From positions 5,332,001 to 5,396,000 of the forward strand of contig JAYWIR010000005.1 of assembly GCA_036172245.1 (NCBI GenBank): DNA of 64,000 nucleotides, read 5' to 3'. Numbering within the stretch: position 1 is the first letter of the stretch; each line of letters opens with the position of its first letter. The notes under the pieces are model-generated. The model had not been told where the DNA came from and did no database searches. It saw only the letters and a program-made list of their open reading frames with translations. Below, piece after piece: positions 1 through 64,000 of this stretch. The translations under genes and the position numbers were made by a program. This DNA is from Raillietiella orientalis (taxonomy: Eukaryota).

Positions 1-599
1 GATGGGGAGTGGTAAGGGAGAGAGTTAGGGAAGGAGGGAACTGGAAGACAGTGCAAGAAGGGAAAACGACCGAGCATCCCGGTGAGAGGAAGGAGACTGA
101 ACCCTCGGTTTGGACCCGAAGGCCGTTCGCTCGCTGTCCAGCTGAGGACCGTGATAGGGATGATCTGAGAACGCGGATAGACTTGCTGCCGCTCCCAGTG
201 AGAAGGAGGAGTTCTTCTGGAAGACGTTCTGCTGAAGAGGGTAGGCTGCCCTCTGGGGGATGTGCCAGGAGGAAAGCCGACAGTAGAGCGTGACCTCGAA
301 ACCTCTACTAGGCTACAGGTACCTGGTGCTTCCTTCTGCATCTCTGCCCCTGTCAGAGAGTCAGCGAGGGGAAACCTGGAAAATCCACTTGGGAGGTCCT
401 AGTCGGTCTATCGGGATGGAAATGGAGTGCAACTGGTGATGATGGGGGTCAGGAGAGGCAGAGGGAACCGTCCATCGTCTCACAAAGAATCGTCAGGGAT
501 CGAGGAGCTGGGGAAAGGAGTGCCGGTAGGGAACAAGCGCAGCAGCAGCAGGACGGAGAGTGAAAAGGACCTCGGAGGGCGGCACAAGCGGTCTCTAAG

Positions 600-1450
600 G
601 TTGCAGTGGCTGCTAGATCGACGAGTCCTCGGAAAGCTCGTGGAATTCCTCGGCCAGGAGGGCTACGGTTGTCCGTTATGGCAGGGAAAAGGAGAAAAGG
701 AAACGGGCCACCTCGTACGCTTCAGGAAACTCGGTCTGGGTCAACAAACTGAGAACTCTGGAAGACGCGACAGCGTTTCCGCAGTCACCCGGCGGACAGC
801 AGCGAGGACTCATGGTCCCCCTTCCCTCTCCTCCTGAAAGAGATGAACCTTGCTAGCGTTCTACCGAGGGCTGCTCGCGGAAGGAAACGCCCTGTAGAAA
901 AGGGTAGGTAAGAGAAAATGAAGGAGGAGGAGGTGAAGGATAAGCATGCAGGATGCTGCAGCGTTGACTGCAGAACGGAGTCACTCTCCTCGGGGAAAGC
1001 TTGAGAGCAACCTCCTTCCCTCTCAGATATGAAGAGAGATATGCCAGAGTCAGTGAGAGACCAGCTTCCGTTGGATGGACTCTTCCTTCTCTGGAGCATC
1101 CCCCCTCCGCTCTTGCTTACCGCCCTCCGCTTCCGTTCCCCTCTCGATCTCTTCTGGAGGTGTCCTCTCCCTTCTCTCACCTTTCCCCATTCCCCGGCCA
1201 GCCGATCCAGCGCTGTTTCCAGGACGCTGAAAGATAAGTTTTCCTGGATGCAAGCCCGTCTCTTTCGTGTCCATAGAGAACCAACCCTAAGGGGTCCTTT
1301 GCCTTCTCCATGCACCTACCATACCGCGAGGCTTTTCAGGACGCTTCAGCTGACATAGGTTCCTACAGACATCTTCAACATCTGGACTGAATCCGCAAAA
1401 GATTCGTGAAGAGCTGAGAGGCAGTCTGGAGTAGGACCAGTGCTGCTGCT
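600..1450 (-). mobile_element. Possible ancient LINE debris
   Basis: VEDVCRNLCQLKRPEKPRGMVG (about 1315-1380) loosely resembles the pre-RT EEV..L..LK..KxPGxDG motif; nothing else clearly recoverable. Confidence 0.25.
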
Positions 1451-2187
1451 GCTGGTTCACGCCGTCTCAGTGGGTTCCTTCCTGAAAAAGAAACTTCTAA
1501 GGTTATCACTTCCGCGTTCAGAGGGGCTCAGCATCCTACTCGTTTGTCCGTCCATCTGGGTCTCGAGTTTTGCATCTCTGTGGCTTTCCGCATTGCTTTC
1601 AAGGAGTTTAACCTAAGTTCTCTTCCTTCGCCCCACTCGCACCCGCCTCGACAAGTACCCGGCACCCCCAGCCGAAACAGCACAGCAGTATGTTTAATCT
1701 CTCCGGAAACGAAGGCGTCCGCCCTCCCCCTCGCCTCACCAGCAGCGCATTTCTCCCGCATCACCAGCGAGCCAAGCCAGAGGAGGTCCGGATAAGGAGG
1801 GAGGACCATCCTTTGCGAGGACGGCAGCAAATGCCCGCTCTCCTCCTCCTCCTTTTTCCGTCTTTCCCCTCCCCCAATTCTCCACCGTCCACTTCTTGAC
1901 CCTTCTTCTCTAGCGGTCAGGAGCACAATTCTCGGAGCAGTTCCAAAAAGCTTCCGAGAGGGACAACTTCCCCTGCATCCCGCCCCTATCCTACTTCCCT
2001 CCTTTAAACACAGGAGGCCACCGGTGGTAGTGGCTTCAAGCCTTTTCTTTTCCCTTTGTCTTCTTTTCTTCGTTTCTTCCGCAGACGGCTCCGTTGCTGC
2101 GAGGGGACACATCCAAGAGGAGACGGGGGGGGGGGAGAGAGAGGCTTGAAAGGAGATAGGGCTGAATGCACGGAAAACTGGGCTGCT

Positions 2188-3570
2188 CTATCTCTTCTTC
2201 GTGGCCGACCTGGATGCTCTGGATGCCCTGGCCGCCTTCTTGCCTCCGGCTGCAGTCGACTTGGAGGCTTTTGAGGGCGCCTTTCCGGGTGTTTTACCTG
2301 GGGCGGTAGCCGGAGGCTTCCCCTTTGCCGGCGGGGAGGCGGTCTTGTCCTTACCCTTGGCTCCCGCCTCCGCTCCTTTGGGCGGCTCGAGGCCTGTTCC
2401 TTTCGGAGGTGGCCCCTTCTTGCCCCCTTTCGGAGGGGGTCCTTTGGCCATAGTCGGGTCTTCCTCGACCTTCTCGCCGACCTCCCTCTTGGTGACCGTA
2501 GTCAGCTTGCACTCGAAGCGGATGAGCCCTATGGCCCAGAACAAGAAGACCACCAGCAGGAAAGCTATGATAGGCATGCTCGTGTCCGTGTACTGCCGCA
2601 TCTTGTCGGAGAACTTGAGGAGCCACCGCTTGGTGCCGCCGCCGATCTTCCTGGGCTTGCGGGAGAGCATCCTTTTCCGTCCCGAGGGCAGGTGTATCTG
2701 GAAGAGCCCCAGGTTGAGGGTGCGTCCTGGGGTCCCCTCTCCTTCCTCCTCGGGCACGCTGAGCGTCCGGAAGCGGATCTCGTCGTGCAGCTTCACGGTA
2801 ACCTCGTACAGCTGCATCCGCTGCTGCTCGTAAGCCTCCTTGACCTCCTGCGCCTCCCGTTTCATCCGCGCCGCCTGGTCGGCCTCCATGATCATCATTT
2901 TCTCCAGCTCCCCGTTCCACTGCCGGTACATGTCCAGGTCTGACTGCAAGTTCTTCCGTATCTCCAGGAAGCGGTTCAGCCGGTATTCCAGCATCTGCCT
3001 CTCCTGGCAAAGCTTCTCCGCTTCCAGCTGCTCCTGAGCCTGCATGCAGCAGATGCGCCGCTTCAGCTCGATGTTTTCCCGCTCGATCATGGTCAGACCC
3101 CCCGGGGATGAGTGCCTCCCTCCGGAGATCAGTTCGTTCATCAGCTTCTCGAGTGTCTCCGACGAATACAGGAACGTCCCCTCCCCCGAGTCGGAGCTAT
3201 CCGGGAGGAGACACCCGTCCCCGTGCTGGTGGCGGTCCGCCGACGGCGAGCACAGCGGGCCCTGCTGCTGCCTCCTCTGGGGGGAGGACCTCTTGCATCG
3301 ACTGGCAGGCCCCTTCGAGCACCGGGAGCGTCCGTCCGGGGATGCGCTACGATTCCGGCAGGAAGGGGAGGGGGCAAGGCCGCCGGCGGTGGTGCCGGCG
3401 CGCCTGTTCGCCGACTCCCCGGCTTCCCTTCTGTCGGGAGAAGAGGAGGGCAGGGGCCCTGCATACTCCGGCTGAGATCTCTCCCTCTCCTTCACGGGAG
3501 ACCTCCTCCTTCTCCTCTGGTCATGCTCGCAGGGAGACCCGCCCGTGGAGGAGGCGACGGCGACGTCCAT
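2188..3570 (-). CDS. Intronless orphan protein, about 460 aa: S/P/R-rich disordered N-terminus, coiled coil, basic patch, one TM helix, K/A/P/G-rich tail
   Basis: Long stop-free frame (ORF track 2188..3648); first ATG at 3570 (MDVAVASS). E/Q/R/K/L/M-rich heptad-like segment (IERENIELKRR...VKLHDEIRF), hydrophobic MPIIAFLLVVFLFWAIGLI, and many G/C-ending codons. No family recognised. Confidence 0.7.
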   Translation of the reverse strand: MDVAVASSTGGSPCEHDQRRRRRSPVKERERSQPEYAGPLPSSSPDRREAGESANRRAGTTAGGLAPSPSCRNRSASPDGRSRCSKGPASRCKRSSPQRRQQQGPLCSPSADRHQHGDGCLLPDSSDSGEGTFLYSSETLEKLMNELISGGRHSSPGGLTMIERENIELKRRICCMQAQEQLEAEKLCQERQMLEYRLNRFLEIRKNLQSDLDMYRQWNGELEKMMIMEADQAARMKREAQEVKEAYEQQRMQLYEVTVKLHDEIRFRTLSVPEEEGEGTPGRTLNLGLFQIHLPSGRKRMLSRKPRKIGGGTKRWLLKFSDKMRQYTDTSMPIIAFLLVVFLFWAIGLIRFECKLTTVTKREVGEKVEEDPTMAKGPPPKGGKKGPPPKGTGLEPPKGAEAGAKGKDKTASPPAKGKPPATAPGKTPGKAPSKASKSTAAGGKKAARASRASRSATKKR

Positions 3571-6500
3571 AGCTAGGAAGGAGGAAAGGATCGCGTGGGA
3601 GTGGAATTGGGACAAGGGGAGCGCGGGGTGGATCCGCGGAGCAGGCACAACTCGAAAATTTCCCTGGAGCAGTGCGGGACTCCCTTCCTTCCCTAAGGGG
3701 CTGTCCGTCCGTCCGTCCGTCCGTGCGGACCCTGAGGCTCAATGACTTCTTTGTCCTCTTTTTTTCTTTCTTTCTTCTCTTTGGTTTCCTCGGCAACGGC
3801 AAGGAAGTGGAAAGCTCTGTCCCCACCGGGGTCCGACCGGCGGAAAGAGGATGAAGAGTTGGGGGAGGAAGACCCGGCCAGCCCGACAGCGGTGAAAAGA
3901 GCCGGGAGCAGTCACGCATTCTCCCCCCCTCTCTCACTCCTCCAGCTCTCGCTCAAGTGGGAGTGAAGTCAAGAGAGGAACCGGTTTAGCGACCTGATGG
4001 CTCATCTCACTTTTCCTACTCCTCCTTCTCTCGCTCCCCCCCCTTTCCCCCTCGTCTCAAGATCTACAGTGTCTTCCGTAGAGTCCCGGAAGAGGACGAC
4101 GGCGGAGTGTTCCCAGTGCGACCTTCTTCGCCGGGAAGGCCGACTCTGTCCTCATTTTCCAGGGCATTCCGGGAGCTTCCCGGGATGCTCCCCGATAGAG
4201 TCCACCTTTCCTTCTGTCTCCTCATACTACGGCTCTCCCTACTCCTCTTCCTTGTCCTTGAATCCCTTCGCACCCTCCCCTCCCCTGGAAGTGAAGAACA
4301 GAGAGTAAGTAGCTGGATAGCATGGGCGCTGTCCCTCTGCCCTCAACGGAACACGCGCCACCACCAGGGTAATCCGGGCGTGTGAGAGCCAGCCTGTAGG
4401 AGAAATCATTGCTAGAAGCCTCCATGAAGGAGAGGAAGCCTAGGACAGGTGATCCACGGGGAGTGGACCCTTCCGAACAAACCCTGTTGCAGGAGAGGAG
4501 GGATTTCGGACTTCCCATAGGCGGTTGGAAAGAGCTCCGGAACTCCACCGCAACTCAGTAGGTGGAGCAAGCATCCCCCATTCTCCCAACGAGAAGAGGA
4601 GAAAACAGGGAGCGAAGAGGAAGGAACGACCGTGCCCATGCTGCCCCCAGAAGTGAGACCCAGTGAACTTGGCCTTGCCATCAGGCCCTTCGGCTGCCCC
4701 TCGACCTCCCTTCCTCTTCCTCCTCCTCCATCTGTGCATCTAGGCATCTCCATTTCATCCCTTCGCTTTCCTTCCATCTGAAGTTATCAGGGAAGGAGTG
4801 GAGATGAAGCTCATTTTCCCGAACTGACCTCGAAGACGTGGCCCTGCCCGAAGAACGCAAGGCAAAACGTCTGCCTGCACACGCGCTCACACACAGGAAT
4901 GAGAGATTCCCCTTCTTTCTTGCAGCTCCTCTTCTATCCCCCTCCCCTTCCGGTTACCGTGTGACTGCCTCCCACTTCTGGACCTCTCTTCCCACCGACT
5001 TTCCCTTCGTTCCGCATTCCATACGACTTTCTCCAGACGAAAGGAGAAAAAAAGGCCTTTCTTCCCTCGCGCTCCCCCCCCCTTCCGTCCCTCCCTTCCC
5101 TTGAGCGCGTGTGCCCTTTCTCCCGGAGTTCAAGCTTTCGCCGCAGGCGCCCTGGAGACCCAAATCGACTCCGCGGAACCCGTTCGACCGTCCTCCTCCC
5201 CCTCCTCCTCTGGTCTTCTCTCTGGTCTCTGAAGGAATATCCATCATTCCTCAGGAAGAAGAGAGGCTCCACCTGTCCCTTCCCCCCCACATGCGCATGA
5301 GTCCTCGCCAGCGTAGAACTAAAGCCTCTTACTTCCCTACCTCCTCTTTCCCTGGAGCAAGTTGCTTACCAGTAGTGGTGGAGGGCAGTGAGCGCGCGAG
5401 AGAGTCTGGGGTAAGGATAGGGTGAGGAGGGCGTAACCGGCATCCACTCAATAGGAGACCCTGGGGGGTTCCAACCACATCCTCGCATCGTGCCTGAGCA
5501 GTGCTCCCTCCCCGCTTCCCTCTGTCTCCAGGATCCTTTGAGAGCTGCTTCTTGGGAAGCTTAGGAGTGCAGAAGCCGAGAGAAGGCGAGGCATGAGAGT
5601 GGGGGGAAAAAATAAAACACAGATCTGGGTCTCCATCATTGTCGTCGCAGCCGACCTAGCAGCCCGTCTCCCAGTAGACCACGCCGAGACGGGGAGCATT
5701 TATCCACCCTTGTCGGAAAGGAAAAGGGGGTAAGGGTCTTGGGGTTCCCCCAAAGATCCAGGAGAGTAGGAGGGAGAGAAGTGGGGAACCAGGGACTACG
5801 GGGTGGCGGATGCCGTTCCCTGGACCCTGCTTTCCTTCTGCCCTTTTCAGGAAACTCTCCCTTCCGCTTTCTTGAGAGTAGGAGCGGCCGCATCCTCTGG
5901 CTGTAGCAGAGAGGAAGGGAAAACAGAAAGAGGGAACGTACCTTTTTTCCTACTGTGATGGTTGCATAGGTGGGAGGAGAGCCCTTTCCTCTCGTCCTGG
6001 AAAACTGTCCTATGGAGGATTGGGAAGCCCTAGATTTCCCTGAAGCTGACTCCGAAGGCTTTCGTGTCCCCTGGAGATTCAGAGTTTCCTGCCCTTTCCT
6101 TCCTCTTTCTCACTTATCCGCTCACCCTTTTCAACCCCTTCACCGTACGGGACGGAACCAGAAGTCCCTTTTTTCTTTCCGCCACCAGGGAAGCTCAGGC
6201 TTCGGTTCCTCCTCGGCCAGCATCCCGTGGGAAAGGAGCTCTCGTTTAAAAATGGTTATTATCGTTCCTCGGCCTCGCCCTACCTTTCCTCTTTGAGAAA
6301 CAGGACGTGCGCGTAGGTGCATGAGCCAGATGATGATATCCCTCGTCGTGGGGACAGAAGGTGGGAAACATCAGCTGGGAGGACAGGGAGGGAAGGAAGG
6401 AGACAGGGACAGAGGAGACAGGGAAGAGGGATGGGTTCCTTGGATACTGTACGACAGCCATGTTCTCCAGTGAAGGTAAACAACAGCGCGCGCGCTCATC

Positions 6501-7568
6501 CGAGCGGATCCACGGCGACGAGGCAGCTGGGCAGACCGGTGCCACCGGCCGGATTGCTCTCGAGCGTGGCGCGGGCTTGGGTGCATGCGCGCCTTTCACC
6601 TGGGAGAAGAGGGGGGGGGGGGGAGAGAACCAGATGCACCGTTACGAGCCACTGGAGGAGTCCCGAAAATATCTCCTTCTGGAGATCACGGAGAGAGAAC
6701 GCCAGTGGTGGAGGCACGGAAAGACTGTTTCCTTTTTCCCTCGTCATTCAGCATTCCAGGAACTTCACTCTGCATCTCCAGCTGCTGTCGGGGAAAGAAC
6801 GGTCCACTCCTGGGAGAGCGAGAGCAAGGCTACCCTCGAAGTTCTCTCTCCTTGCAGAGGTCGACAAGTCTCCTTGCGGAGTAGCCACAGGGAGCCGCGA
6901 AAGCAGATGCGATGCCCGTGCGCGCAGTCTCCTGAGTCAGGTGGTGAACTCTCGCGCCGCTTGGCTGAAGCTCCCTCCCTCTGCCTGATTGGCGCGAGGC
7001 GAACAACGCCGTTGCTCTCTCGAGCTCCTGATCGTTTCATAGGATTCCAAGTGTTCCTTTAGGGGACACCGTGAGACATGGCAAAAAAAAAAAAAAAGCA
7101 CTCCGGTATCATCGCAACACAGGTGGCGCTTTTACCAAAGCAGCATTTCCAGGCGACGGGAGTTCACTGAAAAAGATGGGGAAGAGAAGGCAGGAAAGGT
7201 CCCCGTGATGGAACGAGTTAACACAGCTCCATCTCGGAGGTTTGCTCCTGAGGCTCGGATGAAGAGTTTGCCGGGGACCAGGTGTTCGCGACCTACCATG
7301 AGAGGTTTTATCTCTGGCCATAAGTGCGGGCCCTTCTGTTGCACGTGAGGTCGCTGGCCAGCGCTGCTTGGCAGGAGGAGCCACGTAGCGGCATCTCTTC
7401 AAACGTCTCCAGCAGAGAGAGGGACTGCTGTGGGGACTTCCATTCCATTGAGAGTCAGAGCGAGATCTTTGAACACTGGGTCTGAGAAAAGGTCTTGTCT
7501 CCGCACTCCCAGAGTCCTGCTCGACCCCGGAAAGAGGAGGTCTAAGCTTCTACTAGTCTGCAGGGAGA

Positions 7569-7937
7569 ATGGATCCGTCGGTAATCTGGGAAGCACCCAC
7601 GTGCGGGAAGCTGAGAAGGACGAGAAAGCACTCCTCCTTCCTCCCCAAACTACTCGGTAAGGACACAAGAACTTCCAGTCTACCAAACGCCCGGAAAGCA
7701 TTCGACCATTGCCCGATGCGACGGCGGGATCGCCAGAGCATGGTCGAGGTGTGGGACAACCATCCGTCTCCGCTGGCGAACGGGACGGCGACAGGGACCG
7801 ACAGACCGGGGCCCAACCTACATCCAGGAGGCAGTATCATGAAGATGGTCGGCGGCATTGGCATTCGTGTACTGTATCTTCGCCGACAGCGAGTCTGCCT
7901 GCGCTTTGCATCACGTCAACGTGACGTCGCTTCGTGA
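7569..7937 (+). CDS. Possible highly diverged, intronless group III PLA2-like ORF (122 aa), or a pseudogene
   Basis: ATG-initiated ORF with ordered anchors TCG...LGKD...FDHCP-x6-Q...SPLAN...IG...QRVCL matching the neighbouring PLA2 (WCG...LGGD...HDHCP-x6-Q...APISH...IG...QIPCL). 14-nt identity cgaccattgcccga at 7703 and 12380. Most Cys and the catalytic His are missing, so homology is tentative. Confidence 0.4.
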   Translation: MDPSVIWEAPTCGKLRRTRKHSSFLPKLLGKDTRTSSLPNARKAFDHCPMRRRDRQSMVEVWDNHPSPLANGTATGTDRPGPNLHPGGSIMKMVGGIGIRVLYLRRQRVCLRFASRQRDVAS

Positions 7938-8659
7938 CGTGGCCTCTGTGGAGATTTAACTTGATCGTTTTCTACGTTCGCTTTGCATCCGAAGTTCACG
8001 CTTTTAGGTTCACGCTTTTCGTCTCACGCGGTCACGGGACGCATCCTTCTTTTCTTCCGTCACGAACAGCTCAAACGCCACCTCATGAAGCCGCGCCTTC
8101 CATGGACAAGGCGAACCTCGGCCTGAATGGGAGTCACGTGTTGCCCGTTTAAGCGAACCTCGCGTCGACGCGGCAACATCGATCCCACAATCCGAGAGCG
8201 CTTTTTGTTTGCGCATTGCTACGCGACGCGCTGCAGACAAAAAACGAAAAGAATTTGGAGGATAAGTGGAAGGGCTGATTACATAGGTGATGCCGAAAGG
8301 GAAAAGGAAAGGGGTGGGCAGCAAGATTGGGTTGGTCTCATGGGGAGGGGGGGGGAGCAAAAACAAAGGTCCGCGGTCGGAAAGAGTAACCGGTGAGCCC
8401 AGATGATGGTGTGTTCCACCTTGCACATTGGTACTCCTCGGTGTACGAACAGCATACGAGATGAAACAAAACGAGGAAGAGTCTGCGATAAAAATTCGAA
8501 TCCGTGATTGGGAGTTGTGGTTGTACGGATCCATCGCAGTTTTGCACTCAACTGAATGGAAGGAGATGAGCGGCACGCGTTCCGCGTGCATTCCTCGAAG
8601 ACCATTTCCAATCTTTCCATTCGACCGAACATTCTTGCGCTCTGTTCACCTCCATTTGC

Positions 8660-8680
8660 GTGTGTGTGTGTGTGTGTGTG
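8660..8680. repeat. (GT)n microsatellite
   Basis: Directly visible; similar short dinucleotide tracts near 9541-9562, 14337-14358, 14996-15022 and 62184-62204. Confidence 0.9.
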
Positions 8681-8832
8681 CTTTGTTTTAAGGCAAGACT
8701 TTCGAATTTTCCCATCCTAGAGATGAGTTCGGGGAGAAGCTATTTCATTGCGAGTGAAAGTATCAGGAAAGTGTCCGAAGATATCTGCTGGTGTCTTCGA
8801 TCGCGGAAAGCAGTTGAGATTCTCGCTAGAGT

Positions 8833-8863
<31 letters not shown>

Positions 8864-11626
8864 AATAGAAAAGAGGAAGCCATCCGCTGCTGGTCCATAT
8901 CGTGTATGTGTGTGCGATGCTTAGCAACTGCGTGCGGTATGCCTTGCTTGCATACTTCCTCAATGCCACGTCCTGCCAGTGCGAAGATTTCCTTTTTTCA
9001 CATGATCAGACGATTGTGAAGGCGACCTACGACAGGTCTAACTTGATAGACTGTGAGATGTTTGACGTGAAGTAAGTGGGGAATGCTCTGCAGTTGTGTA
9101 ATGCAAGAATATCACCCCGGAGCAATCGCGGATCAGCCGGGTCACTGTTATTCGTCAGCGACCAACTCGCTAACCGCTCGTTAAGTGTAAAAACGTCAAC
9201 GCGGCGAAACCTCAGAAAGTCTGATGGCTGTCGTGTAGCGAAATCACGTGTTCGATGTGTTCCTTCAAGTGGAAGCACTGGAGTGGCTCTCCCAAGTTCT
9301 GTGCGTCTTTTTCGTTTCTTCTTTCGTGGATGGGTAGGAAAGGAAGGAAGGCACGGAGCCCTGCTCGGCTTGAATGCTTTGGTCTACCGAGGTTTTCCGA
9401 GGAAAGGAAAGTTGTCCCCGACTTTGTCCGGGTTTTCCGATGGAAGTCACCCCGAGAAAATTAATAACTTGCAGCTCTCAAACGCATAAATTTTCTCAGC
9501 ATGTTTATGTTTTTGAGAGGAGGAGGGGAGGAGAGGGAGCGAGAGAGAGAGAGAGAGAGAGAAAAGTAGGCACCGAAAAATGTGTGTACTTTTGGCGTTT
9601 GTTCCATCCGCCGTGGCAAAATTTCGTCTTCGGAATGACATGGAAGTGTGGAACGCTTTTCCGTGTGTCGCCTCGTGTTTCCAAAGGACCGTTCTACAGG
9701 GCTGCACCGTCCGTCTGCCTTCAAGCAAGACGTTGAAGGTCGCATCGAATGAAATGTTACCTGCGATCCCAGCAAGCTTCTTCCACCGCTCGACGAATCA
9801 GTAGGAAAGATGCTTCGAATTTCCGGAACGATGCTCAAAAATGAACGGCTAGAATCGGGTCTGACAAGTTCACTGCTTCTCGGACGCAAAACGTGCGCGG
9901 AGAACGGGTTTCTGCCGTTGTCCCTTTGATGATGCTCACTACCCGCAAATGTTTTGCTCGATCTAAGACTTTCCCCTTTCGGGCTCTCATCTCTGCCTTC
10001 GGGATCCAGCTTGAGAGGATCGTTGCTCAGCCCAGTCTGTATGCCGCTTTTCGACGGAAACGGAACGAGCCCGGGGCAGCAACTCTTTCTCAAATCGTGG
10101 TCTCGAGGATTTCGGGTTTTTGAAAACTGCGTCTTGCCTTCGTCATTTTCTCATTTTCGCCTCTTCTTCGGACGAGAAGATGAGAGAACTCCTTGGAAGA
10201 CAGTTGAAGCGTTCGCGCACCTTCCACCCCTTCCCCTTCTCCCCGGATCCGCACATTATGGCATGATCAAGAAAAAGTGCCTTGAGATCGTCAAGACGCC
10301 GACACTGTTGAGCATTTGGAGATGCATGAAAAGAAGAGGAAGGAAATGTGTTGTCCACTTGCCGCCTCCCTTGGTTACAAACGCCAACTTTACTTTCGAA
10401 GGAATAGGTTGGACACTCGTCCATTGGACTTTTTCGGAACGCCTGGTATCGAGCCCGCGGAGGAAGAACAGTTTCTGAACAAGAGCGAAAATCTGTCTCC
10501 GTTTCTGGTCGATGGAGCAACTGGGAAAAGTTTCGGAGCCGGGACTCCGCCGATCCGCTTGCTGCTGACTACGTCCCATTACTTGGTACTGCTCCCGTGG
10601 TCACTCCCCATCTCGTGTCCACTTTGAGATGAGCGTTGTGAGCTTCGTGTTTGGCAATAACTGCGCTCTTCTCCTATCCCTCCCTTCAACGGAGCCAAGT
10701 TGAAACTCCCGCGGTCCTCTATCTACGAAAGCAGCAGCTTTGCGCAGGCGTACCGCGTAACTTCAAGGACAGCCCAACAAGAAAGATCGAATGAATGAAT
10801 CCCAGGCATGCGGAAGAAGTGTTTGTTTGTGTGTGTGGTGTGTTGGTTCCCCGGAGACTCGCAGGTGGAGGCCTAAAAAAAAAAAAAGGCTCCTTTGTTT
10901 ATCAGACCTTAGCGCCCCCTCATTACCAGAGCCAGCCCAACTCAGCTGCTGCTGCCGTCCGGGCGAAATCCTTCGCAGCGCGGATGTGTGTCACTGAGTC
11001 AGCAAGTCATCGTGACCCAACAACACTCAGGCAGATTTCGCTAAACACCTCGGAGCTGACGCAGCGGTTGCCGCTTGGACCTTGTTCGGGGAGACGACTC
11101 GCACAAAAGGGACTCCTGCGACGTCACCGCCCAGCTTCCCTTTCTGAATGGAGCACCTGAAGATTTTCTGAGACGAAAAGAAGAAGAGAGAGAAAGACAT
11201 GAGAGGTCCCTGACGAAGGCAAGGCGCGAGAGTAAGAATTTCGATCCGGAGGGGCTGGGCATTCTGAAACACGATGTACCGTAAAGAAAACAGCGGCCGC
11301 ACGTTTCCCGCCCGGTTCCGCAAACATCGCGTTGCGTCGTGGGTCCCCGTGACCACGCTCGGAATCGTGGGAACCCCCGAGAGATCGCGCTTCCGGAACG
11401 GGACCTCCGCCGCAACTCCAGGTTCCGTTCTCCCGACCTTCCTCCCGCGATGTTCCCGAGAGGATCCCGAAAGTTCTCTGATGGCTTCCCTCCCTCATGA
11501 GCCGCTCCTCGTCTTTCCGCTTCTCATGCGCCTGACCATCGCCGTCCGCGCCTTGTTTCCCTGTACTGAAACCTCCGTTTCCGGAAAAGGACACCCCGGG
11601 AAAGGGAAGCTGTGCTGTCGTCGCAG

Positions 11627-12712
11627 AGTCCTCTCCGGGACAACGCCACCTCTCTGGAATTCCTGCTCGACCTGATGGGGGAATGCTTGGAGGTTCATCG
11701 CGAAAAGGAAGGAACCAACCCTATTAGTCTGTGGATGCTCGTCCAGCTATTTGTGGCCCAGAAATCCAGTGCCAAGGAATTCATAATCCCAGGTAGTGGA
11801 CGTTCCCGCGTATTTTCGTGCTCGAGATCGGAGGAGCCGGAACGGGGTATCTCTCTTTCGCCTCTCCGAGCCCGGAGACCCCACCCGAGAGGTCGGATCT
11901 CGGCTGTCAGCAGAGCCAATGTCGTCGACGGAACTCACGCCGAAACCCCGACCATCGCAGACCTTCTGGACGCGAAGATCGCTCTGCTTTTTTCCCCTGA
12001 TCGTCGGCTTCCTACTCGCTTCCCGGAGTCCTCGATGAGTCTTCCGGAGCTTCGATTGGGTTCGTCTCTGAACAATGGAAGAGTCGGCTGGGAAGACGAA
12101 GCAGGAAAACCGGCAGGACTCCTTCCTTGAACGGACGGAACTACCGCGTAGAAAGAGGAAACGGCTGACTCCTTCGCGCGTCGCCAGAGTCGGTTGACGG
12201 GACTCTGGAAGAGAGCCTACTGACCGTGACAACTGGGCCATCCCCCCCCCCCCCTTCAGCTGTCGTAGAGTTCCTACAGCTGTTTTTCTAGCTACCCTGT
12301 GGTGTGGGATCACCACGCTGGCAAACAACTACAGCCAGCTCGGAGGCGACCGGCAAGTCGACTTGTGTTGTCGCCAGCACGACCATTGCCCGACGAAAAT
12401 CGACCCGTCGCAAAGGCGTTATGGCATCCTCAATCGTTCCTTGGCTCCCATGTAAGGATCTTCTCGGTAACCCTAAGCATCTCCCCTTTCAGCTCTCACT
12501 GCTTATGCGATGAGAGGATGATGGAATGCATGAAGACGGCCAGGAGCCTGATCTCCAAGTTCATAGGGGTCTTCTTCTTCAACGTCTTCCAAATTCCGTG
12601 CTTGGAGTCACGAGTGACATCTCCGTGCATCCAAACCAACCAAAGTGAAACCTGCGACGTGGAAAGCAGAGAAGAGCATATCATGGTCGTCCCGACCAAG
12701 AAGAAATTCTAA
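11627..12712 (+). CDS. Group III (bee-venom-type) secreted phospholipase A2, last three exons; 5' exons unresolved
   Basis: Exons 11627-11792, 12292-12451 and 12493-12712 with phase-consistent GT-AG introns (499 and 41 nt). They give FIIPATLWCGITTLANNYSQLGGDRQVDLCCRQHDHCP...ISHCLCDERMMECMK...FFFNVFQIPCL, matching group III motifs (WCG, DxCCRxHDxC, CxCD, FN..C). A possible upstream exon lies near 11065-11205. Confidence 0.9.
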
Positions 12713-12733
12713 CCTGGCGAAAGATGTTATTGG

Positions 12734-13444
12734 TCACAGCACTCCGAGCCAGGCTTCTACTACGTGCCGAATCTTCTCCGGACGGATGGTGCTAACAGTG
12801 TGAGCACAACGGGCGGCATCTTTGCCTGAACTCCCTTTCCTGATGAGGGCTTCCTCTTCGTATTTTTGCAATGAAAAGCCTGAATTCTTCTCCTACCACG
12901 TTCGAAGGGTCAAGTTATTAATGGTGCCATGCTCTTCTGGCATTGGTACCAGGTGCGTGAGAATGCTGCCACAGGTGGCCTTCCAGAGAGCAGAGTTTGT
13001 CCAGTTACACATTGCTGGGCATCCTGAACAGATTTCGATGTTTGTTCAAATTCATTAGGGGGCATTTATTTCCCAACCATTGTGTTCATTTCGTGCTTGC
13101 AATTGTATACTGATACATAGGTATATGTACACATGAGAGCGCACACACGATAGCTGATGACTTTTCAACCCTCGCTGTACCATCAGGGCTGCACTATCAC
13201 AAAACAATGAGAGGTCATGCTTCCGTCATGCGACTACGGTAACTCGCTGCTTCCCCCGATCCCATATTTGTAGACCAAAGTTACTCTTTTCCCTTCAGCT
13301 TGCTTATCTTCGACAGTAGAGATCGAGAAAGGGCATTTTCCAAAGCAAAATTCATTGCTTCCACGACCAGACGAATGTATTCGTGTGCGCCTGTTCCCTG
13401 GATGAAGAAAACCTTCTTTTGAGGAATGCAATCCTTACCAAATC
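12734..13444 (-). CDS. Candidate 3' exons of an unidentified multi-exon gene convergent with the PLA2
   Basis: Exon-like segments 13444-13285 (FGKDCIPQKKVFFIQGTGAHEYIRLVVEAMNFALENALSR...), 13023-12950 (CPAMCNWTNSALWKATCGSILTHL) and 12892-12734 (EKNSG...IRPEKIRHVVEAWLGVL*). The last two join in phase across a 57-nt GT-AG intron. The first join could not be phased. Confidence 0.35.
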
Positions 13445-14991
13445 CTGATCGCTTGTTGGTTTCTTATGATTTTTTTTTTTTTTTTTTTTTTTTACAAAAC
13501 ACACACACTCAATGCTGGATTCTTTTTGTCTGAAGATGCGATGAATGTTTCCGATGTGCGCACAAACTTCCCTGCTGCTGAAAAAAAAAACAAAACCAAA
13601 ACGACCAGATCTGAAGATGATCTGCAACGACACATATTCTCCCGGGAGATGCCCAAATCAGTCTACTCGTGCTCTCATTTCTTGATTTTTAGAATGCCAC
13701 ACTCTGCTTCGGTCGCTCCGTTGCTGTGGTCATGCGTTTCTAGAAAGCATCATACGGTTCGACAGTCAGCTACCTCATGACCACATCTTTACAGCCCTCG
13801 AAGCTTTCGATACATTTTACGCACTCAACGGTCTGCTGGCTCACGTTCCCACCTCCATCTCATGAGTCTCAACCGCGTTTAATAACCGCAAAACGGTTGC
13901 TTCGCTTCATACTGCCAAAAGTCTAAAGCCACGATTTAGGCTCTTGAGCACACCACCATGAACTTCATTCGTTTCCTGCCCTCCTCTTTTTCCCCAATGG
14001 GCGATCGCGCAACCAAGACCCTGTTAATTATAACACGCGTCAAAAACAAAAAGGACACAAGCAACGAAACGGAACCGATGGACGAACGAACCTCCGGTAC
14101 GGTGTATGATGTACACAGTTCGAGTATACCTCGTGCCACGGCAGCGACCAATTCGATGACTCCAATGCCTTCCACGGCGGACCCACGGGTCACGAAACGA
14201 CTCCCGTCGCTCCCTCCGCTGGACCAGCTCGCTCTTTCTGCAAAGAGTGCTACGTTCGAAAACGGAAAGCACTCTCTACAGGTGCTCTGGAAATAAGCCC
14301 GGCTTGATTTCTGATGACCGTTGCTAAAAGGGACAAACACACACACACACACACACACCAGTCTCGCGCTCTACGTTTGTTTTTCGAGTAACGAGTAACA
14401 CCATGATAATTTCTTTATAAAGTCCCAATACCTTCACGGAAAATCAAATGGATGGTACAGAATTATACGAGCTGCGCCGATTAAATTAACTCTTCCAATC
14501 TGAAACACGTTTAATTACATTAAATGTATTGAGAACATGATGGAAATCATATTCCTTAACTGATTATGGTTATTATGCTGACGCACAGTCACGTTTACTC
14601 TTCAGGAACACAAAATTGCCTCAATGCTACCGGCAAAACGGACGTAATAATAAAAAGAATAAATGATTGCTATTGATGATGATCGAATCTCTCTTCACAA
14701 CGGAAAACTGAACTCGGAAAAGACAAATAAGCATACAGATGAATAGGATTCACGGATGAATTCATTGTGGGTTTTCCTCTTTTCTGAGATGCTTTGGTCC
14801 TTTTTCTCGTTTCGTGTATGTGCGGCGCTGTTTCCCTCCAAATGATGTGTTTCCTCCAGAGGAGCTTCTCGTTCGTCAAGCAGTACAATGTTTCTGTTAA
14901 ACAAAAGGAAAGAAGAAACTCAATACTTCGATAGACACTCCATACTTTTGCATCTCACTAACTTCTCTTCTACATGTTTATTTGCAATGCG

Positions 14992-15022
<31 letters not shown>

Positions 15023-16600
15023 TCCGAGGATGCAAAGATTCGGAAACATTTGAAAAGAATCACAAGCACTTGGCTATGCTCGCATGGAGTCTAAATGCAG
15101 GGCTGGTGTCATCGGGGACCTTTGTGTGTGTGTGTTTTCTTCTCTCTTTTTTCCTTTTTTTGTTAGAAAACTGAACAAAGAATGCGAAACCATTGCAGCA
15201 CTGTTTTGTAAAAAAAAAAAAAAATTGTAAAGGGTCGCGGAGAGGTGTGCAAATTTATGCGAAGGAGCTGCTTATAGCAACCGACGCTCCATGTCGACCA
15301 CACGAACTCGTGTGAGACGCATCGCTGAGCATCGCCGAGGAATTCAGGCTGGACCACAGCGCGCAACGAACAACTCCCGACGCTGGGCAACGAACAACTC
15401 CTGATGCTGCGCCTGTTCCAAACAATCAACATCGGTCTTGACAGGCAAAGTTCCAAAGATTAACAGATCACCGCTCGAGAAAGAGCAGGAAAGAGAAGAA
15501 GAAAAAAAACTCTGAGCAAAAAGCATACACGCGCACGCTCAAAAAAAAAAAAAAAAATTGGAAAATTTTCCTAACTAGTGGTTTACATGTCAAAACTGCT
15601 CTGCGCACGCTTCCTCCCCCTCCCAAACTCTTAGAATGTAGTCATTCAGGTAAGTCATGTGTCTCAGGGTGCATTTCAGCGACATCTGCTGGGAGGAAAC
15701 GCGCTCACGGCGGCGGGCCATCCACGCGAATCGGTGTTTTGCATGAATAAACATCAGATAACACTGTGAGGGGAATCCGACCCACTCCACGGTTAGGCAA
15801 TTTGCATACCTGAGGTAGCAGCAGATCAGAGACCGGGCGCTCGCAGAGATCACGGCGAACTCGCTCTAAGCAGCAGGAGGCATCGAAGAAGCCTCGGACC
15901 TGCCTGTTTCCGGGGAGAGTCTTACGCCGCGTGACTCTGGTAGCCCTTGGAAGCCCCGACTCACCTTGGGACAGCGAGCTTTCCTGCGCACGCTTTGCTT
16001 AGCCGGTGAAGTGAACTGCGGTCTCCGAAGGCAGGCGCAGCGATGGCCTCTTGCGCGACTTGGGTGAGAGGCAAACAATTCCAGATGAAGGGAGTGTGAG
16101 GGAGAAAGCGAGGAAGAGAAAGAAGAATGTCAATTGAGCTTCCAGGTTTCGTTGTCCTGGGATCCGCTGTCGGCCACGCGGGGCAACTTACAGCTTGGAA
16201 GTTTGGGGCACATGGAAATGGGAACCGGTGTGGCAGCCAGAAGAGCGAGCCTAGTTCCACACACACACTGTAATCCTCGTGCGTGGATGCTGATAAGCCA
16301 CGTTCGGAAGTCTCTGCCGCCGCTCTGCTTCGGTCCGACGATACGTTGCTCTCTGATCTATGACAAGCATCAGCTGGTTACAATGTGGAATTCTGGATGC
16401 GAACTTTTCCAGGTGCTCGAGTTTTCTTGAGCTGCAGAGCCTCACCACGACGGATCTTTCATCCTCGGTGCTCTTCCATGTTTTGTTTTGTTTTTTTGAA
16501 AAAGGGCCAGTAGCGACCTCACGGGGAGATCCTTACTGTCGGCCAAATGAGCCAATAGTAACGATCTGATAGTAACGACCCAATAGTAACGAGATGATTA

Positions 16601-17350
16601 TCACTCGGTTATTCTGGAGCATCTATTACGTAAGGTAATAAAAGTGCATTGGTGTGGTAGAACTGTTGGTTCTATCACGCGCAATGAACCTGCCGCAGAC
16701 CTGCGAGGTCCGCTTCGGCAGCATAGGGGAAGGGAAAAGAAAACACATAAAAAGGGTAGGGAGCAATCGAGGAGAGGATTGCGACACGCTGCCAGGTGTC
16801 CTCTGCATCCTGTTCATGATGTCGGCAAGTTCCCCGTCCGTGTCTCGCCTAGGTGGGGTCATCTCGAGGTGGTCCTCAGGAAGATCCGCGCCCAGTGGAT
16901 GGCATCCCCGCCGTTTCAGCCTCGTCTCCTGGCGTTCCAGGCCGCCGTGATTCCGCGAAGACAGCAGAGGACTGAGAGGGACGCGGCTGGCGGTAGTGCG
17001 GCGGCACGCGCGGGGAGGCGTATGAAAATGTCCCTGGGGCTGCCCATCGGGATTACAAGGGTTGTCGCGAGGCGATTCCAAAGGGGTTAGAGGGTAGCAC
17101 AGCCCAACAACAGGTGCGGGAAAGGGACCTTCCTGCACCTGTCGCACCCTGAGTCTATGCTCCCCTCCCTCACCCTCATGTCCAATGATGAAGGTGCGCT
17201 TTGTACACCAGCAATTCCAGCTCCTGCCGCTTGAGAGGGAGGGAGCCACTGTTCCAGCACGCTGGGAGCCACTTCACCTCATCTGGAGGGATGCTAAGCA
17301 GCTCTCCCCAGCGTACAAGTCCTTGGGGTGGGACACTTGGGGTCGCGGCG
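16601..17350 (-). mobile_element. Decayed L1/Tx1-like LINE 3' fragment (ORF2 C-terminus plus 3' UTR)
   Basis: Translates to VRWGELLSIPPDEVK and CDRCRKVPFPHLLLGC, similar to RRWGELLGIPLDDLK and CAVCG..HLLVDC of the RT element at 41.6-44 kb. Ends in a variant of the family's terminal motif (aatagatgctccagaataaccgagtga). Confidence 0.65.
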
Positions 17351-17679
17351 TGACGAGATGGTGGAAATCCGTTTGGGATTCTTTTCTGTTGCCGCCGTTT
17401 TCCTTCCAGCTTTCTTCCCTTTCTTTTAAGGATTTTCTTTTTTGGGCTGTTCGCCAAGTACTGAAGAACAGCCGGTCACCTTAGGGAGGTGCTCACGAAG
17501 TTCTTTAGCATTGTTTACGCCAACCGAGAGTGCGTGTGACTCTTCCTCAAATTATAGGGGGTAACCCGGGAGGGACCACCTTATGAATCCAGGAAGACTC
17601 TGGAGAAAGGAGTACTTTCTTCTTACCCTTGGGGGGAAACCCCGAAGGGAACCATCGTCCTGGTTGTCCCCGATTTCCA

Positions 17680-18400
17680 CACGGACACGTGGGCGCGTTT
17701 CTTGAAATTTTAAAGAAACTCCTATATTGTGGCAGGGCACGTGATCCTACCACACGCCACTGTGGTCCACGGACCTGCCGGGTAGCCAGTGTGCAGAGCG
17801 GCGGGGCTTCCCTCGGCAGCGGATGGCGATGGGAGAAAACAAAAAGAGTAAATAACAATAAATAAACATCTTTGGGAGGGTCGACAAGGGACCACTGTCC
17901 GCTGGAGGGAATCTGCATCCTTTCCAGGGTGCCGGCTCGGTCCGTCGGAATAGGTCCCAGGCAGGGGTCATCTGGCCGCTGGCCTCAGGAAGCGAACTGC
18001 GAACCGGACGGCATCCCTCCCGTCTCTCCCTCTCTCGGCTTCGCTCCAGGTGGTCACGATCCCGCGGATGCAACGAAGAGCTGCTGGGGCTGCGGTTGGC
18101 TGCAGGGAGTCCCGCGTGAAGAGGAGCCTTGAAACGTCCCTAAGAGTGCCAACCGGGATCCGAAAGGTCGTTCCGATACGTTCCCACGGGGTTTGGAAAG
18201 CAACACGGTTCAGGAGCAGGTGCGGGAGAGATTCCCGTTCTCCGCACCTGCGGCAGTCCGGGCTCACCCTCCCCAGCGTCCAGTGGTGCTGCCGGCGTGC
18301 GCTGCAGGGAAGACCCCGGTTGCAACAGTGGTGCAAGTGCCAACACTTCAGTGGAAGCGGGAGCTGCTCTTTTGAGCACTGGAGGCCATTCCAGGTCTTC
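17680..18400 (-). mobile_element. L1/Tx1-like LINE 3' fragment
   Basis: CRRCGERESLPHLLLN...WERIGTTFRIPVGTLRDVSRLLF (C-terminal Cys/His motif), followed by a U-rich 3' UTR homologous to 41560-42250 and 45400-45985. Confidence 0.8.
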
Positions 18401-18409
18401 GCTAACCTT

Positions 18410-18872
18410 CGTTCCTCTCACGCCTAGGAGGGATCCTCGAAAGGAAGCCCCACCCTGGTCGTCTTCGAAGTGAATCCGGAAAGGATCCGCTCCTTGTTTC
18501 CTCCTCTGAAGAGAACCCCGAAGGGACGCTCCCCAATCTCCTGTGAAGGGTCGGCCCTGAAGGGAGCAGTGCACTTCACACTCTGGAGAGGTATCGATCC
18601 ACCAACTCCAAGGTATGAGATGGGGAGGATCCCCCTGAAAAATAGGGACGTCTCCATTTGCACAACCGGGATGGACCCCGAAGGGTGAAATTCCAATCCC
18701 GGCCAATCATCGGGGCCATCCGGTTTTATTGGCTAGCAGTATTGCATCCGAACAGAGACTAACCAGCATCATCTTGCGGGAGGAACTCGAATCCACGATG
18801 CACCCATTTCCCTGGTGGGATTCGAACCCTTGGGGCCACGCGCTGAGACCTCAGCCACGTGACCTTCGACGC
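18410..18872 (-). mobile_element. tRNA-headed, hairpin-rich SINE-like repeat, copy 3 (tail piece at 17545-17672)
   Basis: B-box gggttcgaatccc (18817-18829, -). Body visibly aligns with copies at 52065-52531 and 52886-53705 (e.g. gcgtgagaggaacg, ttcagaggag, cttcctggattcata). Confidence 0.75.
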
Positions 18873-20269
18873 TGCCAGGAAGTCCTTGCACTTTTTGCTC
18901 CAGGAGAAATGGCGATTCATATCTGCTCCTGCATTTCCAGCCCTAGACACAACATATCTCTGGACACTTTCTCGCCTCACCCGTCTCCACGTCGAAGAGC
19001 CAAGTAGACCCATCCTCGGAAGGCAGGTCTGGAAGGCACTGTTGAGACGGGATGAAGCTTTCTTTGGATGGAACTCTGAAAAAGAGAAGGGGACGGGTCG
19101 CGGGAGCATGCCGAGCAGTCTGTTGTTTTCTGTGCGGAGAACTCAAGGTGGCACATCCGTACACGGACATGCACGGACATGCGGGAGGCTCCCTAGCATC
19201 TGTTCCTTGAGGAAGGTGAGTAAAGGCAACTGCGAACAGTAACCGCACTTTTACCGGTGGCACTTCAGGAGATTCTGCATTCCTGAAAAATTCACTTACT
19301 CATGGGAGGATTTCGAAGTCCTTGAGTCATGAATCCACGAATGGTGTTTAGGTAGACTAGGGTTTGAATGGTCCATTTTCAGCATGAGAGATAAAAGGAA
19401 GCGAGTTCAGAGGATGGGCATCCTAAAAAAATGTCGATGCGGACTGCATGCCAACGGGATGCTCGGCGCCATGGGAAAAGGAAACACATGTTTGCTCCAC
19501 TTCAGACTCCGTTTTTCATTGCAGCTCTTTCAGTATTCGAGGAACTGAAACACGAAGAAACAGAGAACAAGTACTGAGCCCATGAAAACCCCTGATGTTC
19601 AGCTTGCCACCATGGTCCTCCCTTACAATCAGTTTTGATAGACTGAGCAAGATAATTCCAGGTCTCTATTTCTCACCGTGGTGCATCAACTTTTGTGATT
19701 CTCTCAACAGATAACTACTGCTCTTCAAGGTCCGTACTGATCCCCGGACATCTCAATGGAGCAACTACTGTGTAAAAGAGCTCTTTCATACAAGTATCCT
19801 GCATAAAGCAGCATCTGCCATCTTCATGAGGAGCGAAAAGGAATCGTGAAGGCGCTTCCTGGAATAGCTTTAAGTCGGTTTGAATCCAGGTACTTGTAAG
19901 GGGTCATGTTGAAGTTTCACTGTTTTCGCGTCTGGTTGTGGATGGATCATGGCAGTCATGAGAGTTTAACAGTGATGAAGAGCTCTTCTGAATTGGCTTT
20001 GTCGCATGTTTTCTTCTACTAATAATGCTTACCAGAAGAATCCTTTCATACAAAACGCACAACCATCGTCCGTCCTTATTTATTTATGATTATTCCTGAT
20101 GAGGCAGATCTTACCGACCCAGGTCAACATCATAATCTAGTTGGACCCGATAAAATCTTCTTTGGTAGCGGTGGTGCATCTTTGCAGCTTCTTGAGTCCC
20201 AGACTCCAGCCACTTCACTCTTCGCTATCTACGGATAGTGGTCAGACGGCTCCACCTGGACGTCTATAT

Positions 20270-20558
20270 CAAGCACGACCTTGCCGGCATCCTCCAAAGG
20301 ATGCAGAGGACCGCCCCCAGCAGACTGTGATCCCTTCCCGTACCCTCCCCCCTTCCCAAAAATTGTTTTGTTTTTATTTTCTTTCTTTTTCTTCTTGTTT
20401 CGCCCTTCCTCTCTGCTGCCGTGGTGGACCTCACCGGTCTGCGAACCGGTAAAACGGCAGGGTATGTACGAAAAGGATGTGGTTAGACCGATGGTCCTAC
20501 TGCACAAATTGTAAATGTTTGTTTTATCTTTAAATACATGCCCCAGGGTACCCAGATG
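20270..20558 (+). mobile_element. 3' UTR fragment of the L1/Tx1-like family
   Basis: Shares gatcccttc, the U-rich tract, the ctgccg...accggtctgcgaaccggt...cggcag structure and a terminal-motif variant with the other copies. Confidence 0.7.
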
Positions 20559-20775
20559 AAAGTGGCAGTCCCAGGGAATTGGAATGATTTGCTTTCTTTA
20601 TTTTGTTTTGATTGGGTTTGGCCACTGACGTTTTAGCAATGTGCAGACTCCAGAGAGGCTATTGAGAGATAACTGGACCTACTGGAGTTTTCAATGGACA
20701 AGCAGAGCAGGGCCTCGGCAGTGCAGCCGCCGAGCTGCCCCGCTTCCACACTCCATTTCACCCACCCCCCCGCCC

Positions 20776-23483
20776 CCCCAAGTCGAGTGCGGAACCAAAA
20801 TCAAGCACCGGATTCAGTGGATCCTGTCTGGAAGGCAAGGTTTTAAACCTTCCGAGGATGGGTTTACTTGGCTTCACCCACAGCAGAGGAACGGGGGCTT
20901 CACCGGGGTGATCCGGCGACCCACAAATAAGGTCCCCCCCGGTAAAGATGGTCGCTGTAACTGCACGAACCAAGCTGACAAGTACTCTTTGATCACAAAT
21001 CCTTGCTCACTGTAGTCGAAAACTTAAAAGCTGCATGGGGGGGGGTCCCACTTTTTCAAGGAACGTGCCCTAGCAACCTTCTCTGAAGCTTGAAGAATTT
21101 GTGGCAGCGACAGGAAGAGGGGAATTGGATATAAATGGCGGTACTCTGATGCTCCTGAAGACTTCAGAGATGACCCCATACGATCGGTCGCGAGAGAATG
21201 CTAACTCAGGAGTCCAGAGAAACCGAGATTACTATCCTCATTTTTTTAACCGCCATTTTTTAATAGGGAACGTCTTCCTATTTCAGTGAACGAAAGCAGA
21301 GATTCTTCCTGGTAATCCTTTCGCTGTGGACTCATCTCCTGGAACCCTTCGATGCTGACACTGTCTCACAACAAACTTTGAGTGGTCCATTAGCTGGTGA
21401 GTTGAGAGAGTTCCCAGCTGAGAACGTTCATGTCGTCTGCAGCTCCTCTTCAAGGAGTACAAGGACAACTCCCATTCAATTTCATGCGGATATCCTCATT
21501 TCTCTGGAGTTTATTCGCCAACTAAACTTTGAGCTCATTGGTCTGTGATTCGCCTTTCTGAAGATGTCTGCACGTGATCCGAATGAAAATCCGTTGTTTT
21601 AGAAGGCAAGGAGGCAGCCGCCTTTTGTTTTCATAAGAACCATACACTTCCTTTCATCGACCAGCCGCAAAAGTGTGACTGAGATGCTTTCTCCATGATA
21701 GGACTATTCCATACTATTCATCGAAGCACTGATTATGAAACGAAATCATGCAAGCATGAATTTCACCTAAACGATCTTATTCAAACTGCTTGTGACACTC
21801 TCGAGATTTTGGATTCTGAAGGACAATAGGGATGTCCCAATTACTGTCGAAAGACTTCAGAACCTGCAATTGAGCCTGTCGATGGATGAGTCATGCGTAA
21901 AAGTTCGGCAAATTCTGCACGTCCTAAGCACCGGTCCGAATTTCAATTAGCCTGGCTTGATGGATAAGAGAACGAATCTTACACGGAGAATGTCACTCGT
22001 TCCATGAAGCATCAGTTCTTTCCAAGAGGCAATCATTCATCATTGCCTTGTTCTGGTTGAACTTTTCTCGAAAACCCACCATTTGTGAAGAGAACAAACA
22101 GAAAGTGAGCATGAGTAGCAGAAGATCATTCTTTGCGGTTTCCGGGTCCTTCAGACCACACATTTTGCATGAAGAAAAAACAAAAAGTTCGAACAATGGC
22201 ACTACTCAACTGCGAATTTTTCAAATTTTTAGAATTATATTGATCTTGAAAGCATCCAAAGACCCATTCAAGTTCGGTGCTCTAAAAATAGCATTATGAT
22301 AATCCGTTCACCTTTATTATTATTCATAGCAAAGAATGCAGCTAGTTCTTTTTTTTTGCATTACGATTTTTCGCAATAGCAGAGGTGATCCTTGGCACAC
22401 AATTCTTTTAAAATAGGGTATGCATCTCAAAACAACTGAATTTCAAAAAAGCACAAATGGCATGCACAGCAGCCTCATCAAAACATTGACAGACCGCCAC
22501 TCAGGAAGAGCACGTGAAACCATTAGCAACCGGAGATTGAACAACTTCTGAAAAAGTGACCAATGTTTCAATCAATCTTTATGATCTTAGATACTATTTG
22601 AAAATTGCATTTTTTGCAAGATGAGACATTCCTGCGTCACGCGCTTGAGGAATCTTTTTAACTTAATTTGACCGTTTCCTTGATAAACTGCAGACTGCTG
22701 CGTTACCTATGCTTCTAAATTCAGCACTTCTTAGTTCTAGGCATTGTACAGGGAAATTAGATAAACCGGGAAAACACGTGGCTCTTGTTTTATATTTTGT
22801 CCATAAAGCGTAGATGTTTATTACTAGTGCTAGTCAACATCAACTTCAATGGAAAAATATCTAAGAACAGACTGAAAAGGAACACCTGAAATGGACATCG
22901 TCTTCTCAGGCTTTTTAAAATAGAAATAACGACACCCATTCCATTATTTCTCTCTTTTCTTCATTCCCAGTAGTTTCATTTCTTTTCTACGAATTGAATA
23001 AAGGAAAATGCTCCTAACTCGTCCTTGCTCGCTTTTCTTCGCATGTCTAAGATAAAAAAAAGATTATTGTCAAAGTATCAGTTGATACTTCATCATGATT
23101 ACCATAACAGTTATTCTTGCCTTCAGATCACCGTTCAGCTGCATGAAGCATTCTGGCAGCTGTTTGAAGTACTCTAACAAGGTGACAATACATATCACTG
23201 AATGGTGATCCGAATTCTTCACTTCATCAGTCCTCTGCTGATTATAACTGTTGTTGTAAAGGCATCGGATAGATCCTAGTCGCAGGCCTCACGTGGGACC
23301 TGCTCCTTGTAGAGTATGTGCCGTCTAGTCTTTCCAATTTGCTAATCACTCTAATGAAATCACAATCGTGATTCAGTGTTCCACAGGCATGCAAATGGAT
23401 TTCAGTCTCTAATTCCCTACTTGCTTTCCGGACAAGATCCACTGAATCCGGTGCTTGATTTTGGTTCCGCACTCGACTTGGGG
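20776..23483. repeat. Pair of inverted repeats (48-bp perfect core, about 80 bp imperfect) about 2.6 kb apart
   Basis: 20776-20823 (ccccaagtcgagtgcggaaccaaaatcaagcaccggattcagtggatc) is the exact reverse complement of 23436-23483; similarity extends about 16 nt inward with mismatches. Confidence 0.9.
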
Positions 23484-26400
23484 AGACGGGGTGAAAGGGG
23501 GGGGGACAGCATTTGTAAAGATGTATATGCAATTAAAATAAATTTTCGCCTTTATTGTGCAAATTGCATTTTGTGCAATGTGAAATTTTTGCTCTCTACG
23601 AGTTCCATAAGTTTAAAGTATGTTCGTGAACTCTGTGGTTCTCTTTCACGTTTCCGCACTTTTGAAGGCACTACGGGCAAACATGGAAATCCTAAGAACT
23701 ATTTCAGTTTTTCGGAATGCTCGGAAACCTCCATTCACTTGGGAATAATTATTTTGCTTCGAAATTCCAGATGATCCAGTGAGCCCCGGCGTTTCTGGGA
23801 CGTAATTTTTCACAGGCTATGAAGAATATCCAAATTTCCGAATACATTCCATTCCATCTTAAACTCCATTTTTACTTTTTCAGCAGCCTCAGCAACCTCG
23901 TCTCCTACTCTTAGCTAGTTCGTTCACATTAGCGAGTTCACATTAGTTCACATCACAGAGTCTTTCCTTCTTTGGTGAAGTGGTCTAAGGGGCATTCCAA
24001 ACCGTGATGCTGCAGCTCTTTTCAAGAATTTGATGGTATCTTGCGAGTTGCTTCCATTGGACCCGTGCAATTACATCAATGAAATTACTCCGCATGTCTT
24101 TAATATACTAACCATAGTCTGGTTCCGATAATGCATATGAGAACAGATATATTTCAATGAGCAAGAAAGTGTGTTCCTTTAATTCATTCTCTTTGGCAGC
24201 AACGCATGCTGAAACTGCTTCCAAGACAATTTAGTTATCTTTCACTCGGAAAAATTGCTGCAATTTTTCTGACCGGCCAAGACCAGAAACTGCTAGGAGA
24301 ATCCAGCCTGACTTTGCAGTTGGAAATCTACTTCGGCAACAAGGAAGAATCTCAGAATCCGAACATTCTGATACATAATACAGATTCGGAGAAAGCATTC
24401 ACGAGAATTTTTAATACCCTAAGAAACTGGCTTTAGTCATTTTCTAGTTGGCCCCAGTGTAAAAGATTGCAAAGAAAGTGGAAATTTGTGGGTAACCTTG
24501 TTAAATATTCAGCCACTTGTTTGAATCTACGTACTTTACTGAAGGATTCCCCGCAGCATGCTATGAATCCAGTAGTGCACTGAAATGATGCATTTTGTAC
24601 ACAGATTTTTGCTTAAACAACGGATCCCATCCGTTATTTAAGCAAAAATACTTTTCATGCTTCAGGGTCCGACATACGGTCATCCTTTCATCAGACGCCA
24701 CTTTTTAAGCACTTTGAACTTATTTAAATCTACATCTTCGCTCATCAGTTTAAGCTTTACATGATTTTTTCAATGATCACACGAGGATTACATGTTTCAT
24801 AACAGGGGTGTATTAGGTAAATAACAGAATATTCTTTGGAAGGAAACTTGTAATGTATTCCTTAATAATCATAGTAATGAACAATGCTTTAAAAAACAAG
24901 TCTGCCTATATAAGAAGACTACCTAGTTACTACGGGAAAAAATGGGCGCTTCCATGGCAACATTCAGTGATTCAATCTGGAGAGATCATTACGGTATGGA
25001 TTCCTGTATACACTGTTAACAATGTCACTTGAAAAAAATAATTGTTCAGACAATGATTGTACACGTTGAGGAACGTTCAAGAAGTATTCTTTATTTCATG
25101 TAATTGCCTTTTTTTTAAAAAACAAAAACAAAAACAAAAAGGAAACAATATCATAATCATAGTTGTGAGGGAGAAAAATAAACCCTTTTATAAAGGTGCA
25201 CTGTTACCAGCTTTTGGGAAGTTCTTTTATCATGTCTTTACTATGGTGCCATTTTACATTGTGCATCCATTTTTTCATGACATCCTGAACACCTTTACTT
25301 AGGAAAAAAAACCGATAAGCTAGTCTTTCCTAGAAGAAACGAGCAAACATTTGAACGATGAAGGATACATACCTAAGAAGTACATGGAAAAGAAAAGTAA
25401 CTTATTTCGCATACTGATGAGGGAAACTAAAAAAAATACTGCGCCTCCCTAGACGTATTTCTTCGTTCTCCCGGTGTATCACAGAACGTCTTTGAAATAA
25501 CTGCTTATTGTACAAAGATTCAAACAAGGAATGACCATGAATTTTTATTCATCCACAAACGCCTTTGCTCCTTTTTTTGGTGGCAGTCTTTGATTTAAAC
25601 TTCTCTGTTTCGCTTATTTTTCAAAATGAACAATTCTCCATTTCAATACATTTCCCTTATCCTCCCCTCCCCCTTTTTTTTTTTTTTCAGACTGAAAAAA
25701 GAAAAGACTTCTGTCTTAGAAACGCTGTTTTTGATAAATTAATCACAGCATTCTTGGATCTCCTTCAGCAATCTAGACTTCCTTTTTATCCAAAATTTTC
25801 GAATAAAGTGCGTCCAACTACTGAGACATTACCTTTACATGCCAGTAGCTTTCTGTGGACCACATGTTTTCAGTTTTTTCAAGCAACAAACCAGCACGTG
25901 CCCTTTTCTGAAATGAACTGCACACACAAGAAAGGGGATCTTGTCCATTGAGGCGTTCGACACAGCGCTTGTGGCCATTGTAGCCTCGTATTCTACTTTC
26001 TCCTGTGCTTTTTGTGCAAATTCTATTCTATTCCGTGCAAATTTGTAATTTCAAATTCGTTCGTACATATTCTCCTTGATCCTGATTCTTCACCAAGTAC
26101 TGTTTGAAGCTTTTGGAGAATGCCACTGCTCCAAGCACGCGACCGCGGCAGAAACAGGCCTTCCACAATCTTTATCTACCTTCCTAATCTTACTGGAGCC
26201 ACTGGAAGAGAACAAGCAATGTGTGTTTACCACATACAAGACTGAACTGAGATGAAACGTACCTCCCGACGAAACATGGAGTGCATCTACTTTGTAGATT
26301 GTAGAAGCATCCTGCACACTCCTTGCGTGGCATGCTAATAGACAGGGGTCTCTGCTTTTGCTGCAGTCGGTTCGCACCTGCAAAGTTACCACCATCTCCA

Positions 26401-27406
26401 TCCAAGTATATGTTGTAATGGTGTTGAAATTTTGGGGTGTTCATGCAGGATTCGAAAGTATCTGATGGTTTCCCCTTTAATGAAGTTCCGAGGACTAATT
26501 CTAGTGGGGAAAACATTCACACACACAGAAGTAGCCACCCCACGTAATTCTAACGGATGTGGTTACCTTTGACTTTCTGTTGAGTTAATTCATTCGTTGT
26601 TTATGACTCATTGCCTTTTTTTTTCTTTTTTTCAATTAACGAAACCTGATGTTGAATCTGATCTTGTTACATCCGGACTTTGCCTTGTTTTTCACGCTAT
26701 CTTTCCACGTTAGAAAACGTAACCCCAAAGCATTGCACCACAATGGTATAACAGGGTTCAATGAAGTCCAGAGATAATTTACAGGAGGAAACTTGAATAA
26801 GGAATAATTCCCTTGTACACATTTTGTTCCTTAGTGATAGAAAAGAAATTTCGTTGCTAAATAAAGCGATTTTGTTATGAAATGAGTCGATAAGATATTT
26901 GTGGATAAATCTGTGGCAATAAAAATGTTTGTTATTTTTCACTTTTAGTTAGTTTGAGGTGAAAGTGTTGATTATCGAATTGCTTGATTAACGAGGATAA
27001 TGTCATGAAAAACGATGTTGATAATGCCATTAAAAATGAAAACTGACTCTTTGAAAGCATCGGTCGAAGTGATGTTTTTTCTTGTTTCTTACATGCATGT
27101 TTTTCACTTTATGACTAGTGATCGAAATAGTTTAATTTATTTAACGTTATCTTGGGTGCCTGCGATGTTTTTTTTTTTTTTTTTTTTTGACGTGATTTTC
27201 ATATAACTATCAGATATGTGTCTAATTCATTTTGAAAACTGAATGCGTTATCTGAGTTTGTTTACTATATTATTTCCAAATGCTTTACCAGGGTAACGAA
27301 AACAAAAGCAAACAGGCTGATACCAGATTCACAGAACGATTTTACTTGATATTTTGGTAATGATTTAGCTAAATTATTTAGATGCAGTTACCTATTACTC
27401 AGGCTT

Positions 27407-30400
27407 ATGAGTTATAAACAAAATATAAGAAATAGCTTCCTCTTTTGCTTGTTAAGTCTAACTTTAGAATCTGATTCATGGAGATGGGAAAGCATTGACT
27501 ACGAAGGTAAACAATTCTTGTTATCATTGATAGTTTCATTTTTGTTCATAATTGGCCAAAATTTTGATGTTTACTTCAAAGTATATTCTTACAGTAGGGG
27601 TAGATAGGAGGTACTGTGGGGGGGAGACAATGAAACAGCTTACTGCAAAGTTTTGGGACCTCTGTTTATCCTGTTACACTGGATTGATTGATTTTGTAAA
27701 GAATGCTTAAATTCTCATGTTCTTTTTATGTTCAAGATTTCAAATTACGAAAGTTTCGATTACATATTTATGTTTGAAAATTTTTAGGTTATTATTGTAA
27801 TGAAACCCTGATAAATGGTGCTTCCCTAAGTAGTTCTTCTGAGAAATTTGACAGAAAAGCAAAGCATGCCTTGTTAAATGGTGAGTTTGAAACTCTTCAA
27901 AGAAAGAACGTGTCTCATTTTTCATTTCATTTTGTTGCAAAATAATGATAATCTTGGAAAGTTTGCCTTATATAAAATAGATAAGTAGCAGCAAGACATG
28001 TTTTGAGCATGTTGGAGAAGATCTAGATTTAAGTTCTGAAGCATTTTCAAAACTTAAATCTAGATCTTAATTGAAGCACACAGAAGCACAGAATTTTCAA
28101 TTTCAAAAACCAAGTTGTAAATGTCTCTCTTTTTGCATTCCAGGTGATAGTGCCTGGTCAGCCTTTCGTTCTGATTTTAGTCAATATTTGACAGTTGATT
28201 TGAAAGAACCTTTTGAAATTACTGGGATTGCTACACAAGGCAGACAGTATTCAAAAGAGTTTGTGCGAGAATATCAGTTAAGTTTTGGTTCAGGAGAGCA
28301 TGATTTGCAGTTCTATAAAGATGCTTATGGTAATGCAAAGGTAATAGTTTTGAAAGCATTTCCTTGATCTCTTGTTTGTGAATACTATTTCTTGATTTTT
28401 GTAACATTAGTTAGTGAAACTGATTAAGTAGGGCAACAAATGTAAATTATTTGAAATTTTCATTTATTGTCCCACATAATCAGTTTCTTAAATATAAAAT
28501 ATACTGTGTTTTATACATATGCACATTTATATACATAACCTACATAAATGTATATGTGTATTCATATAAATTATCTACTTTGTGTTCTAAGTAGTACAGA
28601 TAAGTTAATGATGAGTTATGTACCAATAATTTGTTTCATGAGACTAAAAAATCATATCAATCATTTGTTTTTATTCCCTCCTCTTCTTTGTCACTATGTA
28701 GAGGTTTCCTGGAAATAGGGATAGCAGCACTATAGCATATAATCACTTGCCATCTCCTATCCATGCACAAGTGATACGATTACACCCAATTCGCTGGAGT
28801 AGACAGATCTCTTTGAGGCTTGAGCTTTATGGATGTGCATACAGTTAGGCACTTCAGCTTATTTTTCAGGTTGATTGAAGATCTCTTTTAATAGATGCTG
28901 TTCAGTTACATTTAAATGGCAGCACTCTTCTTACTTGGGATCTCAAAGAAGAGCCAATATTATCTTTACAAGACAAAATACAGCTTCGCTTTCGTACATT
29001 TTATCCCAATGGCATAATGCTGTACTCCCTTGGATCCCAGGGTGATCTCTTAGCTTTGCAGCTAGTACGTGGTCACCTTTTGTTTACTATTGATCTGGGT
29101 AATTTTTGCGATTGATATTGCATATGAATATATTTTGTGATTAGGCTCAGGACAGGCCACTAATGCTGTGGCTGGAAGCCTCTTAGATGATACCCTGTGG
29201 CATGATGTTCTGATAAGGAGGTACAAGCGGCAACTTATACTAAGTGTAGATCATGTGCAAGCTGAATTTAATATTGCGGGTGACTTCAACCAACTGGATT
29301 TGGATCAGTTCCTCCTAATAGGTGGTGCACTGTTTTCATCACCAGGAATTGTTGTTCGTCAAAATTTCACTGGTTGCTTTGAATCCTTATATCTTAATCA
29401 AACCAATGTAATTCAGAAAGCACAGGCCAGTTATTGGCGTGTCAATTCCATTCATGCTTCATATAGTTGCTTGGTAATGATTTAATTGATCTGATTCTCC
29501 CTAATGTGTTTTACTTAGGCTGAGAACATTGTGCCAATTACTTTCTTAAGTTCTGGTGCCTATGTTCAGTTGTCAGGGTATGAAGACTTGAATAATTTGG
29601 AAGTTTCGTTGGAGTTCCGAACATATGAAGAAGCTGGCATGTTGCTGCATCATCGTTTTTTATCTAGGGGATCACTTCACTTGTTTCTTCAGAGTGGACA
29701 CCTTTTGTTAAAACTATCCAATATTGCAGGAACTCCTGATGTGATATTGGACGATTTTTCTCACTTGTTTTTGAGTGATGGATTGTGGCATCGAGTTGCT
29801 GTTTCTGTGTCAAAGAACAGCATTATACTTATGCTTGATGACCAGAAAATGCACACTGAACGCATGCTTTCTGTGCGCACTGGTAGACAATATTTGCTGG
29901 GTGGAGAAATGGGCATAGGCCATTTTGTGGGCTGTATGCGACGTATCAGCATTGATGGCAATGCACAGCATCCTCCTAATTGGAATGAACAGCAGTACTG
30001 CTGTTCTGATACACTTCTCATGGGTGTATGCCAGATGACTGATCGTTGCATGCCTAATCCATGCCAGCATGGTGGTGTTTGTCGGCAGAATTCCAAAGAG
30101 TTCTTCTGTGACTGTACTGATACTGGCTATAGTGGACCTGTTTGTTATTCCTCAACTGGATCTTTATCCTGTGAGACTCTGCGATCAAAATATTCAGACA
30201 GCAAAGTCATTTCCGCCCTTTTGGATATAGATGGAAGTGGTCCTTTAGATCCTTTCAAAGCTGTGTGTCATTTTCATTGTAAGTATAGAAAATTGTGTGT
30301 TAACTGATTTGCCATATTCTGTTTGTAGCTATGGGTAGAACTCTCACATCAATAGAGCATGGTGGTCCAACTGGGTCCATGATTAGTGGATTTGACCGTC

Positions 30401-32405
30401 CAGGCTCTTACATTCAGGATGTCCGCTATGATGCAGATGATGCTGCTTTGACTCTTTTTGTGAATCGTTCTCACAGTTGTCATCAGTCTTTAATATATGA
30501 ATGCCGCTCAGCACGTCTGTTAGGTGCACAGCATTCTGATGGTTCCTTCGAGCCTTGGTCTTGGTGGGTTGGTCATAACAACCAGAAAATGGACTATTGG
30601 TCAGGAGCACCTAGAGGATCACGCAAATGTGCTTGTGGTGTGCTGAATTCTTGTATTGATCCAAAGCACATGTGCAATTGTGATGCAGGTTAGAAACTTT
30701 GATCTTTTCTGTTTCACTCTGTTCATAGGGTTGGACTCCTGGCAAAGAGATGGAGGAGATTTGACTTACAAAGAGCATCTTCCCGTGCGTCAGATACGAG
30801 TGGGAGATACTGGAACACCACTGGATCACAAACAAGCACGGATTACATTGGGACCTCTCTTCTGTGAAGATAACGGTAGAGCAATTATTAGTTTACTGTC
30901 GATGTAATCAGCGCTTTGTAGCCTTATATGACAATAGTGTGACTTTTCGCCGTGCTGATGCCACCCTTGAATATCCTACTCCCATTCTGGGTAACACATG
31001 GGACATATATTTTGAGTTCCGCACAACTTCAAGCAATACAGCCGTGCTTCTTCATGTTTCCGGTCCTACTGACTTTATCCGTGTGTCTCTAGTGGGGCAA
31101 CAGGAGCTTCAGTTTGCATATGAAGCTGGTAGTGGAAATGTGGTGCTCAGCATTCCCACCTCATTCTGGCTGAGTGATGATCAGTGGCATTCTGTTCGAG
31201 TTGAGCGAAACCGCAAAGGAGCAGTTGTTGTCCTTGATGGGTCTTTGAAATCTGAAGTCCGAGATCCAGAAGGTTCCTTTCGACCTCTGCAGCTGCATTC
31301 TAATCTTGTGCTGGGTGCCAGTGTAGATGGCAATAATGGATTTGTTGGCTGCTTAAGATCATTAGTAGTGGACGGCACAATGATCGATCTCAAGACTCCT
31401 GCTGAAAAAGGAATTTATGGTATAGGTTCTGGCTGTAAAGGTCGTTGTGTCTCCAATCCTTGCTTGAATAACGGTACCTGCCTTGAAGGATATGATTCCT
31501 ACACATGTGACTGTCGTTGGACTGCTTTCAAAGGTCCAGTTTGTGCTGATGATATTGGTGTCAATATGCAGACTAACTACATGATTCGTTATGATTTCCT
31601 TGGTGGTTACAGATCCACAATCAATGAAAACATCCATGTGGCATTTTCAACCACGGATCCTCGTGGTTTCCTGTTAGCTCTTACATCAGATATATCCAAG
31701 GAATATTTGATATTAATGGTTTCCAACAGTGGTCATTTGCGTCTGATATTTGACTTTGGATTTGAACGACAAGAAATTGTGTATCCTGGAAGAATTTTCA
31801 ATCAGGGACAGTTTCATGAAGTAACAATTCGGAGGCTGGAGTCAGGAACTGTTTTAAGTTTTCAAGTGGACCAACGTCCCCCTCTTAAAGTGCGTTTTAC
31901 TGTTAGTGGCTCGGCAGATGTCCAGTTCAACAACATCCAAAGATTGTATGTAGGTAGAAATGAGAGTATGAAGGAAGGATATGCAGGATGCATCTCTCGT
32001 GTTTATTTTGATGACATTTTTGTGTTCAAACAGTTGTTTCAAGAAGACAGACCAGAGAATATTATGAGCATACCAGATCGTATTTTGGAGGATACATGTG
32101 GTGTTGAACCTGTTACACATCCTCCAGAGATTGAAGAAACTCGTCCCCCACCTCCAGTTGACCAACAAAAAATCGATGCATATTCTTATTCAGCAAGTCC
32201 AACCATTCTTGGAGTGGTTCTAGCAATTGTTTTCTTAACATTTTTGGTTGCAGGAATTTTGATAGTGCGTTATATGGCACATGAAAAAGGGGATTATTTG
32301 ACTAAGGAAGATGAAGGCGCAAGAGATGCACCAGATGCTGATTTGGCTATAATCAAATCTTCTACAGGCCATAGAGTGCCTCTTAAAAAAGAATGGTATT
32401 TATAG
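27407..32405 (+). CDS. Nrx-IV: Neurexin IV / contactin-associated protein (Caspr) orthologue, about 1271 aa
   Basis: Ten phase-consistent GT-AG exons: 27407-27506, 27788-27880, 28144-28340, 28702-28843, 28895-29098, 29145-29473, 29519-30278, 30329-30688, 30729-30875, 30922-32405 (3816 nt). Signal-like N-terminus, discoidin F5/8 domain (GIATQGR, LRLELYGC), LamG x2, EGF, fibrinogen-like region, LamG, EGF, LamG, TM, 4.1-binding motif (HEKGDYLTKE) and PDZ-binding end EWYL. Confidence 0.95.
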
Positions 32406-32591
32406 ATCTTTAAAAAAGAATCTCAAGACTTGTTCAATCATGGTATTTCCTATTTCTAACGAATGTTTGTATCATCTTATATGGTAATTGAATCCGTCCA
32501 GAACTTTAGTTTTATATGAAAATATTGGAGACTTCTTGATCTGCTTCATATTGTTTTTTACAAATTGTTACAAGATTATTTTATGCAAACA

Positions 32592-32597
32592 AATAAA
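32592..32597 (+). promoter_or_regulatory. Probable polyadenylation signal of Nrx-IV
   Basis: AATAAA about 190 nt after the stop codon in an AT-rich 3' region. Confidence 0.55.
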
Positions 32598-33449
32598 GTA
32601 TATTCTAGAATATTCCCATCTTCAGAGTGTCATGTAGTGTATGATTTTTTTTTTTTTGTACGAAATCTTTGAACTGCATAGAAATTCGGTGGCATGCAAG
32701 TACAGGTGCATATGATTTCGTACGTATGTTAGCAAACATCGTATTAACATGTTAGTGTGTGGCAATCCAAAATTAAAAGTCGCCCCACCCATATGCATAG
32801 GTAATTTTGGCAAATGTATATCGATGGAGTTTATTTATAAATGTTAGCAACCAAAGATTTCAGCGAACATTAGACCAGGGCTTCGACCAATTTGGAACGA
32901 CTGAATAGTCGTTCCAAATTGGAATCATTGCAAAGTAAACTTATAGCTTTGTGCCGTACACGTGTCTCATTTCAGTCTCCCCGTACCAACTCCTTATATT
33001 TTCCTGAGGACGCGACTCTTCATGTTTCAAGGTTTCAACTGAAAGGAAGCATTGCAGGAGGTGGATGTTCCTTGCGCTGTTGAATGCGTCGTGCTGTATT
33101 TTTCTCTGCACCGTGTTGAAGCAGAGGATTCATAAAGAATGTCGATTTTAATGGTTTTCAATTGTAGCAGCGCCTTTGTTTTGCTTAAAAGGAAAACAAA
33201 GAATTTTCAAGCCTTTTTCCAAAGCTGAAACTGCGCCCATGCTTGCGTTGGAGAAGGTACTAAGTATCATCAAAGTAGACATCATGCTCTCCAAAGTAGA
33301 CTGCTACCTTGGAATGTCGCTTAATAAGGTTTCCCGTTTTGCTATCTGCTACGTCATACATCTTTGTTATTACATGGAAGTGCAAGAGGAGGAGGAATAA
33401 AGAGCAATAGCCCCCCTGCTCCGGTTCCACCTAGGAGATGGCAGTGGAA

Positions 33450-36400
33450 GAGTTGTATGCTTAGGCTTTGAAGTGAGCTTTTGAGACACCTGGCTATTTT
33501 CATACGGATAGAGATAAGAGTCCTTCATTTCTCGTCGTATAGATCGCAATCCTTACAAGTTGATCTAAACTGTGGTCCCATGCAAAACACGGCAGTGGTT
33601 TTCACGATTTTGCTATATCTGGCTTCAATGTGATGTGTTCCCTTTTCTCATATGCTGGTCCGCTCACAGCGAATCATCACCATCAGGTTCTTAGTCCCAA
33701 GAGACGTATGCTTGTGAATCACAGAGCCCAACGGCTGCTCACAGTTGCGTAGGTATAGAGAAAATATCAATGTCGACCTCAGATGACGGTTGTCATCTTG
33801 TCTCCTTGGATGCTCCGGTGGTGCAGAGGCATAGATATACTAGACCGATTGTTGGATGGCTGTTGGTTCAAGAAGAAGCTTAGTCAACCATAGCATTTGG
33901 CATGAAAGAGAACAGAATCGGACTGACCTTTCAAATGCTAGGGAATCCTCCAATGTGGAAAGTTTACTAACAATTCCTTCTGGTGAGATCCTAGAAAAAT
34001 TTGAATGAACCAACAGCGGAAAATTGAAATAGAAGCAAAGGAAGTAATTTTGGAATAAAAGTTTCTGAGCAGGCAGTTTCCAGATTGTTGGATAGCTTTG
34101 AAAGCTTCTTTGGTGATCTTCAGCTGATAATTTGTGGAGAAAAACTCAAAAGGGCGACTGGACTTTGCGAAGTTGAGAAGAGGGATATGGAAGTAGATCC
34201 TCATTCAGTGGACGCAGCAGCCTCAGTCGGTGAGACCGAGTCTACCGATGTACTCAGAATATGCCACGGATTTATATACAGCTGGAAAGGGAACATTGAA
34301 AGAACTTGAAGTCCATGTTCCTTCAGAACAAAAATTGACAAGAGAAGCGCAGAGATTAAAGAAAGGTAAAATGAAAGACTTCCCGATTGTAGATGAGATC
34401 TCATCTTTAAATGAGCTTTGGATCATTAAAAGACAATAAAATTAGCTGGAAATCGTTGAGGAGTCTTCTTACGCCTCACTAGAAGTTCGGATGGTACTGT
34501 AAATTAAGACTCCAAGACAAAAAAGCCGTAAGATCTCGTTGGATCCAAGAAATAAGTTCGGGATACAAAAATCTCAGAAAGACCATGAGAGTAGCTGGCA
34601 TCGGTGATGATATCTCAAGCAAGATCCTTATACACAAAGTCGAGTTTTGTGATTCTTATGAGGAGCCGTCTCAGGTAGATTCCTCTCTAGCAGTCGACCT
34701 CACCGGCGATCAACTAACTAGTATCTCACCAATCGATCTTATTTTCACAACTGAGTCTATGCTGACAAATTCTGAGATTTCAGCTCCGGGACTGGAGATC
34801 TCGAAATACAGTAGACAGGCAGAGCTGTTGACGCTAATATTTAACACCTGTCTCAAGAGACGAAAGACTTTCTATTGGTAGGAGAGCTGAAAAACTGTCT
34901 TGTTTCGGGAATTTTCTTTGTTATCTGATAATGGGTGAAGGCCGATCTTAACAGGAGATAGCGCATATCGGTTATATGCTAAGTGTTATATAACTTCGTA
35001 TATTAAAGATTGGGATCAACAGAAGGGATTTCTCTCCCTTGGTGGAATCTTAAAGCAGGGCTCCGCTTTCCAGACGATCAAGGACTCGAGACACCTGTTC
35101 AAGGAAATGTATATAGCTTTCATTGACCTTGCGAATTCGTGTATGATCTCTCACATCAGATCATGTGAGGCGATCCAGGGTGAATCCAGGCCTGAAATCC
35201 AGGACTGCCATGAATCCAGGTTTGAAAAGAATTTCTGCATGTGGATGAAGATATGGTAGTGCAACTACATTTGTCCGGTCATATAAACAAAATGCCACGG
35301 ATTTCCTGATTAGAACTATGGAGTCTCCTTAAGCTCATTACTGCTCGTCATTACTGTGGAGTCAATTTTATGTCAGCTGAGACCCTCAACTAGTTAGTGA
35401 AGAGTCGATCTTGGTCTTTGCTGATGACACTGTATGCTTCGAACGTTTTTCTATCTCAGCCTGGTGCATTTCCAGACTGGAAGTATTCTTTAAGTCTGAC
35501 TGGATTCTTGCAAATGCCGAATGAAGTGGTTGGTAAAGAAGTGCCTTCACCTACTCAGCCATGAAGCCAACGAAGATCCATTCAGAGAGCACTTGAAAGG
35601 ATATCTGTACCCTAAGAATTTCTCAGCTGAGACAGATGTCCATGTGGACAACGGTTTCGAGCTTCTTGCCTCCTTGGATGAGCTCAAGCTCTCTCTCTGA
35701 ACTCTCCGTCATGTCGTGCCTAAGAACGCCACTTCTCCTACGGATGCTGATCTGCTACTAATTTCTTTTTGGAAAGACTTTCGAGAAACTCCAGAGTGAT
35801 GACGACATAGGAAGCACGTAGACACCTAGAAGAAGCACGTTGAAAGATAAGCGTCGTTTTGCATGGGAGCAGGATGGACTTTTACGGACAGAGAACAGCG
35901 GGCGCATTACATTCTGTGCAATCACGAGAAAGAAGTTATTTATTTTCCGTAATCTTCAACGCAATCAGGCATTGCATTCGCTGCCCTTCAGGAAAGGAGA
36001 TTCGATTTTCGGATCCTAGATTCCTCTACACCGTCAACTATATCGGTTCTTCCAGTTGGAATAGTTGCGTCGCAAAGGCAAGATTGCATTTGCAGAGCAT
36101 AGATGAAACTCTACCGCATACATGGAACAAACTATATGTAGCATTTCCGTCTTTACACTTAACAGTATGATGCATTCGTACAACGTCTGAGGAAAGCGAC
36201 CAAACTGGGGTGGGATAAGGTTTCCTTCCATCAGACTGTTTCCAGGTGGACTCCCGCCTCCTCTTTGATTTGGTACTTCGTGAAGAGGAACAAGTAATCA
36301 TCCTAAATGTCTCCTATACGCTCCTAATGAGCTCAGGGGTGCTTCCGAGTCTAAATACAAGGACATGCTGTCTCCTTGTCAGCTACCCATGTTCAGGCAG

Positions 36401-36900
36401 TGGTCACAGCCTTGCCTGAACTGACTCTTCAGCGTTTCCTGAGATCCACAAAAAGAAGTCCTGTGTGGGCTGGCGAACCCACGGCTATACTTGGATGAGA
36501 CTCTTGATGGTTGCCTACAATAACTGCGATATCCATTAGATCCACAGATCAGAACACTCTCCCCAAGAAGGAATGGCCTTTGGCATTATCGTAGCTTTGG
36601 CTCCACACAGTTTTGTTCTTGGCGTGTTCGAAAGCAGGAACCCACTACAGTGACCAATTTGCCGCAATCCTATCATCGTAATGAATACATGCACGTGAGA
36701 CTAACGGGTTTCTTTCGACATTTTCACTGCTGAGGGAGCTCCTCCCTTTCGATTTCAGCTGGTCGTTGATGAATACTAGAACTACTGGAAGGAATCAGCA
36801 TGGGGTTATTTCTATCGTGACAGGGAGTTCGTGACAAGTTCATGGGCTCCAGTCACTCGACGAAACAGATCTGCACTGCCTGCGTCAAGCATTCACGATA
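33450..36900 (+). mobile_element. Heavily decayed non-LTR retrotransposon with restriction-like endonuclease (R2/NeSL/R4-type)
   Basis: Ordered remnants across frameshifts: QQKGFL (about 35017), KEMYIAFIDLAN (about 35101-35136), SLSSLLLVITVESIL, ILVFADD (to 35428), DETLPH (about 36102) and RLLFDLVLREEEQVIILNVS (from 36255; resembles the RLE PD...D motif). Ends approximate. Confidence 0.65.
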
Positions 36901-37963
36901 ATACGGAAGCGACGCGCGAGTTCCCTGCCCACTGCACGTGGGAAATACATATGTTTAACGTGAATCCCATCGCGCTGCGTTCGAACTGCTGCTCTTGGTA
37001 CTGCGTTCCGCCGGCGGCGCCCAAGACATTATCCGATCATCCTGCTCCGATAATTCAACCTCGGAAATCCTGATCAGCGAGACAGATTTCGTTGCTGGCT
37101 TCCGAGAATTTCGATCGAATCACAAAGTGAAAAGCATTCGAAACATCCTTTACTGGCAAGAGGGATCCGTGCTCAACAGATTCCTACTCTGATTCAGAAT
37201 TCATGACATTCAAGCCGAGGGGAGACGGAAACCTTTATTGACTTTGGACACGAGATTTTTACAGATGGTTCCCTCGGTTACCAGGATTTTTATCGGTTGA
37301 AACGGCATACGTTGTGATCGAAGCAAGCATGTGGGTGAGAGCTGTTCCGGACTGGTCAGAACATCCGTGTACTCCCTGATGTTCTAGAAGGCAAGGATAA
37401 CCTTCTACGGCATCTCTTTCTCTCTCTCGCCCCCCCCCCCCCCGATTCCTCCGAACTCCGCAGCAGACAGATTCCTTGATTGAAAATCTGCGCTTCACCT
37501 TAGTCAACCCGAAATTCCGCCGCGAGATGTGTCCGAGTCTAGATCGCGTCCTGAGGATTCTGATTGGTGGGCCAGGAAAGACTCGAGCATTCTCCCCAGA
37601 GTGCACTATCTTAGCTGCAGTTCTAGCTGGCTGGAAGGGATTCTGGAAACTGAATCTGAGGATACCCACTTCCTCTTCCCATCCGTTTAAGTCACCACCA
37701 CAGATTTCCATCTCCTCACGAAGTGTCAAATCACTGGGCACGCCATATGTTTCCGTTGCTAGGCTGCCTTATCCACGGACTAGCAGGAAAGGAGATAGAT
37801 CCTTCCTTTCTTCCCTTTGGTGAGCTGACTGGATCTGGTTGGAGGAGTCGCAGACACAGGTCAAGATGGAAAGCTGGACAGCGGAGTGGAATTGGTAGTT
37901 TCCTTCCAGTTCTCTCTTTTGTCCTTCTGTCTCTTTGGAGACTCCAGGAGCTTCTCTCAGGTA

Positions 37964-39419
37964 CAGGTAGTTCTCGACTTATCGACGATTCACATTTACG
38001 ACGGCCAATTCTCTAACTTAACTTTGCCTCCGGCATATACATAATGTTAGCCCTGGTGGATCCCCGATCCTCTCCTGATGCTCGTACCGGTGAATACCCG
38101 AGCTTGCCAGGGGAGGAGTAGCTAGAGGGGATTCTAAGGGGTTCTTCTAACTTATTACGCAGTCTTTGGCATGGTAGTAATGAATCAGCGATAGAAGTGT
38201 TCGTTACTCTCGTTGCAACTTTTGTGTTTCACCGTAACCCTTCCACGTCTAGTAAGAGAAACAGCACTCCTGATGAAAATTTCAGCATGATAAAAAAGGC
38301 AAGGAAAACTTATATGTTAGAAGGAAGGTCATTAAAGCATATGATAAAGGAAAGACAGTCGGTGAAACAGCACGAGAAAAACAAGCATCGCATTCAACTG
38401 CTTCAACACTTATAAAAGATAAATCAAGAATAGTGGAGGCAGCTAAAAGGGCAGTTAACATGAAATGTAGAATTTTAACGAAAAAAAGAGAAGGACCAAT
38501 TCATGAAACGGAGAAGCTTTCAGTGATATGGATAGGTGATCAAATCAAAAGGAATGTTCCTCTCAGTTTGTTTACGATTCGAACAAAAGCACGCAACTTA
38601 TTTGACAATTTAAAGGAACAAGAAGAAGATAAACATGGGGATCATACATTTATTGCTAGTAAAGGTTGGTTCTGTCGCTTCGGAAGCCGATTGAATCCGC
38701 ACCAACGTGCGAATAACGGGAGAAGCTGCTGGCTCCGATGTTGGAGCCGCCGAGCTGTTCAAGAAAAGTCGGAAGGAGGCGATAGAAGATGAAGGCGAAA
38801 GAGCTGAAGAAGAGGAAAGAAAGAATGAGTGAGGGAAATCGTTAAAGAAAAACTATGAACTGTGAAAGGATCAGCTGAAGTATTTTCTGAGCGGAATCAA
38901 GGACTTCAGCCACTCGAAAACGTGGATCAAGACACGGATCGCTTCGCCAAAGTCGAAAGGCAAATTCGCGAAGCAGTTAGATGTCATAACGAAATTCATG
39001 AAGAAAAAAGAAGGAAAAAACAACAGCAGGCAACATGAAGGAATTTTTTTAATTAAAAAAATTACTCCTGATTGCGGAAAATAAGCGTACCGTTCAAACT
39101 AAAAAATCATTTAATGAAACACCGTTACAAAGTTTTTTGTTTATGTTTGCATCATTTTTGATGTGCATGTATATATTTTTTTCTTAAGTTCTTCTTTCTT
39201 AATTTCGTACATATTTGTGTATTTACATATACACTAATAAATAACTTATTCATGTTTATCTCAGTTTATACATTTTTTTAACCATTTTACGTTAAACGAA
39301 GATGTTACGATAGAAATGAAACAAATCAAGAATTCAAAAAAGTCCCCGACTTACGTCAGAACCGACTTACGACGGAGACGTCGGAACGGGATCCCGTCGT
39401 AAGTCCCGAGGACTACCTG
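37964..39419 (+). mobile_element. Internally deleted Tigger/pogo DNA transposon
   Basis: TIRs ta|caggtagttctcgactta and taagtcccgaggactacctg|ca (TA target site, one copy mutated). CENP-B-type HTH remnant ETEKLSVIWIGDQIKRNVPLSLFTIRTKARNLF...FIASKGWFCRF. No DDE domain recognisable; about 1.46 kb. Confidence 0.9.
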
Positions 39420-39829
39420 CATAGACGATGATCTTCTCCCGCGAGCCTCCTCTAGGAGGTGAGCGAGAGGAGCACCTTCACCCTCCATACTCGAGAAAGG
39501 AAGAGCTTCAAGGCTCTGGAACGTAGTAAGGTCTCGAAATAGAAAAGCATCTCTCTCTCCACGCTTCCAATCCCCCCCCCTCTCCCTCCTTGAAAAGCAC
39601 CACCTTTTCCAGCAGAGAAGAGGTCAGCGGATGATGTGCACAGGGCTTCCCGGAATCGAGCTGAGACCACACGCCGCTCTTCTTCGTCGGAAGTCTCTTC
39701 TCTACTTTCTTTCCTCCTTTCTGCCACGCGTTTTGTAGCATCTCACTCCTTGTTAGTAGCTGGAATTGCAGACACCAAAGAGAATTTGTTCTCGGAATCG
39801 GACGATCCTCTAAAGTTAAGGGGGAGGGT

Positions 39830-41500
39830 TTCCCGACATGCAGGTCGGGCACACTGAGAGTTCGGAACAGCAGGGAGGGGACAATAAATAAGTTAATATA
39901 GTGGGAGGGTGGGGATAGGGGTCTGCAGTTCCAGCCGTTGTTATTCTCAGAACCGGTGGTGAATGCCGGCAACCTCCGTCCTCACTTCTTCGTCGAGGTG
40001 TGGCCACCCAGCAGCCAGTTCCAGATTGCAGGCTGCACTGTTGGTAACCGCTGTTGCGGGCCGCTCGCATCTGCAATACGTGGCGGGCCCTGACAATGGC
40101 GCGGATGCAGCAGATGATTGCGACGACCGCTCCCAGAGATAGACTGCCACGCGTGAAGAAGCGGCGCATCCAGTCCATTGCGGTGCGCCCGGGATGCAGG
40201 AGCGCTGAGGACAGCCACCGCCACAGTCCCTGGAGGACACCGCAGTCGAATAGCAGGTGCGGGAGCGATTCATCGCTCCGCATCTTTCACAGTTACGGGT
40301 GGGACTCCCCCGGAAATCAGGTGCGCGCGCTGGTTGCAATAGAGACCCCAATGCACCAGAAGAAAAGCGTCCTATTTCCGACGAAGGGGGAACACAGTCG
40401 TGTCCACGCAGGAGGGCGGAACCACAAGTTCTTCGGAGTGCACTCTCAGGAGTTCGCTGCACCCAAGAAGTCCCTTGGCACGATGGCGAGGCGTGGCAGC
40501 GGCTGCCAGCTCGCTCGTTCTCCAGCCGCTCAGAGGTCGGGTTTGTCCTGCGATTGAGTAGGCGACCTCCCACCTTGCCGGTAGGCAACTGTCTTCTCGT
40601 GCCCTTAGGGCAGACAGCGCTTCGGCGAGGAGCGAAGCGGCTAGACGATTCCACTTGTCCTGGTTCTGCAACACCTCCTCCACTGGACAGAATGAAGAGC
40701 GGTTCACGCAACGGAGTTCCAAACGGGACACGTCCTGATGCGTTGCCCAGGACGATAGAGTCTCCTGCCACCAAACATTAAGGTTCGTCGGCCAGCAGGA
40801 GATCCACGAATGCGTTTCCAGGAGCGAGGCGAGCTGCCTCGGCGGGAAGCCGAATCCTCTCCTGGCGTACTCAGCATGCGGTAGCAGCGAAAGCAATCCG
40901 TCGCCACCCATGCAGCTCCGCATCAGCAGCCGCGCGGGAGCACACCATGGAGTCGTCCAAAGCTGGGCACAAAGTGCCAGCATGCGAAACTGCACTAGCA
41001 GTCCGATCCTTTCCAGCGTCAGGATGCCCAAGCCGGTATCCCGACGAGGAGCCGCCAAGTCCTTGAGGCGGATCCTGGACCTCGCAGGTACCCCAGAAAG
41101 CGTTCCGCGACAGGCGTTTCGCCAGGAGCTTGGCCAAGTAGGGAGGCGGACAAACAAAGAAAAGGGGATGGAGGAGGGGGGCAACGAAAATGCTCCACAT
41201 GAAGGCCCGCTCCGGCAGGAGGAAGCTGCGACCTTGGAACGGACCCAGAGCAGTCTCGGCCTTGTGAAGGCAGTCCGACCACGCTTCTACTGGACAGAAG
41301 GCGCCCAAGGGAACGCGAGGGTACTTAAAGCACCTGCCCGTGGGGATCCCCAGGCGGATCGCCTCTCCCACGTAGAGCCAACCGGTACGACTGTGGATTT
41401 CGCCCTGTTGACGCTCACGCCCGCTCCTCCGTAGGGATGCCGAGCAGCTCTCCCCATCGCAAAAGTCCACGAGGAAAAAACTCGGGGTAGTGGCATCTGA
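39830..41500 (-). mobile_element. Decayed L1/Tx1-like ORF2 C-terminal half (second subfamily)
   Basis: VNRAKS...IRLGIPTGRCFKYPRVPLG...KDLAAPRRDTGLGI...CERCG/ESLPHLLFDCGVLQGLWRWL; frameshifted and paralogous to 41560-43990. Confidence 0.85.
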
Positions 41501-41559
41501 CAGCTATCCCATGGTCCAACCACTCATCTTCTTCTCTCTGCCTGCGACAGGGGCCACCT

Positions 41560-43990
41560 GAATGGACACGGGGGCGTTCCCATCCGGTCACGCCGGGGCG
41601 TTTATTCCTAAACTCGGTACATTTGCGGTACGAAGCCCCGCTACGGCCAATAGACCGTGGGGCCTGCCGGGAAGCCGGTGCGCAGACCGGCTTGACTCTT
41701 CTCGGCAACCGTGGGGATGGGGGAGAAAACAAATATAAAAATAAAAAGGAAAACAAAAAAAAAGAAACACTTGGGTGGGCAGGGAAGGGATCGCTGTCCG
41801 CTGGAGGAAGAGATCATCCTTTCCAGAATGCCCTCGATGTCCCTCTGCATAGCTCCCAGATGGGACCATCCGATCGCGATTCGCAGGTAGCGACCCGCGT
41901 GTACGATGGGGTCCCTGTCGCTGCTTCCTCTGTTGGCTGCGCTCCACGAGGCCACAATCCCTCGGAGGCAGCAAAGCGCTGCCACGGTTGAGGCTGGTTG
42001 CAGGGCGTCTCATACGAAGAGGAGTCGCACAACGTCTCTGCGGGTACTGCCGACCGGCATCCAGAGGACCGTAGCAAAATGTTCCCACAAGGTCCGGAGG
42101 CCAGTGCAGTCCACTAACAAGTGGGGGAGGATTCCTTCTGCCCGCACACTGCACACTTCTGTCCCACCTTCCCCAACGTCCAGTGGTGGCGGCGCGCGTT
42201 GCAGGGAATACCCCAGTGCAGCAGCAGCAGCGCCGTTTCCTGCCACTTGAGGGGGAGGGTGGATGCGTCTCTGAATACCGGGGGCCCCTTTAGGTCATCC
42301 AGCGGGATGCCCAGCAGCTCACCCCATCTCCGAATTCCTCGCGGGAGGGCGCTCGGGGTCGTGGCGTCAGCCAGTTCCCTCGTGGTCCAGCCGCTCATCA
42401 TCTGCTCCCTGACCGCTATCCAGCAGGAGATTTGCCACCTCGGCGTTCGGCTGCTGCCGAGCACCCTCCTCAAGAAGGGTAACGCCGTGGACAGTGGGGT
42501 CGTCTCCGCCCACGTACTTCTGGAGGGACACTCGAGCATGTTCCGCAGCGTGCAGCGGGTGTAGATGCCGGGTCGCAGGCGGTTCCACGATTCACCACTT
42601 GACTGGTTTAACTTCTCCCACGTGCCAACTGTTTCTTCCAGACATGCGCTGGAGTTGGTGGGGCTGCAGGCCATCCAGCCGTTCTCCTTAGCCAGGGTGG
42701 CCATGCGTCCCAGGAGAAGGCCGCATCTTTTGATCTTCCGGCCGCGGCACAGAAGATACGACGCGAGACCCTGCATCCCGGATACACGGCTGGAAAGGAG
42801 GCGGTCCGGAACGCATCAATGGGTGCTCCAGTACTTCGCCGCGATGGCCGAGGTTCGCCATTGCAGCTGAATTTTCATCCGCCCTAGCGTCAGGAGGCCA
42901 AGAGCGCCATCCCGACGTGGAGCGCACAAGTCTTGCAGAGGCACATGGGGCTCCCGCTGCCCCACAGGGCGATGCGCAGGAGGTCCTTGGTTCTCTTCTT
43001 CATCTCGCGGGGTACGGGCAAACAAAGAGCAGGGGGAGAAGAAGGGGGGTCGCGAACGCGTTCCACACCGCGGCCCGATCCGGCAACTAAAAATTACCTT
43101 CCAGGAACGGGCCGATCGCCGACTCCACTTTCTGGAGACGACCTGACCAGGTTTCTAACTGGCAGAAGTCTCCCAACGGAACGCCAAGGTATTTTAAGTA
43201 CCTCTCCGTGGGGATCCCCAGGCGGATCCAGTCAGGTCGTCCTGCCCACGTTGCACCAACCGCAACCAGCGACGACTTCGACCTGTTCACCCGTAGTGCT
43301 GTCCCGCGGCTCAGCAAGTCGAAGAAATGCTCGACTGCCGAAGCCGCTGCGGACATGGACAGCAGGAGCAGAAGATCGTCGGCATACGCCGACACGGCCG
43401 GCGTGCCGCGGCACGAGCTCTACAGGGCAGCCAATGTCACCCTGTATGCTCTCAGAACCAGTTCGAAATAGGGGCTAAAGAGCAGGGGACTCAGGCTGTC
43501 GCCCTGCCTTATCCAGCGGCGCACCGGCACGCCGTACACATTCTGACTGCTGAAAAAAACTTTTATTATCGCACTGCGCCAGCAAGAGCGCAGGTAGATC
43601 AGTAGGGAGGGTGGGAAGCCCATGCGATCCAGGAGCTCCGGAAGGAGTTCCTGGTCCAAGCAGTCGAACGCCTTATGGTACTGTGCCTTCGTCTCGGATC
43701 AGCCGTGTCAACTCGAGCACCAGGGGTTCAGCTCTGCCGCGAAGCACTGAAAAAACTCCGCCGGCAGGCCGTCCTCCCCTCGCGCCTTACGCCTCTTCAG
43801 GCCCGCTATGGCGGAAGACACTTCTTCCGCCGTTAAGTGGAAATCCAAATTGGCGCGTTCCTCGTCGACAGCAGGGGCATCCACCGGCAGAAGCAGCTCC
43901 GAGAGACTGCGTTCCGTCGGCTCCCTAACATACAACGAGGAGTAGTAGCGCTTTAAGAGGCGGCGAACATCGGCTTTGAGTTTCCCCTTC
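41560..43990 (-). mobile_element. L1/Tx1-like LINE ORF2 (reverse transcriptase to 3' end), 5'-truncated and frameshifted
   Basis: EEVSSAIAGLKRRKARGEDGLPAEFF, KAFDCLD, IRQGDSLSPLLF, SAYADD, LRVNRSKS, KYLGV, a C-terminal CAVCG...HLLVDC motif, then a 3' UTR with AATAAA. Confidence 0.93.
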
Positions 43991-44152
43991 CCACGCGCCT
44001 CGGGAATGGACCTAACCGGTCTCGGCACCGGCATTCGACACGTATGCCAGCGTGGGAAAACCAAGAATTTTCGCACCAAAACATATCAATAGACTTTATT
44101 AACTAATTTAATATGAATTAGATTAATAAATGCCCCGGCATATCCGGGTGAC
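43990..44152 (+). mobile_element. 3'-terminal fragment of the same LINE family in opposite orientation
   Basis: ccggtctcggcaccgg hairpin and the aataaatgccccggcatatccgggtg terminus. Confidence 0.6.
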
Positions 44153-44464
44153 AAACATCGGCTGCGCTCGAGCATTCCAGGTCCTGGTCGTCGAACAGAC
44201 AAGCTGCTCCCGACTGCCAGACCTGGCGCTCGGCTTTGACCTTGTACTCCGCAAGATACCGGACGTCCGGGCATCGGGAGAATCGGCGGGTCGGGAGCGC
44301 GCGCCCCTGTTGCCGCCGCGGCGACGGGGTGATGGAGCGCCCGTTCAGGGAGGTCGACCTGGAGACGGAGAAGCTCTAGGGAGACGCCGCCTATTCCTGA
44401 TCGCAAGCAGATGGCCCGAAACTGACCACTGGCATTCGGTCGAGCCCTTCCCGCCTCCGAAATG

Positions 44465-45330
44465 GAACTCACTTTTCGGAGGTGGCCCTTTTCTCCGCAG
44501 TGGAAGCACTGGATGTGAGGGCACCGTTTTTTCAGGTGCCCTGTGGCATCGCAGTGTCCACAGTACTTGGGTTTTCCCACGTACCAAACATCGACCGTCT
44601 CGTTGTCGATGTCCAGCTTGTGGAGTAACCCGCCGTTTTCGTGCACAGTTACACGCGCTGCGACCATGCCACTAAACAGCCCTCCATAGGTTTGGAAGAC
44701 GTTGGGCTTGGTCCAGAGAGCGTGTACTGTGCCGTATGTACTGAGTTCCTCCTGCACGCCGGATTTCGACATCCGGAGGGTAACTCCAGTGAGGTGCGCT
44801 ACAACTGAGCGGTCCTCAGTCACCGGAAAGAGCTTTCTGCCCTCCAGCGTAATGTTTCAGCGGTATTCAGCAGGCGCTGAGCCAGGCTTGCATCTTTGCG
44901 AGTCAGCTCCACCCGCTGACCCCCACTAAGGACGGAGAGACCTTCCAGCTCCTCCTCCCTCACGTTCAGCCGCTGCAGCTCCTTTTCGAAGGAGCATGCA
45001 ATCCTTTCATCGAACATACTGCCTACCTTGTAGATCAGCAACGGCTTGTAGCCGATGGCCTTGTAGGCAGTCTGCTCCGCTACTGCAGCCGGGGATGGTG
45101 CAGCAACGACGGCACTCCAACTCTTCTCCGGTGGCGAAGAGGGTCGCGAAGGGGCGGTCGCCGCCGATTTCGATGGGGCAGGTGCCTTGGATTCCGTGGG
45201 GGGGGGCGAATGCCCCCACTTCCATGGGTGGAGGAGAGCAAGTCGCCTCTACCCCCCCGCAAACTCCATCGCGGTGTTCTCAGGCATTTCTGCCATGGGA
45301 CACCGGAGATCCCACACATCACACAGAACC
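44465..45330 (-). mobile_element. L1/Tx1-like ORF1 remnant (RRM-like region plus two CCHC zinc knuckles)
   Basis: LSTYGTVHAL...VWYVGKPKYCGHCDATGHLKKRCPHIQCFHCGEKGHLRK; frameshift near 44820 and truncated within the second knuckle. Confidence 0.85.
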
Positions 45331-45399
45331 AACAAAAAGCTTCCCACCGACCAGTCCGCGGAGAGATACGAAAACACGTCCGCTCGCTAGAAGGACCCG

Positions 45400-45985
45400 G
45401 GGGGGAGTGAATCCGAACTGTGCCAGGTACGGGGAACGTGAATCCCTCCCGCACCTGATAGTTGACTGTGTTGCCCTCCGGTCTCTTTGGGAACGTTTCG
45501 GGAGGACCCTCGGGATCCCGGTGAGCAGCCCTCCCAGAGACGTTTTTCGGCTCCTCTTCGTGCGGGACGCCCTGTAGCCAGCCGCAGCCGTAGCAGCGCT
45601 CAGCTGCATCCGCGGTATTGTGGCGGCCTGGAGTGGATCCGACAAAGTAGAAGATGCAAACGATAGGGACGTCATCGAGTATGCGGCTCGCTTCCTGCGA
45701 ATAGCAGCCCGATGACCCCACCTGGGAAACAGGCAGAAGGACCTGGTTGGCATCCTGCAAAGGATGGACCCTTCACCAAGCGGACAGTGATCCCTTCTCG
45801 ACCTTCCAGAGAACTATGGTTTTTTCAGTTTTTTTTATTTTTCTTTTTGTTTTTTCCCCATCCCCCTCCGCTGCCGTGGAGAGTCAGGTCGGTCTGCGCA
45901 CCGACGACCAGGCAGGTCCCTTGTCGTATTGGCCGCAGCGGGACCTTGTACCGCAAATATAGAAGTTTATAATAAACGTCCCGGT
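45400..45985 (+). mobile_element. L1/Tx1-like LINE 3' fragment, opposite orientation to its neighbours
   Basis: CARYGERESLPHLIVDCVALRSLWERFGRTLGIPV...RDVFRLLF, followed by the family 3' UTR and aataaacgtcccgg (45971). Confidence 0.85.
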
Positions 45986-46129
45986 CAGACGTTGAACGCG
46001 ACTCTGCACCTGTGCGCGAAGCCTTGCCGCCAGTGTAGCGTCCCGTCTGAGCGCTCTTCAGATCAGCTACCTACTGTTCGTAGATGTGTATCCCCTGCAG
46101 CAGCACCAGATCGAACGCGCGTAGGGAGG

Positions 46130-48110
46130 TAGCTACCGTCCGCCTCTTGTCGGCGTCGCCCAGCCCGTTGACGTTCCAACAGGCCACGCTGACGCGACGA
46201 GCGGACGCGAGTCCACGCATTACTGCTGCGGACATGTCGGCGTGCTCCTCGCCTCGTCCGGCGAGGTGTCAGCTGGCAGCACTGAGGATTGGGAAGAGGA
46301 ATCGCTCCCGTTCTCCACCATGCCGCACGCACCTGAGTCCTGGGAGCCGAGAATCATTGCCTCGGGCTCCGGGGAGAGGCTGGAACCGCTACCGGCAACA
46401 GGCTCGTGCTTGCGCACTTTAGCCTGGAGTGTTCCGGGATTTCCCGGGGATCTGCGCTCCTTTGCTTTGCAGTCGGACTCTAGGTCGGAGTCCGAATGCC
46501 GCGCGAGAGACTAGCGTTTCGCCTGTTTCTTGTTGTGCCGGGAAGTGGAAACTTGCCCGGCCTGCGCGGGGATCGCCGCAGTCGCCACCGCAGCCCCCGG
46601 CTCTTTGGCTTCTGCAGCGGCTCTCTCGCGCGAAGCGACAGCGACAGCGCATCCAGCGGGAGTGCAAACCTTGATTTACGCCTGCTTTGGCGCGCTAGGC
46701 TTCTTCCTTACACCTACCTTCAGAATGGGGAAGTGGGAAGGGTCCACCTTCTTCCCCTTTCTAGGTTTCCTGGCCACCTGAGTCCAGTCCGCATCGCTGT
46801 CCTCTTCCACTGCATCCTGGGAGGCCAGAGCCTTCCATGCTTCTGGACGGTAGCTAACGGCTCATTTTTCGCAATCGCGGCGAGACGGCTCCGCCACCGT
46901 TGCCTGTTGCATCTTCGCTGGTGCGGGTGAACTGGCAGGTATTTCCGTCATCGCGCGATGCGTTGCAGCCTTCGCTGCCAGTGTTTTCACCGTGGACGGC
47001 GTGCTTTCCCCGGACTGAGGGAGGGACGGCCGCTCAGTGGCAGTTTCGAGTGTCTCCGCGCGTATTTTCCCGTCCCTTCCGTTCGACGCGGGAACGGACG
47101 CGGACGGTTCAGTAGCCTTTTTTGAGTATTTACCCGTTAGCTGCTTCGCGCAAGACTGTTTGTTCCCAGGGTGGCGTGGCATCTTCCCCTTATGCGCGGC
47201 TTTCCGACATTGTTTCTTCCCTGAAGCAACCTGCCCTCTTTTGAGGGACTGCCACTCGCTGCAGCAGCGTCATTAGCGCCCGATTTCTTTCCCGGCGAGG
47301 CGGGGGAAGTTTTCGGGGAAAACGACGCCAACTGGAGGTGATTCCTCGCCTGCCGTTTGCGCTTCAGCTTGGCGCACTTCTTAATGGAGTGACAGAGCAG
47401 TTTGCAGTAGCGGCAGTTGCGAGAAGGGCACTTCCAAGGACGGTGGCCCTCCTTGCCGCAACTGCCGCAATCCGGCCACTGAGCGGCAAACTCCAGGTGA
47501 AACGACCGCGTCGTCCACCTGGAGCTGCGAAGGCAATAGCCTCCGGTCCGTCATGGTGACTCGCACCATGGCGAGCCCGCTGTGAGAGAGGCAATCCTTT
47601 TGATAGGGTTCGCTATTCTCCATAGTGGTGAATGCACCCAGCGCACTCGCAAGCGGTCGGTAGTTTCCACCCGGATGGCGGACAATTAGACCACGAATGA
47701 CTGGTCCATGGCCGACCTCCTTCCCGCGGATGTTCAGCGGGGAGCGGAGGCGTTGGACTGGGGCTGCTTGTGCACCTGCCAGTGTCCAAGCGCATTCACA
47801 GGCATGACAGCCAGGAGGTCGTCCTGCCGGAACCCGACGCGCTCGTCCCATAAATTTCCTCCGACCCTGTCGGAGACCGAGGCACTGACCTGGTAACAGA
47901 GAGCAGGCTTGTAGCTATGGGCTGCATATGCCTGTTACTCTGCTTCTTCGGGAGGTGCTCCGTTTGCTGCTGCCGCCTTGACGATGGCGGCAAAGCTTCT
48001 TGCCGGTGGCGAGACAGAATCATCAGAGGCGGGCAGAACAACCGAAGTAGGAACTCCGGAGCAGGCTGCCTCCACCTCCATCCTCTCTTGTGTCGGCGCC
48101 ATGAACTTCC
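46130..48110 (-). mobile_element. Second L1/Tx1-like ORF1 remnant
   Basis: SFAAIVK N-terminal motif; tandem knuckles CGSCGKEGHRPWKC and CRYCKLLCHSIKKC (47373-47469); long low-complexity tail; several stops and frameshifts. Confidence 0.75.
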
Positions 48111-50279
48111 GAAGGGACGCACACGAGCACAATACACACAAAGAAGACGAAAAAAGAGTCGCGCTCGAGGAGCCACAAAAGAAAGCACGTCAGTGCCGCG
48201 TGGTCGTGGAACGCTTCGTCGTCGCGGTGGTCCTCACCACCGCAGGGCTTTCTCCTCATGGTCTTCCCCATCCCTCCTGAGCATTCCCATCACTTCTGCC
48301 TCCTCCCTACCACCCGCAAGTGGTCCTTCCGAGTTCTCTGGTCCGGGAGTCCAGAGTTCAGGTAACACTCGAGAGGAAGTAGCGGCCTGCAATCAGGAAG
48401 CGGCGGCGGCAGCCAAGGTGTGAGCGAAGACCAAAGGATCGCTTCCGGAAGAGAGGTGTGCGTCTCTGCAGGAACACCACGGGAAACAGCAAATATGCTC
48501 TGTGTTCGCGATTTCCCACATAGAGGGAAGCGCATGCGAAGGTAATGTGCCGGGTGCCGAAAGAATGCATCTTAGTGAAATCCGGGAAGCTTGAGATTCA
48601 AAATCTTAAGGATTCTTTCGGTTCAAGGAAGGGAGTGGAAGCCATAAGAGAAGGAAGGATAGACTGTGGAACAGGCAGAAAAGGGAATGAACACATGGAG
48701 GTGCAAGAGGAAAAGTGAAAAGAGGAAAAAAAGATGAAATGTAGAAGGTAAAGGAAAGACAAATGAAGAATCCAGTTCACTCAGGGGCGTTTATCAAAAC
48801 CAACGGGCACAGATACCCAGGAGACCAACTCCCATCCGAGTTTGGGAAACCTTCGAGGGGGATCCTCCGATTAGGATATAGGCTATGAAGACCGGAAGGG
48901 TGCGAGAGGAAAGGAGGAAATCAATATACAATGATAGAGATGGAGAAAGAGCAAAGGACATTAGTCCACTCTGCTGCGTCTTCCGCATTCTGCTTACGGC
49001 AGTCTCGCGATGTCCACCTTTAATCCCTTGAAGAGGTCGGGCCATCTTGCAACTCACCTCAGCTTGTGGGTGATGTAGATGGCTTCCAGAGGTTGAGCTG
49101 GCAACCGAAGGGAAGGAGGGTGGAAGAAGGAGAATAGGGGAAAGAACCGAGTTGTCCGGGAAAGAAAAAAAAATGGTCGAATGGAAGAGGTCACACAATA
49201 CCGTCTCTAGATTCCGGACAAAGAGCTCGTGAGCTTCTTGTAAGCAAGCTGAACTGTGGGCTCAGCGGCGTGGGCAGGACCTTGCAGTTGAGTAATCCCT
49301 TGGGCCTGTTGACGTTTTGCATCACGAAGAGACATTCCACGTGGGAGACCACCACGAGGCTGCCAGTTTGAGGCTGTAAGCAAAACTACATAGCACCTAG
49401 TGAGAGGTGACTGGGGGAACCAATTCTTGTGGGTAAACTTTCAGTGCCCTGCAAGGGCTAGCAAAGCTCTCTCGAAGTTCTACTGAGGAGGAGGAGAGGA
49501 GAGGAAAAGAGAACTCTTTGCCAACTCGATCCGTGATGTACGGTTGCGCACAAACACAAAATGCAGAAGAGAACATCGCACTTCAGTTACGAGTATCCAA
49601 CAATACTTCTTCAATTTATTCACCTTAGAGTTTCATTTTGGTTTAGAGATCGAGAAAAGAAAAGTTACGTGGGGTCGAGGTAGATAAACATGAAAAGTGT
49701 GGTCTCACAGGAACGGATGTCGAAATTTCTGAAGACAGCAGCAGTGCATGCAGGAGGATTTAAGCAAAGTGCAGATATCGCCAACCCGTTTCCAAAACAG
49801 CTCTCCGCAGAGTCATGTGTCAATAGGGTCCAAAGGTCTCGAGGAAGACCCGACCAACTCGCTATAGAACTCGTAATGGATGATAACTCGAAACAGACTT
49901 GGAACCTTCACCAAAGGATCTTGAGACTTTTCGAGCACGCATCACATACCCCACGTGAAAGGCGGAAGAAGCAGTTCGTTTCGTCTTCCGTCTGTTTCAT
50001 CCTATCCAAAAATTCTTATTTTGCCACCCCTTCGTTTGGTGTGGCTACCCAGAACACGTCCTTCAGGGATGCAGAACTTTTGCCTATCTTCTGATGAGAA
50101 GCCAGTGCGAACGCCCGTAACCAAGCTGTCCAGGTGGAAAGCAGGTCAAGGTTATTCACGATGGGGAAGAGGTCTTTCAGGAGAGCACAGACCAGGTCCT
50201 TCACACGAAAGGAGCAGTCTGGTGAGGAAAGAGCTCCTCCTCCTGGCCGCAGGGTTACGCGGCAAGAGGAGCGTGCAGC

Positions 50280-50398
50280 GCAGTCCATAAACGAAGAGCA
50301 TGTATTCCTGACTTGGACGGTAAACGCCTTCGCTGTCACTCATCCACCCCCCCCAACCTCAAACCCACTGCAGTCCATAAACGAAGAGCATGTATTCC
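50280..50398 (+). repeat. 29-bp perfect direct repeat flanking 61 bp
   Basis: gcagtccataaacgaagagcatgtattcc at 50280-50308 and 50370-50398. Confidence 0.9.
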
Positions 50399-52064
50399 AT
50401 GATGAGCGAGCATTCCCAAAAGACAAGCACTGAGAAAACAAACGAACCACTGAACCTCCCTCCGCAAAGAAGCAAACACATAAACAAGAGCACGGCAAAA
50501 AAAAAAAACACGCCAGCTGTAGGAAACAGCTCCTTTCCTTCCCATGAGATTCGTTAGAGCGAGCAAGCCAGAAGATTATTAAACAGTGCCTCGGGGTTAA
50601 CTTCGCTTCCCCGTCGAGACCGGCTCCCGATGGGAACACAGAGAGCGTCCAATTGTGGTTTCGGTACTCCTTCCACTTCACGTCCACTACATCTCCACCT
50701 GGCTTTTCACCTTGCCAAGACCCATTCTGAAAAGAAACAGAAAGGAATGTCACCAGCAGGAATAACGGGGTGAAAGTGGACAAGCGAGCGAACGGACCCT
50801 GACTAAAAGTGGTCAGGATGGGGAGCTCTTCGGCAGTTTCCCAGCGCGGAGAACGAAAAGGAAGAGACGCGTGCTCCCTCTCGCATTCGTACCTCTCCAG
50901 AAGGGAACTTCCGCGGACCCCGCTTTCGAAAACTTTATCCCTGCTTCAGCCCCGAAGAGAAGGTCCGCCCCGCCCTGTGATCTGCAGAATGCCTAGCAAC
51001 ATCTGCTCCCCAGAAAGCTCCGAACGGAGACGGGTTCCCGAGCAGATGGATTCGTCTCCTCTGAAGCTCCCGTATTCTTCCGGAAACCGCTTATTAGGGA
51101 AAACCGCTCGCCGTTTCTAGACGGGGGATGGGGGTGGGGTGCGCCTGTTACCTCGGGATCCTCCACGAGAACGAGGAAGGCCTCCTTTCCTGGGAGGAAG
51201 CGAGCCGTTTCTGAACTGTCCGAGTCATCCCCCAATGCGCAGGACTGCGGAGTTCCAAAAGTTAAGGGGTAGAGGGAAAGTGAAGCGCTAGCCGGCGGTT
51301 CCAGGCGTCACGAAAGTCCGCGCAAGTGGTACGTGAGCTCCCGGGATGTCACCTCGGAATGTGAAATGCATCCGACAAACAGAAAGAAGAGAGATAAAAA
51401 TGGGGCAGGGATGGGAGAACTGGAGAGAAGCTGGGGTGCTGAGCGAAGAAAGCGCGCCGGAGCTTCACGCGAAGCGCAACTTCTCAAATGGAAAAGCAGA
51501 GCACTGCCATGGAAGCCCTGACCAACAAGGGCAGGCATGAGAGCTAACAAAAAAGGGGAGGAGAGAAAGGCTGTAACAGGAAGGAGAGGTGGAACGAAGA
51601 AGGTGGAGCAGGACGAAAAGGAGAAGACAAAGATGGATGAGGGAGGAAAAGGAGCCGGAAACGGGAAGAAAGGAGTCTCTGCTTGCTGATCAACATCCAG
51701 AGGAAACAACCCGAACGAGTCGCTCGGGGTGATTTCTGGGGGCACCACCGACCGGCCATTGGCAGGTGCAGCGCAAATTTCCCTTGCAGATCCGCGCCGG
51801 AGATAGAGATGCCACGCTGGATCACCCGGAGACTTCGGGAACAGTGAGGCAAGCCACAACGCAAGTCACACGAAACGCGGGAACAGAACCAGCGAAGATT
51901 TCGGGAGATCGGGACACGCGAACTGACACGCTCTGGAGCACGCACCTTCCGTCACGCGCGCACGCAGTGAACGCCGAGGTGGCAGCGAGTGGCTCAAGAC
52001 GATCCTTTTCGGGCGGGACGGAAGTCCACGAAAGCTACTTTGCTGCACGTACGCACGTGCACAG

Positions 52065-52531
52065 AGCTTCTGGAATTTCCTCTCCGGAAGGAACCCGCAA
52101 GGGAACCATTCCTGTTTACTCCTCTGAAGAAAATTCCGAAGGGACGCTTCCCAATTTTCTCTGAAGGGTCGCTCCTGAAGGGAAACTTCTCGGACACTCT
52201 GGAGGGGCAACCCCTCTAGGAGGACATGGAGCAGCTGCATGGTACGGCTTCCCTTTCATGACCGGAGGGGAACCCCAAGGGGAACTAATTCCTTGCTTTC
52301 TGGAAGGACCCGGAGGTCGACTCACGACCCCGGCCACTCATCGAGGCCATCCAGTTTTATCCGCTACCAGTGCCGCATCCGAACAGAGGTCAACCAGCGT
52401 CATCTTGCGGGAGAAACTCGAATCCACGACGCACCCATTTCTCTGGAGTAGATCTTTCCCCGGGTGGGATTCGAGCCCGCGATGCTTGGTACCACGAGCG
52501 GAGACCTCAGCCACATAGCCTCCGACGCGGG
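52065..52531 (-). mobile_element. tRNA-headed, hairpin-rich SINE-like repeat, copy 2 (3'-truncated)
   Basis: Head cgtcggaggctatgtggctgagg...gtggtacca...cgcgggctcgaatccc matches copy 1. Body ttcagaggag...ttcccttgcgggttccttccggagaggaaattcc matches 53387-53445. Confidence 0.8.
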
Positions 52532-52885
52532 CCAGGGCTTCTGGAGAGCTGCCGCCCGGCACTCTCTTCTTTCTGACTGCTCTACTTCGGAAAAGAGACG
52601 AGCGTGAAGATGAGATACCCGAACCAGTTCAGCAAATCTGCCCCAGGCAGCTGGAGCCGGATTCTGGTTCAGAAGAATGGGGAACAAAGAGATCGTGCAG
52701 GCATGCGCAAGCAGGAGACGCGCGCGTTCACTGCATGAACACGCCCTAGGCCTCGATCCCATCCCCAAACGAATGTAACCCGCCAGGGCAATGACTGGAT
52801 GAAACCTGTGTACATTGACTGAGGAATCTGACCCACCATGGAACGAAGAAAACGAAACTGATTTCCCCTCAAAAAAAAAAAAAAA

Positions 52886-53705
52886 GCCCCCGTCGGAGGC
52901 CTTGTGGTTAAGGCTTCCGCGTGTGGTACCATGCGTCGCGGGTTCGAATACTTCTGCAGAAACTCTGACGCCACTGCGTCGTTTGGGTTCCGAGTTTCTC
53001 CTGCAACGGCGCTGGTTGGCCGAGACATTCGGGCGTGGCCCCGGCGGTGGATAAAGCCGGCGGCCTCCCGATGAAGGCCGGAACAATGGGAGTCGACCTT
53101 CGGGTCCTCCCAGGAATAAAGGAGTGGGGAGTTCCCCCTCCTGTGTGCAAAGGAGAGTGGACCCCCGTCACCGGGGGAACCGCCTCCGGTTTCAAGATGG
53201 AGCAGGAGCCCTCACGGGCACCTCTCCAGTCGTTCAAAGGAAAGGACCCCCCCTGTTGGGGGGACCCTCCGAGTCGTTGCCTCTTCACAGAGTGTGTACA
53301 AAGGAAAGAAGCTAAGCGAGAGCGATTCCCTGCGGGAAGCTGCAGCGCCCCTTCTGAGTTTCGGAAGCACCCCTGTGGGGGTTGTCTTCAGAGGAGTGAA
53401 TAAAGGAGCAGTTCCCTTGCGGGTTCCCTCCGGAGAAGAAATTCCTAGAGGCGGATCCTTTCCGGGTTCCCTTCGGAGAAGTTGAAATGGAGAGGACCAC
53501 CACCCCGCAAGGGGGGGTGTCCCTCCGGAGAGAATGAGGAAGGAGAGATTCCCTTCGAGGTTCCCCTTCGGAGACAACCAGGGTGGGAGGTGCGATCCCC
53601 TCCGTCCGGGGGGGATCCCTCCCCAAGCGTGAGAGGAACGGACTCCGAGCCCTTCCTGGATTCATAGGGCGGATCCCCATCCTGGGTGCCCCCTATCCTG
53701 AAGAA
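52886..53705 (+). mobile_element. tRNA-headed, hairpin-rich SINE-like repeat, copy 1 (longest, about 820 nt)
   Basis: A-box-like aggccttgtggttaagg (52897-52913) and B-box ggttcgaata (52941-52950) at tRNA-like spacing, followed by an array of short C-run/G-run hairpins. Two other diverged copies occur in the window. Confidence 0.8.
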
Positions 53706-53770
53706 TTATACTGTTACACGCCCCCCTGCTGGTTGCTGCGGGCGGAGAGGCGTGGAAACAAAACAGTGTG

Positions 53771-53776
53771 TTTAAT
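53771..53776 (-). promoter_or_regulatory. Possible polyadenylation signal (ATTAAA) of TMEM245
   Basis: ATTAAA on the - strand about 265 nt past the stop, followed by a GT/T-rich stretch (tgttttgtttcc). Confidence 0.4.
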
Positions 53777-54038
53777 GTCAAAAAAAAAAAAATAGATTAG
53801 CTCTCTTGACGCACATCTCGAACCACGGTGGATGGCCAACCAACGAGTTTTCGAACTGCCAAGCCGACCGTTCTAAATCGCTCCCATGTCCAAAGCGTTT
53901 CGAATCCTTTAGCAACTTTAAGGAATTCCGAACTAAGCACACAGACCCGAAAGAGTAGATCCCAGCCTCCCCTGCCGTGCTCTTCTGACCACACTCACCA
54001 TCGATGCAGGGCAACATGGCAGGATACCTGCGAGTGCT

Positions 54039-57000
54039 TTACCTTTCCATTAGCCATGGGTTCTTCGCTTCACTAGGAGGAACATATATGAAGTTTTGAT
54101 AGACGTTGATACCGATCACTAGGCAACACAGCAGTACTGGTCCAAGGATGGCTCCCTCAATTCCAAGAAACAGAACTCCTCCGGCTATAGCCAAGGCTGT
54201 CAGGTAGGGATGACCATTCCTTGTTCGGAAAGGCACTGTCGAATAATTTGCGTGGGATCCCCTATTTACGTACCCTTTCACTTCAGAGTAAATTACGTTG
54301 TCCACCATGAAGACAGGAAGAATCAGAAAGATGAAAAATAACAAAGCAACCGATCCATTTCCTGTGAGAACGAGTTGCATGATGGCTGGCAAGCCAGCCC
54401 AATAAGGTCCAAGAATAGGGACTGCTGCCAAAGCTGCAGCCATGACTGGGAACGCTTTCAATGAAACTGCCTGGGAGAAAAGTGAGGATGCTTACAGGAA
54501 GGTATGTAGATAAAGGTGATATGAAAGAAGCTGTGAATGAGCCACGTCCATATACCGTAGAATAAACACATCTTAAAAGATGCCAAAAAAACGCTGTTGA
54601 CTGCTGCTTCTACAGCCAGACCAAACCTAAGTGGACATTATTGGGTGGGATTCGCCTTGCCACTAACTTCGTGTTGGTTCCTGGCATGACCTGAGCACAT
54701 ATCTCCACTGGCTTGTATAGGATCTTGCTGGATGTTAGCAGGTAGCACAAAGCAGTCGCGAAGATGATCTGATGAAGACCGAAATGAATGGCAAGGAGAT
54801 GGAGCCTCACCATGTTGATAATCAGGCTGAACAATGCCGAGCCTCCTCCTAGGAGCACTTGCATCAGTAAAGAGAACGTGCTGAAGGCAAGGCTGAGGTT
54901 GCTCAAGGCAGCGCTCCATACATGCTTCAGCACCGTTAGCAAGAAATCCAGATTATCGACCACAAAGTTGTAGAAAAACATTGGGTTCAAGAGAACTGGA
55001 GACAAGTTTATGTGCTTTAGATTCATCCTTACATCTACCAGCAGATGACTGATTGTGGTTGCTGAACACCAGCTCCCATGTGCTGCTTCGACGTCTGAGT
55101 TTCATGCTGCTGCTGTTAAAGCTATTGTAAGTGACCCACTGCTCGTAAAGACGATCCCAAATCTCCAAAAGCTGACGCTCCACTTCTAGCGCTTTATCTT
55201 TCTCTGCACCCGAAAAGCTGCGTACCTGATCCGAAGGATGTAACCGAAGGAAAGCATCTTTTACTGACCTGGTCAGATATCCAATGACGACCGTAGAAAT
55301 AGGTGTTGTTGAGGATCATGTCCATAGAATTTTGGAACCCGTCCGAGTGAAACGCATCGTGAGGTAACAAGGAGCTGTTGACGAGACTGCCACCAAGCTC
55401 CAGCAGCAAACGTGACTCCTTGTACACTTGCATGACCAAGAAGCAGCTGCAGAGAATGGTCAGCACAACTCCCGATATGAGAATAGCGGAGGTTGTCAAC
55501 GCATCAACGGAATTCTCCAAGTACTTCATGAAACGGCGGTCTAATTCAAACAGAGTCTGAGGCAAGGAGCGAATGGGCATTGGCAAAATATTTTGTTGCC
55601 AATCCTGACACCAATTTATGAGCCTGTTACGGAACTGACTTTCATGAGTCACCAGTGTCCAAAAAAAGAAACCTAATGTACATTAAAGAACATGAGCATC
55701 AGCAGGCGTACCTAGTGTCTTAAGCACAGAAAGGCCAATTGGAATAGTCAAGAAGTAAATCATCCAAGGATGAGAGAGAAACTCATGCAATAAGGAGGCC
55801 CAAACGACAGCGAGAATGCACACGTTGCTAGTAATCTGAGCTGCAATGGTGATTAACTTCGAATATCTAAAAACAGGAAACCTGCAAGCTAACCTTTCTT
55901 TTCGATCGTCTTGGTGTGAGAGCAGCTTCCCCTGTTATCAGAAGAACCAGATTTATCAGCTGAGTGCTGGTGATGTGGATCCTTATGTTTCGATGATACA
56001 GGTTTCGACTTACCTTAGACGACTTCGGATCCAAGGTGCCATCTAATGCCGCTTCATCGATTGATTCTTCCGGTCCTAAAAAGCAGAACACGCATCAGTT
56101 ATTTATACCGAGAAACAGTACGCATACTAATGTAAAGGTGTCATGGTGAGTAATTAAAAGTACAATGCTAATTGCTAAGCAACAGCTAGAAATTAAAGCA
56201 TCCTATTCTGGTCCATCAACTACGAATCCTACGGCACACGGGAAACAACTACACATATACGTAAACACTTTCTCGTGTAAACATTAACTCTTGGAAAACC
56301 TGTCTGTATAGCAATAGGTGACGTTCGGCCATAAAATAACACCACGTAATATCCGTAAATTTGTCACATATACGACACGCTGTGTATTAGTCCGTCAGAT
56401 AAGAGTAAGGAAATTCAGTAAACTAGTCTCTGTGAAGGCGACTTGATGGACTATGTGCCTTCAAGCTCGGAGACGCCGCAGATGCCAAGGAAATCTTTCC
56501 ATTACAGTCGTGCTCAAGTGCACCGCTACATTGACTCCGAAGTGCTCTTGGTGAAACGTGGTTTCCTGCTTAAGCAAAATTCGATCCCTCACAAGAGAGC
56601 TAAAGAGTCCCGGGGACTCGATAGCCGTCCTTCACTCCCTACGTAAAGCCGGAGGAAGTCTCAGAGCAGCTAGGAACATGAGCATCAGCAGGCAACGATC
56701 CTAACGTTAGCTAGGAATGGAATTCTCGCAACTGTTCCGTTTTCCTCATTTGCAACTCTTTCATCTTACAGTATGCTGCTAAACAGAGGTTTCCTATCGA
56801 TTTGGCAAGGACGCATTTTGCAAACCGTGCATATGCCTTTCGAGAGCATTTTGCATGTGGTCGCATTTTGCATGCAGAAACCCTGGAGAGCTTTTCTTTC
56901 TGGGAAGCTAACGCACATTTCGGAATCAGATGACACACTCCATTATGACTACGTTCGTTCATCCTCTCTTCCTCAGAGGAACCCGTCTCCCTAATCCCAA

Positions 57001-60000
57001 GGATCCATTGTTCCTACCCGAATTCTCCCGCGAACATCAATTCTGTCTGCCCCTCTTACGCAGAAAGGCTTCGCTGTAATGACGTTGAGACAAGTGCGTG
57101 TGACTCACACATTTAAACGGGATTCGCAAAAAGAGTATTTTCTCTCTCGAGTGCGGAACAATCTCGGCTACACAAGCAAATCGGCGCATGGATTGGGTGC
57201 ACTTCAGATCCGTTGACTTTGCTCGCTCCCTTGACATTCCAAAGCAAGTCGTCAAATATCTGCTAATCTTGCGCGAGTACACCTGCTTCTCAGCTTCAAA
57301 GACTGGGAATCGGCATGAAAGTTCCAGTATGCGCGAGAAAAAGTGCAAAGCGATCGGGCGCAGAGAAAAGGATGATGAGCACATGAAATCAGCATCTCGA
57401 TCAAAAAACGTTAGCAGCTTGGCAGGACTGCAAAGCGAATCGGGGTTCACGTCGGGTTCAAAGGATGAGGACGTTTACCAGACCTTCCTCACTGCCGGCG
57501 GGCAGTGTGACGAAAACTCTGAAGAACGGAATTGCTTACAAGGACGTATGCCGTTTCGATGTAAGGGAGGCAAACAAAAGAGGTTACCAGGGTGAATCAC
57601 CATCTTCTGGAAGGGAGGAGAGTGATTCAGCAACTTGCTCATCACTTTCAGGAAAGTTAAGAGAGAGAAGATTTGACTGAGTGGAAATCGAACGGGCCGA
57701 ACGGAAATCAATGCGAAGAATAACTGGCCGTTCTTAAAGAGTCAGAAACTGTCAAAGACAAGCAGATGGAAATTACACAAAGCTTGAATGAGATCAGAAT
57801 ACTTTGGAACTTTTCGGTCTCGGGGGAGCTCTTGATCGGATGTGATGTTTTTGACAAACAGCCAGTAGTTTCCCTTAGCTTGATTCCCAAGCCGCTATAC
57901 TTCTCAATGAGGATATTAGAATGATCAGCTGGTTAAAATGGGAACTTCCACAATAGATAACGCAGGTTCTTCTAGTATCGAACAAGTTTCTTGCTTGAAC
58001 AAGTCCGGGCGACCACAAACGACAGTGAACTGCAGTATTAGGAAATGAAACTTGCGATCGGATGAAATCCAGTCTTCCGCTGATTCAACTCAAATGGCCC
58101 GTCTCTCTGGTAACATATTAATCTCTAAAATAACTGTCAGGACGACATGGTTTCCAATAATCCTTCTTCCCAATGATTCAACAAATCGAAATTCCTTAGA
58201 GGGCATGGCATATGCATTTCAGATCAGTTTGCAGCTCCATGATGCCACATAATCTGAACACAGATTAGGAGGCTGTCTTGATTCATGAATGCGAGCAGTG
58301 GATACAGAAAGGAATGGTCAAGATTTCAGTGACAGATCAGAAACGCGCTCCAGAGTAACAAAAAATCAGAACGAATGTCCACTTCTTAAGCATTTCTAGG
58401 ATAAGAGGGTGTCATCCATGGACACTTTAATCGGTACTCCATCACTATAGTCCGCTAGCTCCAATAATATTCTTCTATTTTCGATGTCAACACAATTGAA
58501 CACTGACACCATTTTTGCCACTGCTATCAGTTAAACGAAACAGGTTTTGTGAACCGAAACTGTAGCATCAAGAAAAACCACGTGTAAAATGAGTGTTGAT
58601 GGTGTCAACACGCACTGGGTGGTCAAGTGGTGCCAGCTACGTTTGATTAGACCATGACGGTCTAAAATTCACCTTGGCATTCACGCAACGGGGCATGCAC
58701 GTGATTCAACAGATTCGAAAAAAGAGACTTCCTGAAAAATTGCTTCCTTGCGCAATCCCTTCATACCCACAGACGAATCCCCGGGCAATCTTTCAGAACG
58801 AGGTCTCGCGTGGGCACAAGGAATATGCATTGATGATAATCATTCAATAGCTGCCTCCTCAGTTGCGTACTTATATGATTTGAACAAACACAAGTAGTAA
58901 TACCAGTGATAAAAGTAATTATCCAATTTTAAAATTTCTCGGACATGCAATTTTGCCGAAGCAAATGCAAATCACCATTGTGCAATAAGAAACTGGTATA
59001 CTACTCCAGTTTTAAAAGGAAACTTTTCCTTCACACCGTTTGCTGACACACGTTTCACAGTTACAACGATGCATAAATATTACGGAAGGGTATAGACTCT
59101 TGAGGAATAGAATTGAATATGGGTATAGAATCTTGAGGAAGGAGCGACTTAATTTTAATGGAAACCTTGTTTCCCTTAAAATTTGTCCTACGAAAATCGA
59201 CTTTGCTGTAAATCTTTGAGATATGTTGGAGAGCATTTGTCATAAAGAGGTTATGCATCAGAATTGTGTAAAAATGTAACATGGTGCATCAGGAATGGGG
59301 CAATTATAACCCCCGATCACCTGTAACAACGAGATTTCCAATATACCAACCGTGCACATTAGAAAATTCACAAATATAGCACTATCAGTGTAATCTCTAT
59401 TATGAGAATATTTCATGTCAATCAGCCAACATTCACATTCACAATATATATTGAGTTTCACTGTACACTAAAGCTTACTTTTCCATGTACCACTTTGAGT
59501 TAGGTGAAATGCTCATAATGGTTCTCATTTGTTATCAACAATTGACCGAATTTTATAATCTCATTAAAGTATGTTGATTACTTCACAGTGTTCCTGGATT
59601 TTTGAACAATCATCTTTGTTCCTATTTAACTGGCAAATACATTATTTCGATTTTTATTGGACGGATCAGCCTTTCTGAATGTATTTAGCCATTTTAGAGG
59701 ATAACTTCTCATGAGGTGAAGGGTGATCCTCTGTCATCCTTTAATCTGAATGAATATAACTGAATTTTTAATATGAGCTTAGTTGACATTATTTTTCTCA
59801 TTTAATTTATCACTGGGAATATGTACTTAATACCTGGGTGAAAATTTAGGTGAAATTGTATTTATGAAAAAATGATTTTACCAGAATTTTAAACATTACA
59901 GGATTGTTATTTCCCATCATGATTGAAAGATTTTTTGCTATCTTTTGCTTATCAATTTTTCAAACCTTATTAGCAGAACCAACTTATGTTATCCCTATCA

Positions 60001-61211
60001 CAAAAAAAAAAAAAACTCCATGTGTGTGCATGGGGTGACTGAAATCTTGAAATAAAATTATGGAAGAAATCCTGGACTGTGCTTCAATCTGTGCTAATCT
60101 ATTTCACAAAACCTTTAGAATCCTTAATTCATTTATGAGTACTCATGTTCATTTTTTAAATAAAAATCCAAAGGTAATTCTTAATTCACTATGCATAAAA
60201 CAAATTAACAACTGCAAATGCAGCTTCATATGCTTGCTTTTAATGCTCACTAAAATGGGCATGCTGATGATCAAAATTGAATAATTTCATAATGATTCAA
60301 ATGTATTGGTGCGAAAACTGGTAATTACAAAATAAATTTTATGTTTATGTGCCAATAATAACCGTTTCCAAACTATTGATTATGCTATCACAAATGGTAC
60401 ATCTCTTAATAAAACATTAATCAAAGATACCTGATGTTACTTCATTACACGGAATCCAAGTATAGAAAATAAGGCCTCCGATAATGAACAATAAAATATT
60501 TTGAAGACATCCAGCAAACTGTGATAAATAGAATATAAGACATATCCAAAAACTCCATGATATTTTTGAAAGGATCTGTGCATTAATACTGCTTCTAAAT
60601 CCAGCAAATGCAATAATGTGTCCAAGTAAAAATGGGAATATCTACAAGAAAAGAATTACAATGTTCTCCTAAGAAGCACACAAACTTACCAAAACCCTTG
60701 GTATGCCATTAAAAAATGTGGTCACACAATCAAGAAGTGCAACAGAATAAACAATTATATTTTTCACCACCAAGAATAGCAAAACATTATTATAGATAAG
60801 GTACACAAAAAAAAATCCTGCAGTTGTTACAGTTATTTCTTTTATGTTACATGTGATTATGTTTACAATAGCTTCCGACGCATAATTAACACACTGAATT
60901 GGAGCAACAATTAAACCAATAAAAAAAGGAACATTAGTTGCTTTCATTTGGTTTAGCCAATTTCTGAAGGCATTAGCTACCCGTTGCTTCAATGGATGAA
61001 GAAAAGACCCACATAGCATTGCCCATAACAGTGGTTTTAGAAACGGTTGTAGCACAAAATAAACACCAATAAATCCACCGCAACCGATAAGAACCAATAC
61101 AAAAACTATTGCATTGTAACATGCATGCTTAAAAATTTTTTCATCACCATGTGAGACAAGGTTTAAAACTTTGTTTAGTGGAGATGCATAATGATCCTCT
61201 CTTGTGAACAT
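54039..61211 (-). CDS. TMEM245: Transmembrane protein 245 orthologue (multi-pass; C-terminal AI-2E-like region)
   Basis: Inferred exons 61211-60690, 60641-60431, 56075-56014, 55981-55894, 55840-55712, 55672-55269, 55225-55033, 54995-54811, 54768-54668, 54626-54496, 54445-54274, 54219-54039 (a few boundaries have alternatives). Motifs VYFVLQPFLKPLLWAMLCGSFLHPLK, VFLASFKMCLFYGIWTWL, AAVPILGPYWAGLPA, GHPYLTALAIAGG..GIEGAILGP. Confidence 0.92.
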
Positions 61212-63699
61212 TATAAAATTCTTCTGGAAACGAATGTTAGCACCACGACTTCCCGCGACGACTGAATTTTATAAAAGAACTTTCGAAGTACACAGCAAAA
61301 CTCACTAGAGTAATTCGGAAGAATTTCTCTTTGAATATAAAACACATATCTAAAGGTGGTACTACTGTACGGGGATATGTGTACTGAAAAACCCAGAATA
61401 GTAAAGGAACAGCGATATCACCTTTATAAACCTAATGCGACACATTCTGCAAGTCACCTCCAACAAAAAATCTACAGACGCACATTTGCCAAGTACTTTT
61501 CACCCATTCCGAACACTGAATACCTGAAGATAAATCATGGTGGTCTGTCTTATTTTCTTAGAAAACAAATCTTGACTTGTTTGCGCCGTTGTTTTCTTTG
61601 CAGTTTCCATTTTCTTTTCCTGAATCTGTTGGATCTAATACAGTATAATTGAGTATTTATCGGTAAATCATATTCCCGTGCACATGCCTTTCGAGAGCAA
61701 ATATGCCTCACATGGACGTTGCTGAAAATCGCCGCTTGGAAAATCCACTCTCGGAAAAACTCTTTAATTTCATTTTTTTTTTCGTGCCATATTTCCGGGT
61801 GCTTTTCACGACTTTTGCCCTTAATTCTTCAGCAGCAATTTCAGCTGATGTTCCTACTCCAGAGCTCCAGAGTCCAATACCAAATTCTACACGAAACTTT
61901 GTCTACAGTTCACATGACGATGAATTTATATTTGAGTGGCTTGGAAGTAAAGACTCTGTCCTTATAGCAAATGCACCTGGTATTTACTATTTATGGCACT
62001 GTTAAATATACTGAACTTGTCAACTTGGTGAGATATATAGGGAAGTGATGCCTGTGCTGCTTATCGACAAATCCCTGAATTCTGAGCGATTCAGTTTGAT
62101 CCCAATTCAGCTTCGGTGTAGAGTTTTCCACTACCTCCACGCCTGGTGTCACTCGTTTTGTTTGAATACACAGATATTTACTTTGTGTGTGTGTGTGTGT
62201 GTGTGAGTGTGAATCCATTTTAGTTTGCTTCCGTTCAACACTGGGAAATCATACATTTGTTTCGAGCAAGTCAGGAAATATCAGCTGCTACGTTACTGAG
62301 TATATTGCTGGAATAAACGTTGCATGATTTTACTTTGTCTTCCGTGGCTTTCTGAAAGCAACGAAATATCAGTTAGAACACAGAATTTATTAGATATCCT
62401 CGATTTTGATCATAACCTCGTGTTTGTGACTGGTGGGCTCTAGAGGGCAGAATAAGAGTCAATGTAAAAATGTCTTGCTTTAATGGAATGCTGATTGGAA
62501 ACTTTGTATGGTAAATTATCATTCATTAGAATTTTCTTAAGCGACTGAGTATTTTTTTTAATCATTTAAAGGACACAGATTTTCTTGATACGAAATAATC
62601 ACAAATTCTGATCAAAAGAAGAAGCATGGACTACAAAGTTTAGCATTTCGGTGTGTAGTCTTAAGTTGAAACAAGGGTCTTTGTACATACGTATATAAGA
62701 ATAGATGTATAGAAGAATAGACTGAATTCTGAAACTGCGAAGCACAACTCACTCACTACTCTAATGTGGGAGGAGTTGAGACCTAGCTGTTGCACTTGAA
62801 AGTGTATCTAGGCAATAGTTAAGACGAAATATTACTCTGAGGAAGATTATCCACTTTAATGGAAATTGCTGATCGTGACCTGATTGCCTAGTGATAAAGG
62901 AAAGTGTCCAAAACAAAGCTAATAGCTAAGTGAATGCCTTTGGATCAGAGTGAATGGACATTAAAAAATTGACTTGAGGAACTGAAATCATAAAAAACAC
63001 TGGTGTTTTTATATCTTATGCGCTTCAATCCAGCATAATGTGCTCGCATCGTTGGACTCCAGCTATGAGGAAATAAAAGGATAGAACAGAAATGAACTTG
63101 TTCATAATTATTTTGATAGCAACAAAACTTACAAATAGCTATTTCTAAACATAAGTAGTATTGATTTGAAAGTTGTCAGCATGCAATGCAAATGATAAGT
63201 GATTGAATGAAATGTCACAGTTAGTTCGGAAGAGAGAATGGAAAGGACAACGGGAGGCACAAGATGAAGGATTTGTTGAGAATTCACCTGAAATACTTAA
63301 TCAAGCATATGAAGAATTTGTAGTAGGTATGCGGTTTCCAGGATGCCCACTACAAGTCCTCCACATGTTTTCATATAATCTTGTGTTCATGTGAAAATTA
63401 CATCAAAAGTATGAATGCTGGAAACTTGGCATCTACTACTAATGCATCTATCACATAAATACAGGATGGTACTCACTTTTCTACCTTGCAATGTGGAATT
63501 TCTTTGTATCCGGGAAGAATCTACATAGAGACAAAAAGGTTCTTTAGAACTTTACACGGTCGGGTTAATAAAGTCGTATAAGTGAAGCGAAAGAAGAGGT
63601 GATTGGAGACGGGTATGAAGACTGACTCTTCAAGGTTAAGAGATTGATCGGGGAGTCCTGAGATGTGGAAATGAGTAAAATTAAACTAAGATAACATAG

Positions 63700-64000
63700 T
63701 GTTCTTTACGGAGAACTTAAACTGTATAAAAGCTCGGTATTAAGTAAGGAGTTTAGGAATCAGGTGAACATTTACTTGCATTAATGATCAGTACTGCATG
63801 ATTTGACTCTAAAAGCACATGAGCTTCACTCAGTGCTATCGATGAAAGGTCCAGGAGGAGGAAGCCATTTTGATTAAAATTAAAGCATACCTTTATGTTA
63901 GAACAAGAATTGTTTGAAGGGCTATGGGTAATACTGAGGGTGTCAATCCTGACGTTGGTTTGGCAGGAAGTTCTGAAGAAGGAGTTGTGGAGTTTAAGTT
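63700..64000 (+). mobile_element. Possible very decayed LINE reverse transcriptase remnant
   Basis: IKAYLYVRTRIV*RAMGNTEGVNPDVGL loosely resembles the segment preceding the QG motif of RTE-type RTs; no YADD visible before the window ends. Confidence 0.3.

Follow-up and report, generated by a model that had tools for sequence, protein, structure and literature searches.

A probable SINE-like retroposon of about 0.9 kb with a tRNA-related head and an array of hairpin modules in Raillietiella orientalis

The stretch of Raillietiella orientalis DNA analysed here, 64,000 nucleotides in length and referred to below as the window, contains an element, copy A, that consists of a tRNA-related head, a body of degenerate hairpin modules and a terminal run of adenines. 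With a probability of about 75% we consider copy A to be a fairly young, non-autonomous SINE-like retroposon of ∼0.9 kb, whose hairpins stem from the duplication of a palindromic module and are decaying neutrally. This reading builds on the anatomy of the element, its three copies in the window, its dispersal, the varying number of modules, the excess of stems in copy A and the similarity of the head to tRNAs. A preliminary description of this DNA had proposed a long structured SINE. The first part of this proposal fits well: the element is non-coding, shorter than 1 kb and dispersed, its 5′ end is fixed in all three copies, and a tRNA-related head is combined with an A tail. To call it ‘structured’, if this is to mean that its RNA fold is under selection, goes further than the data, as both strands fold alike, the older copy B and 5′ part of copy C show no excess of stems, and the covariation concerns 8 pairs in an alignment of 3–4 rows.

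The layout of copy A and the positions of its relatives are given in Table 1. Behind the head, an 8-bp long-range stem (52958-52965/52992-52999) encloses a 5-bp hairpin. The modules of the body share an order of elements, namely GGAG, a C-run, a loop, a G-run and CTCC, followed by a purine-rich linker. In the 74 nt of the 3′ region we found a single 5-bp stem (53756-53773). Plain A runs occupy both junctions of copy A, so that no target-site duplication could be delimited; this geometry fits an A-rich insertion site, without proving it. The A15 run on the 5′ side may be a copy of the target site or the tail of an older retro-copy. It ends the 353-nt spacer (52533-52885) that separates copy B from copy A, which stand head to head; this spacer may derive from the tail end of a further retro-copy that received copy A.

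Table 1. Positions of the element, its parts and its relatives within the window
Feature	Position	Strand	Basis or remark
A15 run, immediately 5′ of the element	52871-52885	plus	read from the sequence
Copy A	52886-53793	plus	908 nt with tail, 894 nt without tail
tRNA-related head of copy A	52886-52951	plus	box-like motifs; alignment to E. coli tRNAs
A-box-like motif (head, +12)	52897-52907	plus	motif match
B-box-like motif (head, +56)	52941-52951	plus	motif match
Post-head region with three stems (52958-52965/52992-52999, 53041-53060, 53061-53080)	52952-53087	plus	
About 14 degenerate hairpin modules, 31–65 nt each	53088-53705	plus	
Stems named in the preliminary description	52958-52965/52992-52999, 53041-53060, 53061-53080, 53095-53106, 53162-53177, 53208-53219	plus	sequence
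Stems named in the preliminary description, continued	53247-53263, 53326-53338, ccc-ttgc-ggg near 53414, 53503-53514, 53594-53617 (one T.G)	plus	
Unique 3′ region, 74 nt	53706-53779	plus	common to the 3′ part of copy C and the run X1 contig
A14 tail	53780-53793	plus	read from the sequence
Copy B	52068-52532	minus	nhmmer E 2.1e-36 with a single-sequence profile of A; 67% identity to A over 456 aligned columns
Copy C, 5′ part (head, post-head region, modules)	18426-18871	minus	nhmmer E 8.7e-12 and 7e-9
Copy C, 3′ part (last modules and 3′ region)	17525-17674	minus	nhmmer E 3.5e-09

Two related copies had been announced in the preliminary description, and nhmmer confirmed their existence, although on the minus strand; the added statement that they keep their hairpins stood in part only (see below). 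Copy B is older than copy A and stands head to head with it; several modules are missing from it, and its 3′ side is truncated. A cut at this side is unlike the usual LINE-type truncation and counts against LINE-mediated retroposition. Copy C is split by ∼750 nt of unrelated DNA (17675-18425, minus strand; T-rich near 17830-17870), which may be a later insertion. Because pairwise identities amount to 67% (A-B), 58% (A-C) and 72% (B-C), copies B and C are regarded as old. In all three copies the 5′ end falls on the identical base of the head. Several modules of copy A are absent from both B and C, and in copy C the start of one module is fused to the end of another that lies two modules away.

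Other element classes were considered for copy A. The sequence has neither terminal inverted repeats nor TC...CTRR ends, which rules out a MITE or a Helitron. A portion of a LINE was ruled out as well, since no reverse transcriptase was found nearby in the long frames scanned (56 of 59) and the contigs of other copies diverge at the ends of the element. Three long stop-free frames cross the element, and no Pfam family was found in them.

The dispersal of the family was followed in the contigs of two public sequencing runs, here called X1 and X2, which were compared with positions 52000-53900. In run X2 there were 127 matching contigs, 9 of them at 99% identity or more, 12 at 95–99%, 38 at 90–95% and 68 below 90%; of the matched contig sequence, a share of 0.55 continues into unlike sequence. 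In run X1 a contig of 955 nt spans 52902-53772 with 37 other letters and 19 gaps, carries only A5 after the element and then runs into a different flank. Because the contigs of both runs leave the element in this manner, we conclude that the family is dispersed, with the same limits as in copy A and a tail of variable length. The unique flanks (52576-52831 and beyond 53792) were covered by no contig, an outcome to which we attach no meaning. Three copies per 64 kb together with 127 contig pieces of run X2 suggest that there are many copies. A search of metagenomes for a 19-letter pattern common to A, B and C returned 117 loci, none of which was related to the element by nhmmer and none of which carried a tRNA.

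The element had been described as tRNA-headed, with A and B boxes. With ARAGORN at default thresholds no tRNA gene was found in the window; when the threshold was relaxed to 80%, Leu-like and Glu-like calls appeared in the heads of copies B and C, which we rejected because the same setting yields 36 matches window-wide. The Rfam tRNA model RF00005 gave no match at E ≤10 on 51900-53900, on the heads of B and C, or on 106-nt stretches. Across the window no Rfam family reached its gathering score, and the 9 sub-threshold matches (E 0.45–9.9) lay far under the cut-offs. The cloverleaf that would mark a tRNA gene or tRNA pseudogene was not found in the head. However, local alignment to 47 distinct E. 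coli K-12 tRNAs, a bacterial set only, gave best scores of 102, 93 and 84 for the heads of A, B and C, compared to 64.4 ± 6.1, 67.8 ± 8.6 and 69.8 ± 8.9 for 100 shuffles of each head, of which 0, 1 and 6, respectively, reached the observed score. SINEBase uses a mark of 60% identity across 60 nt; 2, 3 and 6 of the 47 tRNAs attain it (heads of A, B and C), but so do 48, 63 and 68 of 100 shuffles of these heads, so that with the local aligner used here the mark does not discriminate. Thus the description as tRNA-headed holds for a similarity beyond shuffles but not for the calls of the two detectors, and from these alignments the head appears to be related to tRNAs in general, with no particular source tRNA that could be named.

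The boxes are present as matches at the motif level. The B-box-like motif occupies the same position of the head in all three copies and agrees with the consensus at 10–11 of 11 positions, but across the window the consensus, if one mismatch is allowed, turns up about as often as expected by chance (16 occurrences versus 14.1). The sequence TTTT does not occur in the 894 nt of copy A, whereas 3.06 occurrences are expected; this absence, found also in 5.4% of shuffles, is marginal, and to that marginal degree it suits reading through by Pol III.

We then turned to the body, for which a periodic array of about a dozen hairpins had been claimed. The array itself was recovered, with about 14 modules; its spacing is loosely periodic at best (mean module length 44 nt). 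TRF found no tandem array in the element, and ungapped identity at fixed lags within the array was no higher than in shuffles, which together rule out a strict periodicity. When gaps were allowed, an internal repeat was detected between 53372-53526 and 53457-53622 (lag 85, 62% identity, E 6e-6). A module profile built from three modules of copy A gave 10 matches at E ≤0.05, all of them within the three copies and all in sense orientation. Seven contig joints skip parts of the arrays of A and B, with lengths of 72, 78, 79, 90, 122, 123 and 179 nt. Because these joints lie inside the arrays, we conclude that the number of modules varies between copies. The body is best described as a minisatellite-like array in which a palindromic module is gained and lost as a whole.

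All eleven stems named in the preliminary description were found in the sequence. In order to compare them with chance, perfect stems of at least 5 bp with loops of 3–8 nt were counted: copy A contains 14, whereas dinucleotide shuffles contain 5.91 ± 2.15, and none of 300 attains the number of copy A. With mismatches allowed and a stem score of at least 5, 15 stems were found in copy A and 7.06 ± 2.05 in shuffled sequences (2 of 200 reach). Among the 900-nt bins of the window, copy A is the richest with 14 stems (window mean 6.74, sd 2.59), and six further bins hold 13 stems each. The 820 nt originally singled out fold at −379.8 kcal/mol versus −350.8 ± 7.8 kcal/mol for shuffles (z −3.70; 0 of 20 reach). 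The antisense strand of copy A gave z −3.17 in the same test, and local folding resulted in z −3.75 for the sense and −3.30 for the antisense strand. Such near-equal folding of both strands is what DNA palindromes give. Among the recurrent short words that had been pointed out, the linker word AAAGGA is enriched in the body (6 versus 0.51 expected; 0 of 500) and so are loops of the UUCG type, with CTTCGG occurring 3 times on the sense strand of the body versus 0.22 expected (1 of 500) and also found in copies B and C; an enrichment of GCAA was not seen (2 versus 0.98).

The older copies differ in how far they retain this excess. With the same stem score of at least 5, copy B and the 5′ part of copy C each hold 3 stems versus 3.16 in shuffled sequences, whereas the 3′ part of copy C holds 4 versus 1.42 (2 of 200). 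The claim that copies keep their hairpins is therefore borne out for the 3′ part of C, a result that counts against neutral hairpins, and not for B or the 5′ part of C. When the sense strand was folded locally, copy B reached z −0.68, and the 5′ and 3′ parts of copy C reached −2.69 and −1.06, respectively; the antisense strand sometimes folds better than the sense strand.

For a test of covariation, the stems of copy A served as the structure on an alignment of A, B and both pieces of C, that is 3–4 related rows, and both of these features inflate the contrast. In this alignment 84.1% of 232 cells pair; without the 115 cells of copy A itself, about 80 of 117 do. Eight pairs have changed on both sides, compared to 3.6 ± 1.3 in shuffled alignments (1 of 500) and 0–3 in slid controls; at 3–4 rows this is a hint only of covariation. 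By aligned rows, helices are kept in B and/or C for the head hairpin, the 52958/52999 stem, 53041-53060, 53095-53106, 53326-53338 and 53369-53382. The helices at 52967-52980, 53061-53080 (where a GGCC core is left) and 53204-53223 are lost in B/C. A further six hairpins of copy A have no counterpart in B and C because these copies lack the respective modules. Motifs composed of a C-run, a loop and a G-run number 21 versus 12.3 ± 2.6, and the lengths of the two runs correlate (r 0.46, permutation 0.028). Mismatches in stems comprise 2 G.T and 0 A.C, counts that have no power as a test of the strand. Selection on the RNA fold is no more than hinted at by the two-sided changes.

Could the hairpin array be a selected, multivalent RNA scaffold? 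About a dozen stem-loops, set on purine-rich linkers, would then load several copies of a protein, such as an RNA-binding protein or the reverse transcriptase of a partner LINE, or they would shield and stabilize a long Pol III transcript, and source copies would stay hairpin-rich via compensatory changes while the number of modules turns over. Several of the observations point in this direction: the young copy A is the bin of the window with the most stems, the two-sided pair changes exceed those in shuffled and slid controls, C-run and G-run lengths correlate, and CTTCGG loops recur on the sense strand and are found in B and C. Also, on our reading of the X1 contig, pairing is preserved or regained by several of the changes that set it apart from copy A, such as those at 53558, 53601 and 53264. 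However, the structure tested for covariation was taken from copy A itself and the rows are few and related, run lengths may also correlate because duplicated modules descend from a common ancestor, and the mismatch counts carry no power. The antisense strand folds nearly as well as the sense strand in both tests, the sense strand of copy B is at the level of shuffles, six other bins come within one stem of copy A, and values of z −3.5 and −4.3 were obtained for GC-rich DNA that is unrelated to the element. We therefore regard such a scaffold as unlikely. A process at the DNA level could also account for the near equality of the strands, for an array that alters by whole modules and for paired C and G homopolymer runs that alter their lengths jointly. 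Quasi-palindromes are known to template mutations, and complementarity could be kept by hairpin-templated repair, by template switching at quasi-palindromes or by slippage, with the compensatory changes as mutational by-products. The stem excess has been lost in the old copy B and the 5′ part of C, so inserted copies are not kept palindromic, and on this ground we think this process very improbable as the source of the kept complementarity.

A different alternative concerns the promoter. The element might be a composite, VNTR-bearing retroposon with a build like that of SVA, transcribed by Pol II or by read-through, in which the tRNA-like head is a passenger and not the promoter. A GC-rich array of variable number in the middle of an A-tailed element would suit this, as would a head that is missed by tRNA detectors and a length, 908 nt with tail, beyond that of every family in the 2012 SINEBase survey (75–662 nt without tail; PMC3531059). 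On the other hand, three copies start at the identical base of the head, TRF found no 5′ simple repeat, copy A is free of TTTT and carries A-box- and B-box-like motifs at a tRNA-like spacing, and the head resembles tRNAs beyond shuffles. Altogether we judge a composite of this kind to be quite unlikely.

The reading that we prefer, a SINE-like retroposon with neutrally decaying hairpins, implies the following life cycle. An internal promoter of the Pol III type in the tRNA-related head would give rise to a transcript of the whole element of ∼0.9 kb, which the reverse transcriptase of a LINE would then copy into A-rich nick sites, with priming at the A tail. The array of a ∼40–45-nt palindromic module would grow and shrink via tandem duplication, slippage or unequal recombination, and the row of hairpins would be the inheritance of one hairpin-forming ancestral module. 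Inserted copies would decay, presumably neutrally, and lose their hairpins; a constraint on the fold, if any, could act on a few source copies only.

No reverse transcriptase or partner LINE was found in the window among 56 of 59 frames of at least 150 aa that were scanned. Other features were observed in the same stretch. Two long exons with Laminin G and EGF domains (29519-32405, plus strand) have their best matches in insect neurexin-4, with 57% identity over 90% of the query, and this makes an arthropod the most likely source of the window. An open frame at 38277-38792 (plus strand) contains a Tc5-type transposase DNA-binding domain (E 3.1e-09) and is probably the remnant of a pogo/Tc5-like DNA transposon. 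Just downstream of the element, an open frame at 54039-54491 (minus strand) is perhaps an exon of a membrane protein gene; it resembles the AI-2E transporter family, but at 25.9 bits the match stays below the cut-off of 34.3. The block at 40000-48000 is GC-rich (58–61% G+C) and bears many long stop-free frames on both strands; the sole Pfam match there, itself short of the cut-off, is to a zinc knuckle (44086-44856, E 6.6e-4) and is weak, and the block is possibly decayed retroelement DNA. Within it lies the GC-rich stretch 46000-46620, of a different family, with local folding z-scores of −3.5 on the plus and −4.3 on the minus strand.

How does the element compare with known classes? According to SINEBase, a SINE is an interspersed, non-tandem repeat that measures less than 1 kb, numbers 100 copies or more, carries a head related to Pol III RNAs, ends in a simple-repeat 3′ tail of variable length, and is reverse transcribed by the machinery of a partner LINE, as seen from target-site duplications and a shared 3′ end; 175 families are counted there, of 75–662 nt without tail and a mean of 253 nt (PMC3531059). 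The element is short, interspersed and non-tandem: it measures 908 nt, occurs in three places of the window and two orientations, and TRF revealed no tandem arrangement of the whole element. Its tail is variable, with A14 in copy A and A5 in the X1 contig copy. Like SINEs it shows the order head, body, tail, is non-coding and shorter than 1 kb, occurs in both orientations and carries box-like motifs besides the variable A tail. Unlike the SINEBase families, it is, at 894 nt without tail, longer than any of the 175, and its head is not recognized by tRNA detectors. We found no description of such a family in searches of the literature.

Two further comparisons concern the body. The SVA elements of hominoids begin with a 5′ hexamer repeat and arrange Alu-like and retrovirus-derived parts around a central, GC-rich VNTR. 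Like SVA, the element holds a GC-rich array of ∼40-nt units in variable number within an A-tailed retroposon, which suggests an L1-type mobilization; unlike SVA, it has no 5′ hexamer repeat and no Alu-like or retroviral part, and its tRNA-like head bears Pol III box motifs. As it starts at this head, with no 5′ simple repeat found by TRF, the element does not belong to SVA; the likeness concerns the build only, and nothing points to common descent. In the 3′ regions of LINEs and SINEs, stem-loops are recognized by the reverse transcriptase of stringent-type LINEs (PMC5135761). The small stem-loops of the element could likewise serve recognition by a copying enzyme. However, the stem-loops in those 3′ regions are single and near the 3′ end, whereas the dozen of the element sit in its middle.

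The statement that SINEs lack such arrays proved too strong, for the quasi-oligomeric SINE CHRS has a degenerate tandem body of more than 10 units whose number differs among copies, as in the element. The units of the element are about twice as long (31–65 nt, mean 44) and each contains an inverted repeat, and its host is an arthropod; the two share the quasi-oligomeric build, and their likeness is one of build only. Should source copies turn out to keep their hairpins by compensatory change, the family would clearly exemplify selection that acts on the body of a SINE's RNA. Recognizing the family guards against misreading the element as a structured non-coding RNA gene. The element is of an ordinary class and of an unusual build: its length places it at the top of the SINE range, and its tRNA-like head is combined with a palindromic, minisatellite-like array, a rarely described arrangement to which CHRS is the nearest case in SINEBase.
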